This document shows, piece by piece, positions 1 to 64,000 of a stretch of DNA of 64,000 bases (its first letter is position 1; each line of letters opens with the position of its first letter). Both the position numbers and the translations under genes were made by a program. The notes beneath the pieces were generated by a model. It saw nothing but the letters and a program-made list of their open reading frames with translations, made no database searches and had not been told where the DNA came from. The DNA comes from a virus. The DNA lies in IMG/VR virus record IMGVR_UViG_3300027759_000063, positions 1-64,000 of that record; one strand, given 5' to 3'.

Positions 1-110
1 CTCATCCTACGGGATTTACGTTTCTGATGCCACGGCGCACGGCAGGACCGGTTACAGATCTATTCCTACAGTGCCCATTAAACAACCCACCTCCCTGGTC
101 ATGCACAGTT

Positions 111-139
111 ATTATACTGCACAAGTCAGGTGTTGTCAA
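111..139 (-). promoter_or_regulatory. sigma70-type promoter TTGACA-17-TATAAT firing toward the window start
   Basis: + strand ATTATA 111-116 and TGTCAA 134-139, 17-nt spacer. Confidence 0.75.
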
Positions 140-593
140 CTTGTTTTTTAGTTAATTCACACACCAGGAGAAACTGCTCGTAGGCCAGTCGCACTGCAGG
201 ATTGGTTAGTAATTGTTCGGCTTCTGCTTGCATGGCCTTTAGACCGGCTTCGGCTATGTCTCTAGCACTGGCCACTTCAATGGTATAGATGTCATCACCC
301 ATGGCTCGGTTCAACCGAGTCCAGGCACGTTGTTGATCATGTGTGAGTTCTTTCCGGCGTGGACGCATTTCACTGGCCTTACGCACTGCCTCACTCATCT
401 TGTCTTCAGCCACACGACCAGCGGCTATCATTGGTGCCAAGGCAGGATCAATGTTATAGCGTGTGCTACGGCCGCCGGGATAGCACATGATCAAATGGTT
501 GCCCCGGGGCATAGCATCCATGAGTTCATAGTCATGTTCCATGACAGGCACATACCTACGTCCACGTTTTTCGTAGTAGATTTTTTTAGTCAT
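126..593 (-). CDS. hypothetical phage protein
   Basis: ORF 126..638; likely start MTKKIYY at 593, overlapping the upstream stop. Confidence 0.7.
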   Translation of the reverse strand: MTKKIYYEKRGRRYVPVMEHDYELMDAMPRGNHLIMCYPGGRSTRYNIDPALAPMIAAGRVAEDKMSEAVRKASEMRPRRKELTHDQQRAWTRLNRAMGDDIYTIEVASARDIAEAGLKAMQAEAEQLLTNPAVRLAYEQFLLVCELTKKQVDNT

Positions 594-867
594 TGGCTGC
601 CCAGGTGTTGGCATGATAATCCCAATGTCTACTGTCATATAGATTAAACGTCAGCTCGTAGCCAAATAAGCCTAATTTTAATTTAACGCCTGCATGGTCA
701 CATCTAGTGGTCCAATCAAAATTAAAATGCAATAGATTTTCACAGTCTTGAAATACTTCCAATTCAAGATATTTGTGTTTGAATGGCGTACTCCAAACAC
801 GATTGAAAATATGATTGAATGACACCCTGGTCAAAGGATACTCAATTGCAAATTTTAAATTGATCAT
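586..867 (-). CDS. hypothetical protein
   Basis: 93-aa ORF translationally coupled to the ligase (ATGA overlap). Confidence 0.65.
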   Translation of the reverse strand: MINLKFAIEYPLTRVSFNHIFNRVWSTPFKHKYLELEVFQDCENLLHFNFDWTTRCDHAGVKLKLGLFGYELTFNLYDSRHWDYHANTWAAND

Positions 868-2237
868 ACTTTTTCGCCGGCTTCAAAATCTCTAAAGCGC
901 AAGAATCTTGGGAATCTCAGACTGTATGATCCGTCTTGGTTTTGCGTAACTGCGTCAGCTTGCACTTCCACCAAGTGACCAAGAAGAAGATCCCGGCTGC
1001 TCCAGTACTCATCCCTATCGCTATCAGACAGGCCACTGCCAACATTAACTCGTATGTGTCTTCCATTGTCATCTCCTTCACAGATTATAGCACCCAACCG
1101 GTCAGCATTGCGACCAGTACCTTGTTCGAAACCCACAATGCTCAAATCAACTGTGATTGTGGGTTTCCATTTCATCCATGAATCTGTGCGTTTGCACAGG
1201 TACGGTGCATCCATGCTCTTGATCATGATGCCTTCAAATCCACCCTCCACAGCGGCTTCAGCATAACGGTTCATGATATCATGCCCTTCGGCTGTGTCCA
1301 GGTCCACTTCCAGACCGTTCATGATCTGGATAGCACCTTCCGCAGGCAACGAGGCACGTACACATTCCAACATTTCAATGCGTTTGTATTGTTGTGCGTT
1401 GTAGTGACCTTCAACAAAACTGTCCAGCGGTATGATATCAAACACATGATATATCATGCCGTCAGTGACAGCGTCCGATTTGCGATGTGCTTGCTTCATC
1501 AACTTCTGGAAACTTTCGCCCACAATCTCACCATCCAATACAAAACGACCGCCATGTGGAATTTGAAAAAATGCCTTGCGATTGTCTTCTATGGCCTGAG
1601 CAATCTGCGGAAAGTTTTCAAACTCTTTGCCATTGCGGCTGTACAATGTAACGCTGGTACCTTGTACCACTGCCAACACACGCACACCATCCAGTTTGCA
1701 TTCCAGGCGTTTGATGCCTTTCAGCTTCTTGGGTTGGTCCGTTGAGTCCTGTGCCAGTTGGCATGAGAACACAGGAATCCGCCACTGTGTTTTGCCCAGC
1801 ACTTTGTTCAAAGTTTTTTCTGAAATGCCACAGCGCAGGTCTTTTATGAGTACACGTCTACAAAGATTGTTCCATTCTAGACTGTCAAACTGTTTCATTG
1901 TTTCCAAGATAGCATCTCTAGCACGATGTCCAGTGAATGTTCTTGTGCGCAGGCCTTCCAACAATCCCCAAAACACAGGCCAGGGATTTTCCGCATGTTC
2001 AATGCCCTCGCTTTCGGGCACTTGTCGCACATGGAATGTGTAGTAGGGATTGTAGGCTTGATAGCAATTGAACAAAAAACACTGGGCATTTGCACTGCCC
2101 AATTTTGCCGCCATCAAGGCTTTCTCAATCACTCGTTCTTTGTGCAAGCGACTGTCAGAACTTTCAAGGTCCCTTATCCAATCGGCTGCCACTGGGATAC
2201 CGTTGAATTGTTTGTGTGTGAAGTCAATGTCATTCAT
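864..2237 (-). CDS. lig: ATP-dependent DNA ligase (T4 gp30-like)
   Basis: Motifs KLDGVR (I), LDGE (III), FDII, EGIMIK (IV), KWKP (V); OB fold VGSG...SLRFPRF. Confidence 0.95.
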   Translation of the reverse strand: MNDIDFTHKQFNGIPVAADWIRDLESSDSRLHKERVIEKALMAAKLGSANAQCFLFNCYQAYNPYYTFHVRQVPESEGIEHAENPWPVFWGLLEGLRTRTFTGHRARDAILETMKQFDSLEWNNLCRRVLIKDLRCGISEKTLNKVLGKTQWRIPVFSCQLAQDSTDQPKKLKGIKRLECKLDGVRVLAVVQGTSVTLYSRNGKEFENFPQIAQAIEDNRKAFFQIPHGGRFVLDGEIVGESFQKLMKQAHRKSDAVTDGMIYHVFDIIPLDSFVEGHYNAQQYKRIEMLECVRASLPAEGAIQIMNGLEVDLDTAEGHDIMNRYAEAAVEGGFEGIMIKSMDAPYLCKRTDSWMKWKPTITVDLSIVGFEQGTGRNADRLGAIICEGDDNGRHIRVNVGSGLSDSDRDEYWSSRDLLLGHLVEVQADAVTQNQDGSYSLRFPRFLRFRDFEAGEKV

Positions 2238-2249
2238 ATATTTACAGGG

Positions 2250-2675
2250 TTACCATGATGAATTATAGAATACTTTCAAACCCAAGAACATTTCTGCACG
2301 GGCGGCCTGGATGAATTTCAAGTCTTCATTGTAGTAGTGCTGATCTGCATCACTGCCAAAAAAGAATCCCGATGTGGCCGGCAGTTGACGTTTTTTCACT
2401 GCCAACTCCAAATCATCCAAGTCCTCAGCAGTGAGCTCGAATTCAATGCCGTTGAAGTTGTCTGTTTCACGTAGCGCATTACCTTCACGACGGAGCCATC
2501 GTTGTGCCATCCAGCCATGCAGATTGGGATGTTTGCGCCAGTATGCAATGTCTCTTGGCTTGTTGACATTGGGGTTGCGGTGTTCTTTGTGATCTGGATC
2601 CCACTCAGAGCCTTCGTAAAATTCAGCTTGCTGGCCTGCCCGGGCGGCCACGTATGCGTACATGTCAAGTCCCAT
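2250..2675 (-). CDS. conserved phage hypothetical protein (MGLDMY...YWRKH family)
   Basis: 141-aa ORF with GGAG SD; recognisable widespread phage motif pattern. Confidence 0.75.
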   Translation of the reverse strand: MGLDMYAYVAARAGQQAEFYEGSEWDPDHKEHRNPNVNKPRDIAYWRKHPNLHGWMAQRWLRREGNALRETDNFNGIEFELTAEDLDDLELAVKKRQLPATSGFFFGSDADQHYYNEDLKFIQAARAEMFLGLKVFYNSSW

Positions 2676-2686
2676 GTTTCTCTCCG

Positions 2687-2905
2687 TTAATCAAGTGGAA
2701 CATTTTTCATTGGCTCAGTGCCTGTCCAGTGTGCCTGTGTCACACACACGCCTCGATACTGCACACCCATTGGGTGCTCACCTTTTTTGGGCAGTGTTTT
2801 GATTGCTCGCTCGCATGCAGTTTTGGTGGGCATGGTCACAGGCACTTTGTCTATGAAGTTGCCACCGGGGCTGAGCATGGCAACGATCAATATCCATTCA
2901 TTCAT
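2687..2905 (-). CDS. small protein with hydrophobic N-terminus and two Cys
   Basis: 72-aa ORF, TAATG-coupled to the upstream ORF. Confidence 0.6.
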   Translation of the reverse strand: MNEWILIVAMLSPGGNFIDKVPVTMPTKTACERAIKTLPKKGEHPMGVQYRGVCVTQAHWTGTEPMKNVPLD

Positions 2906-3030
2906 TATGCAGCCTTCAAAAAATTTTGGTGCACCATGAACGACCCGGCACCGTGACGGGTAGGCGCAATCTCTACTATCTCTCCATATGTAGAAATCAC
3001 AAAATACTGTTGACCTTGATATGTGACCAT
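2905..3030 (-). CDS. 41-aa small protein MVTYQGQQYFVISTYGEIVEIAPTRHGAGSFMVHQNFLKAA (not in ORF track)
   Basis: Fills the gap exactly, with TAATG overlaps at both ends. Confidence 0.65.
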   Translation of the reverse strand: MVTYQGQQYFVISTYGEIVEIAPTRHGAGSFMVHQNFLKAA

Positions 3031-3314
3031 TATGCGGCCTCCAACATGTTAGCGGGCACCTTCCACAGCATCACACCGTCTTTGACTGTGACATACTTGA
3101 TGGCCACCTTGGTCACTGTGCCTTGTACCACAAGGCCACCACGCTTGGCGCTGGTGAACTTGACTGTGTCACCTTTGGTGAACGTGCGGATTTTCTGCTT
3201 GCCCAACTGAGCGCGAGCATACTGCACCGCACTCACAATGCTGTTGAGTTGTTCGTTTGTGAAGTTGCCAAACATGATGGCAGTGTTGACTTCTTGGATT
3301 GTTGCGTATGTCAT
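3030..3314 (-). CDS. early small protein, KOW/SH3-like C-terminal half
   Basis: AGGAGCC SD; FTKGDTVKF...GTVTKVAIKYVTV pattern. Confidence 0.7.
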   Translation of the reverse strand: MTYATIQEVNTAIMFGNFTNEQLNSIVSAVQYARAQLGKQKIRTFTKGDTVKFTSAKRGGLVVQGTVTKVAIKYVTVKDGVMLWKVPANMLEAA

Positions 3315-3344
3315 CTCAGGCTCCTTTTGTTACAATATGTTCAT

Positions 3345-3402
3345 ATTATAGCATTTTGGCAATTATTGGTCAACCGCCAAAAAGGTAATACTCAAGTATT
3401 AC
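3345..3402 (-). promoter_or_regulatory. early promoter module 1: palindrome GTAATACT-NN-AGTATTAC + TTGACC-17-TGCTATAAT
   Basis: ATTATA 3345-3350, GGTCAA 3368-3373, perfect inverted repeat 3385-3402. Confidence 0.85.
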
Positions 3403-3674
3403 ATGCTCCAGAAAGTTTCGCTGGCGGGTGAGCAACAGTTGGGGGTGTTGACATCTTCCAGGAATTCTTTGCCAGTCATGAGATTGGTGCGTACAACCAT
3501 CTTGGGTGTGTAGTACTTGGTGGCAATGATGCTGAGTTGGTCCACGCTCCACCCTGCTTTGTTGCAAAGACGAGTGCGGGTGGCACGTGCGGCACCGAAC
3601 GTTTTGTATGCACGGGTTTTCATGGGACCATCTGTTACAATAAGTCCAGTACCTCTAGAAACAATGTAGTACAT
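3399..3674 (-). CDS. early small protein (C-terminal NTPNCCSPASETFWSM)
   Basis: 91-aa ORF, AGGAGCC SD, own promoter. Confidence 0.75.
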   Translation of the reverse strand: MYYIVSRGTGLIVTDGPMKTRAYKTFGAARATRTRLCNKAGWSVDQLSIIATKYYTPKMVVRTNLMTGKEFLEDVNTPNCCSPASETFWSM

Positions 3675-3703
3675 TTTGGCTCCTTTTTGCTTTGTATGCC
3701 ACT

Positions 3704-3750
3704 ATTATAGCAAAAAGGGAATTTTTGGTCAAGTACTACTAGAGTACTAC
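3704..3750 (-). promoter_or_regulatory. early promoter module 2
   Basis: ATTATA 3704-3709, GGTCAA 3727-3732, GTACTACTAGAGTACTAC 3733-3750. Confidence 0.85.
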
Positions 3751-3754
3751 TTTT

Positions 3755-4603
3755 TTACACTTGTGCTCGGGCTTCTGCAGGTGTGTATTCACTGCCGCTC
3801 AGCGTGGCCTGTGGTGGCACTGAGGCAGGTTGTTGGGGCACGCCATTGTCAGACTTGAGTCCAATACTGTCCAATCCAGCGGTGTTGCGTCCTTCACGTA
3901 GCGCACCTACCAGGGCCTGACCCGATTCATTGGCTGTGTTGGCAATGCTTTCCAAAAACTGTGCAGCCATGCCTTCTTGCGTGTCTTTGCCATATCCGGC
4001 CAAGGCAGGAATAAAAGCAGTGATGGGCAATTGAGCGCCAGCAGTGAGTGTGGCATAGTCAATGCTGGCCTTAGTCTGAAATATGGATTCGTTATAGCTG
4101 TGAGTAACCATTTCGGTCCATGCGGTGTTTAATGTTGTGGTTGCAGTGCCCATGGCAGTGATGGCTGTGCCAATGGCCGCATTGGCCTCAGTTATCAATC
4201 TAGCCAATGCTGCATCATATGTGGCATAGGTTGGTACGTTGTAAGGAGCAGGAAGAGTAATTGTGGGTGGCACACCGTAAGTGGCAGTACTCACCAGGGT
4301 CTTCATGTAAGAATAAATGGTATTGAGTGTTGTGAGTGTGCCGGCTGTAAGTTGTGCTGTGATGGTGCTGGTAACTGTGGTCAAATCAGTGTTGTAGGGA
4401 ATGCCAGCAGCTGATCCAAAAAAGTCTGTGGTCAAAAAAGTACCGCTGGGTCCTGAGCCCAGCGCCAAGTTTGTGGCATAGTAAGTGGCCACTGCGGCAG
4501 GCACAGGTGTTGTGGTATTGGCCACCAAGTCCAGGCCTTTGAGTGTGCCTAGTTTTTGTGAATATGCCGCAGTTTCTGCGGCGGTTTGTGTTATTGTGGT
4601 CAT
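3755..4603 (-). CDS. Thr/Ala-rich putative virion (baseplate/tail) protein
   Basis: Composition; same operon as PAAR. Confidence 0.6.
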   Translation of the reverse strand: MTTITQTAAETAAYSQKLGTLKGLDLVANTTTPVPAAVATYYATNLALGSGPSGTFLTTDFFGSAAGIPYNTDLTTVTSTITAQLTAGTLTTLNTIYSYMKTLVSTATYGVPPTITLPAPYNVPTYATYDAALARLITEANAAIGTAITAMGTATTTLNTAWTEMVTHSYNESIFQTKASIDYATLTAGAQLPITAFIPALAGYGKDTQEGMAAQFLESIANTANESGQALVGALREGRNTAGLDSIGLKSDNGVPQQPASVPPQATLSGSEYTPAEARAQV

Positions 4604-5754
4604 TGTAGTATTGCCGCCAGTTTAGGTGCAGTGGTGGTGCGTATGCCTTTGATTTGTTGAAAAGAAATCTGCAAGGCACGGTTGGCCGCGGCATTGGCTG
4701 CAGGTATAATTTTTGCCAAGTCATCACACCCTACAGGTGCCAATGTGCCTGAATTCAATATAGGAGCAATAACAGTGTTGACTGCACCCGTGGTGTCATA
4801 TATCAACACAGGACCATCAGGTGTGGGCAGTGTGAGACTGCTGTAACTTGTGGGAAATATTTTGGCAGGATTCAACAACTCACACATCTGTGTGATGTTG
4901 GGTGTGGTACAATTGAGAATACTCAGTACATTGGTCAAACAGGCGCCAGTGACTGTACAGAGTGCAGGATAAGCTCGCTGTTGAAGAACATCAAAAGCAT
5001 TTTTGGTCAGTCCCGTGGGGTTGAACAGGCTTTGTACATTGAGATTCACCAAGTCGGCAATGTTTTGATCTGTGAGTCCTTGTGCTTTTAACGCTTCAGT
5101 CACACACGGGGTTGATCCATTCAACATGTTGCCTTTTACAGCCAATTGATGTAACAACACAGCTGGTGTGCCAAACTGATCAACATTTTCAAAGTCGATC
5201 AAATCCCCAGTGTCTGCAAGGTCGGCCCCAAATGCTGGAAAAGCCAAGTTGACCTGTGCAATGTCCCCAGTGATCAAATTGTTCATGTTGGTGAATGTGG
5301 GACCAAGATAGTCATCACTGTTGACATTGACTGCACTGAGTATGACATTGTTTGTGAGACTGATATATCCCTGAGCGGCACCAAATGCCTGTGCAAATTT
5401 TCCAAAATCGCCGCCGCCCAATTGAGTGCTGGCTGCTGTGGTAATAGTAGTAGCATAACCGGCATTGCCCACGGTCCAGGACACATTGCTGGGCACACTG
5501 TCACCTAACGCAGGACAATAGTTGCCACTCACATTGGCTCCCAGCGTCTTGAGATTGGCCAGGGTACCTGCACCAATACTCAATGACACATTGCTTGCGG
5601 CTTGCCCAATGGTGTAGATCAAGTTGGCTATGGGTGCTAATGAGTTGTAACTGGCAATGCTGTTGGCCAATTGTGTGTTGGCTGTTATGGCATTGCCTGC
5701 GTAAAATCCCACACCTGCTGTGAGTTGTAGTGGTGTTGCTGTTGACTCTGCCAT
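4600..5754 (-). CDS. putative virion (baseplate/tail) protein
   Basis: Ala/Asn/Thr-rich 384 aa, coupled directly to the PAAR gene. Confidence 0.6.
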   Translation of the reverse strand: MAESTATPLQLTAGVGFYAGNAITANTQLANSIASYNSLAPIANLIYTIGQAASNVSLSIGAGTLANLKTLGANVSGNYCPALGDSVPSNVSWTVGNAGYATTITTAASTQLGGGDFGKFAQAFGAAQGYISLTNNVILSAVNVNSDDYLGPTFTNMNNLITGDIAQVNLAFPAFGADLADTGDLIDFENVDQFGTPAVLLHQLAVKGNMLNGSTPCVTEALKAQGLTDQNIADLVNLNVQSLFNPTGLTKNAFDVLQQRAYPALCTVTGACLTNVLSILNCTTPNITQMCELLNPAKIFPTSYSSLTLPTPDGPVLIYDTTGAVNTVIAPILNSGTLAPVGCDDLAKIIPAANAAANRALQISFQQIKGIRTTTAPKLAAILQ

Positions 5755-6038
5755 TATCCTGCTCTCACTGTGCTAGAACCTGCTACTCTAGGGTGACCAC
5801 AGGTGTCTGAATCGCCATCACGTATGACGGGCTTCCCACCTGCACGTACAGATCCTGAACCACCCGAAGTCACTGCTGAACAATGTATGCCACAACCGGG
5901 TTGTCCGCAACAAGGATGCGGGGTTACTGAAATACCAGGTACAACAATGGGACGGCCGTTCACACGTACCGAAGCCACACCCGAGGTGTTGACACCACCT
6001 GATGAGTTTGGATCCCCTTGACGTTGCACTGCTGGCAT
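5754..6038 (-). CDS. PAAR-domain spike tip protein (T4 gp5.4-like)
   Basis: MPAVQRQGD, VRVNGRPI, TPH, GSGSVRAGGKPVIRDGD, CGH, GSSTVRAG. Confidence 0.9.
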   Translation of the reverse strand: MPAVQRQGDPNSSGGVNTSGVASVRVNGRPIVVPGISVTPHPCCGQPGCGIHCSAVTSGGSGSVRAGGKPVIRDGDSDTCGHPRVAGSSTVRAG

Positions 6039-6039
6039 G

Positions 6040-6339
6040 TTATCCCATTAAGATTTTACTGCGCACAGGTTTGATGCCTGTTGTGGCTTCCAGGTAACTG
6101 TCCCCCACGTCTTCACGCACAGGAGCAATCATGGCCACGCTAGATCTATTTACCGTGACATCCGACTCGGGATCTGCGGTAAACAAGCTATTCATCAGTT
6201 GTATGCCTTGCTGTCCAGGCACCACTGCCACAGGTTTGCTCAGGGTGAGAGTACTGCTGTCATATGCTGTGACTTTGGCCACTATTTCTTCACCATAGCC
6301 CATGCGCATGGTGTATGTTTTTCCCGCTTCGATGCTCAT
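6040..6339 (-). CDS. conserved phage protein, possible Sm-like fold
   Basis: GEEIVAKV...LSKPVAV...YLEATTGI pattern. Confidence 0.6.
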   Translation of the reverse strand: MSIEAGKTYTMRMGYGEEIVAKVTAYDSSTLTLSKPVAVVPGQQGIQLMNSLFTADPESDVTVNRSSVAMIAPVREDVGDSYLEATTGIKPVRSKILMG

Positions 6340-6941
6340 TCTAGTTCCTTTTTAACTATTGCCAACTGATAATTTACCAACCCCAATTTGAGCCTGTGAT
6401 AAAACATGTTCACAAAGGCATCAATACTTTGTTTGCAACGACCCAGGTAATGCTGTTCATCTTCCCAGAGATAGTCGTCAAACAACATCACGCCGCCAGG
6501 GCGCAACAATCCAAAACACATCACAGCATCTGCTAGTGCATCATCTGCGTTGTGACTACCATCCACGTAGACGAAGTCATACTGACGTTGATCCACAATC
6601 AGCTGTGCCAATGCAGGGAAACTCATGTTGGCATGCACTTCCACAGTTTGTCCAGGTTTTTTAACCTCTCCTGTGTTGGTACGGAAGATTTGTTCAATAC
6701 TGCGATCTTCAGGGATTGAATCATAACTGAATGCTGTGACCGGACGGTCAGCAAATGGATCAATGCAGGTAATGGTGCCTGTGTCTGCCAGCATGTTTTC
6801 CAACATCCAGCAGGTGCTACGGCCTTCGTGGCTGCCTATTTCCAATATGCTGTCAACTGTTTTTTGTTTTTGTAAGTAGTTGGTGATGTAATCAAAATTG
6901 ACCAGTGCATTGCTGAACCAGTCAGATGTGAATTGTGGCAT
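6336..6941 (-). CDS. class I SAM-dependent methyltransferase (Methyltransf_24-like)
   Basis: LEIGSHEGRS, YDFVYVDGSH, LLRPGGVMLFDDY. Confidence 0.85.
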   Translation of the reverse strand: MPQFTSDWFSNALVNFDYITNYLQKQKTVDSILEIGSHEGRSTCWMLENMLADTGTITCIDPFADRPVTAFSYDSIPEDRSIEQIFRTNTGEVKKPGQTVEVHANMSFPALAQLIVDQRQYDFVYVDGSHNADDALADAVMCFGLLRPGGVMLFDDYLWEDEQHYLGRCKQSIDAFVNMFYHRLKLGLVNYQLAIVKKELE

Positions 6942-7162
6942 TACATCAACCTTTGACGCAGTTCCTGAAATCCACCCACATACTCTTCATCCAAGAAGAT
7001 CTGTGGCACTGATCGTGCAGTGGGCACTGACTCCAACAGTTGTTCACGTGTCCAGTCTTGACTGATGTTGCGTACTTCATATTCTATGCCTTTCATTTCC
7101 AACAAGCCCTTGGCTTGTTCGCAGAAGGTGCATTGGTCTTTTGACCATACTATTGCTTTCAT
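6941..7162 (-). CDS. glutaredoxin
   Basis: CTFC, RSVPQIF, VGGFQEL; adjacent to nrdB. Confidence 0.9.
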   Translation of the reverse strand: MKAIVWSKDQCTFCEQAKGLLEMKGIEYEVRNISQDWTREQLLESVPTARSVPQIFLDEEYVGGFQELRQRLM

Positions 7163-7386
7163 TTTGTTTTTCCTTTGGAGTCTAGTTTAATAATACACGG
7201 TGAATCAATACGATCCGACATGGCTTTGACACCATCTGCCCAGGTGTGCATTTTTGCTGACAACCAGTCTAAAAATTGCACTCGCAGACAGCGATTCTTT
7301 TCTTCAATGCGTTCAAACTTGCTCATTACATTGCGAATGTTTTGAAAGTCTTCCGACTCTCGTATTGCAGGATTAGGTTTATACAT
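7159..7386 (-). CDS. hypothetical protein
   Basis: 75-aa ORF with AAGGA SD. Confidence 0.6.
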   Translation of the reverse strand: MYKPNPAIRESEDFQNIRNVMSKFERIEEKNRCLRVQFLDWLSAKMHTWADGVKAMSDRIDSPCIIKLDSKGKTK

Positions 7387-7395
7387 ATTTTCCTT

Positions 7396-8499
7396 TTATA
7401 AATTTGGTAATTCGTCGTAGTCTAACTGGTCAGACATCACGCCAATAACATAGTTAGTTGATTCGTTCTCCTGCAAGGCAGTTTGTTTCTTGCTGGTGTC
7501 CACATGCTTCATAAACCAAGGAATGGGTGTGCTACGCGGTGCAGGCTCCAAATACTTGACACCAATTTCTTTGAGTGCGCCCACTGCTGTGTAGTCCACA
7601 AAGTCCTTGAGAATGTTGGCATTGAGTCCAATCACAGGACCTTTCTGGAACAAGTAGTCAGCCCAGGTCTTTTCCTCACAAATCACATCCAGGTACAACT
7701 GATATACTTCGGCTTCACATTCGGCCTTGGCAGCGGCAAAGCGGGGATCTTCTTTGACCACTTGATTGATCATCCAAGCAGTCCAATCCCGGTGCAGGAT
7801 TTCATCTTGCAGGATCAGGCTGATGATGTTGCCGTTACCAATAAAGATACGATTCTCAACCATGGCCAGGCTTGTGGCAAAGCTCACCATGAAGCGGAAT
7901 GCTTCTAGTGCGTAACTGGCATTGAGTGCCAGCCAAATTGCCTTGATGTGTGCCTTTTCTGTCACGGACTCTGGATTGTTTTCTTTGTGGCAATTTATTC
8001 TGTGTAGTTCGTCGTAGTACTTGCCCACACTTGATGCCATGTCTACAATTTCTTTGGTGTCGTGAATGGTGTTGAACACATCCTTGGGCACGTTGTAGAT
8101 ATTGCGAATGATGTGACTGTATGAACGGCTATGGATGTTGGTTTCAAAGAAACTCCAGTTATACATCAGTGCTTCCAGTTCAGGAATGCCCACAACAGGA
8201 GTAAACACCTGTGCCGGGCCACGACCTTGCAAACTGTCCAAGGCTGTTTGGCGCAACAAGTTGCTGGTAAAGATGTGCCGCACAGTGTCTGACGCTTCCT
8301 TGAAGTCGTTGGCATCTTTGGTTAGCGATACTTCTTCAGGGATCCAAAAGAAGCCACGTGCCTCTTGCTCAAATTTCACAAGTTTGTTGTACTTGACTTC
8401 TTCAAAGCGTTGGATGGTGACAGGTCCTGCAGGGTCAAGAAACATCTTGCGATGAAGATAATCAGTTTTGGTGGTAAGATTGTATTGTGCTTGGCTCAT
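7396..8499 (-). CDS. nrdB: ribonucleotide reductase class Ia beta subunit
   Basis: FFWIPEEV, LDSLQGR, ETNIHSRSY, LEAFRF, DEILH, ALQENESTNY. Confidence 0.95.
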   Translation of the reverse strand: MSQAQYNLTTKTDYLHRKMFLDPAGPVTIQRFEEVKYNKLVKFEQEARGFFWIPEEVSLTKDANDFKEASDTVRHIFTSNLLRQTALDSLQGRGPAQVFTPVVGIPELEALMYNWSFFETNIHSRSYSHIIRNIYNVPKDVFNTIHDTKEIVDMASSVGKYYDELHRINCHKENNPESVTEKAHIKAIWLALNASYALEAFRFMVSFATSLAMVENRIFIGNGNIISLILQDEILHRDWTAWMINQVVKEDPRFAAAKAECEAEVYQLYLDVICEEKTWADYLFQKGPVIGLNANILKDFVDYTAVGALKEIGVKYLEPAPRSTPIPWFMKHVDTSKKQTALQENESTNYVIGVMSDQLDYDELPNL

Positions 8500-9410
8500 G
8501 TTTTTTCCTTTATTTTATATGAGATTTTTCCTGTACGGAAATCATGTTCTACTGTGACTCTACTGTTGGGAGCATTTATCACAGCAGGGTTGGCTGGTGG
8601 TTTCCAATGCCCTGTGTCCAGGTAAAGACAGTTGCTGCCGTGTTGCATGCCGGCTCTGGGCACAATCAACACTGGTTGATCACTTGTGTCAACTTGCAAT
8701 TCATGAACAGGTATATCCACAAAAGCTGCGTTGGCATCAACTGTGTATCTTCCAACACAGGTGCTGTTGGTGATCCAGTCTAGGTAGGTCAGCCCAGGAG
8801 TCAGTTGGTTTACTCCTGTGGGCAACACTGTTTTTGATTTGATACTTTTTTTGTATTTTTTTGACAGCAACAGGTTGATGTATGACACAAACCGAGATTC
8901 AACATCCACACCTGGAGAAAAATAATTTTCTTCATATGATTGCGTCAAACTGCTGGCAACATCTACAGATATTGGGATAGCATGTATTTCTAAAAAATAC
9001 TCACCTGGTAAAAATCGTTGGCCAGGCTGCCTAGGCAAACTGTTGTAAAGGCCTTCGCCCCAGATATTGTCGTCCACAGTTTCTGTGAAAATTACTGGTC
9101 GAGCATGCTCACAAGAGTGATCATAGCGTTGATTGATCAGTGTGATGCGGTCTTGCAGACTGAGTAGTTTGATCATTTCACTACCCAGTTGATAACGATC
9201 CGGATCTGACTCATAGGCCACAATACTACGGGCACCGTGCTTCAAGGCCAGCATACTCAGTAGTCCTGTACCAAATCCAATTTCCACACAGTCTTGGTCT
9301 TGAACTTCGGTCAGTACATGATCGTAGAAATGGTTACGGGCAACATCATTCAGCATGGAGAGATATACCCCATCGTGATTTTTAAAGTCCACGCGATCTA
9401 AAAAGTCCAT
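8496..9410 (-). CDS. PRMT-like (protein arginine) methyltransferase
   Basis: MLNDVARN, EIGFGTGLLSMLA, IVAYE, double-E loop TETVDDNIWGEG, GHW. Confidence 0.7.
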   Translation of the reverse strand: MDFLDRVDFKNHDGVYLSMLNDVARNHFYDHVLTEVQDQDCVEIGFGTGLLSMLALKHGARSIVAYESDPDRYQLGSEMIKLLSLQDRITLINQRYDHSCEHARPVIFTETVDDNIWGEGLYNSLPRQPGQRFLPGEYFLEIHAIPISVDVASSLTQSYEENYFSPGVDVESRFVSYINLLLSKKYKKSIKSKTVLPTGVNQLTPGLTYLDWITNSTCVGRYTVDANAAFVDIPVHELQVDTSDQPVLIVPRAGMQHGSNCLYLDTGHWKPPANPAVINAPNSRVTVEHDFRTGKISYKIKEKT

Positions 9411-9412
9411 GA

Positions 9413-11734
9413 TTACAGTTTACAGCTTTCGCAGTCTTCCGCTGCATCAAAGTCTATTGCTTCCAGCGGTGCTGTTTCCTTTTCTGCTCTAGAACCCTGC
9501 TTGTTGATTAGACTGTAATAGAATGTCTTGATGCCCCAGTGATGTGCCTGCATCAAGTTCTTGGCAATCAAGGTGGTGGGCACTTTGCGATCTGGCCAGT
9601 GTGCAGGATTGTAGAATGTGTTGGTTGAAATTGACTGATCAATGTAGGCTGCCAACACAGCGGCTGTTTTCAAATAGCCAATGCAATCTTGTTGTGCCCA
9701 CATCAATTGATATCGGTTCTTGAGTCTGTGATACTCGGGTACGACCTGTGTGAGGCTGCCTGCTTTGGATTCTTTTACACTGATCAAGCTCATGGGCATT
9801 TCAATACCATTGGTTGAGTTGATCACCACACTTGAACTTTCAACCGGTGCCACTGCCATTAGTGTGGCGTTGCGCACACCGTAGGCTCGCATGTTGCCAC
9901 GCAGGGTATTCCAGTCCAGCGCAGGATCAGGTGTGAAGTCTGTGAGTTCATTCACACCTCTGGCACGTAGTTCCCAAGGGAAGATGCCTTGTCCGTAGCG
10001 TGTCTTATCACTGTCTTGGCAACGACCACGTTCCCGGGCCAGTTCTACTGTGGCTTCGGTCAAGTAGTAGGCTTGATGCTCCATCCACGTCTTGACTTCA
10101 GCCAAGGCGTCTCGTTCTCCGTATTTGAGACTGCGTTTGGCGTGCCAGTAGGCAAGGTTGGTGATTCCGATACCCAAGGGCTGGATCTCGTCGTTGGATA
10201 GTTGAGACTGGATGGAGAGAAAGTCTTGATAGTCAAGAATGTTACACAGGCTACGCTGAAGTATACGACAAGCACGGCGCATGTCTTCTGGATTACGGAA
10301 CGCACCCCAGTTGATTGAGCCCAGTGTGCAAAGAGCGATACGACCATCACGGTCATCCAGACGTTTAAAGGGTTTAGTAGGAAGAAGAATTTCACAGCAA
10401 AGGTTACTCTGGTAAATGGTATGATATTCAGGATCAAATGGTCCTTGGCTCATGACATTGTCAATGAACACTAGATAGATACGTCCAGTATCGGTTCGTT
10501 CCTTGAGAATACCACTTTTGAAAACTTCCTCCGCAGCCATCGTTTTCTTACGGAGGCCGGGCGCTTTTTCATATTTGACATAAAGTTCTTCAAAGCGAGC
10601 GGTATCTTGATAAAATGCTTCATAAAGGTCAGGTACTTGGTTAGGATCAAAGAATGTGATGTTTTCTTTGTTCTTGAAACGTCTCCAAAAGAACGCACTC
10701 AGCACAACACCATAGTCCATGTGTCGCACACGAGTTTCTTCTGTGCCTTGATTGTTTTTCAGCACAATGAGATCATCAAACTGCAGGTGCCATATGGGAT
10801 AGAACACAGTGGCCGATGCATTGCGAATACCGCCTTGTGAACACGAGCGCAGGTCACCAAACCATTTCTTCAAGAATGGTATCATGCCTGTGTGCATGAT
10901 CTCACCGCCGCGAATAGGTGATCCCAAGGGACGCAGTCGTCCAATCTCTAAACCAATGCCAGCACGTTTGCTGGCATACTTGGCCATCATCTCACCGCTG
11001 GCAAATATACTATCGAGGTCATCATCGGATCGGATAAGAACACAACTGCTAAATTGCTTAGTAGGAGTACCAAGGCCAGCAAGCACAGGAGTTGCCAAAG
11101 TGAAAAGCCCATCACTTGCGGCAGTGTAATACTCTTTGATATAACGCATGCGAGCTGTGTTAGGTTCTTCTTTATGGAAAACAGTGGCCGCTGCCACCAT
11201 GTATCTAACTTGCGGAGTTTCATATGTTTGTCCTGTTGATCGATTCTTCACTAGGTATTTTTCAATCAGTTGTTCCACTGCGGCATAACTGTAACTTTCG
11301 TCCTTGGCATGATCAATCATGTCTTGCATGCGGTTCCAGTCATCTTCTGAGTACCATTCTAAGAGTTCAGGAGTGTACAGGCCAGTGGCCACGTTGGTCT
11401 TTACAATGTCATACAAGTGAGGAGGATCGTATAAACCGTACACATCTTTGCGTAGCATTGATAAACGTTGTTTACCCGCCACGTACTGATAGTTGGTGTG
11501 CCCCACATCCGGATTTGATTCCACGTCAATCAAGTCCACAATGGCACGTAAGGTAATACCGTCAATCTCTTTGGTGGTAATACCATCATAAAAGTGCAAC
11601 TGTGCCTTGATTTCCACCATGCTCTGACTTACGTCTGCTATGCCTGCGCATACTTTGGCAATTTGAGTTTGCCATTTCTCCAATGCCAGCGGCTCACGAA
11701 GGCCACTGCGCTTTACAACTGTAATGCTTTTCAT
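9413..11734 (-). CDS. nrdA: ribonucleotide reductase class Ia alpha subunit
   Basis: ATP cone VVKRSG, SSCVL, SNLCCEI, AVAPVESSS, KTFYY, C-terminal CESC. Confidence 0.97.
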   Translation of the reverse strand: MKSITVVKRSGLREPLALEKWQTQIAKVCAGIADVSQSMVEIKAQLHFYDGITTKEIDGITLRAIVDLIDVESNPDVGHTNYQYVAGKQRLSMLRKDVYGLYDPPHLYDIVKTNVATGLYTPELLEWYSEDDWNRMQDMIDHAKDESYSYAAVEQLIEKYLVKNRSTGQTYETPQVRYMVAAATVFHKEEPNTARMRYIKEYYTAASDGLFTLATPVLAGLGTPTKQFSSCVLIRSDDDLDSIFASGEMMAKYASKRAGIGLEIGRLRPLGSPIRGGEIMHTGMIPFLKKWFGDLRSCSQGGIRNASATVFYPIWHLQFDDLIVLKNNQGTEETRVRHMDYGVVLSAFFWRRFKNKENITFFDPNQVPDLYEAFYQDTARFEELYVKYEKAPGLRKKTMAAEEVFKSGILKERTDTGRIYLVFIDNVMSQGPFDPEYHTIYQSNLCCEILLPTKPFKRLDDRDGRIALCTLGSINWGAFRNPEDMRRACRILQRSLCNILDYQDFLSIQSQLSNDEIQPLGIGITNLAYWHAKRSLKYGERDALAEVKTWMEHQAYYLTEATVELARERGRCQDSDKTRYGQGIFPWELRARGVNELTDFTPDPALDWNTLRGNMRAYGVRNATLMAVAPVESSSVVINSTNGIEMPMSLISVKESKAGSLTQVVPEYHRLKNRYQLMWAQQDCIGYLKTAAVLAAYIDQSISTNTFYNPAHWPDRKVPTTLIAKNLMQAHHWGIKTFYYSLINKQGSRAEKETAPLEAIDFDAAEDCESCKL

Positions 11735-11740
11735 CTCTTC

Positions 11741-12166
11741 CTAACGAATTTTTTGTTTTATTTCTTCTTGATTGACACGCCGTCTGGGTTTTGACTTCTC
11801 CAGGCTGATATTTAACACTTGATCTGGGTCCCAATTCAATATATATTTCTCATGGTCAACTAGGACTAAATTGTCCCCCAAATACTCAATCATGCAGACA
11901 TCCTGCAGATCTTCACGATCCAACATTGCTATAGTATACAGGATTCCCAGCCCTCGCGCAAGTGGACAATACATGTTGTCACTCAATAACTGCCAAGGAT
12001 CCGGCCAGTCTGCCTGATCATCCCAGTGCAAATGGTAAGCGCACCAGGGTGCCCGAAACCACCAGCGATTGATGGTGGACACTGTGGCGTCCACTGTGGT
12101 GGTTTGACATTGTTGTCTCAGCTGATTCCAAGACTCTAGCCTTTCGGCAAAACTAACAGGCCACAT
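11741..12166 (-). CDS. conserved Trp-rich hypothetical protein
   Basis: 141-aa ORF, WPDPWQLL...YC motif. Confidence 0.65.
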   Translation of the reverse strand: MWPVSFAERLESWNQLRQQCQTTTVDATVSTINRWWFRAPWCAYHLHWDDQADWPDPWQLLSDNMYCPLARGLGILYTIAMLDREDLQDVCMIEYLGDNLVLVDHEKYILNWDPDQVLNISLEKSKPRRRVNQEEIKQKIR

Positions 12167-12175
12167 AAGATGCGA

Positions 12176-13927
12176 TTAAGAGCTTGGTCCTAGGTAGGTA
12201 ATACTGTAGTAAATCAAACCAGATGGTCTAGTGCTGCTTGAGGTATATGTGACTGTGATTGTTGTGCCCACATCAGTCACAGCCAAACTAACGTCTGGGT
12301 CTGAATTTTGCACAAAGTCATCGCTGTAGCTCAATCCATCTCCTGCTGAATCGTCAGCATCATTGACCACTGTGAGTGTACCAGTTCTCACTGATGTTTC
12401 TCTCACAATTGTGTAATCCATTCTGAATGCTTTGATGTACACTGAGCTTTGATTGAACAATGTTGCACCACTGGCTCCCACATCCAGCGTGGCCTGAACA
12501 CCAGTGTTTCTAACATAGCTTCCCAGTTGCGATCTTACTGCACTGTCAACACCAATACTGGCAGGAATAGTTGAAGTGACCGAATTGTATAATTTTATTC
12601 TAGGATACACCACAGACTGAGTGGTACTGCGCTGAAACATGTCACCGACGCTGATATTGTTGTCTGCATCAATACTGATAATTGCACTGGCAGGGATACT
12701 CACACCATTGAAGTGATTGCCTACGTCATAAAAAATATTATATCCTGTGGCATTCAAACTCACATTGTTGATCACAACACCTTCCACATACACAGTGTCA
12801 AATTCATTGTGTAATACTTTGAATCCAGTGGCTCCACCATTGACAGGACTGGTACCACCTAGTACTACGCCTTGATACAATGTGTCAAATCTACTGTTGC
12901 TGATCACTGCACCTTTGATCTGTTGATCAGTGTTGGTGCCGTATGTGAACCCAGAAAATCTACAGTTGGTCCAATTGATTTGAGTACATGGCAAACTGGT
13001 GGTGCTGGCCCAGCGAATGGCCGCAATATCATCCGCCGCAGTAGTAAGATCACCGGTGTCAAGTGGACCCAGTAAATCCATGCTGTCAAAGTCACAATGA
13101 GTGGCATTTTCAATCAGTACAGCATTGATCATCTGATCAGAACTGATACCTATACCACTCATTTGAATATTTGTGGGTGCTGTGGCACCATTGGTGCCAA
13201 TGTTTACTCCAGTTTGTTGCAGACTATCTGCTGTTCTTACCACATAACTGGGCAACGATTCAGCAACCCAGTAACTGGCATTGGTAATTGCAATACCAGT
13301 AGCTGGCACAATGGCCAGACTACGATAGTAAGTGCTGGTACTGGTATAATACACCAATACACCTTGTGCATAACCAGTGTTGGCTGCCCAATTTTGTACT
13401 GAAAAATTGATAATTGAACTGTTGGCTCCTTCGCCATACAGCCTAGCCCAGGTGGGAACAAGAATGGTATCAGTTACTATGTATTTGCCAGCTGGAAAAA
13501 ACAAACTGCGTCTAATTTGTGTGTTGGTTTGTACACAGTACAATTGAAACAATGCACGATTGATAGCATCTGTGTCATCGGTTACCCCATCACCAACAGC
13601 GCCAAAGTCTGTGACCACTGCGTAGCTGTCTAGTCTGCTTTGAATACTCTGTGTGACTGGTGTGCCTGATGTGGCACCAGTTTGCACGGTGTATCCAGCA
13701 GCATCTCCTCGGTAGGTGTATTGCCCGGCAAAACTCAAAATGTCTGAGAATTCTGTGAGCACTTCGGTGTTGCCCACAACCGGGGCACCGTCGGCCAGTT
13801 CGCCATTGCCAATGAACAGTCTACGTTCATCTATGGCCCAGCCCAATTCAGCGCCAGCCAAGGGCTGGGGCAGGTCTTCTAATAGGCCCTTGCGGGAGGT
13901 GATTCTTGAAACTTGTACAATTGCCAC
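12176..13927 (-). CDS. tail spike/baseplate protein with pectate-lyase-3-like beta-helix
   Basis: VTDFGAVGDGVTDDTDAINRAL...FFPAGKY; N-terminal AGAELGWAIDERRLFIGNG; late motif upstream. Confidence 0.8.
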   Translation of the reverse strand: MAIVQVSRITSRKGLLEDLPQPLAGAELGWAIDERRLFIGNGELADGAPVVGNTEVLTEFSDILSFAGQYTYRGDAAGYTVQTGATSGTPVTQSIQSRLDSYAVVTDFGAVGDGVTDDTDAINRALFQLYCVQTNTQIRRSLFFPAGKYIVTDTILVPTWARLYGEGANSSIINFSVQNWAANTGYAQGVLVYYTSTSTYYRSLAIVPATGIAITNASYWVAESLPSYVVRTADSLQQTGVNIGTNGATAPTNIQMSGIGISSDQMINAVLIENATHCDFDSMDLLGPLDTGDLTTAADDIAAIRWASTTSLPCTQINWTNCRFSGFTYGTNTDQQIKGAVISNSRFDTLYQGVVLGGTSPVNGGATGFKVLHNEFDTVYVEGVVINNVSLNATGYNIFYDVGNHFNGVSIPASAIISIDADNNISVGDMFQRSTTQSVVYPRIKLYNSVTSTIPASIGVDSAVRSQLGSYVRNTGVQATLDVGASGATLFNQSSVYIKAFRMDYTIVRETSVRTGTLTVVNDADDSAGDGLSYSDDFVQNSDPDVSLAVTDVGTTITVTYTSSSTRPSGLIYYSITYLGPSS

Positions 13928-13946
13928 AGTGTGATTCCTTGAGGTA

Positions 13947-14663
13947 TCACATATTTAGCAAGTAATACTGTTCGACCTTTTTCCACCACAAGTCACGATA
14001 CCGATCAAACTCTTGCCCTTCCAGTACAAATTCCTGGTACTCAGGTGGAGAAATCATGTTCATTTGTTCGTCTAGGGTGGGTTTGACACACATCAAAACC
14101 ACGCCTTTTCGGATGTTTGTGCCATGCAGTTCGTTGTGTGCTTCGGCATAGGCGCATAGCTGCACAAAGTAATCATCAATCCACTCGCGCTTTTTGGGCT
14201 TGTTGGTCTGCTTGTAATCTAATATAGCTTCTTCGTTTAAATGTATGCCCGCGCCATCTGTTGTGCCTGCGTACACCTTGGGGAAATACAGAGGAACTTC
14301 TATACCCCAAAACTCTGAAACATTCTTCAATCCGTGTTCCACAACTTTTTGCGCCATAGCATGACTGGCCCAGGAAAACGGATTTGTGCCCCGATCTTTT
14401 ATTGCACCGTCTCGAACATACTGTTCAAGATATGTGTGCATGCGTGTGCCACGATTGGCAGCTTCTGTTGTGATTTGTTGTGCCTGTTCATGTCCTACTC
14501 TATTACGCCAGTTCTGCAGAGCTTTCTTACTTTCTTCACTTTTGGTGGCATCAAGTATTGTGGTCACTGACGGTAATCGGTTGCCATCTGGTGTGGCATA
14601 CAGTCTGCGGCCGTTGACGTTTTCCCGTGGTATGGCTTGATAGTTAAATTTTGGATTGTACAA
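13947..14663 (-). CDS. PD-(D/E)XK exonuclease (RecB/Cas4/MGME1-like)
   Basis: PSVTTIL, RGTRMH, AGTTD, LDYKQ, QLCAYA. Confidence 0.85.
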   Translation of the reverse strand: MYNPKFNYQAIPRENVNGRRLYATPDGNRLPSVTTILDATKSEESKKALQNWRNRVGHEQAQQITTEAANRGTRMHTYLEQYVRDGAIKDRGTNPFSWASHAMAQKVVEHGLKNVSEFWGIEVPLYFPKVYAGTTDGAGIHLNEEAILDYKQTNKPKKREWIDDYFVQLCAYAEAHNELHGTNIRKGVVLMCVKPTLDEQMNMISPPEYQEFVLEGQEFDRYRDLWWKKVEQYYLLNM

Positions 14664-14665
14664 TG

Positions 14666-14989
14666 TTAAACTCTAAAACTTTCTCCACAACCGCAGCGGT
14701 CGCGTTCGTTGGGGTTGCTGAACTCAAAGCCTTCGTTGAGGCCTTGACGCACATAATCTACTTGTGTGCCACGCAAGTAGACATCATGTTTTTTGTCAAC
14801 TATAACACAAAAATTTGGTTGAGCATAGTTTATGGTACTGTCATCAGCACAGTATTCTTTCACGTATTCTAACACATAAGCCAGCCCTGAGCAACCGGTA
14901 GTTTTTACACCCAGTCGTATGCCGGCATAGCCTTTGGTTGTTACCAATTTTTGTATTTTAGATTGTGCTTGATCAGTTATGGTTATCAT
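14666..14989 (-). CDS. iscA: A-type Fe-S carrier IscA
   Basis: GVKTTGCSGLAY, FSNPN, CGCGESF. Confidence 0.95.
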   Translation of the reverse strand: MITITDQAQSKIQKLVTTKGYAGIRLGVKTTGCSGLAYVLEYVKEYCADDSTINYAQPNFCVIVDKKHDVYLRGTQVDYVRQGLNEGFEFSNPNERDRCGCGESFRV

Positions 14990-15000
14990 GTTAGTATTTA

Positions 15001-16698
15001 CTAGTCAATCTCACTGCATAATTCACTTATGATTTGACTGATATTGGGCTGCAATCTTAAATGAGCAAGTTTTCTTGATGTGTCTTTTGACAAGAATTTT
15101 GTAATGTATAAAATAAAATTTTTGTCTTTGGCCAATGTGATTCCATATGATATGGGCTCGCATGACAACACAACCGGCTGGTCAGAAAAATCTTTTGTGA
15201 AATAGAATTTTTGTTCGGTAGACCAGTTGATATAAAGATTATTGCATAAACTATGATACTGGTGGCTGGTCAAAAAGTCATCAATTATTGGCTCAATCTC
15301 TATGTGCGACCCGGCTTGTTGTGTCAGCACAAATTTTATCACACTTAGTGCATTGTAGACTCCTGACAGCACTGTCATTTCTACCAGCTGTTTTTGATCA
15401 AAAGACACACACTTTTTAGGAATCTCGCTGGTGTAAAAATCAAAACCAGGATCAATACGTGTGGATTTTACATATTCAAATTGAAATCGGCGTTGATACT
15501 CAGGGTCGTACATGGCAGGACTGGCCGGCAATGGTTCATTCAAAAACACAATGGGCAATATGTTTGCCTCAGTTATCTGACGCAGTGTTTGCCGCCAGGT
15601 CAAGGGAGTTTGTCCAGGTAATCCGTAGATCAATTGTGCTTTTACAATCAACTGAGGATGTTTGGTCACCAGTTCACGGGCCATGGCAGCATGAGTTTCC
15701 CAACCAACATCTGGACGATCAATGTTTTTTAATATTTCTTCATTGGTGTCTTGTATGGAAAAATTTAATGTTTTTTGTACCAGGCCGCTTTCGGCCATGA
15801 TGTTGAAAATTTTTAAATTTACATCTTTGCGTAGTTTGCTGTAGTTGCCGCTGATTTTGAATCCAGCATTTTGTTGCAGATTTTTTTGTGCAAAATACTC
15901 TATCATGGCAACATCTTCGTCGTACTGCCCAACGTTGGCATCTGACAGGTAAATTTGTTTGATTCCTAATTCGTAAAACAAATCAATTTCTTCCTGGTAG
16001 GTATTTTTTCGTCGCGATATTTTATTTCCTAGCCCGCTGTTCCAATCACAAAAGGTACACGAATAAGGGCAACCTCTTGTCAAGGTGTACGGCAGATATA
16101 AAACACCGTTGCGTTCCAGCAGAGTGCGAGTCATTTCAGCAAACAGTTTTCTATTGTGCGTAAATGGACTTGTACTGATCATTTTTACAAACTTGTAATC
16201 TGCTGTGATTGTTTGCCCAGTGTTGGAATTTACCCATCCACAGTTGCTAGTGTTAAATGCTATCAACGGAGTTTTACCAACCAGACTTTTGATTATGTCT
16301 GCAAATGCCTGTTCGCCTGCGCCGTAAACTGCATAATCAATATATGGATTTTTTTCAAAAAATGCTGGGTCAAGGTTGATGTTGATACTGGGCCCACCGG
16401 CAATGATCTTGACACGTGCGGATAACTGTGGTTTGATTTTGCTCAGTTGATCGGTCAAGTAGTCATGATTCCACATGTAATGACTGGTACAAAGCACATC
16501 AGGTTTATGCTGTTCCACATAGTCCAGTAACTCTTTATTGGTCAATGTTTGTTGAATAGGAACCAACCATTCCAATTGATCAGCAATCTCTGGGTAGGTT
16601 ACATCAACATAAGTTTTCAAATGTAACACCGCTGGATACAGCCAAGATTTTGTTCCACCAGCATGATACAGCAGTATACGAAATCGTTGACCCGTCAT
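15001..16698 (-). CDS. cobalamin-binding radical SAM protein
   Basis: PDVLCTSHYMWN, IIAGGP, GAGEQ, TRGCPYSCTFCDW, LIYGLPGQT. Confidence 0.88.
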   Translation of the reverse strand: MTGQRFRILLYHAGGTKSWLYPAVLHLKTYVDVTYPEIADQLEWLVPIQQTLTNKELLDYVEQHKPDVLCTSHYMWNHDYLTDQLSKIKPQLSARVKIIAGGPSININLDPAFFEKNPYIDYAVYGAGEQAFADIIKSLVGKTPLIAFNTSNCGWVNSNTGQTITADYKFVKMISTSPFTHNRKLFAEMTRTLLERNGVLYLPYTLTRGCPYSCTFCDWNSGLGNKISRRKNTYQEEIDLFYELGIKQIYLSDANVGQYDEDVAMIEYFAQKNLQQNAGFKISGNYSKLRKDVNLKIFNIMAESGLVQKTLNFSIQDTNEEILKNIDRPDVGWETHAAMARELVTKHPQLIVKAQLIYGLPGQTPLTWRQTLRQITEANILPIVFLNEPLPASPAMYDPEYQRRFQFEYVKSTRIDPGFDFYTSEIPKKCVSFDQKQLVEMTVLSGVYNALSVIKFVLTQQAGSHIEIEPIIDDFLTSHQYHSLCNNLYINWSTEQKFYFTKDFSDQPVVLSCEPISYGITLAKDKNFILYITKFLSKDTSRKLAHLRLQPNISQIISELCSEID

Positions 16699-16701
16699 GA
16701 A

Positions 16702-17073
16702 TCAATGTTTCTTTCGATAGTCTTCCACTGCGGCTTTTATAGCATCTTCAGCAAGAATAGAACAATGAATCTTGACTGGTGGCAGTGCGAGTTCCTGAGC
16801 AATCTCTGAATTTTTAAGAGCTGCTGCCTCGTCAAGTGTTCGTCCTTTAACCCACTCGGTAACAAGAGAGGATGAGGCAATGGCACTTCCGCATCCGTAT
16901 GTTTTGAACCTGGCATCTGTGATAATTCCGTTTTCAACTTTGATTTGCAATTTCATCACATCGCCGCAGGCCGGTGCTCCCACCATGCCTGTGCCAATGG
17001 TGTCGTCAAGTTCAAACTTGCCCACATTGCGTGGATTTTCGTAGTGATCAATTACTTTTTCTGAATAGGCCAT
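16702..17073 (-). CDS. iscU: Fe-S scaffold IscU
   Basis: MAYSEKVIDHYENPRNVG, GAPACGDVM, GCGSAIASSS, LPPVKIHCSILAEDA. Confidence 0.97.
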   Translation of the reverse strand: MAYSEKVIDHYENPRNVGKFELDDTIGTGMVGAPACGDVMKLQIKVENGIITDARFKTYGCGSAIASSSLVTEWVKGRTLDEAAALKNSEIAQELALPPVKIHCSILAEDAIKAAVEDYRKKH

Positions 17074-17090
17074 GTGATATTCCTTCGCTA

Positions 17091-17119
17091 ATTATAGCGT
17101 ATTTACTAACAAGTGTCAA
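17091..17119 (-). promoter_or_regulatory. nested sigma70 (TTGACA-17-TATAAT) and late TAAATA promoter for iscU
   Basis: ATTATA 17091-17096, TATTTA 17100-17105, TGTCAA 17114-17119. Confidence 0.8.
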
Positions 17120-17128
17120 TGAGAATGG

Positions 17129-17482
17129 TTATACGCCGCGGTCTTTGCCGGCAGCTGATTTGGCCGAGGCGGCCACAATATCTTGTGCTTTGTTCACCGG
17201 CATCTCGGTTGCACCAGTGTTGGCACCTTTGTACATGATCACACCAGGTTTGCTGGGATCAATTGGTTCTAACACACTGTCCAAGGGTGGCGTACTCACC
17301 ACGCTGATAATATTACGTTGATTGACTGGAAATCCCAAACTTTGTGCGGCACTTATAAATGCATCAGTACTGATTTGCTTTTGTGCATTTTCGTCATCTG
17401 CGCGGCCTGAAAGAAAATTCACCAAACCCATCAGTTTGTTTGGGTCTAGTGAATTTGAATTTTCGACTTCGTCGATTCTCAT
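17129..17482 (-). CDS. putative internal head protein (MRIDEV N-terminus)
   Basis: 117 aa; N-terminus resembles a capsid-targeting peptide. Confidence 0.6.
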   Translation of the reverse strand: MRIDEVENSNSLDPNKLMGLVNFLSGRADDENAQKQISTDAFISAAQSLGFPVNQRNIISVVSTPPLDSVLEPIDPSKPGVIMYKGANTGATEMPVNKAQDIVAASAKSAAGKDRGV

Positions 17483-18378
17483 TATCTACGTGCTCGGCCC
17501 AGTGCGGCTCCGGCTGGTGCAGGTTCTTCAGCACCCATTTCAGCACCCATTTCAGCACCCATTTCAGCACCTAGATCAGCGCCAACATCGGCACCCATTT
17601 CAGCACCAGGTACTGGGGCAGGTGCAGCACCTGGCATGCCACTGGCGGCCATGCTGGTGTCTAGTGCGGCAGGTTGACCTGTTACCACACCCAGTGCTGT
17701 TTCTAACTGTTGTTTGGAACCTTGCAAGTTTTGCACAAGGCCTTGCAATGCCGCAGTTACATCACTGTTGAATTGTGTGGCTTGTTCCATGCCAATTTGA
17801 TTACGGATTGAGTCAACCAAGGCAGGCAGTTCTTTGAATTGCATCTCTGTGGTGTCTTCCAGCATTGATTGCATTTTGTCCACCATGTCTTGTGCAGCCA
17901 ACACCACTTGTGCCTGCTGAACTTCGGATTCTTTCAAGAACTGGTATGCTCTACGCAAACGGCTTTCGGCAGTCAGTGTGGCCTGTGCATTGATTAGTTC
18001 TTGTTCTTCAGGGGAAGGCTCCTGACCTTTAGCCAGTTTGTCTTTGGCTGCCTTGAGCTTGGCCGCGGCTGCTGGATCAGCTGCCACGTTGCCTGTTGGC
18101 TTCATCGCGGCACCTGCTGGTGGTACCATGTCTTCGCTCACGCGGTGAGCCAGTGCCTGTTCCATCATGACCAGTTTCAAATACGCAGGGTTGCGTTCAC
18201 TGGTGTGACGACCGGTGCCACGCTGATGTTCAGCAATCACGCCACGCACACGTTTCAACATGGCCTGTGCTTCACGCACTGTGAGCCGGTTCACAGGCAT
18301 TTTTGTACCAAAATAACTTTCAAATACTTGGGCTACTTGGCGGCTCTTTTTTGGTGTGGCCAGTTCGGTTAATTTCAT
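17482..18378 (-). CDS. putative prohead core/scaffold or internal protein
   Basis: MKLTEL N-terminus, VSE/LKE linkers, acidic GAEM repeats, late motif upstream. Confidence 0.6.
   Translation of the reverse strand: MKLTELATPKKSRQVAQVFESYFGTKMPVNRLTVREAQAMLKRVRGVIAEHQRGTGRHTSERNPAYLKLVMMEQALAHRVSEDMVPPAGAAMKPTGNVAADPAAAAKLKAAKDKLAKGQEPSPEEQELINAQATLTAESRLRRAYQFLKESEVQQAQVVLAAQDMVDKMQSMLEDTTEMQFKELPALVDSIRNQIGMEQATQFNSDVTAALQGLVQNLQGSKQQLETALGVVTGQPAALDTSMAASGMPGAAPAPVPGAEMGADVGADLGAEMGAEMGAEMGAEEPAPAGAALGRARR
17529..17607. repeat. 12-bp tandem repeat (CAGCACCCATTT)n encoding GAEM repeats
   Basis: Three perfect copies followed by degenerate copies. Confidence 0.85.
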
Positions 18379-18827
18379 TTGGCAAATCCTCTTAGTTGTA
18401 GATATTTAGCCGAATTTAAACATTTTTCAAGTTCTTGATTCAGCAGTGTAAGGTTCTCAATTTTGGGTGCAAGTTTGGTGTGCACCATTTCACGGAATTC
18501 AGGGCGACTACTACCATCTGCTTGCCCGCGTCGGCAATGGATATCAGCAGTGAGCGTTTGTTTTTTGTTGTCCAGTATGCGGATGTTTTGTGCTAGTCTG
18601 TACTGTTGTAAATGATCAGCCACACACCAAGACATGGCTGTTCGTTTACTGCTGAATGTGCTCACCAGATCATCATTGTGGTACACAGCAAAACCTGCTG
18701 ATTGTGGTTTTACATGATAACGTCCAAACGCTACATATCCACCTTGTTCGTCATCAATTATGAGTTCGGTGTACACACGCTTGAGCTCGCGTTCAGCAAA
18801 GCGTTCTAATTTTTGATCACGGGTCAT
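18375..18827 (-). CDS. hypothetical protein
   Basis: Likely start MTRDQK at 18827 (ATGA overlap). Confidence 0.65.
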   Translation of the reverse strand: MTRDQKLERFAERELKRVYTELIIDDEQGGYVAFGRYHVKPQSAGFAVYHNDDLVSTFSSKRTAMSWCVADHLQQYRLAQNIRILDNKKQTLTADIHCRRGQADGSSRPEFREMVHTKLAPKIENLTLLNQELEKCLNSAKYLQLRGFAK

Positions 18828-19090
18828 AGTGTTTTTACATAGTGAGTGGCCAGCCACCCCACGATGCCTAGCAGCACACCAATGATGCCTATGCCCCAGG
18901 TAATGATTTGATCGTTGCGTTTTTCGCCCATCTTGCGCACAATGCCATGCACTTCAGTGACCATGTGTTTGACGTGACCAACTTCTTGTTCCACTGTTTC
19001 TATCTTGAGTTCCAGCATGCGGTAACGTTCAGCACATAACTCCACGTGGGCTTCGAGGCTTTTCTTTTCAATGTCAGTAGTATCAACCAT
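18824..19090 (-). CDS. coiled-coil protein with C-terminal transmembrane helix
   Basis: IITWGIGIIGVLLGIVGWLA; late motif and GGAG SD upstream. Confidence 0.7.
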   Translation of the reverse strand: MVDTTDIEKKSLEAHVELCAERYRMLELKIETVEQEVGHVKHMVTEVHGIVRKMGEKRNDQIITWGIGIIGVLLGIVGWLATHYVKTL

Positions 19091-19526
19091 GGTCAGGCTC
19101 CAATGACGTATTTATGGCAGTAAACCAAATGTTCTGATTGGTTCCTTGAGCATGCAGTGTGGCGGTGACCGCTTCTGCTTCATCCAGGCCTGTGACCATG
19201 GGCACAGCTTCACAGTCTGCCACCAGCCCTGCTAGATCACTGCTGCCAAACTCACTGCTGAGAACCCCTTCTGCTTCTACTTCAAACGCAAAGTGCCAAC
19301 CATCCGTGTGCTTGGTAGGCGGTACAACATTCATGGGCTGTGTTCTTAAGCTGACAATTTGCAATAGGCTTTCCCAGTTGCGTTGTTGATTACGACTGCG
19401 GTTCCACTGTTCAGGCGTGTCAATTGTGAGTCCTGTTTTTGTGACAAAAGGCAACTGTTGTGGTCGGAGATGTCCTGTGACACCAGTATGGGTACAATCA
19501 AAAAGGGTACGGCACAAGACTTTCAT
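19083..19526 (-). CDS. conserved hypothetical (likely virion) protein
   Basis: TLFDCTHTG...RNQQRNWE; TAAATA 8 nt before ATG. Confidence 0.65.
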   Translation of the reverse strand: MKVLCRTLFDCTHTGVTGHLRPQQLPFVTKTGLTIDTPEQWNRSRNQQRNWESLLQIVSLRTQPMNVVPPTKHTDGWHFAFEVEAEGVLSSEFGSSDLAGLVADCEAVPMVTGLDEAEAVTATLHAQGTNQNIWFTAINTSLEPDHG

Positions 19527-19545
19527 TATGTGCATATTTAACGCC

Positions 19546-19580
19546 AAAAAGAAACCCTGGATTTTTTACGTCCAGGGTTT
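19546..19580 (-). terminator. rho-independent terminator
   Basis: AAACCCTGGA/TCCAGGGTTT stem followed by U-rich tract on the - strand. Confidence 0.75.
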
Positions 19581-19597
19581 GGTTGGAACTAAACTGA

Positions 19598-20005
19598 TTA
19601 CAGGTTAGTAAATGTTGCACTAGCAGCAACGTTGCCGGTTGGGATACCAATGTTCAAGCCGCCTGTGGCATTGGCTGTTTGAGCAGCGGCAACCAAGGTA
19701 GCTGTGGTGTAAGCACCTGTTGGGTAGATAGCCAAGTTGATTGTGCCAGCTGTTGCACCTGCTTGGTACATAGCAATAGTGCCAGTTTGTTGGATTGCTG
19801 TCAACACATTGTTTAAGTAACCGTTGACGTTACCAGCATTGGTAAGGGCAGCGTTGGCTGTGAGTGAGAAGAAGTCCAGTTTTGGACCAGCAACTTGTAC
19901 TGGGCCTTGTGCCGCAACGTTGGCTGTGCCAGATATACTGCCATTAGCAACGTCCAGTGCAAATACTGGTTGTGTAGTTCCATTTACTTTTGTAAATTGT
20001 GCCAT
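19598..20005 (-). CDS. Ala/Thr/Asn-rich abundant structural protein (decoration-like)
   Basis: Own TATAAATA promoter, AAGGA SD, own terminator. Confidence 0.65.
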   Translation of the reverse strand: MAQFTKVNGTTQPVFALDVANGSISGTANVAAQGPVQVAGPKLDFFSLTANAALTNAGNVNGYLNNVLTAIQQTGTIAMYQAGATAGTINLAIYPTGAYTTATLVAAAQTANATGGLNIGIPTGNVAASATFTNL

Positions 20006-20070
20006 GATAAATTTCCTTTAGGGTTAAGTGGTCTCGGTGGACCTGCTTTTATTTATACCTTTGGTAAAAA

Positions 20071-21984
20071 TTACCCCGGTTGTGGATTATTTCTAGCCGC
20101 ATTTCTTGCTGTAAAGTCAAATCTATTTACCGCTTTGCCATAACCTGCAGGGGTGGCCATGACCCAGCCCTCGTGCCCAGGATCCTTTAAATCCAGCTGG
20201 CGTAGCACACCTAATTTTAAATCATGCAACATTATAAACAAGGTAAATGCCGCTGCCATGCCTTGTGTGTTTGAAGTAGGGCTCTGCAAGTATTCCACAA
20301 TGTTAGCAAATTTACGTGGGCTTACCTTGGTTTGTAACCATTCACCAAATCCTGGCAGCAAATTGTCAAAGTTGCCACTGCTTTTAATTCTGTAGTTGAT
20401 GTAGTCCACACACAGTTTTGCTAAATCTGTGATCTGTTGTGCTCGCAGTTCTGCAGGATTAAACAAGGTATCAATGGCAGAACCGTGGCTGGCAATCAAA
20501 GATTTGATTTGTTTGACTTGTTCAATGTCAGGAGTCATTTCTTTGGCAAATATGGGTTCAATCAACAACAAGCCCGGAACATCGTTAAACTTCACCCGTT
20601 TCAGTGGCTGCTTGGGTTCACCTGCATCTGAGTACATGGTGTGCATGGCAATTCCAATTTCGCTGTTGCCTATGCGCTGTCCTAGAGAACTTTTTGCAGG
20701 AATACGATATTGTACAGTGTTGGGTTTGAACACATAGTTTCCGGATTCCAAAGGCGGAGTATTTTGATACAACAAGTCGCCTTGTACATAGCCACGAAAG
20801 TTTGTGGGCAATGCTGCTTCTAATGCAGGGAACAATCTAGCATAGGTCTGAATTAATGCACTTCTATCACCCGAACGTGTGCGCTGTATCTGCGCCATCA
20901 TTTCTGGCGAAGTGGCCAGTCCATCATACCCTTTGGCTTCAAACCCTGATCCGTCTGTGAGTACAAACTCTCCGGTGTCGGGCTTGCGTCCAAAGTATAC
21001 AGCAGGCATGCCGTCCCATTTGACACTGGTTGTAGTGCCAGGACTAACAGCGGCATGATCAAGTATGCTCAATGCTTCTGTCGCACCGCGCGAACCTTTG
21101 CGAAAGATTAAATCTTCCAAGTGTTCAATGCCCTTGGCTCTGCCGCCCACATTGCCTTCATCAGCTTCGTAGATTCTATAGGGATTGGCTGCTTCGCGTT
21201 CTACCAAGGGCTGCATGCCTTGGTTCACAATCCTATCACGTAGGCGTGCCAGGAAGTAGGTGTCTGTATTTTCTGTCACAGCGTCAGGCTGTGGTAAACC
21301 TTCTTTGGTCAAGTACTCACGGAAGTCTCGGATCTTGACTTCCCGATCTTTGTCTCGAGTCAAGGCAGCAAATATGGTTTCCACTGTGCTGAGATTGGCT
21401 CGTGTGGCACTGGGTCCAAGGATCATACGTGCTGCCTCGTCAGGATCCATGGTCAACAATTCATTACTGGTCCTACTGAACACACCATTGGCGCCTATTT
21501 TGAGTCCCAGTTGTTTGGCAATGCTTGACATCAACACAGCACGGTTCATGCCTTTGTAGGCTGATCCTGCGCCTTGGTTGTAGTAGAATGTGCCCCAGTC
21601 CAGGTTGGGGAAGAACATGAAGTCTGTTTGCACATAGCCCAGTTCGGGACGTCCTTGAATGGGTGTGCGCAGGTGTACTTCGCCGCCTTTTTTGATCCAC
21701 TCTGCAGGAGGCAGTTTGTGACTGGCAATCCACTGTGTGAGTTTGGCAGCCAATTGATCTTTGGAAATTTCACCAGCGTCCACAGCCAGGTCCATGTCAC
21801 CAGATGTGGCGGCCTTGCCGGTTGAGCCCAACCAACGCTCGCGTGGAAATTGCAAACCTGTGAGCTGTTCCAGCCAGGCCACAGTGGCAGGTACATCGCT
21901 TTGGTTGATACGTTGTGTGAGTGGTTGGCCATCTGCATCTTTGAATACATTGCCACCTTCTAATAACATGCGTAGGCTTTTCAT
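20071..21984 (-). CDS. Pol-beta-type nucleotidyltransferase fused to a ligase-like (KxDG) domain
   Basis: LGSTGKAATSGDMDLAV...VQTDFM; KWDG, QGDLL, EGWVM, KAVNR. Confidence 0.7.
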   Translation of the reverse strand: MKSLRMLLEGGNVFKDADGQPLTQRINQSDVPATVAWLEQLTGLQFPRERWLGSTGKAATSGDMDLAVDAGEISKDQLAAKLTQWIASHKLPPAEWIKKGGEVHLRTPIQGRPELGYVQTDFMFFPNLDWGTFYYNQGAGSAYKGMNRAVLMSSIAKQLGLKIGANGVFSRTSNELLTMDPDEAARMILGPSATRANLSTVETIFAALTRDKDREVKIRDFREYLTKEGLPQPDAVTENTDTYFLARLRDRIVNQGMQPLVEREAANPYRIYEADEGNVGGRAKGIEHLEDLIFRKGSRGATEALSILDHAAVSPGTTTSVKWDGMPAVYFGRKPDTGEFVLTDGSGFEAKGYDGLATSPEMMAQIQRTRSGDRSALIQTYARLFPALEAALPTNFRGYVQGDLLYQNTPPLESGNYVFKPNTVQYRIPAKSSLGQRIGNSEIGIAMHTMYSDAGEPKQPLKRVKFNDVPGLLLIEPIFAKEMTPDIEQVKQIKSLIASHGSAIDTLFNPAELRAQQITDLAKLCVDYINYRIKSSGNFDNLLPGFGEWLQTKVSPRKFANIVEYLQSPTSNTQGMAAAFTLFIMLHDLKLGVLRQLDLKDPGHEGWVMATPAGYGKAVNRFDFTARNAARNNPQPG

Positions 21985-23588
21985 AGTTGTCTAATTTTTT
22001 TCAATAGTGTTCGGCTAGGGTCAAAATTGCCACTCCAGATCAAGGATTCGTTAAGTTTACCTGCAAGTCCTAATTTTATAGCATCTTGTTCACTTGTGCC
22101 TGGTGGAACTTTGGCTGCCATGGCCGCAGCTTGTGGAACTGTGAACCCCATCTTTATCAGCGCCTGTGCTATATCAGATGGTTGTTGAGCAGCTGGTCCA
22201 GGCGCAACTGGTGCTTGCTGTTGTTTCTTCTGAGGTGCAGCAACTTGATTTAAATCACTAGTTTGTTGCTTGATAATTTTTACTGCTTTTGCCTCGGCAC
22301 CAGCAGCTAGATTAAGTTCATGGTTGCCAATTTGGTATGTGCCTTTAGGTCCGATTGAAATGTTGGGTAGTTTGCCATCTTTGAACTGATCTTTAATAAT
22401 GTTACCAATCAGTTTGTCTGTGGTGTCCTGCATGTTTAATGGGTAATTTCCAATTTTAAATGCTCCGCCAGGAATGCTTGTAATAAGTGGCATTTTTTTA
22501 CCAGCACCATGTTCTATGGTTTTGGGGTAGAACTCCAATAACGATCGCATGTCGTAGGTGGCCTGTGACAGATCTTGCCAACGTTGTAATTCAGCAGCCG
22601 GAGCACTTTTGGGTGCATTAAAATTCAATATGGCTTTTATGGCATTATTTAATTTGGCCACTTGTGCGGCTGCTTCTTGTGTGGCTTTGCCATTGACATA
22701 TTCTGGAAGTTTTTTGTAATCTTTGCCTAATTTGCCTTGCAAGAAGTTGGTGTATATTTGATTCATTAGACTTTGGGCCAAGGCTTGTTTGGTCGGGGTG
22801 GGCAATTTTGCAGGGCTAGCCACGCCGTTCTGTTGCAATGCTGCGGCCATGGCCTGATTCCACTTGGCTAGTTCTTGGCGGGCCTGTTGACTGATGAGTG
22901 GTCCAGCAGCCTTGGCGGCGGCAGCACGTTGGTCACCGTAAGCATTGTTGTCGCCAGTATCAGGTACACTAAGTCCAACTGATGCGGCATTGTGTGCTGC
23001 CAATTTGTTGCCCAAGGAACCCACTATGGCAGCCATTCTGGACCCTTGCACACCAGGTGTGCTGGGAGCTGCTGCCACGGGAGTTACTTTTGATTTTTGA
23101 GTAGGGTCTACTGAACTTGCCGGGGAAGGTTGTGGCACTGGTATAGCAGCCGTATTTTGGTAGCTTTGTATACCTTGAGATGCTTGCCTAGCAGAGGGCA
23201 CTGTTGCTGAATCCACAGCAGGAGTTTCTGTAGGCGCTGGCAATGTTGGTGCAGAAGATGTATTTGATTTCTCTTTGGCCACAACATCAGTTACATCAGA
23301 CGTGTCCGTACCAAATTGTTTTGTGGCAGCTGGTCCTGTCAATTGTGCTGGTGCATCAATTGTTTGTAGTTCAGGAGCAGTAGTAGTGTTAGCCACTGCA
23401 TTGGTTGCAGGTGCTGCCAGCCTTGGTGTCGCGGCGGCCTGCGGGGCTCCTTTTATTCTGGGAGTCCCAGTCATTTGTGGTTGCACACCTGGACCCACGC
23501 CTGTGCCATAGTCTTTTTTGGGTGGGGGTCTGCTGGGATCGTATTCTTTTAAATTTCTTTTGCTAGAGGTAAGTTCAAATATCTGCAT
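21981..23588 (-). CDS. low-complexity putative internal head protein with RuvA-C/UBA-like module
   Basis: Start MQIFEL at 23588 with AGGAG SD; DIAQALIKMGFTVPQAAAMAAKV. Confidence 0.55.
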   Translation of the reverse strand: MQIFELTSSKRNLKEYDPSRPPPKKDYGTGVGPGVQPQMTGTPRIKGAPQAAATPRLAAPATNAVANTTTAPELQTIDAPAQLTGPAATKQFGTDTSDVTDVVAKEKSNTSSAPTLPAPTETPAVDSATVPSARQASQGIQSYQNTAAIPVPQPSPASSVDPTQKSKVTPVAAAPSTPGVQGSRMAAIVGSLGNKLAAHNAASVGLSVPDTGDNNAYGDQRAAAAKAAGPLISQQARQELAKWNQAMAAALQQNGVASPAKLPTPTKQALAQSLMNQIYTNFLQGKLGKDYKKLPEYVNGKATQEAAAQVAKLNNAIKAILNFNAPKSAPAAELQRWQDLSQATYDMRSLLEFYPKTIEHGAGKKMPLITSIPGGAFKIGNYPLNMQDTTDKLIGNIIKDQFKDGKLPNISIGPKGTYQIGNHELNLAAGAEAKAVKIIKQQTSDLNQVAAPQKKQQQAPVAPGPAAQQPSDIAQALIKMGFTVPQAAAMAAKVPPGTSEQDAIKLGLAGKLNESLIWSGNFDPSRTLLKKIRQL

Positions 23589-23823
23589 TGGTTCTCCTAA
23601 CACTCCGTGAGAACTTGCCAGTATCTCTATGACGTATGGCATTGAGTAATTTACGTTGTAGATTTTCAGCCTGTTCAACAGAAAATTCTGCATCAATCTG
23701 TTCCATCAAGCGAATAGCACTCTCGATTAGATTGCTGGCACGAGTTTCAATGACCGCACGACGATCACGTTCTATGTACAAACTATCTAGTTCTTCTAAG
23801 ATGCTGCGTGTTTTCTTTTGCAT
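23575..23823 (-). CDS. conserved helical hypothetical protein
   Basis: MQKKTRSILEEL; late motif upstream. Confidence 0.7.
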   Translation of the reverse strand: MQKKTRSILEELDSLYIERDRRAVIETRASNLIESAIRLMEQIDAEFSVEQAENLQRKLLNAIRHRDTGKFSRSVRRTNADI

Positions 23824-23892
23824 TTGTTCACGGGCCTTTGGATTATTTAGCGGAAATGCTGTTGCAATAAATATCTAATACAAGGAACACTT

Positions 23893-25314
23893 ATGACCAG
23901 TCAGATCAATCCCAACAACATTGATGGTAATTATCCCATAGCCGGTGTGTCAAACAACACCCAAGGCATGCGTGACAATTTTACCAATATCAAACAGAAT
24001 TTTCAATACGCAGAAACTGAAATAGATGATTTGCAATCCAAAGCTGTGTTAAAATCTGCACTGACTGGCACCACATTGGACAATAACTTGGGCAACAATC
24101 TGGTGTACAATGCTCAAGTGCAAGGTATATCTGGCACTCTTGTGCAAATTGCCAACACATCAGGGGCAATTACCCTTGATGCCAGTGCAGGACCGTTTCA
24201 AAGCATTGTGATGGCCGGCAACATAAGCCTGGGATTCGTGGCCAATACTTGGCCCATTGCCGGAACTGCTGGCAAGGTTCGATTACAAATCACTGGCACT
24301 TCAGGACAAACTATCACACTGCCATCTGCGGTGAACAATGGGATAACAGGAGTTCAGGGCATTAGTGGCAATGTGATTACTCTGGCCTCAACTGGCACCT
24401 ATCAATTTGATTTTTCGACCACAGATGGTGGTACCACTGTCACCTTTTTTGATCTAAATCGTCCGCTGAATTATTATACCAATCCAGTGACCATTGCCAG
24501 CACCGCGGTGAGCAGCAGCAGTGGGTCTGGTGCATTGATAGTTGCTGGCGGAGTTGGCATTAGTGGCAATCTGTATGTTAGTGGTAATATTGTGGGCAGT
24601 GTTGTGGCAACCGGCAACACTTTTGTGGGCAATACCACAGTGGGCAATTTGTTGACTTCGGGATTTGTTTCGGCTACAGCCAACGTCACTGGTGGCAACA
24701 TAGCAACTGGTGGTGTTGTTTTGGCCACAGGCAACATCACAGGTGGCAATTTAAATGCTGCTGGACTCAGCTTGAGCGGCAATGTGGTCAGTGCCGTTAA
24801 TCTCACAGCAAACATCACAACCACTGCCAACATAGCAGGAGGCAACTTAAAATCATCCGGCATCATGAGTGCCACTGCCAATGTCACAGGTGGAAACATA
24901 CTCACAGGTGGATTGATTTCGGCAACTTCTACGATCACAAGTACAGCCAACATCACGGGCGGTAATATATTAACTGGTGGATTGGTTTCAGTCACAGGCA
25001 ACATCACAGGTGGCAACATCGTCACTGGCGGCAACGTAACTGGTATCAATTTGTTGTCTAGTGCAGTAATATCTGCAGTGGGTGCAGCCACCATACTTTC
25101 TGGAACTGCTGTGCCTGCAGGTGGTACCACAGGTTCAGGTTACAAATTCTCCAGTACTACTAATCTTGGCGTATTCTTTGGTTCTGGTGTGCCAACGCTG
25201 AGTGCGGCACAAGGATCATTATACCTGCGTACAGATGGCAGCTCAACCAGCACCAGAATGTACATCAACACCAATGGCGCAACAACCTGGACTGCTGTGA
25301 CCACAGCGGCTTAA
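23893..25314 (+). CDS. tail/head fibre protein with (A/G)N(I/V)TGGN repeats
   Basis: NPNNIDGNYPIAG..NNTQGMRDNF N-terminus; GALIVAGGVGI; C-terminal GSGVPT..GSLYLRTDG; + strand TAAATA at 23868. Confidence 0.75.
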   Translation: MTSQINPNNIDGNYPIAGVSNNTQGMRDNFTNIKQNFQYAETEIDDLQSKAVLKSALTGTTLDNNLGNNLVYNAQVQGISGTLVQIANTSGAITLDASAGPFQSIVMAGNISLGFVANTWPIAGTAGKVRLQITGTSGQTITLPSAVNNGITGVQGISGNVITLASTGTYQFDFSTTDGGTTVTFFDLNRPLNYYTNPVTIASTAVSSSSGSGALIVAGGVGISGNLYVSGNIVGSVVATGNTFVGNTTVGNLLTSGFVSATANVTGGNIATGGVVLATGNITGGNLNAAGLSLSGNVVSAVNLTANITTTANIAGGNLKSSGIMSATANVTGGNILTGGLISATSTITSTANITGGNILTGGLVSVTGNITGGNIVTGGNVTGINLLSSAVISAVGAATILSGTAVPAGGTTGSGYKFSSTTNLGVFFGSGVPTLSAAQGSLYLRTDGSSTSTRMYINTNGATTWTAVTTAA

Positions 25315-26729
25315 CCAGTTTTGATCTTGCCCAGCAGTTGTTTTAGTTTTGCACTTTGAACATCTGCTGTGACTTTGCCTGGTTCCGCACTGTCCCATGG
25401 AGGTGTGTTTGCGTTATCACTAGCCGGGCTAACTTGACTGCGGGCCTTGATTGAGTCCATGATGGATACAGATGGTTTCTTCGAATAAGCATCTCCATCT
25501 TCTCCGCCTTCATCAGTAATGCGCATGGTTTCAATATTGTACTCCAAATCAATTTTTTGACCAACGCCGGTCGAGCTTCGAGACTTCATACACTGTATCT
25601 GATACTTGCCACGCTCTTTCATGGCGCGACTAGTAAAGATACCAAACACGTTATCTGCTGTGTTGATTTTAGATATACCACCTGAAATATGACTGTGATC
25701 AAATTCAATTTCTTCCACAGCTGATCGATTCAACTGCGAAGCTGTTACCATCAAGAATCCCAGTTCTTTGGCCAAGTTACGCAGTTCTTCACTCACATAC
25801 TTGTCTTTCACAAACAGGTCATTGGGTGAAACTTTGGCACTCACTGGCATCAACAGGTCCAAGTAGTCAATCATCACAAAGTCCACACGCTTGCCTGTTT
25901 GTATTTGGTACTCTTTCAAGTACGCACGTATGTCATTGATGTTGCTCTGTGCCGGCAAACCTTTCACTTGATAGTTGCCCGACTTCTTGGCCACCAGTTT
26001 GACCTTTAGTTCTGTTGTGTCAATGTCCTTGCGAATATCCTTGGTGCTCATGTTGGTTAGCATAGCATCTGTTCGCAAACTTGTGAGTTCTTCACTCAGT
26101 TCCAGTGTGATGTACACACCACTGAGTCCTTGTTGCAACCAGTTCAGCGCAATGTTCATCATCACAAGTGATTTACCCGAGCCTGATCCACCGGCAAAGA
26201 TGTTGAGTTCTCCGCGGCTGAATCCACCATACAACAATCTGTCCAGCTGTGGCCACCCTGTTGACACTTGCCCGCCACTGTTGAAATATTTTTCAATACG
26301 TGCCTTGGGATCACTGAAGTAGTCTGTGCCCATGTCCTTAGTCAAACTGATCTGTACAGCATCTTTGATCAGTTTCTCCACCGGTTCAAAGTCGCCTTTT
26401 TCCAGCATGTCTGCTGCTTTTAAAATAGCACGTTCCAGTTCTTGACGTTTGGTAAACTGTTCAAACTCACCCATGAACCAATCAAAATGACCTTGGTTCA
26501 AGTCAGGTACTGCTTGCAGTTTGATGCCTGTGGTGGCTGCAATCTGTGTACGGTCTGGCAATGTCTTGTGTTTGTCACTGTGTTCTTTTATGAACTCAGC
26601 CGCAGGTCTCAAACTCTTGTCAAAGTTCTGGGGATTGTAGATATTTTGAACACGCACATAACTCTGTGCATCTTCCAACATCATTTCTAGAAATAATCGT
26701 TGAACGTCAAGTCCGTATTCTTTTAACAA
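25311..26729 (-). CDS. DnaB-family replicative helicase (T4 gp41-like)
   Basis: GGSGSGKS, ITLELSE, IDYLDL, TASQLNR. Confidence 0.92.
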   Translation of the reverse strand: MLKEYGLDVQRLFLEMMLEDAQSYVRVQNIYNPQNFDKSLRPAAEFIKEHSDKHKTLPDRTQIAATTGIKLQAVPDLNQGHFDWFMGEFEQFTKRQELERAILKAADMLEKGDFEPVEKLIKDAVQISLTKDMGTDYFSDPKARIEKYFNSGGQVSTGWPQLDRLLYGGFSRGELNIFAGGSGSGKSLVMMNIALNWLQQGLSGVYITLELSEELTSLRTDAMLTNMSTKDIRKDIDTTELKVKLVAKKSGNYQVKGLPAQSNINDIRAYLKEYQIQTGKRVDFVMIDYLDLLMPVSAKVSPNDLFVKDKYVSEELRNLAKELGFLMVTASQLNRSAVEEIEFDHSHISGGISKINTADNVFGIFTSRAMKERGKYQIQCMKSRSSTGVGQKIDLEYNIETMRITDEGGEDGDAYSKKPSVSIMDSIKARSQVSPASDNANTPPWDSAEPGKVTADVQSAKLKQLLGKIKTG

Positions 26730-27693
26730 GTGCTTTCTTCCTTAGTTCTATCTTGATCTTGCTGGTTTCTCTTGATTGCATTATAGTTAGTAAGGCTCCT
26801 AATCGTCCCAACTTTATCACAGCATCGTTGACATCCTTGCAGCCCTCTGGCCAGTCAGGTATGCTCACTGCCCAGCCCAGTTCTAATGCACGGTCAACTA
26901 GTTCAACACCAGCCCGGTCTTGGTCTGGCACCACAGTTATTGATTTATCTAGACTGCGTATCAGTCTAACTTGTGCATCGCTGACAGTGTTGTGCATCAC
27001 TGCCACACCACCTATGCTGAGTGCATCAAATATGCCTTCTGTTACAATCACATGCTGCCAATCTGCCGGCTGTAAGTCTACGCCAAACACATAACCTGGT
27101 TGACTATCACTGATGAACTTGGGCTGTCGGTCATCTAAAAATCTACAGGTGTATCCCACAATCTTGTTGTCGTAAGTGAATGGGATGACCACGTGCGATC
27201 TTGTCCAGTGGACCCCGTCATTTTGTATCTGCACCATAACTGGAAAGTCTTCTGGCACATGTCTGCCACGCACATAGTTCCAATAGAATTCATGCTCGGG
27301 AGTCAGCAACTCAGCAAACGGTGGCAAGTCTCGTTCTTCAAATGTAACACCACTCAGTGTGTTCCACAGTTGTTGCCGATCTTGTATTATGCCATGTATG
27401 CTTCGATGTCGCAGACTTTCAAGATTCAACATCTCTATTTCTACTTCAGGAACATTCATCCAGCCCAGAAGTTTACGTGCTTTGTAACTTACACTACGAC
27501 CCAATATAAAACTGGCTGTGTAACTGCAATTGAAGCAGTGATAACTCCAGCCTGCTTCGGTGGCTTTGAGTCCACCGCGCCCTCGACGATCCTGTGTGCC
27601 GCCCGTGTGCTGGCAGCACACCGCATTGAAACTCAACCAACCCGAGGGTGTTTGTTTCTTTTTTGCAGGTAGATAAGCAAGGATGTCAAGCAT
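26707..27693 (-). CDS. DNA primase (gp61-like, zinc ribbon + Toprim)
   Basis: NAVCC...HCFNC; VTEGIFDA; PDQDRAG; KDVND. Confidence 0.88.
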   Translation of the reverse strand: MLDILAYLPAKKKQTPSGWLSFNAVCCQHTGGTQDRRGRGGLKATEAGWSYHCFNCSYTASFILGRSVSYKARKLLGWMNVPEVEIEMLNLESLRHRSIHGIIQDRQQLWNTLSGVTFEERDLPPFAELLTPEHEFYWNYVRGRHVPEDFPVMVQIQNDGVHWTRSHVVIPFTYDNKIVGYTCRFLDDRQPKFISDSQPGYVFGVDLQPADWQHVIVTEGIFDALSIGGVAVMHNTVSDAQVRLIRSLDKSITVVPDQDRAGVELVDRALELGWAVSIPDWPEGCKDVNDAVIKLGRLGALLTIMQSRETSKIKIELRKKALVKRIRT

Positions 27694-27731
27694 CTGTACA
27701 GTGTAGCAGATTTGTCACACAAATGCAATGC

Positions 27732-28811
27732 TTAACGATAAAAGATATTGGTAACGTAGCCAGTTGTGATCAGCACAGTCACAGCCTGTGCTTCGGTGCC
27801 ACCGTAATTTAACGGCAAGTATCCCGAACCACCATTGGTCACTGTAATTTGACCAATGCCACTTGGGCCGACAAATGGTTCACCAATGGCAGTTGCACCA
27901 GCACCATTGCCTAGAATTTGAACACAGGGCGCAGCCATGTATCCCGAACCGGCGTTGTTTACAGCAATGCCAGTCACAACTCCATCAACTACAGTGGCAG
28001 TTGCACTTGCCCCATAACCTTGGCTGTTGTTCAATCCCAGACGCAACAAGGGATGGAAGCCCACAACATTGATGTAAAAAGTGCCGGACTCGTCAAAATA
28101 CTCACGGCTCTCAGTAACATCCACCCAAACGGCTTCATAGTCTTGCGCTGCCTGTACTTTGAGTGTGCCAGTGTAATGCACCAGATCATACTTGATTGTG
28201 GTCAAGCTGGCACCTGTGGTATCAATATGGCTTGAATAGTATTCAGTTAGATAATGAGTACTCAATGGCTGTGGGTTCAGAGCCCAGTCTGGCCATGAAC
28301 TTGGTCCTGCCTGTGGCCAGGAGTTTTTGCCATTTATTGTGGGAATTGTGACAGGTTGGCTGGCTATAAATTCAGGCAAGACTGAGTCCACAATGTCACA
28401 GTCAGCTCTGGCACCGGCATTGTCGTCTGTGAATGCTGCTTGTACATAATTGCCTTGTGTGCGCTCGATGCTGTAACTGCCTGGTTGTGCTAGAATATTG
28501 ATAGTGTCAGCAGTGTCCAAAACAACTTTGACCCGGCCCAAACTGGCACTGAGTACAGTCATGTCTTTTTCAAGTAATAATTCATCACCAGTTTGGTTTA
28601 GCAATCTAAAGCGGAATGTGCTGCCTGTGATATTCACAGGTTTTTGGTCTTGGTTGATGAATTCAAAGAGCAGAACGTTGTCTACACCTTTGTTAACAGT
28701 TAAAGTTTTTGCGTACACAGGGTCGTACCTCGCAGTAAAGTATCCACCACTGGTGTCAATCAATAATACCCTAATGATTTGTTGATATAAGTAAATGGTG
28801 GTTGAATACAT
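27732..28811 (-). CDS. virion structural protein (baseplate/adaptor-like)
   Basis: KGVDNVLLFEFINQDQKPV; repeated I-x-V-x-NxGSGY; late motif upstream. Confidence 0.65.
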   Translation of the reverse strand: MYSTTIYLYQQIIRVLLIDTSGGYFTARYDPVYAKTLTVNKGVDNVLLFEFINQDQKPVNITGSTFRFRLLNQTGDELLLEKDMTVLSASLGRVKVVLDTADTINILAQPGSYSIERTQGNYVQAAFTDDNAGARADCDIVDSVLPEFIASQPVTIPTINGKNSWPQAGPSSWPDWALNPQPLSTHYLTEYYSSHIDTTGASLTTIKYDLVHYTGTLKVQAAQDYEAVWVDVTESREYFDESGTFYINVVGFHPLLRLGLNNSQGYGASATATVVDGVVTGIAVNNAGSGYMAAPCVQILGNGAGATAIGEPFVGPSGIGQITVTNGGSGYLPLNYGGTEAQAVTVLITTGYVTNIFYR

Positions 28812-28831
28812 AGGATCCTCAAAACGTATTT

Positions 28832-29209
28832 ATGGGCAATAACATCTTTGAAAAACTGGCGGAAAAATACCCGTTTATAACTCTTTGCATCTACGCCAGC
28901 AATGAGTATATTGGCATAGTCCAGAACAGGGATGATGCTGTCACAACCATCTACGACTTTGGTGCTGTGCTTGTACAAGATGACAAGCTGGAATTCTTAG
29001 AATTGGCCAACACTTGGTGGTGGGAAAGCAATAGAAGTATTCCTATCAACATATTCTTACGCAGAGACTGGGACAAGTTCAAGTTCACTCTACGCACATT
29101 CAGCAACAAAGATCTTGAAATACTGCACGGGCCAGTTTGCAGTCTAATAGATATCAGCCGCAAAAAAAGCAAAAGAAAATCAATTACCCTGGTCCGTCGT
29201 ATTGAGTAA
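28832..29209 (+). CDS. conserved hypothetical protein
   Basis: YPFITL..EYIGIVQN..WWWESNRSIPINIFL; basic C-terminus. Confidence 0.7.
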   Translation: MGNNIFEKLAEKYPFITLCIYASNEYIGIVQNRDDAVTTIYDFGAVLVQDDKLEFLELANTWWWESNRSIPINIFLRRDWDKFKFTLRTFSNKDLEILHGPVCSLIDISRKKSKRKSITLVRRIE

Positions 29210-29758
29210 GTTCATGTGCAGGGCCACCAAGGCTGCATAGCTCACAGCGTGTGACTTCTTGAACGTGTACCCACGCGATTCATCACCGTCCCATACTTCT
29301 GCAAATACTTGATCCCAGGGCTTTCGCTGTAGATGTGCCTTGCCCGGTCTAATGATTGATATAAAAGCAGCCATCCTGGGTATGGAGTCAGGTTGCATAG
29401 CCACCATCAAATCCACGTAGTTGCCCACGTGTACCAACTGAGAGGCCCAGGGTCTGTCTGTCCACAGTCGACTCCATGGAGGTACGGCTGACAACATGGC
29501 ATCGTAATGTGCAGGATCCCGGATCAACTGATACACACTCATGTTCAACAAGTCAATTTTGAAGTAGCCACGCTGTTCTGCTGACTCATAGTCTATGGCA
29601 GCACATCCATGCTCTGGATCCTGCGGAATGTCTGTGACGTAGATGCCAGAATTATGACGACGTGGTCGACCATCAACAACCTGTCTAGCAGGTGTGTGCC
29701 GGATCACTTCCAATATCTTGCTACGATCCGGAACGTCAATATCAATGTCTGCACTCAT
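29180..29758 (-). CDS. DNA polymerase III alpha (DnaE)-like catalytic fragment, 192 aa
   Basis: ADIDID, HNSGIYV, GYFKIDLL, IIRPG, GYTFKKSHAVSYA. Confidence 0.82.
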   Translation of the reverse strand: MSADIDIDVPDRSKILEVIRHTPARQVVDGRPRRHNSGIYVTDIPQDPEHGCAAIDYESAEQRGYFKIDLLNMSVYQLIRDPAHYDAMLSAVPPWSRLWTDRPWASQLVHVGNYVDLMVAMQPDSIPRMAAFISIIRPGKAHLQRKPWDQVFAEVWDGDESRGYTFKKSHAVSYAALVALHMNLLNTTDQGN

Positions 29759-30114
29759 GTTCTGCACAGCGCCACAACCATTTTCAATTGCTGTTCGGCC
29801 TCACGAACAGCACCCATGGCATCAGCCACAGCAGGATACTGTTCAGCCATGCGTCGGGCTTCCCTTTCTTGTTCCATTTTGTCCAGTGCCCAGTCAATTG
29901 CTGTTTCAGCTGCGCCAGTGAGCCCCACAGTGGCCTGTGCCATAATAAATATTTGCCAGTTCTGACCGTTGTAGAATTCAATTTGCTGAGTGCTGGTGTT
30001 GAATCGTAGGTCACCCACACCCATCATGCCAGCACCGGTGTTGATGTAGTTGCTGGCACTGTTGCCACCACCTACTATGACGTGTTTGCCCATGGACATT
30101 ATTGAGTTGATCAT
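29755..30114 (-). CDS. conserved hypothetical protein
   Basis: GDLRFNTSTQQIEFYNGQNW followed by a coiled coil; coupled to the DnaE-like gene. Confidence 0.65.
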   Translation of the reverse strand: MINSIMSMGKHVIVGGGNSASNYINTGAGMMGVGDLRFNTSTQQIEFYNGQNWQIFIMAQATVGLTGAAETAIDWALDKMEQEREARRMAEQYPAVADAMGAVREAEQQLKMVVALCRT

Positions 30115-30115
30115 A

Positions 30116-31069
30116 TTAGTCTTTATTATAGATGGTTTCAATATATTTTACTAGCGTATTGGCAATAAACTTATTAGATTCTACACCTGGATGTAAATTA
30201 TCAGTTGCACAATCCATATTATAATTTTTCATCCAACTGGCTGGAACAAACTCAGGCATGTCATAAAAGTATGTTTGATCTATTTTAGAATACACCAACT
30301 CATTTTTATAATTTATTAACCAAAAAACTAGTTTCAACTGCCTTGCTCTAGCAATCGCAACCATGGCTCTTATCTTGGCCAGTAGTTCATAAAATAAAAA
30401 ATCTTTGTGATAAACTTCTACCATTTTTTGATTTAGATTCGCATTGGCAGCATGTGCAAACAGTATTTTTTCTAACTGTTGATTCTGTTTACAATAATGT
30501 AATCTATCCAGTGTGGTAAGTTGCACCACAACAATCTGTCCTGGAAAAAAATCCAGTTGTGTAAAGCGATCAAATATTAAACTATTACTGCCGCCACCTG
30601 TTCCTAAATTTAATAACTCTTTGTTGAAATATTTTGCCACTTGGGTAGAATATCTTGTTTCAACATCCGGCAACCCAACTCCGGCTGTGAAGCTACAACC
30701 TAAAAAAACAGCATGATTCTTTTTGACAATCGAATGATGATTCCATTTGTATACATCAAATTTAATTTTGTCAAGGTTTACAACATTGTTATATTTTAAG
30801 TTGTAGTCTTTTAACCAGTTAAGAAAATCATAATAACTGTCTACGTTGGCAAATTCTTCAATGGTAGATTCTGCCCAGTACACAGATTTTGCCTGACTTA
30901 GAATACATTCAAGTTCTTGTAAATCTGGAACATCACCTACTGACGTGTGTGCTACTGGCTGATTATGATATTGATTAGTAATTAACACACTTGGCGGGGC
31001 ACCAAGCTGTTTGTAATACTCCGAAGTCTTAACATTGGTACTTCCTACAATAATAATTGATTTTACCAT
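30116..31069 (-). CDS. SGNH/GDSL-like esterase or acyltransferase
   Basis: FLGCSFTAG, NLGTGGGSN, DNLHPG; AT-rich. Confidence 0.7.
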   Translation of the reverse strand: MVKSIIIVGSTNVKTSEYYKQLGAPPSVLITNQYHNQPVAHTSVGDVPDLQELECILSQAKSVYWAESTIEEFANVDSYYDFLNWLKDYNLKYNNVVNLDKIKFDVYKWNHHSIVKKNHAVFLGCSFTAGVGLPDVETRYSTQVAKYFNKELLNLGTGGGSNSLIFDRFTQLDFFPGQIVVVQLTTLDRLHYCKQNQQLEKILFAHAANANLNQKMVEVYHKDFLFYELLAKIRAMVAIARARQLKLVFWLINYKNELVYSKIDQTYFYDMPEFVPASWMKNYNMDCATDNLHPGVESNKFIANTLVKYIETIYNKD

Positions 31070-31752
31070 CCTGCTTGCTTCAATATTAGTTTTGCGTATT
31101 CAGCGTCAGCGGCATAGTCTGCAAACCGTTTCTGCCATATGTCTGAGTCTATATAGGGCCATATCATGGACACTTGGTCAGCTGTGAGTTCACCCAGGAA
31201 CTTCTGTCCTGACTCTGAGTTGTATATCACCCAAGGACTAATGCGTCCGGTTGTGACAGCATGACACATGGCATGTGTGCTGCCATAACGCAAACAATCA
31301 TGTGGCGATGCTGAGTGTCGCTCACTCCAGTCTATGCCAAACTCCACTGCACGGGCCAGTGCATCTGCCACTGCTTCTACCTTCAAATAGTCCAACAAAT
31401 ACTCAGTGTAGATTTTGTCACTACCCCAGTTGTCGATCTTTTTGTTGTGTTTTAACAACCACTCTGTGAACTGTCTAGGATTGATTGCTCGTGTGTTGTG
31501 GCAGTATCTACCAAATTTTACAAAGGCTCGATAGTAAGGTGAGTCTGCAAAGTCATCAAATGTTTTGAGTCTGGCCGAACCTTGTGCAATCTCATAAAAT
31601 CTCAAGTAGGATTGAAAGCCCAGTTCAACACCACGCTCTGACCGTTCTGATCTGCGGCGCTTGGGCTCACACATGTGAACCACAAGACTTTCTGCACGAC
31701 GAAATGTTTTCTTGCAGTAGCCGCAAGTGAGTTCACTTAGTGTCTCGGCCAT
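31063..31752 (-). CDS. zinc-finger-containing conserved protein
   Basis: CGYCKKTFRRAESLVVHMC. Confidence 0.7.
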   Translation of the reverse strand: MAETLSELTCGYCKKTFRRAESLVVHMCEPKRRRSERSERGVELGFQSYLRFYEIAQGSARLKTFDDFADSPYYRAFVKFGRYCHNTRAINPRQFTEWLLKHNKKIDNWGSDKIYTEYLLDYLKVEAVADALARAVEFGIDWSERHSASPHDCLRYGSTHAMCHAVTTGRISPWVIYNSESGQKFLGELTADQVSMIWPYIDSDIWQKRFADYAADAEYAKLILKQAGW

Positions 31753-32185
31753 GGTCTCTGAGGTATTGATCAAGTTCTTTCTTTGTGGTCATTGAGGCCA
31801 GCAAGGCTATCTCATCTTCTTTGTGTGTGGGAAATAACTCTGCCAGTTGTTTTTTGATAGCACTTGTACCCGCACCTGTTTCTTTTTTCTTGGGAGAGAT
31901 CCAGTTGTGTCTGGAGGTGCCCATGTTTGGACTCACAGTGGTAGCACACAACCATTGCAGTTCAGGATGCCGACTGATGTTGAAGAAGTGTTTGTTGAGT
32001 CGCTCGTTGGTGGCAATCAAATAAAACTCTTGCAAGTCTCTTGAGCCTTCCACACATGACGCCCAACGAATCATAAGATAGTTTGAAAACTTCTTGCGTT
32101 CCTCGTCTGTGAGGTCACGATAAAAACTTCTGTTCTTGCGATCCAGTTGTCGCATCTCATTAGCAATGTTTAGTTTGTCGCTCAC
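31733..32185 (-). CDS. clamp-loader small subunit-like (T4 gp62-like)
   Basis: GTG start; EERKKFSNYLMIRWAS...NERLN...HPELQW; replication context. Confidence 0.6.
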   Translation of the reverse strand: MSDKLNIANEMRQLDRKNRSFYRDLTDEERKKFSNYLMIRWASCVEGSRDLQEFYLIATNERLNKHFFNISRHPELQWLCATTVSPNMGTSRHNWISPKKKETGAGTSAIKKQLAELFPTHKEDEIALLASMTTKKELDQYLRDHGRDTK

Positions 32186-32481
32186 TTGTTTACCTTGATC
32201 AGTCGATATATCATTATAACACGGTCCACAGCATCTTGTAAAGTGGGATTGGTCCGGGCCAGGCGGCGTATTTCGCCCCACATTTTGTCTTCCTGCAGAC
32301 GATCAAACAAACTATCTCCAGTTGATGTTTGTTTAGTGTAATCAATTTGATGTCCGGTCACAGGATCGTAACTGTAGCCCATGAGTTGTCGGGTACTGGG
32401 ATCGGCACCTGCTTCACGTGCATATACCTCATTGCCCACACGTTCGTAGATAAGGGTAGCGCCGGGTTTAAGTGTTCCCAT
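32182..32481 (-). CDS. hypothetical protein
   Basis: MGTLKPGATLIYER..VYARE. Confidence 0.65.
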   Translation of the reverse strand: MGTLKPGATLIYERVGNEVYAREAGADPSTRQLMGYSYDPVTGHQIDYTKQTSTGDSLFDRLQEDKMWGEIRRLARTNPTLQDAVDRVIMIYRLIKVNK

Positions 32482-32614
32482 ATTTGTAACCATATTGGGC
32501 ATGCGCCCAGCGCAGGAATCGTTCTAGGCCCTCCTGATCTTCTGGATAACTTTCCAAGTAGATCTTGGCCAAACGATTGACTATTTCAAATATTTCGGGT
32601 TCGGTGTATGCCAT
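32468..32614 (-). CDS. 48-aa small protein MAYTEPEIFEIVNRLAKIYLESYPEDQEGLERFLRWAHAQYGYKYGNT (not in ORF track)
   Basis: Starts 1 nt after the upstream stop and fills the gap. Confidence 0.6.
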   Translation of the reverse strand: MAYTEPEIFEIVNRLAKIYLESYPEDQEGLERFLRWAHAQYGYKYGNT

Positions 32615-32615
32615 A

Positions 32616-33116
32616 TTACCAGGCCTTGTTGTAGTCTACTATCTCACAGTTGCGACTGATGTCTTTCACAAAGTACACACAGTCAGGATCTGGATTGTCA
32701 TTTAGCGGCACAGCCAGTAGTTGTCCATTCTTTAGTTTGGGTGCATACCACGACACCTCATGATACACATCCAAGATTTCAATGTCAGGAAAGCTGGGAC
32801 GGAAACTTGTGAGTGGATTGAACTGAAACACTTTGAATCCACGATCATTTATGGATGTCAGTGGTAACACTTCCAAGTCACCTACTTCCGGCTCGCCTAT
32901 GAGTATTTGCCAGTCCATGGGCATCTTGACTGTGTTCTCACCAATGCGTAATACCAAGGCAGGTGCATTAAAACTTTCCAAAAAGATCAAGGGAATGAAA
33001 TGATAGTCTGGCTCTTGTGGGTTTGAGTTGTCTAATATGGCAAATCGCATGTCATCTACTTCTTCGGGCAAATGATCTAGGTCGTAATGAATGTTGTCTA
33101 ATGTTAATATTCGCAT
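32616..33116 (-). CDS. conserved beta-rich protein, possibly Hint-like fold
   Basis: 166 aa; TTGACT-17-TATTAT 6 nt before ATG. Confidence 0.6.
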   Translation of the reverse strand: MRILTLDNIHYDLDHLPEEVDDMRFAILDNSNPQEPDYHFIPLIFLESFNAPALVLRIGENTVKMPMDWQILIGEPEVGDLEVLPLTSINDRGFKVFQFNPLTSFRPSFPDIEILDVYHEVSWYAPKLKNGQLLAVPLNDNPDPDCVYFVKDISRNCEIVDYNKAW

Positions 33117-33147
33117 GTTGTTATAATATACTGTTGCGTGATAAAAG

Positions 33148-34617
33148 TCAACCTAATTTCATCCAATCAAGTTTTTCTTGTGTAAAGGGATAGTTGGCCT
33201 CTTTATAGAATTGCTTGCGCTTGGTCAAATGACGTTTGGCAAATTTACAGGTGCTGGTCAAGTCCCAGATTTGAACATGATCCTTGTCTTCTGCTTTGCG
33301 TATTCCACGACCGATTGACTGAATGACACGCACAAAACTCTTGCCAGGTTCAACAAGCACAAGATTAAAAATCCTGGGAATATTGATACCCACAGCAGCC
33401 ACACCATATGTGGCCACAATAATTTTGTCTGTTGCTTCGGCCACTTCATCATATTCTGCTTGCCGATTTTTTGTTTTGGTTGCACCTGACACAAACACTG
33501 CACGGTCGCCCAGTCGTTCCACCAGTTGTCTACCGCACTCGGTACGGTCTACCAGCACCAAGGTATTGCCGGTTTCGTTTACTTGCCGCACAAGATCTGC
33601 CATGGTGTCCAGGCGCCCTGACTCTTCCAGCAGGTACTTGAGTTCGCTTTGATAGTCTTTGTATTCTACATGATCGATCAGTTGTACAATGTTCACATGG
33701 CAGTTGGCTAATACGCCTTGTTGTTGCAGTTCACTGGCACTGAGACGACCAATAACAGGACCAAGACTTACTAGTAGTGCTTGACTTTCAAACTTCTCTT
33801 TAGGCACAGTTCCGGTTAGCCCCCAGCGAATTGGCACTCTCGACATCACACCTGTGAGCAAGGTTTTTAATGCATCTGCCTTGGCCATGTGTACTTCGTC
33901 TACAATAACGCACACAACATCTTCCAAAAACTCACCAATGGTACAGTCACCCACTCCTGCCTTGGTATTTTTCAACAAATTGTTTAGGCTCTGCCATGTG
34001 CATATGGTGTGCTGACGCCCGTATTCTTTTCTGTCACCAAAGTATACACCAACATCCTGCTCCATGTTCTTGTAGTCTGCTTCGGTTTGTGTGACCAAGC
34101 TCTTGTTGGGCACAATCACAATGCTCCGACCATAAGGTGTGACAGCATTGCTCAAGGCTGCTGTCATTATGGTCTTGCCTGCACCTGTGGCCACTTCTTG
34201 TATGCACTGCGGGTTGGCTAAAAAGTTGTTGACAATCTCCACTTGGTAGTCACGTAACATGATGGACTCGCCTGCGGCAGGATGTGTCTTGGGCCATTTC
34301 ACGTGCTCAAAACTTGTTTCAGTTACTTGTTCAAACGTGAACGTGTTTGAGTAGTCGCGCTGATCATCCAATTCAACATCATAGTCAAGCCGTTCAAGTA
34401 TGGGCACGATCTCTGGCAACAGGTTCACATAAGTTGATCCGCCCAGTTGGAAGTATGCTACCTTGCCATCCCATCGTCCCAGTCGCACTGCTGGCAAATA
34501 ACGTGCGGCAGGGTTTTCATATTTGAAAGCATTGACCAAGGCCTTGCGAGCATCCAGGTCCAGGCCTTCTATCTTGATGTTTACTTCGTCTTTGATTACT
34601 ATTGTTGCTTGTTTCAT
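33148..34617 (-). CDS. uvsW: SF2 DNA helicase UvsW-like
   Basis: LRDYQ, ATGAGKT, DEVH, GLTGT, QSIGRGIR. Confidence 0.9.
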   Translation of the reverse strand: MKQATIVIKDEVNIKIEGLDLDARKALVNAFKYENPAARYLPAVRLGRWDGKVAYFQLGGSTYVNLLPEIVPILERLDYDVELDDQRDYSNTFTFEQVTETSFEHVKWPKTHPAAGESIMLRDYQVEIVNNFLANPQCIQEVATGAGKTIMTAALSNAVTPYGRSIVIVPNKSLVTQTEADYKNMEQDVGVYFGDRKEYGRQHTICTWQSLNNLLKNTKAGVGDCTIGEFLEDVVCVIVDEVHMAKADALKTLLTGVMSRVPIRWGLTGTVPKEKFESQALLVSLGPVIGRLSASELQQQGVLANCHVNIVQLIDHVEYKDYQSELKYLLEESGRLDTMADLVRQVNETGNTLVLVDRTECGRQLVERLGDRAVFVSGATKTKNRQAEYDEVAEATDKIIVATYGVAAVGINIPRIFNLVLVEPGKSFVRVIQSIGRGIRKAEDKDHVQIWDLTSTCKFAKRHLTKRKQFYKEANYPFTQEKLDWMKLG

Positions 34618-35432
34618 ATTTTATATATTAATTGTTTCATGTGATTGGAGTCTTTGGGAAATTGGTCAAGTCCATTACAACGAATTTCATATCCGTGCTC
34701 TCGCAGTTTCGCCTGTACATAAATTTCATCTAAAAATGTCCTGCAAGGATTAGCAGTTACGGTCGTGTTGTGGGTGACAAGATCTTGTATCCATTGATCA
34801 ATTGCCAATTGAGTATTATGGTATATTTGTCTTTGCAAAAACGTTTCATGTGTATTGAGTAGCTCAGTTACATCAAGATCTAAATTCAGTAGTCGACAAA
34901 GATTTTCCAGCACCGGAACAAAATTTACAAAAAAATCTTGTGCAGAAATTGCTGCCACGCATTCACTATCTATATAAGTTTGTCTATTGTAATTTTTTTC
35001 TAGAAAATCTAAAAACACAAAAGAATGATATTCTCTCAAAATCCATAGAGGAATTGGCTGCTCTTGATTTTGAATATTCCATACCGTGTGTAATTTTGAT
35101 TTCAAATCTTGGTGCCACCATTTATCTTGTAAAAATTTATCAAAATCGTAGTTGTAAAATTTACAGTACTGGTTGTTGATGTAATCAAGATAGTGATCTG
35201 GTTCGGGAATGATTGTGACAGTAGTTGTAGGTCCGTCATACTTGTCGCCACCACCAAAACAGTGTTGATTTATAATTTTTGTTTTGCAATCACTGTGATT
35301 CCAAAATACATGACTACTGCCATTGTTATCCAGTGCAAATTCAAAATTGGTAGTGTTGAGATTGGTGTAACTGTACAAACAACCAGTCAAATAATGACCA
35401 TAGCATCCTGGCGGAAATAAAACTCTAATCAT
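34614..35432 (-). CDS. AT-rich hypothetical, possible sulfotransferase-like fold
   Basis: N-terminal FPPGCYGHYL. Confidence 0.45.
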   Translation of the reverse strand: MIRVLFPPGCYGHYLTGCLYSYTNLNTTNFEFALDNNGSSHVFWNHSDCKTKIINQHCFGGGDKYDGPTTTVTIIPEPDHYLDYINNQYCKFYNYDFDKFLQDKWWHQDLKSKLHTVWNIQNQEQPIPLWILREYHSFVFLDFLEKNYNRQTYIDSECVAAISAQDFFVNFVPVLENLCRLLNLDLDVTELLNTHETFLQRQIYHNTQLAIDQWIQDLVTHNTTVTANPCRTFLDEIYVQAKLREHGYEIRCNGLDQFPKDSNHMKQLIYKI

Positions 35433-36288
35433 ATTCTATCATCACATTGTGAACATATTGTCGTGACTGCATTTGTGATATTAACATGTCCTGGGTACCG
35501 GTGTATTGCATATCTGCTACAGGAAACACAAACGGCAGAGCCTGTGTGTCATGCACTGTTTCAATGCCACGATCATGAAAAAATTCAGCATGCTGATTGA
35601 TGTAATCTTGCATGCCTGCCAGTTTGGGTCTTAGATCTTGATCATACATGGTTACATTGAAGTCAGCACTGTAGTAACCAAACGGGCGAAACGCATCATC
35701 ACCTATGTATGTATCATTGTCGTGTGCAAGATGTTCTAGAGTTTTTCCTATTTCACAATAATTGAGATATACAGTGCCAAATTTGATCTCAAGCTCACCA
35801 TGCTCACGCATGATTTCTGAATTTAACCATTTGGTTTTTGGCATGCCAAACCAAGTACAAACGAATCTAGGACAAGGTGAATTCAGTGCAGTTTCACATC
35901 TGTGAACTGCCAAATTCAAATTGGCCAATGCTGTGCGTACTTCGACCGGAGCATCAAGCCAATACTGTGATGTTTGTTGGTCTAGCAAACCGTGATACTG
36001 TTCAAAAATATTGTGCAAATAGTTTAAACAATCTTGTGTGTATTCAAATTCGCGATCAACTATTGGCTGGTGTTGATTGATCGTAGCAATGCATTGTTGA
36101 ATCATATCAACTGCTCGATCTTGCTCTTGTTGGGCGGTGCCAAATCCATAAAATCTATCCGGATTGTCCATGGGCCAAGCATGTCGTTGGCTCATGCGCT
36201 CAAGCCACAGTTTGGCCAAGGGTGTTTGTCTTATGTTAAAACACAATTCAAAATTGTCGGCCAATGTAATTACAAGATGCTGAGACAT
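35425..36288 (-). CDS. hypothetical protein
   Basis: LNYLHNIFE, NLAVHRCE, YLNYCEIGK; TTGACT-17-TATACT 5 nt before ATG. Confidence 0.65.
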   Translation of the reverse strand: MSQHLVITLADNFELCFNIRQTPLAKLWLERMSQRHAWPMDNPDRFYGFGTAQQEQDRAVDMIQQCIATINQHQPIVDREFEYTQDCLNYLHNIFEQYHGLLDQQTSQYWLDAPVEVRTALANLNLAVHRCETALNSPCPRFVCTWFGMPKTKWLNSEIMREHGELEIKFGTVYLNYCEIGKTLEHLAHDNDTYIGDDAFRPFGYYSADFNVTMYDQDLRPKLAGMQDYINQHAEFFHDRGIETVHDTQALPFVFPVADMQYTGTQDMLISQMQSRQYVHNVMIEYD

Positions 36289-36320
36289 AACACAGTATAT
36301 ACTCTTGCAAAACAAAAGTC

Positions 36321-36348
36321 AAAAAAACAGGCTCCGAAGAGCCTGTTG
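36321..36348 (-). terminator. UUCG-tetraloop terminator ending the early unit
   Basis: - strand AACAGGCTC-TTCG-GAGCCTGTT-TTTTT. Confidence 0.85.
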
Positions 36349-36389
36349 TAAAAACCCGGGGCGGAGCCAACCAATCCCCGGGGTAAAAC

Positions 36390-36482
36390 TCAATCAGTGA
36401 ATATTAATAGCAGTACAGTTAAGAACAGTGCCCACCACAGTTCACCTAACAGTACTAAGATGAGCACTCCAATCCAAGCCAT
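36390..36482 (-). CDS. 30-aa hydrophobic peptide MAWIGVLILVLLGELWWALFLTVLLLIFTD (not in ORF track)
   Basis: Starts 1 nt after the AAA gene stop. Confidence 0.55.
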   Translation of the reverse strand: MAWIGVLILVLLGELWWALFLTVLLLIFTD

Positions 36483-36483
36483 G

Positions 36484-37512
36484 TTAGGCACTCTTCATAC
36501 AAGTTGTCTCAGCCATGCGCTTCCAATTGCCTGCAAAGCTCTTGCGCAAGTCTGCAATCTTCAGGGCCATGCGCAAGCTCATCTCACGCAAGCGATTCTG
36601 ATTTGCTTCCATGAACTCCACAATCTCGTCCTGTACTACAGGCTCAAAATCGTAATCTGAAAACAGCACACCGTCCTTGGCAATCTGCTTGATACGCAAC
36701 ACCTTGTCACGCATGGTGTCAAGTGTCAAGTCCAGGTAGTGACAGCGTGATTGCAGTGCATCCAAGTGATCACGCAACTTTTGCGATTTCATTGTGTCAA
36801 ACTTCAAGTTGGTGATAAAAATCACACTGCCTTTGAACTCGAAACGATCTGGGATGCCTTCACGACGCAGAGCACTAGACTCTGACAACCATGAAATTGT
36901 GCGCTTCTTGCCTGAGTCCAAGGCACCCTTCAGCAAGTTCAAGGCTACGTCATCAAGCAAAATGCTGTCACAGTCATCAAACACCAACACACAATTGGCA
37001 TCTGAATACTTGTACAGTGTCTGATACAAGCCAATAGGCGTTGCACTACCTTTCACAACTTCAGCACGGAGGCGCTTGCCTGCCAACTTGTCAAACAAGG
37101 TGGCCTTTTCGATCTCACGCTCGACGCCAAAGCTCTTGCCAACTCCAGGAGGGCCGCTCACAATCATGGCACGGATGTCACCGTTCACACAAGCCTTTGT
37201 CATCTCATTCAAGATGTCAAAACGCTCGCGAATGCGAGTCATAATTTGATCTTCAGTTTCAGTTTCAGTCTGTGCGGCAACAAAGGCCACGGTGTTGTCA
37301 TTACTCACTGCTTCTCCATTGACATACTCGATGTCGCTAATGTTGTTGACTTTGATACGAACTACATCAAACTCGGGACCAAAGTAGCCTGCGCTTTGTA
37401 CAGTCACAAAGCCACCCTTGGCACCAGTTTGAAATCCTTTTACAAGATTGAATGTTGCATTCTTAACTGGGTTGTTGCGATACACACCATTAATCACTCG
37501 AATTGCACTCAT
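36484..37512 (-). CDS. AAA+ ATPase, early
   Basis: SGPPGVGKS, LVFDDCD, IFITN, ALQSRC. Confidence 0.85.
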   Translation of the reverse strand: MSAIRVINGVYRNNPVKNATFNLVKGFQTGAKGGFVTVQSAGYFGPEFDVVRIKVNNISDIEYVNGEAVSNDNTVAFVAAQTETETEDQIMTRIRERFDILNEMTKACVNGDIRAMIVSGPPGVGKSFGVEREIEKATLFDKLAGKRLRAEVVKGSATPIGLYQTLYKYSDANCVLVFDDCDSILLDDVALNLLKGALDSGKKRTISWLSESSALRREGIPDRFEFKGSVIFITNLKFDTMKSQKLRDHLDALQSRCHYLDLTLDTMRDKVLRIKQIAKDGVLFSDYDFEPVVQDEIVEFMEANQNRLREMSLRMALKIADLRKSFAGNWKRMAETTCMKSA

Positions 37513-37557
37513 TGTTGGCTCCTTTGAAATGCGTTGTTGTTTACTGTTTATGTTTCT

Positions 37558-37586
37558 ATTATAGCAAAAGTTGAATTAATGGTCAA
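37558..37586 (-). promoter_or_regulatory. early promoter module 3 (no palindrome)
   Basis: ATTATA 37558-37563, GGTCAA 37581-37586. Confidence 0.8.
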
Positions 37587-37758
37587 CCGGGGCAAACAGT
37601 TCTTGCCCTTGTTGCACAAAAACAACAAACGCTTCCATTGTGCGTTCACTGTAGATCATGAGACCATGTTGTTTGATGTCTTGTAAAACTTCCAACAGGC
37701 CCATGCCCTGAAAGTCTGCTTCTTTTTGTATTTGTTTGACTGCTGTTGCAATCTGCAT
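37576..37758 (-). CDS. early small protein, 60 aa
   Basis: Start MQIATAV after AGGAGCC SD. Confidence 0.7.
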   Translation of the reverse strand: MQIATAVKQIQKEADFQGMGLLEVLQDIKQHGLMIYSERTMEAFVVFVQQGQELFAPVDH

Positions 37759-37788
37759 TGCTGGCTCCTTTTTGCTTTGTATGTGGTT

Positions 37789-37835
37789 ATTATAGCATTT
37801 TGGCAATTATTGGTCAAGTGCTACAAAAGTGTTAC
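37789..37835 (-). promoter_or_regulatory. early promoter module 4
   Basis: ATTATA 37789, GGTCAA 37812, GTGCTACAAAAGTGTTAC 37818-37835. Confidence 0.85.
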
Positions 37836-38067
37836 TTTTTGTTTTCTCAGCGCCAACAATTTCCCAATGACTTCCGTCACACTTGACAAAAATCTTACGA
37901 CCAAAAACCGTCACAAAACCATACTCACCGTCTTGATACACATTGACCGGATCAGGAATAATGGTCACTGTACGGGGCGTCTCACAGTAATCCCAGCGTC
38001 TGGTGGGCAGTTTATTTTTGAAGTACATGTAATTTTGACTACCTGTAACAAAAAGTTTTACCTTCAT
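37807..38067 (-). CDS. early small protein, 86 aa
   Basis: GAGG SD, own promoter. Confidence 0.7.
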   Translation of the reverse strand: MKVKLFVTGSQNYMYFKNKLPTRRWDYCETPRTVTIIPDPVNVYQDGEYGFVTVFGRKIFVKCDGSHWEIVGAEKTKSNTFVALDQ

Positions 38068-38097
38068 AATCTGCCCTCTTTTGCGTTGTATGTCCGT

Positions 38098-38144
38098 ATT
38101 ATAGCATTTTGGGAATTATTGGTCAAGTACTACTAGAGTGTTAC
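38098..38144 (-). promoter_or_regulatory. early promoter module 5
   Basis: ATTATA 38098, GGTCAA 38121, GTACTACTAGAGTGTTAC 38127-38144. Confidence 0.85.
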
Positions 38145-38350
38145 TTTTTAAAAGCTTCAAAGAAACGAGTATTTATTTCGTCCATTTCTGCTTGCTCCAC
38201 ATAGAAGTCAGTAGTAGGATCGTAGTACTGGCCCTCTTTGTTGTCATAATACAACACACGGCCACTAAAGTTAAACGGGCCTTCCAGTCCTGCACGAGCA
38301 CTGTATCGGTCACGCATGACGTCTTGGGTGTCAACCACACGATATCCCAT
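38141..38350 (-). CDS. early small protein (GLEGPF..GRVLYYD.KEGQYYDPTTDFY)
   Basis: Start MGYRVV after AGGAGCC SD. Confidence 0.75.
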   Translation of the reverse strand: MGYRVVDTQDVMRDRYSARAGLEGPFNFSGRVLYYDNKEGQYYDPTTDFYVEQAEMDEINTRFFEAFKK

Positions 38351-38379
38351 TGCTGGCTCCTGTTTGTTTGTAAGCCACA

Positions 38380-38426
38380 ATTATAGCATTTTGAGAATTA
38401 TTGGTCAAGTACTACTAGAGTATTAC
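38380..38426 (-). promoter_or_regulatory. early promoter module 6
   Basis: ATTATA 38380, GGTCAA 38403, GTACTACTAGAGTATTAC 38409-38426. Confidence 0.85.
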
Positions 38427-39163
38427 TGCCAAAAATTGGCTATTATGGGGTCATTGATTTCGTGTGGCTTGGGACGACCGTGGAATACTAGTACACTGGT
38501 GCCTGGATTAAGTTTAGCCCCGGACCCAGGATTGATAGCCTGCCGGCGTTGAAAATTGTATCCACCATCTGCCACTTGCCAACGCCAACTTTGAATATAT
38601 TGTTGATCAAAATTTCTTCTCTGCCGGTGATCAATTACTGCACCCAAGTAGTCTTGATCGCCTTGATATCTACGCACAGTGTCATCAATGTTGAGTCGAT
38701 CAAAATCTGTCCAAACGTGTGCAAATCGTTCGGTGTTCCAATACATTATGCTTGAATTCATTCCTGAAAAAGAAGCCTGTTGCAAATATCTAAAATCTCG
38801 TATGGTCCAAAAATAATCAAGATGACAGTCTAACATCCAATCCAGTTGATCTATTATAACCACGTCAAGATCCATGTACAACAAATTGCCTGAATGATGC
38901 TCGGGATTGAACAACTGCATCTTGTACCACCATTCACGTTTGGGTCCTGAAATGCCGGGCCATTCTTTCACCACATGTTTGATCATGTGCGAGGGCACTG
39001 ACCTGTCTGCTTCAGTGTACACATGAAAACGTATACCATCTTGCAAATTACGGCTCAGCATGTTGTACAGTTTTTCCACATACTGCCAGTCATAACCTGT
39101 ACCGTGAATAACACAAGCACAGTCAGTTATGCTGTCAGGGCGGGCGCGATTCTTTTTAGCCAT
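38423..39163 (-). CDS. GT-A glycosyltransferase (GT8-like)
   Basis: WWYKMQLF, YMDLDVVI, NSSIM, GDQDYL, VFHGRPKPHE. Confidence 0.8.
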   Translation of the reverse strand: MAKKNRARPDSITDCACVIHGTGYDWQYVEKLYNMLSRNLQDGIRFHVYTEADRSVPSHMIKHVVKEWPGISGPKREWWYKMQLFNPEHHSGNLLYMDLDVVIIDQLDWMLDCHLDYFWTIRDFRYLQQASFSGMNSSIMYWNTERFAHVWTDFDRLNIDDTVRRYQGDQDYLGAVIDHRQRRNFDQQYIQSWRWQVADGGYNFQRRQAINPGSGAKLNPGTSVLVFHGRPKPHEINDPIIANFWQ

Positions 39164-39978
39164 AGTCCTTGTCTCAATTCTTCCACAGTGTATTCAGTGT
39201 GGCATATTTTAGCCAGCCATAATTCTCTATCAATATCATAAGGTTGTTCAATGTCAGGCATGCCCACTGCCACGGGATATGCCAGACTGCTGTGTGCCAC
39301 AATGGGCCTGCAGCCTGCAATGCCTGCTTGGATGCCTGGTCCTGAGTTGTGATTTACCACAGCATGACAATTGAAGTGCATGTCAAAACTGTCGTAGGTG
39401 TTGGCCATGGGTTTAGCAACTTCCATTGTAACGTTGTCAGGCAGGTGTGGCATGCGTAATGGTGAACGTGGGTGAGCACGAATGCGTATGGGACGGTCAG
39501 TGGAGTTGCGTAACTGTTGAATTTGCATCAACACCCATGATTCCATGCTGTCAATGCCAGCAACTTGCAAACTGTTTCGATGTTGTGCGGCAATAATAAT
39601 TTCGGGACCTGGATTCACCTGTTGGGCTAAACTTATTTGCAGATGCCGTGGACGACCTAGATCTAAATTGTGCTCATGACCGTAATAGCCATCTCTGGTG
39701 ATGTGATTAACTGCCAGTTTCCAGGTTGTGCCACGATACAGCGCACCAATGTCTATCACAATCACCGGCCGGTTTTGGCTGCGATAATGTTCGTACACGG
39801 CTTGGTTAGGCCGCATTCTGCCATTCCACAGCACTGACCAAATCACTGCGGCATCTGCGGTCATGGAGTTTTCTTGTGTTTGTATGCCTGCGGCTTGGCA
39901 GCAGTCCAAAAACGCCGACATCACAGGTTTACTGTTCAATGCACATTGGGCAGGAAAATAGGCTATGGTTTTGATCAA
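39127..39978 (-). CDS. capsule-biosynthesis-like (KpsS/KpsC-like) glycosyltransferase, paralogue A
   Basis: TDRPIRIRAHP, HAVVNHNSGPGIQA.IAG, WLAKICHTEYTVEELRQG. Confidence 0.65.
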   Translation of the reverse strand: MIKTIAYFPAQCALNSKPVMSAFLDCCQAAGIQTQENSMTADAAVIWSVLWNGRMRPNQAVYEHYRSQNRPVIVIDIGALYRGTTWKLAVNHITRDGYYGHEHNLDLGRPRHLQISLAQQVNPGPEIIIAAQHRNSLQVAGIDSMESWVLMQIQQLRNSTDRPIRIRAHPRSPLRMPHLPDNVTMEVAKPMANTYDSFDMHFNCHAVVNHNSGPGIQAGIAGCRPIVAHSSLAYPVAVGMPDIEQPYDIDRELWLAKICHTEYTVEELRQGLWLKRIAPALTA

Positions 39979-39992
39979 CTGTAAATACTCTT

Positions 39993-40796
39993 ATGAAATA
40001 CACTGTAGTTACCACTTTTAATGCTGATGGATACAAGACCTATGGATCCAGAATGATTGATACTTTTTTGCGCACTTGGCCCAAAGAAGTGCAACTACAA
40101 GTGTACGCCGAAGGTTGTGTTGTCAATCAGACTGCACCCAATTTACAAGTGTTAAGTTTAGAAGGGTCAAGCCCTAAACTTGTGGCATTTAAAAATACCT
40201 GGCGTGATGTGCCCAAGGCCAATGGTGATGTTTCTGCAGATCTTGTTAGATCAAAAAGAAAAGATGCAGGCAAAGGATTCAAATGGCATGCTGTGAGATT
40301 TGCTCACAAGGTGTATGCTATATTTCATGCCGCCCAGCATGCCACAACAGATTGGTTGATCTGGATGGATGCTGATATGATTTGCCATAGTCCCATGACA
40401 GTGGCAAAACTATCCGAGTTTTTTCCAGACTCCGCAGATCTTTGTTTTGCTGGACGCAGTAGAAAATTCACCGAATGTGGCCTGTACGGCATGCGCATAA
40501 CCGAGCCTACAATCAAATCCTGGTTGTCAGATTTCCAACACATGTATGATCATGCTGAATCAGGTATATTTGCCCTGGATGAATGGCATGACAGTTATGT
40601 ATTTGACGCCGTAAGAAAACGTCATGCCTTGCGTGAACTCAACTGGACGGCACACCTGCAAATGGGCGAAGGTCATCCACTAATCAATTGCGAATGGGGT
40701 GCATATATTGATCACCTCAAGGGTGAGAGAAAAAGTCTTGGCCGTAGCCGGTCATCAGACATACGAGTCAAAAGAAACGAAAGTTACTGGAGATGA
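39993..40796 (+). CDS. GT-A glycosyltransferase
   Basis: RFAHKVYA, WMDAD, EWHDSYVFD, HLKG. Confidence 0.75.
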   Translation: MKYTVVTTFNADGYKTYGSRMIDTFLRTWPKEVQLQVYAEGCVVNQTAPNLQVLSLEGSSPKLVAFKNTWRDVPKANGDVSADLVRSKRKDAGKGFKWHAVRFAHKVYAIFHAAQHATTDWLIWMDADMICHSPMTVAKLSEFFPDSADLCFAGRSRKFTECGLYGMRITEPTIKSWLSDFQHMYDHAESGIFALDEWHDSYVFDAVRKRHALRELNWTAHLQMGEGHPLINCEWGAYIDHLKGERKSLGRSRSSDIRVKRNESYWR

Positions 40797-41596
40797 TATT
40801 TCTCAGCAAGAACGGTGATGACGAGTACATTGATATGTATGCACAAGGACTTGGACTTGAGCCCACACCGTTGGAGTCATGGCGTTATGAGGACAGCACA
40901 GAGCCACTCATGCTACGTGGCATCATGAAACACAAGATCATCAAACAGTGCTGGGCAGATAACCGACCGTTTAGATACATGGATTCAGGTTACCTGGGTA
41001 ATCGTCCCAGTTTTAAAAATCCACATGGCTGGAAGCACTGGCATAGGATTGTGCCCAACAACCTACAACATGATCAAGTGATACCACGACCCAGTGATCG
41101 ATGGAATCAACTGGGACTAGAAGCGGCCAATCGCCGACGTGGCAGTGCAATACTGATTGTGGCACCAGATGAAAAGCCTTGCAAGTTTTATGACATAGAA
41201 TTAGACACCTGGCTGGCAGAAACTGTGGCCACTATCAAACAACATACTGATAGACCCATCGTCATACGTGAACGCAACAAGAGTCGTACTGATAGAAAAA
41301 TCAATCGTGTGGAACATGCACTAAATGATGTGCATGCAGTTGTGACCTTTAACAGCATAGCAGGTACTGAAGCCATATTGGCAGGTACCCCAGTATTTGC
41401 CATGGCACCATCAAACGCTGCCAGACCAGTCAGCAACACAGACTTGAGTTGCATAGACAATCCATGGTTTCCAGATCGGGATCAGGTGTTGGCCTGGGCA
41501 TATCATTTGGCCTATGCGCAGTTTCACATAGACGAATTCAAGAACGGACGAGCAGAACGTATAATTAAACAAACTGAGGAGATACTGAATGGTTGA
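40793..41596 (+). CDS. capsule-biosynthesis-like glycosyltransferase, paralogue B
   Basis: YMDSGY, TDRPIVIR, AVVTFNSIAGTEAILAG, LAYAQFHIDEFKNG. Confidence 0.65.
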   Translation: MIFLSKNGDDEYIDMYAQGLGLEPTPLESWRYEDSTEPLMLRGIMKHKIIKQCWADNRPFRYMDSGYLGNRPSFKNPHGWKHWHRIVPNNLQHDQVIPRPSDRWNQLGLEAANRRRGSAILIVAPDEKPCKFYDIELDTWLAETVATIKQHTDRPIVIRERNKSRTDRKINRVEHALNDVHAVVTFNSIAGTEAILAGTPVFAMAPSNAARPVSNTDLSCIDNPWFPDRDQVLAWAYHLAYAQFHIDEFKNGRAERIIKQTEEILNG

Positions 41597-42236
41597 GCAT
41601 TATGGATGGAAATTCCCGGACTTTGAAACACACCTTCCGCGAATGTTGAAGAAAAGTGTGGACAAAGGTCTCTCAGCTGAATATCAAGTTGCTGTGCGAC
41701 GCCGAAGTATTGAACTGTGTAAAAATCGGGACCTGGCTCTGGACATTGGCGCTAATGTGGGCTTGTGGAGTCGTGACTTTGTTGGCAGTTTTGCTCGTGT
41801 GATAGCATTTGAACCAGTGGCTGTGTTCAGAGAATGTTTAGAACACAATGTGCAAGGCACAAATTTTGAAGTTCAACCAATTGCCTTGGGCGATCAAGAC
41901 ACCCAAGGCACCATGATCATCACAGAAGATAATTCTGGTCACAGTCACCTGGACCCTGCTACCATGGGCACAGGCAACGTGCAAGTTGTTCGATTGGACA
42001 CACTGAATTTTCATGATGTCAGTTATATCAAAATTGACTGCGAAGGATATGAGTATCGTATTTTGCAAGGTGCAGAACAAACCATTCGCCGTTGTAGGCC
42101 TGTGATAGTGATAGAGCAAAAACCACATGATGCCTACAGCAAACAATACGGGCAGTTTGCGGCAGTGAAACTGTTGCAAGAATGGGGCATGATCAAACTA
42201 GATCAAGTACGTGACGACTGGATCATGGGGTGGTAA
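41589..42236 (+). CDS. FkbM-family methyltransferase
   Basis: LDIGANVG, AFEP, IKIDCEGYE. Confidence 0.88.
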   Translation: MVEHYGWKFPDFETHLPRMLKKSVDKGLSAEYQVAVRRRSIELCKNRDLALDIGANVGLWSRDFVGSFARVIAFEPVAVFRECLEHNVQGTNFEVQPIALGDQDTQGTMIITEDNSGHSHLDPATMGTGNVQVVRLDTLNFHDVSYIKIDCEGYEYRILQGAEQTIRRCRPVIVIEQKPHDAYSKQYGQFAAVKLLQEWGMIKLDQVRDDWIMGW

Positions 42237-42886
42237 TGACTGCACTTGATCTAGTAGAAATTAAAGAAGGATGGTATTGGCCAAAAGATGATACCAATAC
42301 TTGGAAATTTTTATTAGAAAATTTTGATTTGCCCGGCCGAATATCCAGTTATGTTGATGACAAAAAAGTTGTGGTACAAGCTGGCGGCAACTGCGGTATG
42401 TATCCAAAACAATATTCAAAAATTTTTGATGCTGTTTATACTTTTGAACCAGACTGGCTAAATTTTTATTGTTTAGCAATGAATTGCCCTGAAGAAAATA
42501 TAGTTAAATCTCAAGGATGTCTTGGTAGTGATCCTGGATTGGTCGATCTTCATATCAAATCTAAGAGTAGAGGAAAAAGTTTTATCAACGGTGATGGTCT
42601 TTATCCAATCTATCTGATAGATAATTTGGGACTGACAGCATGTGATTTGATACACTTGGACATAGAAGGCTATGAATATTTTGCTCTTAGCGGTGCTGTG
42701 TCTACTATCAAAAAATTCCAACCAATCATAGCCATCGAAATGTGGGATCCACCTCCAAATAAATATCTAAATAGATTTGGGGACAACATCAATCAAAAAA
42801 CCAAAGACCTACTGGCATCATTGGGGTACTCACATGTTGATACACTGAACGAATCTGATTGGATATACACATGCAAACAAAAATAA
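42236..42886 (+). CDS. FkbM-family methyltransferase
   Basis: VQAGGNCG, TFEPD, IHLDIEGYE. Confidence 0.85.
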   Translation: MTALDLVEIKEGWYWPKDDTNTWKFLLENFDLPGRISSYVDDKKVVVQAGGNCGMYPKQYSKIFDAVYTFEPDWLNFYCLAMNCPEENIVKSQGCLGSDPGLVDLHIKSKSRGKSFINGDGLYPIYLIDNLGLTACDLIHLDIEGYEYFALSGAVSTIKKFQPIIAIEMWDPPPNKYLNRFGDNINQKTKDLLASLGYSHVDTLNESDWIYTCKQK

Positions 42887-43557
42887 TTGTGTTACAAAAT
42901 AATCAGCTGTCGCAAACAGTGGCACAGGATTGCATAGAACAGGCCGCAAAATTTGGAATCACTGCTGAAGTGTTTGATGCTGTAAACGGATTTGATGCGC
43001 CAAGACATTTGGAATTATTAAACATCAAACCACTGGGAAAATTCAAAAAAGGGCGAGTGGGGATAATTGGCTGTTTTTTAAGTCATTATTACTTGTGGCT
43101 TGATTGTGTCAAACACAATGTTCCGTATCTTGTGCTAGAACACGATGGATATTTAATCAAACCACTGCCAGACAACATTTTAGACTTGTTTGATGATGTT
43201 ATAAAATTAGATTCTGGAAATCCTTACAGCAATTTGTATGAACACTGGTTGGCCACACACTCAAATGATTCATCATCAATTTGGACCATTCGAGATGGTG
43301 AACACGGCAGAGGTAATCACGAAACTGCTGCTGGCTGGAATACCATGGGAGCCTATGCCTACATCATCAAACCACATGCCGCAGTCAAGCTGATTGACTG
43401 GGTCAAAGACCATGGTTTTCTTCCAACTGACTGGTTGATAGGTACAAAAATTGTGTCGGTGAGCCATCACTGTCCCTCTATTGCAAGATTACATCCACTG
43501 TATGCAAAAGATGGTAATATTAAAAAATTATCTACAGAAATGAATCTGGAGAAATAA
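42871..43557 (+). CDS. GT25-family glycosyltransferase
   Basis: FDAVNG, GCFLSHYYLW, VLEHDG, GAYAYIIKP. Confidence 0.82.
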   Translation: MQTKIIVLQNNQLSQTVAQDCIEQAAKFGITAEVFDAVNGFDAPRHLELLNIKPLGKFKKGRVGIIGCFLSHYYLWLDCVKHNVPYLVLEHDGYLIKPLPDNILDLFDDVIKLDSGNPYSNLYEHWLATHSNDSSSIWTIRDGEHGRGNHETAAGWNTMGAYAYIIKPHAAVKLIDWVKDHGFLPTDWLIGTKIVSVSHHCPSIARLHPLYAKDGNIKKLSTEMNLEK

Positions 43558-43558
43558 A

Positions 43559-44239
43559 ATTACAAGCCCTAGCCAATATTATGAAGAATCAGTACGACTG
43601 GGTCGTGAGTTTCAACTTAGCAACAAAAATTGGGCTGGATATGATGTTGTAAAATATCAAAAGCTCATCAAGGACCTGGTGACTCGATACAATGCTAAAA
43701 CTCTATTAGACTATGGCTGCGGCAAAGGACAACAATACCAAGACCCACTGCCATATGGCATGTTGTCTGGTGAGGCTATGCCTGAAAGTCAGTGGCAAAC
43801 TTTTGATCAATATCTTGGTGTCACTGTGTATCGTTACGATCCTTGTGTGGCAGAATTTGAAACCCCACCGCCTACAGATGCCAAATTTGATGGTGTGATA
43901 TGTACACAGGTATTGAACAGCATACCCGATGATGACATGACCTGGGTGCGTGAGAAACTTGAGTATCATGCTGAAAAGTTTTGTTTTGTTGGCATAAATT
44001 TTCAACGTGCTGCCAAGGGCAAAAAAATCATATACGATTCTGACTATTTTCGTGTGCCACGCACTAGAGAATTTTTCCGCAGCTACTATCAAGATTGGAC
44101 CGGAAGTGACTTGTTTTGGTGGTTCAAAGATCGTCCATACTACGCGGAGTGGGCCGACGATCAATTGAGCGGCACCTGGCATGATGTACCAGAAACATTT
44201 GTTGGTAAGTATGAGTTTGTGGAAGTGAACCATCGATGA
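43559..44239 (+). CDS. class I SAM methyltransferase, probable ATT start
   Basis: LLDYGCGKG, YDP, FDGVICTQVL; frame open 40 codons upstream of GTG 43679. Confidence 0.75.
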   Translation: MTSPSQYYEESVRLGREFQLSNKNWAGYDVVKYQKLIKDLVTRYNAKTLLDYGCGKGQQYQDPLPYGMLSGEAMPESQWQTFDQYLGVTVYRYDPCVAEFETPPPTDAKFDGVICTQVLNSIPDDDMTWVREKLEYHAEKFCFVGINFQRAAKGKKIIYDSDYFRVPRTREFFRSYYQDWTGSDLFWWFKDRPYYAEWADDQLSGTWHDVPETFVGKYEFVEVNHR

Positions 44240-44793
44240 TAATTGATCCTGAATATCAAGCCCAACTGGCTGACATGCACAGTCAAGGAAAATTTACTAA
44301 CGGCAGTAAAGTTATTAAAAACATAAAGAGATTTCTAAATCAATATAATTTGACTAGTGTGTTAGATTTTGGATGTGGTCATGGTGCCCTGATGGCTAGT
44401 ATCAATCAAGCATATCCCAACATAGCAATAGATGGCTATGACCCCGGCAATCCCAAACACAATCGCATGCCTCAACGATCATTTGATGCAGTGGTCAGTG
44501 CTGATGTATTTGAACACATAGAGCCTGAACACCTAGCCAGCACGTTGCAGTTGATCAGTAGTAAGATACAAGTTGCAGGATGGTTTAGAATTGCCTGCTA
44601 TCCTGCAAAAAAACACCTGCCCGACGGACGCAATGCTCACTTGATTGTACAATCACCCACGTGGTGGCGCCAACAACTGTTGGCCAACATGAATGTGACC
44701 ATAGTTGCGGAAGAGATTGCTGTGTTTGACAAAAGCCACAAATGGCCAGGCATTGTGGGCGAAGTTTACGACGTCACTGTAGAAGTCAAGTAA
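44236..44793 (+). CDS. class I SAM methyltransferase
   Basis: VLDFGCGHG, GYDPG, DVFEHIEPE, GRNAHLI. Confidence 0.85.
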   Translation: MIIDPEYQAQLADMHSQGKFTNGSKVIKNIKRFLNQYNLTSVLDFGCGHGALMASINQAYPNIAIDGYDPGNPKHNRMPQRSFDAVVSADVFEHIEPEHLASTLQLISSKIQVAGWFRIACYPAKKHLPDGRNAHLIVQSPTWWRQQLLANMNVTIVAEEIAVFDKSHKWPGIVGEVYDVTVEVK

Positions 44794-45734
44794 GGCAAAA
44801 ATTTTTGATAGACACGACCTTGGCTGGCATCTGCATCACTCCAGTGTGCGGCTGCTAGATCATAAATCCACTGTTGCCTTTTAAATTCAACAGGAGATTC
44901 AATAGTTAGAATATCATGATTGGCCACTGCCCATGCCACACAACTGCAATCATCCACAAACACCGGTATGCCAGCACACACCGCTGCCACACTGGCCGAG
45001 CTGTTGAAAAACACCGCTGAGTGTGCATTTTGCAAATTGTCTACTAGTCGGCTGTGGCTGGGATCAATCAATTTGATGTTTTGTCGTTTAGCGTGTTTTT
45101 CAGTATAAGCACTGAATTCCAGCATGTCATACTTGCCTGGATGTGGTCTAACGTGTATGGCACGTTGTGTCACAGTTCTAATTTGATTTATTTTGTCTCG
45201 TAGCCAATCCATGGGATTCAAAGTTTTCATTGCAAATCCACCATCGCGTTGCATGCAAATCAAGATATGCCCATGCTCGTTATGTTGTGTTGGTTGCAAA
45301 CTCACGCCTAAATTGTGACTGATCTCTTGCCACTTGGCATCAGTACTGCTGTGATTGGCGTATTCTGCACGATCATAAAATGGTCCGCCAAGGCTGTATC
45401 GCAAGTAGCTGCCGTGGTTGTCAAGATATTTCCAACAACTGGCATCAATACACATGGTGTGATTGCCAAGTCTTCGTTGATCAGCAATGATTTGTTTGCG
45501 CAAGGTGATATTGCGACCACCGGTGTTTGTTGTGGCCCATCCTAACATCACGGCTAGTCGGCTGGGGGTGTATTGATGTTCCCATTCTACCACAACCGAA
45601 TCTCCGGTGGCACGTACACCTTGGGCAAAGCTCTCTAAACACTCAATTTTCCTTGTGTGTTTTCGAGCATTGGCCACACTACTGATGTACACCACAACGT
45701 CAACCACCTTGCAAGATTCTCCAGGCTGTGCCAT
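44766..45734 (-). CDS. capsule-biosynthesis-like glycosyltransferase, paralogue C
   Basis: IHVRPHP, VFFNSSASVAAVCAGIPVF, LAAAHWS. Confidence 0.65.
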   Translation of the reverse strand: MAQPGESCKVVDVVVYISSVANARKHTRKIECLESFAQGVRATGDSVVVEWEHQYTPSRLAVMLGWATTNTGGRNITLRKQIIADQRRLGNHTMCIDASCWKYLDNHGSYLRYSLGGPFYDRAEYANHSSTDAKWQEISHNLGVSLQPTQHNEHGHILICMQRDGGFAMKTLNPMDWLRDKINQIRTVTQRAIHVRPHPGKYDMLEFSAYTEKHAKRQNIKLIDPSHSRLVDNLQNAHSAVFFNSSASVAAVCAGIPVFVDDCSCVAWAVANHDILTIESPVEFKRQQWIYDLAAAHWSDADASQGRVYQKFLPYLTSTVTS

Positions 45735-46662
45735 CGCGCATTTCTACTTCGGTGAATTGGCAGTAGGCCATATGATGTGCCCAGGCTCTAATTTCGTCAA
45801 GACTGGGTCGTCGAATTTTTTCTATATCTGCAATAGAAGTACTACACACCGCGGCTGCGGCGTTGGGCCCAAGTGTGATGGCTGGTTTGCCATGCAGTAT
45901 GGCTTCGCCGGCAGCAATGCTGGAGTAAGTTATCAAACAATATATGTCTTGATCCAAGGCCATTTCTATTGTGTCGTCATTGATTCGAACACTGCGCCCT
46001 TGTTTGCGACGAATCACCACTTCCCTATCAGTATGAGCACTAATTTCTGCTAATGTCTGTTTCAACCATGTTTCAAGATCTATGTCGTACAGATTCAATA
46101 GTTTTTGACTGGGTGGTGCCAACAGTATCTTACTGCCATCCGCACGTACTTTTTTAAGTTGAACTCCTGTGCAATCAAATCTATCACTAGGACGAGCAAT
46201 CACGGGCCCAAAGTTTTGTACATCATTTTTTGTAATTCTGTGATAGAGTTTTTTCTTGCCATTGCCAAAGTAACCAGTGTCAATATAGTAAAAGTCTTTG
46301 CCCAGGGCTCGACACGCATCCATTTGTTTACGTTTGGTAATACCACGCAACACCACAGGAGTAGGCGTTGATTCAGTTTTACTCCAGGTAGTTATTTGTC
46401 CGCCACAACCGCGCACAAAACTTTCTAATGTAGGATCGTACATATATCCTTTTCTTTCATATCTATATTCGCTGTCTATGGCGTGTACTGCCTGTGTGTC
46501 CAACGCACAAATTTTTGCCGACAATGTGTCAAAGTTCATACCATAATAATCGCCTGCAGGATCCACACGATATTTTATTATGTCGTAAAATATATCACGA
46601 ACTTCGGCTGGCAGTAAATCAAATTCGTGTTGTTCAAATGGTATTAGTTCTTCATCATCCAT
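45700..46662 (-). CDS. capsule-biosynthesis-like glycosyltransferase, paralogue D
   Basis: YIDTGYF, TDREVVIR, TYSSIAAGEAILHG, MAYCQFTEVEMRDG. Confidence 0.65.
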   Translation of the reverse strand: MDDEELIPFEQHEFDLLPAEVRDIFYDIIKYRVDPAGDYYGMNFDTLSAKICALDTQAVHAIDSEYRYERKGYMYDPTLESFVRGCGGQITTWSKTESTPTPVVLRGITKRKQMDACRALGKDFYYIDTGYFGNGKKKLYHRITKNDVQNFGPVIARPSDRFDCTGVQLKKVRADGSKILLAPPSQKLLNLYDIDLETWLKQTLAEISAHTDREVVIRRKQGRSVRINDDTIEMALDQDIYCLITYSSIAAGEAILHGKPAITLGPNAAAAVCSTSIADIEKIRRPSLDEIRAWAHHMAYCQFTEVEMRDGTAWRILQGG

Positions 46663-47347
46663 TATGTGTTCTTTGCTGACAGTGGTCGGTAAGTGTGCGT
46701 TCGTGATGCCAGTCTGGTGCAAAGTCACCAGCTGTAGCAAATTCATCAAAGCAGGGCGTTCCCAAAGTGTAGTGTACTAATTTTGCTAGAGGATTCCATT
46801 CATACTCAACATCCAGCCAATTCCACTCAGGCGGTAGTTCACCTATGCGTTCATCTTCTATCCAGGAGAATCTGTGCAGTTCGGCACCTGTTGATTTTTG
46901 CACAAACTCAGGAGTTAGTTTGCGGTTAGGAAAACTGTTGCAGTTCCACAGTATCACACTTGACCAATTTTTGCGTGGATAGTCTTCGTTTGGGCTGCCA
47001 AGATATTTCACAGGCATGCGAGTTTTGTAGTCGTGTTTGACCACCATGACGTCTTTGGAGACATCGCGCAAGTTCCACAGTTTCACAATGTCGTCACGCA
47101 GGATCATGTCACCGTCAATGAATATGGCCCAGCCCGAATAGCCCATTAGATGCGGCACAAGGAAACGGCTGTAGATAAATTGGTTGCTGCCGTCAGTGTG
47201 CGTTTCGTCATAATCTCGAAACAGGTTCAAGGCCACAGGGATAATGGCCACTGGCTGGCTGGCATGTCTAATAATTGAGTTTACACACACATGATAGGCC
47301 ACTGCTTCTCTAGGATCGTAGCCCACAAAGATTGGTATAGGGGTCAT
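46655..47347 (-). CDS. GT-A glycosyltransferase (GT8-like)
   Basis: FVGYDPRE, SRFLVP, FIDGDM, YPRKNWSSV, HYTLGTP. Confidence 0.82.
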   Translation of the reverse strand: MTPIPIFVGYDPREAVAYHVCVNSIIRHASQPVAIIPVALNLFRDYDETHTDGSNQFIYSRFLVPHLMGYSGWAIFIDGDMILRDDIVKLWNLRDVSKDVMVVKHDYKTRMPVKYLGSPNEDYPRKNWSSVILWNCNSFPNRKLTPEFVQKSTGAELHRFSWIEDERIGELPPEWNWLDVEYEWNPLAKLVHYTLGTPCFDEFATAGDFAPDWHHERTLTDHCQQRTHNG

Positions 47348-48111
47348 GTCTTGCGCTCTATATCTTCCTCAACACAGTGTTCACCGTATTGTATTTCAAT
47401 CAATTTGAGTGGTTGATCACTTTCGTTGCAAAGTTGATGCCATTCATTCACAGCAATAAAAGTGTTCTCATGCACAGTCAAGTGGCATTTGATTTCTTGA
47501 TCAGTGCTGGCTTCGTCCAAGGTGTACACAGTAGCGTCACCTTCGGCCACAAACCAAAACTCTGCACGACTATTATGGCGTTGCATACTCAAGCATGTGT
47601 TAGGCATGACTGTGAGTTCTTTTAGTTTGGTACTTGGTGGCACCTCATGCAACACTCGATAGTAACCCCAGGTGCGTTCAGTCTTGGGTTTTTTCCAATC
47701 TTCAAGTATCCAAGAGCTGGAATTCTTTTTGTTCTTGCCTCCTACCCCAAACGCAAATTCTACATCGGGTTCGGTCATTTCGGGAATGTTGTCCTGAGTC
47801 CTGTCGCCGCCATTGGCAAAGATAAATTTAGAGCCAGGCATGGGATAGTACAACTTGGCCAGGCGGATGGCATCTCGAGCACTGTCATCAGAGTCGTCAA
47901 ACTCAATCACTCGATCTACCATGGAGAGATTTTCCACAATGGCTCTACGCTCGGTCATGGGCATGAAAGGTCTGCCCTTTTTGCGTATCAACCAGTCGTC
48001 GGAATTAAGTCCAACAACCAGTCTGTGCCCCAAGGCCTTGGCTGCTTGGAAGTAGGCTATGTGCCCGGAATGTAGTGGGTCAAATCCACCCGTGACAATT
48101 ATGATTTTCAT
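47344..48111 (-). CDS. cytidylyltransferase (HIGH-type) fused to cupin (Man-6-P isomerase II-like)
   Basis: GGFDPLHSGH, FANGGDR, NSSSW; RTWGYY, LSMQRH..RAEFW, EIQYG..CVEEDIER. Confidence 0.88.
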   Translation of the reverse strand: MKIIIVTGGFDPLHSGHIAYFQAAKALGHRLVVGLNSDDWLIRKKGRPFMPMTERRAIVENLSMVDRVIEFDDSDDSARDAIRLAKLYYPMPGSKFIFANGGDRTQDNIPEMTEPDVEFAFGVGGKNKKNSSSWILEDWKKPKTERTWGYYRVLHEVPPSTKLKELTVMPNTCLSMQRHNSRAEFWFVAEGDATVYTLDEASTDQEIKCHLTVHENTFIAVNEWHQLCNESDQPLKLIEIQYGEHCVEEDIERKT

Positions 48112-48119
48112 GTGGATAT

Positions 48120-48233
48120 TTAACTGACATGACTCACACACCACCAAAAAGCTGTCCAGGCCTCAATGAACAATATCAGCAGAAAGAATTCCATTTCTGC
48201 CAGATCTCTTTGCCAACGTTCTTGATCAGTCAT
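48120..48233 (-). CDS. 37-aa membrane peptide MTDQERWQRDLAEMEFFLLILFIEAWTAFWWCVSHVS (not in ORF track)
   Basis: Starts 1 nt after the uvsY stop. Confidence 0.5.
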   Translation of the reverse strand: MTDQERWQRDLAEMEFFLLILFIEAWTAFWWCVSHVS

Positions 48234-48234
48234 G

Positions 48235-48687
48235 TTATACTGTGATGTCTTCCATGCCGGCTGTGCGCAGTCTGACCACGTGACCCATTTGCCACTGCTT
48301 GGTGTCCAGGCCCTTCATGATGCCTAACCAACGATTACGTAGTAATGCCACTTCGTTGATGATGGTTTCAAAGTCCACAACTTCTTCTTCACCATCCACG
48401 TACTTTTCAGCATCTCGTGCTGTGAGCGCACGAGCATAGCCTTCAAGATATTTCTTGAAGTGCCGAGTACGTATCTTGCGCAGTTGGATGTTGAGAAAGT
48501 TTAGCACAGCCTCGATCTCTTGTAACTGATTGAATCTGTGCTCGGTTATACCCGGCAAGGCAGTGATGTTCTTTTCTACTAGGCCGCCAATTTTGCAGTC
48601 ACGCTTGGCATCAGTCAATTCTGATTCAAAGTGTGCAATGAAATCAGGTATGTTGCCAAGATCAGCGACTACTCGGCTGTACCACAT
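48235..48687 (-). CDS. uvsY: recombination mediator UvsY-like
   Basis: 150-aa helical protein, KYVDGE, KGLDTKQW; next to uvsX. Confidence 0.7.
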   Translation of the reverse strand: MWYSRVVADLGNIPDFIAHFESELTDAKRDCKIGGLVEKNITALPGITEHRFNQLQEIEAVLNFLNIQLRKIRTRHFKKYLEGYARALTARDAEKYVDGEEEVVDFETIINEVALLRNRWLGIMKGLDTKQWQMGHVVRLRTAGMEDITV

Positions 48688-48950
48688 CAGTAGTCATCTT
48701 CTTGGTTGTAGTTGTCCTCTTCGTCCAAATCTTCTTCTTCCTCTTCTGCGTAGTCTTTGTCGTTGTCCAAATATGCAGTCAAGGCTTTCTTGATGTCCGA
48801 ATCACCTTTAAATGCGTTTCGAATTTCTTCAACATCATGATCGTGATCAATCAGGATAGACACAATGCTTTCGGCAGCATCTATACGATCCACCACATTG
48901 ACATATCTTTTTAATTCGCCCCAAATTTCGCTTGCTACTTCTGCTGACAT
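48687..48950 (-). CDS. conserved acidic hypothetical protein
   Basis: 87 aa with E/D-rich tail. Confidence 0.7.
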   Translation of the reverse strand: MSAEVASEIWGELKRYVNVVDRIDAAESIVSILIDHDHDVEEIRNAFKGDSDIKKALTAYLDNDKDYAEEEEEDLDEEDNYNQEDDY

Positions 48951-48951
48951 T

Positions 48952-50007
48952 TTATTCCTCCGTTGTGTCGGCTGTACTTACCTCAGTCTTGATATTCTTG
49001 AAGTCAATCATCACCTTGTCCAAGCAACCATCATCATTCTTTTCCCATGCTTTGCGAAACTTCTTGATAACTTCGCCATCACTTGTGGTAAACACCAGAC
49101 TGTTGCCTTCACGCTTGAGCATTTCTTTTTTCTCAATCAAGTCCACCAGGCCTGAGTAAGGACTCATGCCTGTTGTGTAAGGAATCTTGACCTGCACACC
49201 TTCAAACGGTTTGGCATAGCGTGTTTTCATGACTTTGCAGCCTGCACGAATACCGTTTACGTCACTCACCTTGTTGCCATCCTCGTCCTCTTTCAGCTTC
49301 ATCTTCTTCATGGCCACAACAATTGAGCTGGCGTAAATGAAACCTTGACCGCCGGAGATCTTGTCATCTGGATCAAACATATCCTGGCTGGCGTAGGTGT
49401 GGTTGGTACAAACCAAACCTACGTTGTATGAACCAAACATGTTCACACAGTTACGCACCAAGGCAGTGAGAGCTTTGGGTTTACGACCCAAGTCGCCCTT
49501 CATTTCACCTGCATCAAATTGGTTCACGTCTGTGGGAGTTAACAACATGCCCAATGAGTCAATCACAAACATGACCTTGGGACGTTCGCCTTCGGGCAGA
49601 GCTTTGTAGTCGCTCATGAATGTGGAGATGGTCTTGGCCACGTCATCTATCATGGCCATGCTCAACTTCAACAGTTTGTTTTCACTAGTGTCCACACCCA
49701 AGGCTTTGAGCCAATCTTCGTCTAGTGCGTTCTCCGAATCAATCAACACCACAAAGATGCCTTGCTCTTGTGCGTTCTTGATAATGTTGCCTGAACAGAT
49801 GTAGCTTTTGCCTGCACCTGAGTCGCCAGCAAATACTGTGACCTTGCCCAGGGGAATGCCACGATTGAAGTCACCGCTGATCAAATAGTTCAAAGCGTAG
49901 TTGCCTGTTGAGATCCAGTCTGTTGGATCGTTGAAACCGATGCTTAATCCATCGATTGATTTTGTAATTTCTTTACGGAATTTTGAAACGTCAAAGGGTT
50001 TGCCCAT
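48952..50007 (-). CDS. uvsX: RecA-like recombinase UvsX
   Basis: GDSGAGKS, IDSENALD, VIDSLGML, ISGGQG. Confidence 0.92.
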   Translation of the reverse strand: MGKPFDVSKFRKEITKSIDGLSIGFNDPTDWISTGNYALNYLISGDFNRGIPLGKVTVFAGDSGAGKSYICSGNIIKNAQEQGIFVVLIDSENALDEDWLKALGVDTSENKLLKLSMAMIDDVAKTISTFMSDYKALPEGERPKVMFVIDSLGMLLTPTDVNQFDAGEMKGDLGRKPKALTALVRNCVNMFGSYNVGLVCTNHTYASQDMFDPDDKISGGQGFIYASSIVVAMKKMKLKEDEDGNKVSDVNGIRAGCKVMKTRYAKPFEGVQVKIPYTTGMSPYSGLVDLIEKKEMLKREGNSLVFTTSDGEVIKKFRKAWEKNDDGCLDKVMIDFKNIKTEVSTADTTEE

Positions 50008-50019
50008 GAATCACCTATT

Positions 50020-50058
50020 ATTTTTTTAAAGAACACAGAGGGAGAGCCCCTCTGTGTA
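50020..50058 (-). terminator. rho-independent terminator after the SSB gene
   Basis: ACACAGAGGG/CCCTCTGTGT stem. Confidence 0.6.
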
Positions 50059-50068
50059 GTATTGTCAA

Positions 50069-51061
50069 TTACTTGGCTTGACGGCTACGGATCATGGCCA
50101 AGATGTCCTGGGCATTTTGTCCACTGGCTGCAGGCCTGGCAACTGGTGCGGCTGCTACCGGAACATCGTCCTCGTCAAAGTCACTTGCTGGCGCAGGTGT
50201 TGTCTTGATCGTGGGCTTGGCTGCTGGTGCAGGTGTGTCCTCATCCACCGGTGCGGCTCCAGCTCCACCCGGTGTTTGAACACCAGCAGGACGGAAGTAC
50301 TGACCCCAACGTTCTGTGTCGTAAGGTTGTCCATCCACGCTTGCCTCAAACATCTCTTTGATCACCTTCAACTCAACATCGCCTGGCTTCTTGGGCAGGA
50401 ATGTGCTCAAGTCAAATGCGCCATGCGTGGCAACAGCGGCTTGTTCGGCTTCGGTCAATGCGGATTCTTTACGTGCCCACTTTGAAGTGCTGTAGTCAGC
50501 GTAGCCACCTTTGGATGTCTTGGTGATACGGAAGTCCAAGCCACGCAGGGTGTCTGTGGGCATTTCTTCCAGCTCAGGGTCCATCAGTGCCCCTTTGATG
50601 GTGGCAAAGATTTGTGGTCCAATGATGAAACGTCGGATGGGATTCTCTGGAGTCTTGTCTTCACTCAGGGGGTTCTCACGCACAAAGCCTTGAAAGATGT
50701 ATGAACGTTTCTTCCAATACTTGCGACCCATTTCTTCAAGGCTCTTGTCCTTGAACCAGGTGCGTACTTCTGCCAAGATGGGACAGGCTTCGCCCCACAT
50801 TTCCACACAAGGCACTTGCACGTACACCTGTTTGCTATCGCCTTCGCCCCGGATGCCAGCAAAAGGCAAACGAATCATTGCTCGTTCTTGCCAGAAAAAT
50901 GTGTTTTTGGTATTTGCATCGGGAAGGAATCGCAGTGTTGCACTTTGTCCTTCTTCCATGTTCCAGTGAGCGTAAATGGAATTGTCTCCACCTGTTTGTC
51001 CGCCACCTTTGTTGCCTTCTGCTGCCTGTAGTCGTGCTCTGATTTCTGCTAATGATGCCAT
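50069..51061 (-). CDS. single-stranded DNA-binding protein (T4 gp32-like)
   Basis: LRFLPD, CPI, YWKKRSY, GYADYSTSKW, acidic tail; start MASLAEIRARL with AAGGAG SD. Confidence 0.88.
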   Translation of the reverse strand: MASLAEIRARLQAAEGNKGGGQTGGDNSIYAHWNMEEGQSATLRFLPDANTKNTFFWQERAMIRLPFAGIRGEGDSKQVYVQVPCVEMWGEACPILAEVRTWFKDKSLEEMGRKYWKKRSYIFQGFVRENPLSEDKTPENPIRRFIIGPQIFATIKGALMDPELEEMPTDTLRGLDFRITKTSKGGYADYSTSKWARKESALTEAEQAAVATHGAFDLSTFLPKKPGDVELKVIKEMFEASVDGQPYDTERWGQYFRPAGVQTPGGAGAAPVDEDTPAPAAKPTIKTTPAPASDFDEDDVPVAAAPVARPAASGQNAQDILAMIRSRQAK

Positions 51062-51079
51062 AGTTTTTCTCCTTAGTAA

Positions 51080-51200
51080 GTTGCCTATGTTATGTTGCCT
51101 ATCTAAATGTTTAGATCTTGGTTGCCTGTGACTCACAAACAAAAAAGCGCAAACACTGTAGTAGTATATGCGCTTTTTGTCTACGTGTCAAGTGTATTTA
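51080..51200 (-). promoter_or_regulatory. SSB control region: TAAATA, TTGACA-17-TATACT, hairpin, 3x AGGCAAC
   Basis: TATTTA 51195, TGTCAA 51186, AGTATA 51163; GTTGCCT at 51080, 51094, 51121. Confidence 0.75.
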
Positions 51201-51202
51201 TA

Positions 51203-54200
51203 TCATCTGAGCAAAGCCAGTGATTTTATTCTTGCCAGAAGCGCATCGCCTTCTTGAATGTCCGTTTCTTTGCCTTCGTAGTATGAACCGGTCATTGCAC
51301 TGTTGCTGTTGATTGGATCATCTACGCCTTCGCCCATGCTGTAGGGCATGCCCACTGCACCACCATCTTCCTGCATCCCTGGCTGCACAGGACGAAGTGC
51401 TTCTTTATTAACTTTAAGTGGGTCTCTAACACCGCCGCCGCCTGTTTTGGATATTCCATACCACTCTGCGCCACCAAGACCACCATCTGCAGGAAATGGT
51501 TTGGCTTCAAATTTGTTTTGATATTCGCCAGTTCCAACGGTTACATATTCGTGATCAACAGGATCATAGTATATGGTAAACTTATCATAGACCATATAAG
51601 GTCTTAATTCTCCTGCGGCTTTTTTCTTCTTCTCTGTGCCAAATAACTTTCCAAGGAAACCTTCTTCCATGTAACATTCAGCCAAGCCGTGTTCCGGGCA
51701 GTATTCACCTTCAGCTGTCATATTGCAGGAGCCTTCACTCACAGGTTTTTGCTGTTGTTTTTGTAATTTCTGGCGGGCGTTGTATTCTTTATCTGGATCA
51801 CTAAATCCTTGGTCACCTAATTTGTGCCCTGCATAAGCACCAGCAATACCGCCAGCCACAGTGCCTAGGGCAGGAACCACACTGCCCAATCCTGCACCAG
51901 CAAGTCCTCCGGCCAGGGCACCTTTCCAACCTTCGTCAAGACCGATGTCTTGGGCAAAGCGATCACTGATCCATTCATGAGGATCACCATCTCTGGCTTT
52001 CTTTGTGCCATAGGGCATGTCATCAAAGTAGTAGTCATACAGCGCATCATACAGTGCATCACTCATGTCACCGGTTTGAGTGAAGTCTTTGACGTCACGT
52101 CGGAATGTGTCTTTGATGTGTTCCAGTGTGCTGCCTGTGGAATCTGTCAACACACTTTCTTTCACAGGTACGCCGGCGTATTTCAGCATTTCAGCCAATT
52201 CACGATCTTGCTCAAATGTACTCATGTTGTCGCCTTCTGCCACACCTTTGCCGTCACCTGCACTAGGTATCATTTTCCATTTTTTAGGATTAGCTACTGC
52301 GTTATCGTGTTGCGCTCTAACCCGTGAGTTCTCATCTTCGGGCGCTTTCCATACACCGTCCCAACCAAATGATCCCGATTGAGCTCCTGTTCTAGGGGTG
52401 CCAGACTTACTAAAGTCTTTGTTATCTTTTCTATTCTTTTTTACTGCGGCAGCAAGTTCATCACGTCCAGCTTGGTTATAAGGTCTGCTTAACTGAGTTG
52501 TAGGAGCACCATATGCACCCTGGCGTTGCGTATGCTTCCAGTCTGGTACTACGTAGCCAGCACGAACAGCTTCATCCATTTCACCTTCTGCCATGCCTTG
52601 TTGTATATCATGAATATTCACAGTGGTCATATCACCATTTGATGCCTTGACTGTGACAGTGTTGCCTTCTACAGAGACCACAGTCCCGTATTGAGTTTTC
52701 ATGCCAGGTTTGATCTGTGAGTCACCGGAGTCTTCTGCTACCCCTTGCTGTTGTGGTCCTTTGATGGCCTGCAACAATGCTCGTGCAACCACACGGTCTT
52801 TTTCTTTTTCTTCTTCAGGCAACTGAGCATAATTTTGTTTCATCAACTGTGCTCGTTGTTGAAGCTTGGCTTCTAGTTTGCCGGCTGCTGCCAACTTTGC
52901 TGTGTCATCGAACTGGTCTGGATCTTGCACAAATGCTTGAGCAGTGGTGTTCCAACCTTTGTGAATAGCATCACTGATGGCTTCAATGTCTGTGACGCCT
53001 TGATCAATCATTTGTTTGGCATAGGCTGCTGACTTCAAGTTGGCTTGCCATCCAAATGTGTTGCCTGGTGCGCTACGTCCATAGCCATATGCTTTGTCCA
53101 GTGCTTCATCACTGATGGTAGCCAGTTGTTGAACACTGAGTTGGCCAGCGTTTTCTTTCACAGGGGGTGCTGTGTCTTGTGGCACATCAGCAGGTTCTGC
53201 CTCAGTGCTTTGAGGGGTTTGTACACCCAGTTCGGCCAGTCTGCGTTGCACATCTGAGTCGTCCCAAATGTTGGCACGGCCTTGACTCTTTTCAGCTAAG
53301 TCGTTAAGAATGTCAAACAGTTCATCATCGCCCACAATGTCATACAACAACTCGGTGGCATTGGTGGCATCAGGACCAACGATCAATTCTGCACTCATGA
53401 GTTGATTGAGTTTTTCCATTTGGTCAGGAGTTTCTGGCAGGGCCCAGGTGCCTTCACTTAGATTGTTGATCCAGCTTTCAAATATTTCGGCTTCTTTCAT
53501 GTTGTTTCCTTGTTGTTGTATCTTGGCCAGTGTGGGCAAGGCAGCTTCAATTCTAGCGTCCAAGGTCTGTTCCACAAACAGGTCGCGTAGATTTTCTACC
53601 AGGGCTTCGGCTTCACCAATGTGATCAGGAGCCCAGGTTTCAAAGTATGCTTGATAGCCACGTGGGCTGCCAAGATGCTTCATTGTTTCTTGTAGATTAT
53701 GATAGTATTGTCTTGCGTTTTCCACCAGCTCTTGTGTGACACCTTCGTATACACGGCGGTGTTGCGCACGGTTGAATCGACTTAGCACAGCCATTTCACG
53801 CACAATCTCTGTTATGTGGTTGCCACGTACATCGTATGGTCGACCACCTTGGCGCACATGTTCCAGCATGGCTCTACCGCCTGCTAAACTTTTGAATCCC
53901 AGTCGAAAACGTTCTTGGTCAGCTGTTTCAATAAACAAACTTTCCACATAGCGAAAACGCTTGTCCTCTTCGCCTAGCTGACGATTGTGATTGATTACTA
54001 GTCGGGCTTGTGTCTGCTCGCCCATGTAGCTGGTCTTGCGATTGCCGTAGTAGCCTTCAAACAGGCCTTCCTTGATGGCAGCAATGCCAGCAAGTGTGTG
54101 CTTGAGTTGATTGATGTCTTTGGGGCTCCAGGTTACACCATTACTGGCCGCATGGTTGCTGAGTTGCTCTAAAAAGTTGTACCATTCTTCTTTGTCGTCA

Positions 54201-54430
54201 GGTTCCATGCCCCGGCCCAAATTGTCGCCATAAAACAACCCCAAATCGTCATCACCGATTACAACAACTGCTGTGCCGTAGTTTTTGCCTGTTTCGGCCA
54301 CGTAGTCAAATTTTATAGTTTTGGCGTCGCCGGCTTCGGCAGGTTGCCCTTGCTTGTCAAAGTATTCAGGGTCAAAATTCTTTGTGACCAGGAAATCTGC
54401 TAGATCTTGAGATAATGCTTCTTTTGCCAT
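51203..54430 (-). CDS. large modular putative internal head protein/polyprotein (~1075 aa)
   Basis: Repeated GVAE/GMAE/VKE/LDE/VSE linkers; RyR-like, KOW-like, glycine-zipper and Cys/His modules; late motif 7 nt before ATG. Confidence 0.65.
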   Translation of the reverse strand: MAKEALSQDLADFLVTKNFDPEYFDKQGQPAEAGDAKTIKFDYVAETGKNYGTAVVVIGDDDLGLFYGDNLGRGMEPDDKEEWYNFLEQLSNHAASNGVTWSPKDINQLKHTLAGIAAIKEGLFEGYYGNRKTSYMGEQTQARLVINHNRQLGEEDKRFRYVESLFIETADQERFRLGFKSLAGGRAMLEHVRQGGRPYDVRGNHITEIVREMAVLSRFNRAQHRRVYEGVTQELVENARQYYHNLQETMKHLGSPRGYQAYFETWAPDHIGEAEALVENLRDLFVEQTLDARIEAALPTLAKIQQQGNNMKEAEIFESWINNLSEGTWALPETPDQMEKLNQLMSAELIVGPDATNATELLYDIVGDDELFDILNDLAEKSQGRANIWDDSDVQRRLAELGVQTPQSTEAEPADVPQDTAPPVKENAGQLSVQQLATISDEALDKAYGYGRSAPGNTFGWQANLKSAAYAKQMIDQGVTDIEAISDAIHKGWNTTAQAFVQDPDQFDDTAKLAAAGKLEAKLQQRAQLMKQNYAQLPEEEKEKDRVVARALLQAIKGPQQQGVAEDSGDSQIKPGMKTQYGTVVSVEGNTVTVKASNGDMTTVNIHDIQQGMAEGEMDEAVRAGYVVPDWKHTQRQGAYGAPTTQLSRPYNQAGRDELAAAVKKNRKDNKDFSKSGTPRTGAQSGSFGWDGVWKAPEDENSRVRAQHDNAVANPKKWKMIPSAGDGKGVAEGDNMSTFEQDRELAEMLKYAGVPVKESVLTDSTGSTLEHIKDTFRRDVKDFTQTGDMSDALYDALYDYYFDDMPYGTKKARDGDPHEWISDRFAQDIGLDEGWKGALAGGLAGAGLGSVVPALGTVAGGIAGAYAGHKLGDQGFSDPDKEYNARQKLQKQQQKPVSEGSCNMTAEGEYCPEHGLAECYMEEGFLGKLFGTEKKKKAAGELRPYMVYDKFTIYYDPVDHEYVTVGTGEYQNKFEAKPFPADGGLGGAEWYGISKTGGGGVRDPLKVNKEALRPVQPGMQEDGGAVGMPYSMGEGVDDPINSNSAMTGSYYEGKETDIQEGDALLARIKSLALLR

Positions 54431-54440
54431 AGTGGTGTAT

Positions 54441-56030
54441 TTAGCGCAACATTGATATGAACGGCATTGGTTCAATGATGTTGTCGCCGTGATCTTTCAT
54501 GTGTGTGTCCAGTTCAGCATGATAAGTCTGTAACAGCATGAGCATGCGCACCACCAACAACGAACTCATCACAAGATCATCAGTTTCTCCAGGTTTGGCA
54601 GCATAACTACCGCCAGATGCAACAAAAGTTTTGAGCTCTGAGATCAAGGGTCTGCTGTGCAGTCGCATGCGCCCAGACTCCACAAGGATTTTAAACTTGT
54701 TACAGGCAGTGAGTTTGGCCTTGTTTGTGGTGTTGAATCCTTTGCGGAATCTACGTCCTGTAGTGCCTGTTACTGAGTTGTCGCTTAAAAAGTAGCCACG
54801 GATGTTTTCTTCCCCATATTCGTTTATTGAAATCAAGGCAGCTTCACCAATGGTGTTGTTTTCTACGCTGTAATAAATTTTCTTGTCATCTTTTACCACA
54901 TCATATAATTCATTCACAATGTCTACCAATAGCTTGATCTGTGTGGGAATGTCTGTTTTGTTGTGGCGCCATTCAGCCACTTGCTCTGTGGTTTCTGCTT
55001 CAAACACCTGTATGGCAGCAGGATCGCCTCCGGTGCCTAGACTTGGATCCAAGGCCACAATGTATATCTTGTCTTTGGCAGGAGTTTTGTACCAACGCAC
55101 TTGTCCTGTGCGGCGGTTGGGTTCTATTCCTTCCAGATCAATCAATTTGGTAGGAGCAATCAGTGTTTCATCATTGATGACGAAATCACAATCCATTTCT
55201 CTGCGGAATCGATCTTCTCCCAGTTGTGCCAGCTGCTCTGCACCCCAGGTATCGTCACGATCGGGGTGTTCACGCCAGTAACTTCTAAACGCACGAAATC
55301 CATTGATACCTAACTTGGTGGTGTTGCCATGCTCGTCCTGCGTTTTGTTTGCTCCTTTCCACAGCAGTGCAAACTGATCTTCGTCTGAGTTGGGAGTACT
55401 TGTGATAATGGCCTTACCACCTGTGGCCAGGGTGGGTGAGATAGAAGTCCAGAACTCTCGAGCAATGGTGGGTCGCACAAACGCAAATTCGTCAGCATAC
55501 AAGAGTGAAATACTCATACCCCGACCAGTTGTTTCAGTAGTGGTCTGCGCCACAATACGTGATCCGTTTTCAAATTCCAAGCTGTTCTTGTTGTAACTGG
55601 TGGCACCGGCTCTGATATGATTGGGGCACAGTTCATATGCATACCGAATACGTTGCATGATCTCTTGTGCGCCTGTGTATTTGTGTGCGGCCACAAGGAT
55701 AGTTGAGTCTGGCACAAACATTGCATACCACAGCAGGTAGCCGGCGGCCGATGTTGATTTGCCGGTTTGTCGAGGCATTAGACTTATTGAATATCTGTAG
55801 TTGTGATAGGTTTCAATCAGTCGTTTCTGATATTCAAATGGATGATACAACATCTTGCCGCGTGTGGGGTGTTGAATCATAAAGAAGTTGTCCATGAAGT
55901 ACAAGGGACCTGTCACAGGATCTGCGCAGGCAGCAAACTCAACAAGTTCTTGTTCAGTGTAGACTTCTTTGCGGTGTGGTGCCTTGACCAGCACCGTTTC
56001 TAGATTCTTACTTGGTGTTGGTGAAATCAT
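54441..56030 (-). CDS. terL: terminase large subunit (T4 gp17-like)
   Basis: PFEYQ, MPRQTGKS, LLYADEFAF, ITSTPN, ALDPSLG, DDLVM. Confidence 0.95.
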   Translation of the reverse strand: MISPTPSKNLETVLVKAPHRKEVYTEQELVEFAACADPVTGPLYFMDNFFMIQHPTRGKMLYHPFEYQKRLIETYHNYRYSISLMPRQTGKSTSAAGYLLWYAMFVPDSTILVAAHKYTGAQEIMQRIRYAYELCPNHIRAGATSYNKNSLEFENGSRIVAQTTTETTGRGMSISLLYADEFAFVRPTIAREFWTSISPTLATGGKAIITSTPNSDEDQFALLWKGANKTQDEHGNTTKLGINGFRAFRSYWREHPDRDDTWGAEQLAQLGEDRFRREMDCDFVINDETLIAPTKLIDLEGIEPNRRTGQVRWYKTPAKDKIYIVALDPSLGTGGDPAAIQVFEAETTEQVAEWRHNKTDIPTQIKLLVDIVNELYDVVKDDKKIYYSVENNTIGEAALISINEYGEENIRGYFLSDNSVTGTTGRRFRKGFNTTNKAKLTACNKFKILVESGRMRLHSRPLISELKTFVASGGSYAAKPGETDDLVMSSLLVVRMLMLLQTYHAELDTHMKDHGDNIIEPMPFISMLR

Positions 56031-56763
56031 TTATAATTCTCTCTGCAAATATTGCATGTCCTCGTGGACCAGCATGCATGCGATCCCTGGCATATTCTAC
56101 TTCTTCACGGCTTTTGGCAAACCAATCATGTGCATTGTAAGTCAAACAACGGATGCCCAGTCTGGTGCACAATCCTTCAACAGCTAAACGGTTACGTGCA
56201 TTATTTAAGTCTGCATTGCGATCATTCAAAAACCAAGTTTTAATATAACCATCTTGATCAGCACCGCCAATTTCACTGCTGGGCATGTAGGTATCATGCG
56301 TGTGATCAGTTTTTTCTGTTATCAAATCAAATCGATGTTTTGGGGGTGCTGCCATTACCACCAATTTAGGTTGTAGTATTGGCAGCCAATGCTCTGCTAT
56401 CATAAAACAAGTATCTGCGCTGGTCCCTCCCCAGGCCAGGTTATAATTTTTCAAGCCCAAGGCCTGTGATACCAAATAACTCCATGTGGCTTGTTCTGGT
56501 AACCCAATACCAATGGTATAACTACACCCCAGTGATACCATGCTAGTCGCTTGCGGATCAAACTCTTCAGATCTAAATCCTGAACTGTTAATACGATATG
56601 TTATAGCATCTGGTTCGAGCCAGCCTTTGGTGCGAAAATATTCTCGATATTCTTCATTCTGAATCAGTCGCTGAAAACTTTCTTCGGTGTCTGTGGGCAT
56701 CCACTGTAATGTTTTTCCAGCTGACTTTGTGCCAAAGTGCCAAAGTGTTTTATTTTTCTTCAT
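56008..56763 (-). CDS. SGNH/GDSL-like protein
   Basis: INSSGFRS, LGCSYTIGIG, NLAWGG, DRMHAG. Confidence 0.7.
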   Translation of the reverse strand: MKKNKTLWHFGTKSAGKTLQWMPTDTEESFQRLIQNEEYREYFRTKGWLEPDAITYRINSSGFRSEEFDPQATSMVSLGCSYTIGIGLPEQATWSYLVSQALGLKNYNLAWGGTSADTCFMIAEHWLPILQPKLVVMAAPPKHRFDLITEKTDHTHDTYMPSSEIGGADQDGYIKTWFLNDRNADLNNARNRLAVEGLCTRLGIRCLTYNAHDWFAKSREEVEYARDRMHAGPRGHAIFAERIINDFTNTK

Positions 56764-57904
56764 TATATTCCTTTACGATATTGGGCCACAGGTCCGCAAA
56801 CCTTGTGGTTTTCTTTAGTGTTGTTTCCATGTCTGTGTGCCAGGCCAATACATCGGGCACAAAATCCTGGTTGATCAAATAACTGTTGTCTTTCAATGTT
56901 GCACGATATCTGTTAAGCACCTCAACGTTGAGATTTATTTGGTTTTGTTTTTGATATTTTTCAACCACACGATCAATTTCATCTACCGCAAGTTGCCTTA
57001 ACCTGGCTGATTGGCGTCTAATATCTAGTGTCCAAGGATTGGTTAACTCGCACCAAAAGATACCCAAATTCTCTTTGGCACAAAAATCGTAGTATGCCAT
57101 GAGATCCAACGCACAATAAACGGAATAAGCCGGATGTGCTTTTATCAACAAATTGTGTTGTTTCATGACGTGAATATTTTTCACAAACTGCGCCCAGCTT
57201 GCACCATGACGTACATATTCAAATTTATCCGCGTCAGCGTTGTCAAAACTGATCATCCACTCCACTTGTGGCCAGGTCCTAAGCCGCTGGTAAATGGCAT
57301 TGGTTTCAAGATCCATGCTAAGATTTGTGGTGATCATAACCCGTGTTGTGGCAGGGTTGATATAGTCAAGAAACTGTTCTAGTCCTTTTTGCAACAAGGG
57401 TTCACCGCCGCCTAGGCTGAGTCCTTGAATGTTGTGCCCTTGTGTGCGGGCAAGTTCAATCAGGTCTGCGTGTTCATTTTTGACATGATTGATGGGAATC
57501 TTTTTTATGCTCTGCCAGGCTGTGCTGGTTTCAGGATTGCAGTACACACAGGCAAGATTGCACAGGTTACTCCAGTTTACCACTAAATGCTCTAGTTTAA
57601 AAAAGTCTGGGTCTGAGTCAATGGCTGCCAGGGTTTCCTGAGAAGTATACTTCACTGTGCGGCCACTAGACCCGGTGGTTTCTTCCAGTCGCTTACACCA
57701 CAAGCATCCAGGTGCCCACTCGCCTCGTGCCATGGCCTGCTTCATACTTGTGACCACTGGCCCTTTGATAATTTCTTGAATGGAGTTTTTCTTTGCATTG
57801 CCAATCATGTCCACACAATGAAAACATGGGCTAACTTCCCCTGCTTGATCAATATTAAGAGTGGTCCAAGGTGCAGGACAAAATGTAGGGCTTTGAGATA
57901 TCAT
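56750..57904 (-). CDS. radical SAM protein with N-terminal SPASM/twitch-like domain
   Basis: FCPAPW..VSPC..C..C; CNLACVYC; GGGEPL; ITTN. Confidence 0.88.
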   Translation of the reverse strand: MISQSPTFCPAPWTTLNIDQAGEVSPCFHCVDMIGNAKKNSIQEIIKGPVVTSMKQAMARGEWAPGCLWCKRLEETTGSSGRTVKYTSQETLAAIDSDPDFFKLEHLVVNWSNLCNLACVYCNPETSTAWQSIKKIPINHVKNEHADLIELARTQGHNIQGLSLGGGEPLLQKGLEQFLDYINPATTRVMITTNLSMDLETNAIYQRLRTWPQVEWMISFDNADADKFEYVRHGASWAQFVKNIHVMKQHNLLIKAHPAYSVYCALDLMAYYDFCAKENLGIFWCELTNPWTLDIRRQSARLRQLAVDEIDRVVEKYQKQNQINLNVEVLNRYRATLKDNSYLINQDFVPDVLAWHTDMETTLKKTTRFADLWPNIVKEYNEEK

Positions 57905-58440
57905 TTTGGGTGTATCCATGTGTATGAGGTTACTCTATAAGAGTCTGCGGGTGTAAGCATGGCATGCCATATCAGCGGCCTATATCCTGTGCTGTCTGCT
58001 TGATTGATCATGATATACCCAGCATTGGGCTGTTCTGGTGTTTGATAGCGCAAAGTTTTGGGATCCTTGTACCAGTAAAAGGCAGTGCCAGGACCCTGCC
58101 AGGTCAGATGCATGCTGCCCGGCATCTCGCCGTCGGTGTGCATGCCACAAGTGAATCCTGGTTCATCTAGCCACCATGCTGTGCCCGAGTAAGGGTGTAA
58201 TTTTCTACCCACACCCTGTTCCAGTGTTGACCATTGTTGACCGAGTTCACTGTGCCATTGATCAATCCAAGGTATAGCCGTGTCTGTTATGCGCCGTCGT
58301 GCCCAGTTTTCTTGTCCTTCTTGACGTTGCCAAGGTAGACTGATCCAGTCTGTGGTCAAGACTTGAGCAGCCAGTTCCTTACTCACAGCATGTGCTACCC
58401 TGAACAAATTCATTTCAGAATCTACTGCTGTCACAAGCAT
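57901..58440 (-). CDS. 2OG-Fe(II) dioxygenase-like protein
   Basis: HTD...WH...R.TSY. Confidence 0.7.
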   Translation of the reverse strand: MLVTAVDSEMNLFRVAHAVSKELAAQVLTTDWISLPWQRQEGQENWARRRITDTAIPWIDQWHSELGQQWSTLEQGVGRKLHPYSGTAWWLDEPGFTCGMHTDGEMPGSMHLTWQGPGTAFYWYKDPKTLRYQTPEQPNAGYIMINQADSTGYRPLIWHAMLTPADSYRVTSYTWIHPK

Positions 58441-59570
58441 TGTGCAATCTCCGGCCATAGTTGCGCAAACTTACCAGCGGTGTCAGGATGATACCGGGTT
58501 TCATTATCGTGTATGTGCTGGCGAAACTGCTGTGCAATTCTGCCACGTGCTTGTGCTACTGAATTGTAATTGCCTAATGCTTGATCAAAAAACTGATGTT
58601 CAGCTGGTGTAGCAATGTTCATGGTATAGAACCGTTCAATCTCTTGTGCAGCCAATTCAGCCACCCGAGGACCATGCAAGAAAGGATCAAGGTATTCGGG
58701 TTGAAACAAGTTTTGCCATAACACAGTGGCGCCTGCATCTTGCACAAACTGTCTAAACTCACAGATGCGTGTGGCATTGTACATGTTGTACACTGCATGA
58801 ACACCACCCCATTGGCCTTGTGACTTCATTAGGCCTTGTATAGTCTTCAAGTTCTCTTGCAACACAGTCCAGTTGCCGCCGTGACGCACATATTCAAAGC
58901 GATCCGCAATGTTGTCAAAGCTCATGCTCCAGCCCACTCGCTTGCGTTCGGCCAGCTTGCGGAATATCCGGTTGATCTGCAGATCCACATTCAAGTTGGT
59001 AATCAGGGTCACAATGGCAGTGTCTGGGATCACATCCAGCAGTCGGTTGTTTTCGGGCAACAACAGTGGCTCGCCACCTACCAAGGCAACTTCATGTATG
59101 TGTTCATAGTGCTGTTCAATAAAGTCACACACCTGTTCATAGTAAGGCCTTGCACCAGACTTAAACGGTATGTTTTTGATTCCTGCCCATTTTGAACTGC
59201 ATGCTTCGCCACAATAGTTGCAACTCAGGTTGCATGTGGTGTTCCAACGCACATCTACTATAACAGGATAGTGATACTGATCACCTGCGGCGGCATAATC
59301 AAAATCAGGATTAACATTGTTGTGCCAGGCACGTTCTGAATCTGCACCAAAGCGTTCGGCACGAACACAGTTAGAGCAATAGTCATGCGCTTGCCCTTGT
59401 GAGAGACTGGTGCGTATTTCTGCCATCAAGTCGGAATTGAGTACTTGTTCTATTGACTGTGAGTTGAGGTTGCCCAGCATGTTGGGGTTGCCAGCACAGC
59501 AGGTTTTAACATCGCCACGGGGATTGATATGCAGGCCACGCCAGGGCGCAGCACAGTAGAAATTGCTCAT
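58431..59570 (-). CDS. radical SAM protein with N-terminal SPASM/twitch-like domain
   Basis: YCAAPW..VKTCC..CSNC; CNLSCNYC; GGEPL; LITN. Confidence 0.9.
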   Translation of the reverse strand: MSNFYCAAPWRGLHINPRGDVKTCCAGNPNMLGNLNSQSIEQVLNSDLMAEIRTSLSQGQAHDYCSNCVRAERFGADSERAWHNNVNPDFDYAAAGDQYHYPVIVDVRWNTTCNLSCNYCGEACSSKWAGIKNIPFKSGARPYYEQVCDFIEQHYEHIHEVALVGGEPLLLPENNRLLDVIPDTAIVTLITNLNVDLQINRIFRKLAERKRVGWSMSFDNIADRFEYVRHGGNWTVLQENLKTIQGLMKSQGQWGGVHAVYNMYNATRICEFRQFVQDAGATVLWQNLFQPEYLDPFLHGPRVAELAAQEIERFYTMNIATPAEHQFFDQALGNYNSVAQARGRIAQQFRQHIHDNETRYHPDTAGKFAQLWPEIAQCL

Positions 59571-59588
59571 GCCTTATTTACGGCAGTG

Positions 59589-60026
59589 TTATTGACACCA
59601 ACTTGTTTTGGCTTCGCCGTAGTATTCTCTGGCATAGCCATTGGCAATCAACATTTGACGCAGGCTTTGCCCGTTGAGTATGACATCGCCCAACACACGC
59701 CCGCCATACTTGTCCCAGTCCATGAGCACAATTTGGCGTTGTGTGGCTTGTGCAATAGCATTTTTAGTAAATGCTGTGGCTGCTTGACCACGCTCATTTT
59801 CACTCTCGCACTGTGCTCGGTGCCCTTTTTCAGGAGTGTCCACACCAAACACACGGATGCTGAGTTCTTTCTTCAGTGGGTCTGGCAGGAACGGTGCGTG
59901 GAATGCCACTGTGTCCCCATCAATCACCCGAGTGATTTGTGCGTCATATGTGACACCAGGCTTTTGTTTGCCTTGGGCTATGGCCAACGCAGGAACAATG
60001 AGTAAGAGTAGGATGAGTTTTTTCAT
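59589..60026 (-). CDS. thermonuclease (SNase-like) with Sec signal peptide
   Basis: MKKLILLLLIVPALAIA; RVIDGDT, RVFGVDTPE, DKYGGRVLG. Confidence 0.88.
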   Translation of the reverse strand: MKKLILLLLIVPALAIAQGKQKPGVTYDAQITRVIDGDTVAFHAPFLPDPLKKELSIRVFGVDTPEKGHRAQCESENERGQAATAFTKNAIAQATQRQIVLMDWDKYGGRVLGDVILNGQSLRQMLIANGYAREYYGEAKTSWCQ

Positions 60027-60035
60027 GTTGAAATT

Positions 60036-61034
60036 TTAAGTTGTTATAACAATAATCTCACCTGTGGTGGGATTGTAGTACATGGGTGAGAATCCTGCAG
60101 GTATTGAGCCTGCAGTTGGCGCGGCAAAAGTCACACTGGTCACTGCTCGCACAGGTTTCACTGTGAATGTGTTGGCAGTGGTTTGATTCAAGTTGGCGTT
60201 TGTAGCGTTTATAATGATTGAATTGTTGGCTTGTGAGGTGCGACCAGCAAGGTAGCCAACAGCTACTGAATAGTTACCTTGTCCTGTTTCGGCTGCACCT
60301 GTTCCAATGGCCACTGCTTGAGTACCTTGTGAAGTTAAGCCGGCATTTTGACCAATAGCCACTGATTGAGTACCTTGTAACGCGGCTCCGGCCTGCGTAC
60401 CAATGGCTATTGTGTTGTTTCCTTGTCCCCCGGCACCATAGCCTACGGCCACTGCATTGATACCTTGATTGGTTAATCCAGCAATTGCACCAATAGCCAC
60501 TGCATTTTCACCCTGAAGGGTTTCACCAGCCCGACTGCCAACGGCTACTGAATTTATACCTTGGGTGCTATATCCGGCATTATTTCCAACTGCTACCGCG
60601 CCAACACCTTGTGAGGTTACAGCAGAACGCACACCAACAGCCACTGCATTATTGCCTTGTGACGCGGCTCCAGCCTGCGTACCAATGGCCACTGTATCTA
60701 TGCCTTGTGCGTTGCCGGCCGCGTAGCCAATGGCCACTGAGAAGTTACCTTGAACAATGCCAGCATTGGTTCCCAGGGCTATCTTACTAGGACCACTGGC
60801 ATTGTTTTTATCGCCCAATGTAGCCCAGGTTGTTGCAACAGCTGATGCCACCAGGGTCAATTGACCAACGTTGTTACCTACATATAACAACGGCGGATCT
60901 GTTTCAAGATTTACTACAAGTTCGCCTGGTCTAGCATTGCCGTCATAGTTGACCAGCGTTACTTGAGCATTGTCCTTCATTGCGGCACGGCTAATGCCTG
61001 TGATGTTGTCGTATGGTGGGGGTGGATTGGCCAT
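60036..61034 (-). CDS. fibre/adhesin-like protein with 15-aa QG-x-x-AVAIG-x-x-AG repeats
   Basis: About 12 tandem YadA-head-like repeats; late motif upstream. Confidence 0.7.
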   Translation of the reverse strand: MANPPPPYDNITGISRAAMKDNAQVTLVNYDGNARPGELVVNLETDPPLLYVGNNVGQLTLVASAVATTWATLGDKNNASGPSKIALGTNAGIVQGNFSVAIGYAAGNAQGIDTVAIGTQAGAASQGNNAVAVGVRSAVTSQGVGAVAVGNNAGYSTQGINSVAVGSRAGETLQGENAVAIGAIAGLTNQGINAVAVGYGAGGQGNNTIAIGTQAGAALQGTQSVAIGQNAGLTSQGTQAVAIGTGAAETGQGNYSVAVGYLAGRTSQANNSIIINATNANLNQTTANTFTVKPVRAVTSVTFAAPTAGSIPAGFSPMYYNPTTGEIIVITT

Positions 61035-61096
61035 GTTCTAAATATTCCTAGTTAGAGTATTTAGCAAAAACGCACTGTTGTTAAACTGCGGAAGAT

Positions 61097-61483
61097 TTAA
61101 CGAGGGTATCCAGCAAATGCCCGTACAGGACTTTGTTTCTGCACAGATGCAGGTTCCAGGCTGTTTGGTGTGCTGATTTGTACTTTTTTAACAGGCAAAC
61201 CAGCCATTTTCAATGCTTGATCAATTATGGGTTCAACACTGGCATTGAATCCACCAACCACTGCTTCTTCCCCAAACGCAGCCTTGGGCGACCAAGCCGG
61301 CAACTTAGCAGTGATGCCATCTGTGCCGGCGTCACTTCTGGCACGGGCCATGGCCACACCCAGTCGATAGATCTGATATGGATCGCTGGACTGTACTCCG
61401 GGCAATGTGAACACATGGTTCATGGGATCTGCTTGCTCAGGAGGCAGTGTTGTTTCTTCAGTGATAAACTCTCTGGCTCTCAT
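61097..61483 (-). CDS. putative internal head protein (MRAREFITE)
   Basis: Targeting-peptide-like N-terminus; paralogue of the next gene. Confidence 0.65.
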   Translation of the reverse strand: MRAREFITEETTLPPEQADPMNHVFTLPGVQSSDPYQIYRLGVAMARARSDAGTDGITAKLPAWSPKAAFGEEAVVGGFNASVEPIIDQALKMAGLPVKKVQISTPNSLEPASVQKQSPVRAFAGYPR

Positions 61484-61851
61484 CTGGGATAGCCCGCAAA
61501 TGCTTTTACAGGACTGCTTGTGTTCACAGCAGGATGTTCTTGACTGCGGAGGTCACCGTGATTTAAATCTTCATGATGACTGCCCACAGCCTTGTAGGCC
61601 ATTTTCATCATGTCTTGTTCTTCAGGGGTATACGGTGCGGCAATGTTGTTGCGTCCTGCCCAACTCTCGCCATCTATTTCAGGTACAAATGTGCCATCTG
61701 TTGAGGCCACAGCCATCATGATACGATTGAGTTCATACACACGGTCAGCAAATTGCGCATCACGAAACTTGTTCAAGCCCACTGTGCCTATGTCAAGTCG
61801 TTTGCTAATTTTGCCAACTTTGTCTTCAGCAACAAACTCTGTGGCTCTCAC
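61480..61851 (-). CDS. putative internal head protein (MRATEFVAE)
   Basis: Targeting-peptide-like N-terminus; shared SPV(R/K)AFAGYPR end. Confidence 0.65.
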   Translation of the reverse strand: MRATEFVAEDKVGKISKRLDIGTVGLNKFRDAQFADRVYELNRIMMAVASTDGTFVPEIDGESWAGRNNIAAPYTPEEQDMMKMAYKAVGSHHEDLNHGDLRSQEHPAVNTSSPVKAFAGYPR

Positions 61852-61853
61852 TG

Positions 61854-62180
61854 TTAAATTCCGTTGCTGCCTGCTGTGGCACTTGTGGCTGTGCCCAATG
61901 CGACGGCTGAAAAATTCGTGCCGGTTATGATCAAATAGTTGCCTGCGCCCACATAAATCTCTGTAGTAGTTCCGTTGGGCACACTTACTGCATTGGCATA
62001 TAGATTGCCAACTGCGCCAGCGCCCATGCTGGCATTGGCAGGTGTGCCATTTGCCTGTTGATAAGTCAACTGCACAGCTTGAACTTGATAGGTAACATTG
62101 TTACTTTCAGAATTGATCTGTGCTTTGTCTGTGGTCCACAACACATTGCCTGCTGTGTCTTTGACTACTTGAACAGCCAT
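61854..62180 (-). CDS. small beta-rich structural protein
   Basis: Ala/Thr/Asn-rich 108 aa. Confidence 0.6.
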   Translation of the reverse strand: MAVQVVKDTAGNVLWTTDKAQINSESNNVTYQVQAVQLTYQQANGTPANASMGAGAVGNLYANAVSVPNGTTTEIYVGAGNYLIITGTNFSAVALGTATSATAGSNGI

Positions 62181-62368
62181 TATTGATCACCTTCAGGGTT
62201 GGAGACTATGGGTTGAAATATTTCTCGTGCTTGGTACATTACACCTGGAATTTCCACAGGTGTTTGTTTCACGCTGGGCACAGCAGGTGGCACATAATTG
62301 TTGGCATTGCGCTGAGAAATTTCTGCTGCTACTTCACTGTAGGGTCTCATCATGTTGTTTGAACTCAT
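62180..62368 (-). CDS. hypothetical protein, 62 aa
   Basis: Start MSSNNMM after AAGGA SD; TAATG coupling downstream. Confidence 0.55.
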   Translation of the reverse strand: MSSNNMMRPYSEVAAEISQRNANNYVPPAVPSVKQTPVEIPGVMYQAREIFQPIVSNPEGDQ

Positions 62369-62372
62369 GTTA

Positions 62373-64000
62373 TTATCCTTTGTATGCTTGCCACTGGTTG
62401 GTGAGAGCAAAAATGCTTTCATCAATATCTTTTTTCTTGATTGCATTTGTTCCTGGAATGGTGTCACCAATTTTTACATCATCGTCTTTGAGTCCTTTGG
62501 TGAACAAGTTGCCTTCTTCAGTTTTTTGTTCGTCCATGGGCTTTTTCTTTACGCCTGCAATTTCCATCATTCTGCGAATGCTTTCTTTTACTGTGTCTTC
62601 TTCTTCGTCGGCATCAGCAGCAGCGTCTTTCATGGACTCTTCTTTGTCGCCGTCCTTGTCAAGATCAATGTAATCAGGCTTGGCTGCTTCTGCAAGTCCG
62701 GCCATTTCCATCATTCTACGCAAGGCATCTTCATCTTGTGTGTGCGCAGCCACAACAGGCACAGTGGTTTGTCCATCACCTGCAACGTCTGTCTTGGGCC
62801 TGTTCAAGCCACCTGCATAGCCAAAGTTGTTGTCAGCCTGTTCAGTGTTGGTGGGATAGTCTGGAGCATTGTCGTCCACTGCTTCTTGTACATCGCCGCA
62901 ACCACAGTCTGGCATGCCGCATGTGGCACATGGCTCTTCACCATGTGAGTGCATGTCGCCACCGTGTGCATCTCCGCTGCCAAGCCCGGCGTTCTTCAGC
63001 ATTATGCCCAGTTTCAGTGCGTCTTCATCTGTGGCAGTTATGGTCAAACTTTTTCCACCTTCGGTTGAGTCACTCATGTTGATGGTCATTGATTCGGCAA
63101 TCATGTTTTCTAATTCACGATTCATTGAATCGTAAATGCCTTTGCCAACCATGCCGGCGCCGCCGCTTTTGGCAGCAGAACTTGTGGCAACTGAACCACT
63201 AGTGGTTGACTCTTCAACATCTTCCTCTTTCTTTTTGCTCTTGGCCTTGTCAGGCAAGCCTTTGTGTTTGGTCTTGGCAAAATCTTCAACGTCTTTTGGC
63301 TTCATGGTGCTGGCAACTTTTTTAAGTTCTTTGCTGGCGCCCTTGACCTTTTCACCTTTTTGCATGGCATGTGCCATGCCCATGAACTTTTGTTGTTGCT
63401 TGCTTACTGCTTTTTCAGCAATGGGTTCTTCTTCATCATCTTCTTCTTGATTCTGCATGTACTCGTCGATAGAGATCATCATGCCTTCGATCTTGGACAA
63501 CTTTGATTGTACCCATTCTGGCAAGTTGTCGTTGTCACCCAACACTTTGCTCAAGGCCTGCGCATGACGCACAATGGTCTTGATGTCATCTTTGGCCATG
63601 TCGCCTTCTTGATCGTATTCGCCTTGATCACGGATGTCTACTTCGCCTTCTTTGGTCATCAACTTGGAACGACCGCTGGGTCCTTTGGCACCAATGGCGC
63701 CTTTGGTACCTTTTGGACGTCCACGTCCACGCGGTCCTGCTTGTGTGTCAGAATCATCATCTGCGCCAACACTATTGCCTTGGTCGTCTACTCTGCGTGT
63801 TACCATACGGCCTGTGGCAGTATGTTTGATGTCGTGTTTGTGACCGCGTTCAATGCTGCCAACTTTAGGAGCAGCAGCTCTTGGTGTGCTCATGTCAAAT
63901 GCAGTGCCTTTGGATTTTTCTTCATCCATCTCAGCATTACGACCTTTGCCGCCGCCCAGGGCTTTACGCATGGCTTCAGCGGCCACGTCACCCAGCATTT
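62373..64000 (-). CDS. 5'-truncated modular putative internal/core protein
   Basis: x-x-E linkers; AT-hook RGRGRPKG; DUF3008-like KAVSKQQQKFMG..KTKHKGLP; DLDKDGDKEE. Confidence 0.65.
   Translation of the reverse strand, partial: MLGDVAAEAMRKALGGGKGRNAEMDEEKSKGTAFDMSTPRAAAPKVGSIERGHKHDIKHTATGRMVTRRVDDQGNSVGADDDSDTQAGPRGRGRPKGTKGAIGAKGPSGRSKLMTKEGEVDIRDQGEYDQEGDMAKDDIKTIVRHAQALSKVLGDNDNLPEWVQSKLSKIEGMMISIDEYMQNQEEDDEEEPIAEKAVSKQQQKFMGMAHAMQKGEKVKGASKELKKVASTMKPKDVEDFAKTKHKGLPDKAKSKKKEEDVEESTTSGSVATSSAAKSGGAGMVGKGIYDSMNRELENMIAESMTINMSDSTEGGKSLTITATDEDALKLGIMLKNAGLGSGDAHGGDMHSHGEEPCATCGMPDCGCGDVQEAVDDNAPDYPTNTEQADNNFGYAGGLNRPKTDVAGDGQTTVPVVAAHTQDEDALRRMMEMAGLAEAAKPDYIDLDKDGDKEESMKDAAADADEEEDTVKESIRRMMEIAGVKKKPMDEQKTEEGNLFTKGLKDDDVKIGDTIPGTNAIKKKDIDESIFALTNQWQAYKG

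Follow-up and report, generated by a model that had tools for sequence, protein, structure and literature searches.

This locus raises the question of what is made from a long reading frame that lies directly after the terminase gene terL and in which a conserved domain is followed by many small, unrelated modules. The window, i.e., the whole stretch of 64,000 nucleotides analysed, belongs to a viral record of 99.6 kb, which is a 29%-complete fragment and breaks off inside the capsid gene. An earlier note had described here a polyprotein of about 1075 amino acids, and had proposed that the prohead protease releases a peptide cocktail from it and that microhomology between the linkers lets modules be swapped. 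According to our analysis, the source is probably a freshwater jumbo phage with a T4-like head, and the reading frame would encode a late-expressed head protein, a polyprotein that is packaged in the head and cut by a gp21-type protease into internal, probably injected, proteins. Taken as a whole, and drawn from sequence comparisons and structure models, this explanation appears to us the probable one.

Organization of the reading frame

On the minus strand, positions 54430 to 51203 form a single, unbroken ORF of 1075 aa counted from the ATG, a choice of start supported by the N-termini of homologues, which read MAKEAL or MTMEAL. It ends the operon that holds terL, the stop codon of which lies at 54441-54443, leaving a gap of 10 nt. 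The beads-on-a-string organization was confirmed and proved more general than first noticed: more than 2000 homologues of 617–1088 aa share an N-domain with about 90% identity and vary in the remainder. The conserved frame consists of the N-domain (about 410–426 aa), a 75-aa helical core domain, a Cys/His motif and a C-terminal helix that forms a conserved tail, and three variable slots (A, B and C) hold small folded modules. The folded islands are split by disordered linkers of the form [V/M/L/I]-x-E↓G, where the arrow marks the predicted cut. The features are as follows:

51203..54430, minus strand: whole ORF, 1075 aa plus stop, final gene of the operon
53153..54430, minus strand: conserved N-domain, aa 1-426 (homology, synteny, AlphaFold2 model)
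52733..53152, minus strand: slot A module 1, aa 427-566, six-helix domain, ends QQGVAE↓
52586..52732, minus strand: slot A module 2, aa 567-615, small beta (KOW/SH3-like) domain, ends QQGMAE↓
52235..52585, minus strand: slot A mini-unit GEMDE↓ (aa 616-620) and module 3 (aa 621-732), ends GKGVAE↓
51932..52234, minus strand: conserved core, aa 733-833, GDNMSTF..ELAE↓MLKYAGVPVKE↓, then helical domain SVLTDSTG..GLDE↓
51734..51931, minus strand: slot B, aa 834-899, glycine-zipper module, ends KPVSE↓
51662..51733, minus strand: conserved Cys/His motif GSCNMTAEGEYCPEHGLAE↓CYMEE↓, aa 900-923
51368..51661, minus strand: slot C accessory module, aa 924-1021, beta island 943-966, ends PGMQE↓
51251..51367, minus strand: conserved short units DGGAVGMPYSMGE↓ and GVDDPINSNSAMTGSYYEGKETDIQE↓, aa 1022-1060
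51206..51250, minus strand: amphipathic basic helix GDALLARIKSLALLR, aa 1061-1075, conserved C-terminus

The N-domain had been taken to span about 340 aa; the conserved, confidently folded domain is larger (about 410–426 aa), with a confident AlphaFold2 fold up to about aa 410 and a disordered spacer, LGVQTPQ..PPVKE↓, behind it. The LSE at aa 324-326, previously listed as a separator, thus lies inside the domain and is a module boundary in none of the homologues. Residues G52, H148, H191, G195, G196, D200, G258 and Y259 are invariant. The domain is orthologous to the virion structural proteins PA5oct gp278 and Serratia BF gp274 (phrog_13484; E=7.4e-10 for the ORF protein), and PA5oct gp278 was found in virions by ESI-MS/MS. 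Identity to the cultured jumbo-phage matches is 25.7–31% over about aa 120-310, tblastn gave matches in 27 jumbo-phage records, and in the cultured relatives the gene occupies the same place, after TerL and before SSB and UvsX. However, proteins of the PA5oct gp278 and Serratia BF gp274 type have 429–496 aa and carry neither the extension nor the conserved tail. The protein search of the phage collection returned matches to the N-domain only and no cultured phage with the extension, and the DNA search of the same collection gave no near match. Fold searches with the whole model gave no convincing match to the N-domain: Foldseek against the PDB found nothing at E<=0.001, and the best hit of the VIA-wide search (Z 7.2 over 81 residues) was within noise. 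The ESM Atlas yielded only leads below 0.9.

The modules are mostly 15–150 aa long, with a few of up to about 195 aa, and are mostly orphan. Several of those modelled (49–140 aa) are predicted as folded small domains with pLDDT ~90, so that the term "peptide cocktail" understates the cargo. The remaining models have low confidence; that of module 3 is mostly of this kind, with one helix. In the core, the helical domain reaches pLDDT 91–95 over about aa 771-830. What the earlier note called a KOW-like barrel is, in module 2, a three-strand beta island (aa 582-605, pLDDT ~90) with only weak Pfam KOW/SH3 matches (E=0.026). The Pfam match of the glycine zipper has E=0.018 in the ORF protein and values down to 6e-6 in relatives; slot B contains alternative modules in other homologues, and the zipper has a weak PHROG match to a tail-associated lysin (E=6.8e-5). 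The Cys/His motif, C..CPxHG..EC, is kept in 165–167 of about 269 homologues scanned and represents a putative metal site. The slot C accessory module occurs in only 4 of 169 homologues. Overall, Pfam and PHROGs are almost blank on the ORF protein and on 10 close and 46 distant homologues. Relatives in BFVD carry LPD protein names.

The linker motif

All listed linkers are present where the earlier note had placed them, on the minus strand:

LSE 324-326, VKE 424-426, QGVAE 562-566 (~nt 52733), QGMAE 611-615 (~52586), MDE 618-620
KGVAE 728-732 (~nt 52235), VKE 756-758, LDE 831-833, VSE 897-899
MEE 921-923, MQE 1019-1021, MGE 1032-1034, IQE 1058-1060

Over aa 411-1075, [LIVM]xE occurs 15 times, compared with 7.7 in shuffled sequences (P=0.006). 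The extended pattern [GPQKS][VMLI][AKSGDQ]E[GDANS], which was picked post hoc, occurs 9 times where 0.52 are expected, a count reached by none of 5000 shuffles. It is absent from the N-domain and occurs at most twice per ORF elsewhere on the 99.6-kb record, on which neither paralogous modules nor other linker-rich ORFs were found. In the AlphaFold2 model, every linker falls in a stretch with pLDDT<50 between islands with pLDDT ~90.

Each module ends in [V/M/L/I]-x-E, usually with G or P at P4 and G at P1'. Among 481 variable junctions, which were defined by cutting at the motif and thus have Glu at P1 by construction, P3 is V in.37, M in.28, L in.22 and I in.12. In a motif-independent anchor test on the core domain, Glu precedes it in all 115 homologues, with V, I or L at P3 in each. 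The final IQE site reads S/T-Q-E in some homologues. At the DNA level, GCAGAAG is indeed common to three linkers, but synonymous positions vary freely across homologues, and the likeness of the linker DNA is therefore what the peptide motif imposes. A dedicated DNA repeat serving as a recombination site was rejected on the same ground (nucleotide-conservation test).

Exchange of modules at the linkers

Among 169 non-redundant homologues, 125 different module orders and 154 fragment families were distinguished. BLAST breakpoints cluster at aa 422-427, 564-566, 613-617, 728-732, 919-927 and 1018-1022, and both the KOW-like module and the module pair 10+16 were each seen in slots A and C. The expectation that module indels end at linkers was strongly supported: both ends of a clean insertion lie within 4 aa of [LIVM]xE in 132 of 196 cases (67%), against 5.8% under the null, and 69 cases fit when the same shift is required at both ends (null 3.0). 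Control motifs scored 0–1; no insertion was bounded by one with D, Q or K. Strict exact-slide placement gave 45 of 196, a count lowered by the aligner, which puts gaps a few residues off where two linkers differ; tolerance tests with nulls were used instead. Indels that ignore the linkers also exist, e.g., a 61-aa insertion inside GDNMSTFEE..ELAE.

A near-identical strain from another lake metagenome is without exactly codons 567-615 (module 2); the deletion is joined at the linkers, and 7 nt at the joint could belong to either flank. Between L014 and L038, identity is 70.7% over the 5' 1.27 kb and 98% over the 3' 1.43 kb. Across lineages, some modules retain 60–100% identity, and some are 99–100% identical where the N-domains are only 66–67% identical. 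These comparisons of sequences show that phages gain, lose and reorder modules and that diverged phages exchange them, the junctions falling at the motifs. Cross-lineage transfer is thereby shown, and the proposed cassette system is supported. The role assigned to microhomology fared less well. Insertion ends share on average 4.0 nt, compared with 0.86 by chance (maximum 17), and the near-isogenic deletion agrees with this; however, the amino-acid motif alone gives such identity, and swapping by microhomology is thus not established. Synonymous sites are not kept, and large exchanges break within conserved core modules rather than at linkers.

The prohead protease and proposed signals for the head

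Peptidase S77 (PF03420) is encoded in the relatives G004, G003 and G001 (E=3e-25 to 1e-24), the first of which has a polyprotein N-domain 90% identical to that of the window. In relatives, G004 included, the protease gene adjoins genes for a gp22-like scaffold and a gp23-like capsid protein. No S77 gene is present on the 99.6-kb record, a fragment that stops within the capsid gene. Where maturation cleavage is expected, the capsid protein reads YLKE↓NASSG. The T4 protease gp21 cleaves after L/I-x-E (PMC9026906), and the linker motif fits this site, but with mostly V or M at P3 where T4 prefers L or I. Cutting of the linkers by the phage's own prohead protease is thus a prediction well supported by context. 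Since the N-domain holds 19 [LIVM]xE motifs, the polyprotein model needs these sites to be shielded by folding.

Module 1 (aa 427-566) also occurs as a free-standing gene of about 147 aa; for metagenomic copies, the surroundings were taken from IMG/VR loci. The only addition of this copy is a leader of about 15 aa, M.TE.FRKYIDIINE↓, which ends in I-N-E and replaces the linker; it is paralleled by the T4 CTS, MKTYQEFIAE (PMC8442874). This module is also embedded, flanked by ..GVAE↓G and ..QGVAE↓, in dozens of unrelated large phage ORFs. A leader ending in [LIVMF]xE at residues 7–16 is found in 30 of 44 module-bearing ORFs and in 22 of 197 background ORFs, and S77 is encoded in all three near-complete genomes carrying the module. 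The ORF protein itself has no N-terminal CTS, with no [LIVM]xE before residue 44. An RyR-like identity of module 1 is weakly indicated: on free-standing copies, RyR (PF02026) stays under the Pfam cut-off (E=0.014-0.14), the ORF protein has no Pfam match to it, and an Atlas cluster named "RyR domain-containing" scores 0.76, below 0.9. The VIA hits (3nrt, Z 4.4, 25% identity; 4erv, Z 4.0; 6uhs, Z 3.8) are all within noise, and Foldseek gave no match with the 140-aa module.

Scaffolding proteins, e.g., that of P22, have C-terminal coat-binding helices. At its C-terminus, the gp22-like scaffold of relatives (..IDLKRLAGL) is similar to the tail of the polyprotein, and the ending [ILM][KR]x[LIM][ASL][GLA][LMI] is limited to the scaffold and the polyprotein in 220 kb of the G001 record, although this likeness consists of a short pattern spotted post hoc. 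By number of linker-like motifs, the scaffold ranks second in G001. The two tails do not co-vary between the two clades examined, the scaffold tail being unchanged in the second clade. We propose that the C-terminal helix may act as a prohead-targeting tail.

Comparison with known systems and alternative explanations

In the proposed mechanism, the polyprotein would enter the prohead core, perhaps by means of its scaffold-like tail, and a gp21-type protease would cut after each exposed Glu. This would free the N-domain, a virion component in cultured relatives, together with a strain-specific set of small proteins that would stay in the head and probably be injected alongside the DNA, to act on the host. 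Short coding identity at the protease sites may help illegitimate recombination. Selection would keep only junctions with a cleavable linker, other junctions being lost, which would make the protease site the universal joint of the cassette system.

T4 internal proteins are diverse small cargo proteins that are targeted to the prohead core, cut after hydrophobic-x-Glu, retained in the head and injected (PMC9026906, PMC3012670, PMC8442874). The lineage described here resembles the T4 system of IPI, IPII, IPIII and gp21 in having gp21-, gp22- and gp23-like genes and in its hypervariable repertoire with cross-clade transfer. In T4, the internal proteins are separate genes, each with a CTS, whereas here the cargo units follow one another in a single ORF, after a 410-aa structural domain, and an N-terminal CTS is lacking; P3 differs as noted, and cleavage and injection are predicted.

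Polyvalent proteins are large, combine many unrelated domains in highly variable architectures and adjoin virion or packaging genes; they have been proposed to be delivered together with DNA, and Iyer et al. (2017) themselves draw the analogy with polyproteins (PMC5512222). The protein described here shares the many unrelated domains, the variable architecture and the place next to terL, and it could be packaged and injected whole, with [VM]xE↓G serving as flexible linkers between domains, conserved in composition only. Some polyvalent proteins, e.g., N4 vRNAP, are packaged unprocessed (PMC5512222), one of 46 distant family members contains LPD11 (E=7.7e-31), and the LPD names in BFVD point the same way. 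We nevertheless consider this reading unlikely, since plain linkers need no invariant Glu with a hydrophobic residue two positions earlier, and control motifs with D, Q or K in its place were never seen at insertion ends. The free-standing copy exchanges the linker for a CTS-like leader, and the motif is the specificity of the protease family that these phages encode. No hallmark domain (LPDs, MuF, MPTase, ART, DdrB-ParB and others) was found by Pfam in the ORF protein at E<=1 or in 10 close homologues, and no peptidase domain in these or in the 46 distant ones. Unlike in polyvalent proteins, release would depend on the head protease acting in trans on short, uniform linkers, and the modules are much smaller and mostly orphan.

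The polyprotein might also be a sacrificial, scaffold-like protein of the prohead core, the C-terminal region of which is chopped and expelled, with modules that are mere filler, adjusting head volume or the assembly of the core, and do not reach the host. Core proteins and propeptides that are cleaved several times are known (PMC9026906, PMC10052503), and the scaffold-like tail and the motif-rich scaffold of G001 would agree with this. With T4 gp22, gp67 and gp68 the polyprotein shares several predicted protease sites and the basic amphipathic C-terminal helix, but it is not a coiled-coil or acidic core protein and has folded, horizontally exchanged domains. Gp53 and gp54 of the phiKZ-like phage SPN3US are likewise giant-phage head proteins with long regions holding many motif copies, cut at several x-x-Glu sites by the protease gp245 (PMC10052503); there, however, cleavage removes N-terminal propeptides, which have a motif of the A-x-E type and mostly leave the head, and a modular, swappable cassette organization is not described. 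Several modelled modules fold with high confidence (pLDDT ~90), and modules move horizontally while remaining 60–100% identical across lineages, neither of which speaks for filler. Many phages keep one module as a free-standing gene, and it recurs in unrelated proteins, which argues for a function of its own; a diversity of 125 architectures in 169 proteins is what conflict-driven cargo typically shows, the T-even internal proteins being an example (PMC3012670). We therefore regard a purely sacrificial role as quite unlikely.

It seems very improbable that cutting takes place after injection or by another protease, or that the variable part is exposed on the capsid exterior as a decoration or adhesin. 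Two of the 46 distant members have LysM domains, glycine zippers could insert in membranes, and the weak lysin match covers such a zipper; but neither Ig-like or fibre-type repeats (Pfam; ORF protein and 10 close homologues) nor a peptidase domain were found, the motif matches S77 specificity, and the scaffold-like tail and the CTS-like leaders of sister proteins point to the head interior.

Implications

Among the weapons of phages against host defences, the proteins carried in the head and co-injected with DNA belong to the first line. Such cargo consists of small orphan proteins and is therefore hard to recognize in phages other than T4 and the phiKZ-like ones. If our explanation by a head-packaged, cleaved polyprotein is true, [V/M/L/I]-x-E↓G between folded islands marks head cargo in very abundant uncultured freshwater jumbo phages and provides a catalogue of more than 150 candidate fragment or module families. 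It would also represent a natural case of a protease site used as a universal joint for domain shuffling, and suggests that large capsids might be loaded with foreign proteins as cleavable concatemers.

A broader reading, which we offer tentatively as a possibility, is that freshwater phages with T4-type heads share a "cargo currency," in which small effector domains move freely between free-standing genes with a CTS-like leader and several unrelated polyproteins and the protease site serves both as release signal and as standard recombination junction. If so, a single gene could supply injected proteins as a set that is specific to the strain and can be re-assorted rapidly; this would be the phage equivalent of polymorphic-toxin cassettes, with the protease site in place of the conserved toxin-delivery domain.

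Modular architecture of the polyprotein family

The polyprotein gene lies on a 99.6-kb IMG/VR fragment of an uncultured freshwater jumbo phage (CheckV completeness 29%), whose first 64 kb make up the window. According to our analysis, its family counts 1708 or more clusters at 50% identity (172–1442 aa among the best 150 of those clusters). A conserved frame in these proteins carries three variable slots, A, B and C, and [V/M/L/I]xE↓G linkers (the arrow marks the boundary) are the points at which modules begin and end and at which they are swapped between proteins, acquired or dropped.

54441-56030, minus strand: terL, directly before the polyprotein gene, 10-nt gap
54430-51203, minus strand: polyprotein ORF, single uninterrupted frame, 1075 aa

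A word-indexed protein search scored 8000 candidates, 2043 of them with E<=0.001, and the best 120 of these matches were 617–1088 aa long. Homologues were ~90% identical over the first ~425 residues and variable in the remainder. BLAST breakpoints against the query bunched at the linkers (aa 422-427, 564-566, 613-617, 728-732, 919-927 and 1018-1022), and modules were present, absent or swapped exactly at PPV(K/A)E↓, QGMAE↓, KGVAE↓, KPVSE↓, GLDE↓, SMGE↓ and DIQE↓. When 169 non-redundant proteins were split at the motif, 154 fragment families in 125 distinct architectures resulted; the KOW-like module (aa 567-615) and the pair 10+16 were each seen in slots A and C.

A motif-independent boundary test drew on pairwise global alignments, which supplied 196 unique clean insertions. 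For 132 of these (67%), an [LIVM]xE lay no more than 4 residues away from each of the two ends, compared with 5.8% under random placement; when the same shift was demanded at both ends, 69 fitted (null 3.0 ± 1.6), and control motifs ([LIVM]xD/Q/K, [AGST]xE and others) gave 0–1. Among Logan contigs of run X4, from another freshwater metagenome, a 420-nt contig carrying 5 mismatches links 52584 directly to 52732 and omits 147 nt, exactly codons 567-615; these encode the KOW-like module, which QGVAE↓ precedes and QGMAE↓ closes, and 7 nt at the joint fit either side. The expectation of the earlier note that module indels would end at linkers was thus borne out by the breakpoints, the insertions and the X4 deletion. 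One exception to the linker rule was a 61-aa insertion, QG(S/T)FKHHM..KMIMSK, with motif-free bounds, inside GDNMSTFEE..ELAE at aa ~740 in homologues of the P0034 type.

All x-x-E linkers listed in the earlier note were found at their positions in the ORF. Between aa 411 and 1075, [LIVM]xE occurs 15 times against 7.7 in shuffles (P=0.006), and the extended form [GPQKS][VMLI][AKSGDQ]E[GDANS], a pattern picked post hoc, 9 times against 0.52 expected; the latter is absent from the N-domain and occurs at most twice in every other ORF of the record. An AlphaFold2 model based on an alignment of 89 homologues was confident over residues 1-410 (pLDDT mostly >90) and over five islands:

aa 430-558: helical
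aa 572-610: three strands
aa ~771-830: helical, pLDDT 91-95
aa 941-980: beta
aa 1060-1073: helix

The proposed linkers all fall in stretches of pLDDT<50 between islands. Because of this layout, the N-domain, previously put at ~340 aa, was extended to ~410-426 aa, and LSE 324-326, formerly counted as a linker, was placed within it.

Gene order and signals at the locus

Genes for a gp32-like SSB and a UvsX-like recombinase follow the polyprotein gene. Serratia phage BF shares the order TerL, polyprotein gene (there gp274, 429 aa), SSB and UvsX. Pseudomonas phage PA5oct does so loosely, and its gp278 (496 aa) is annotated as a virion protein detected by ESI-MS/MS. Similarity to these cultured phages is restricted to residues ~120-320 (phrog_13484, E=7e-10); their homologues have nothing beyond the N-domain, whereas the window protein carries modules and a tail.

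A near-consensus sigma-70-type promoter (51163-51191, minus strand; TTGACA-17-TATACT, 11/12) lies between the polyprotein stop and the SSB gene. This indicates that SSB has its own promoter and that the terL operon closes with the polyprotein gene; the interval showed no terminator-like hairpin. At 54431-54443 (minus strand), 13 nt upstream of the polyprotein ATG, a TAAATA element (GCGCTAAATACACCACTATG) shares bases with the stop of terL; a Shine-Dalgarno sequence could not be seen there. Translation of the polyprotein may be coupled to terL. Contigs of run X23, a lake metatranscriptome, are 90–99% like parts of 51203-54430; they are consistent with transcription of relatives, though DNA carry-over may also account for them.

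Linkers as putative protease sites

The T4 protease gp21 recognises L/I-x-E and cleaves behind the Glu; cargo proteins receive one trimming cut, core proteins many cuts (PMC9026906). In relatives of this phage, the gene order runs from a portal through small core proteins and an S77 (gp21-type) prohead protease (E ~1e-25) to a gp22-like scaffold and then a gp23-like capsid protein, which reads YLKE↓NASSG at the expected maturation site; one relative with this cluster has a polyprotein N-domain 90% identical to that of the window. The record itself terminates within a gp23-like major capsid gene (G000:98979-99593, minus strand, beyond the window), and the scaffold and protease genes of this phage should lie just past the contig end.

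Across 481 variable junctions, P4 was G or P in 56%, P3 was V (.37), M (.28), L (.22) or I (.12), P2 was A (.31) or K (.16) and P1' was G in 44%, with E at P1 by construction of the cut. With the motif left out of the procedure, the residue before the conserved xVLxDSTG domain was Glu in 115/115 homologues, with V, I or L at P3 in all. The linkers are probably protease sites.

The comparative argument that we consider strongest comes from module 427-566, the first module of slot A, which has 464 short homologues. Free-standing genes of ~147 aa consist of this module plus an N-terminal leader, M-x-T-E-x-F-R-K-Y-I-D-I-I-N-E, with no other addition, and end right behind the module without a linker. 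The leader is of the same kind as the T4 capsid-targeting sequence (CTS) MKTYQEFIAE, which gp21 takes off (PMC8442874, PMC9026906). In IMG/VR, the module also occurs inside dozens of unrelated large ORFs, nearly always between ..GVAE↓G and ..QGVAE↓ (54 contexts, with the motif upstream in 52). A leader ending in [LIVMF]xE at residues 7-16 was present in 30/44 distinct N-termini of module-bearing ORFs, against 22/197 background ORFs, and S77 was encoded in all three near-complete genomes (303–525 kb) with the module. A module that has either its own leader or flanking linkers, both taken as removable, is the pattern expected of protease-released head cargo. The KOW-like module is likewise linker-bounded in two further protein families.

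The model of module 427-566 has six helices (pLDDT 91), and its RyR likeness comes from several weak leads only. A free-standing RyR-like gene stands directly upstream of a gene starting M..IVVMPGGFHPFHAGH with a nucleotidyltransferase-like HxGH motif (L184:5001-6515, L185, L188, L194); in other phages the RyR-like module and the HxGH part are fused in one ORF, the module on the C-terminal side (L203, L211, L260-L263). In close homologues of the polyprotein, Pfam matched only glycine zippers and, weakly, KOW/SH3 and PGDYG; among 46 distant members, it found LPD11 in one (E=7.7e-31) and LysM in two, and also matched an OCRE and a SutA RNAP-binding domain (the latter with E=3.4e-5). Among the BFVD relatives are proteins that take their names from large polyvalent-protein-associated domains.

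N-domain and C-terminal tail

No convincing PDB match was found for the N-domain (53153-54430, minus strand). Within aa 148-205, H148, H191, G195, G196 and D200 are invariant and E154, R158, R160, E168, E173, R174 and H205 nearly so across homologues down to ~30% identity. H148, H191, D200 and H205 hint at a metal site, and the conserved residues could make up a site for catalysis or metal binding in a "structural" protein.

The polyprotein lacks an N-terminal CTS. A basic amphipathic C-terminal helix is present in 80/80 IMG/VR relatives whose 3' end is complete, as well as in 53/149 distant representatives, as (L)ARIKSLALL(R/K), or DRLKELSGM and DIKRLAGM in distant members. The gp22-like scaffold of the relatives examined ends in ..IDLKRLAGL, with single-residue variants in two records. 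Similar basic amphipathic tails occur in three proteins of this lineage counted with the prohead core, the scaffold, the S77 protease (..EVKRLIRELKI) and the polyprotein (..LARIKSLALLR) (L088:6024-7769 of the relative G001, L081-L086, L181-L183), and the three may share them as a signal for binding to core or capsid. Within 220 kb of the G001 record, only scaffold and polyprotein end in [ILM][KR]x[LIM][ASL][GLA][LMI]. Since this pattern was spotted post hoc and no co-variation of it between clades was found, we infer, rather than report as a result, that the scaffold-like tail is an incorporation signal.

Exchange between lineages

Between loci L014 and L038, identity is 70.7% over the 5' 1.27 kb and 98% over the 3' 1.43 kb, the switch falling inside the conserved core module GDNxxTF..ELAE; diverged phages have recently exchanged the entire C-terminal half here by homologous recombination. 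Several modules are 99–100% identical where the N-domains are only 66–67% identical.

The earlier note had further proposed that linker microhomology lets modules swap. Clean DNA insertions do show a mean flanking identity of 4.0 nt against 0.86 by chance (30% with >=5 nt, maximum 17), but the shared G-[VM]-A-E-G peptide imposes that much, and linkers of the same peptide differ in synonymous codons. Microhomology may aid swapping; a selection filter that retains only junctions with intact linkers fits the data equally well, and we therefore regard microhomology-driven swapping as unproven.

Relation to known systems

Among known systems, three come closest: the CTS-bearing internal proteins of T4, the polyvalent proteins described by Iyer et al. 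and the head proteins of phiKZ-like phages, which are cleaved several times. The polyprotein differs from all three in that its cargo is concatenated behind a structural domain and the putative site of a trans-acting head protease serves as a universal cassette junction; no description of such a system was found in the literature searched. Leaders of 8–10 aa that resemble the CTS (MKIxEIIxE, MIIDELFE, MNFKELFE) open many large, unrelated multi-module ORFs of other freshwater phages (L196, L215, L216, L237, L253, L258 and others).

Head cargo of the polyprotein type may therefore be common outside this gene family as well. We lean towards a scenario in which the S77 prohead protease would cut the linkers inside the prohead and release a strain-specific set of small internal proteins; that these would then be injected and act on the host is a more tentative possibility.
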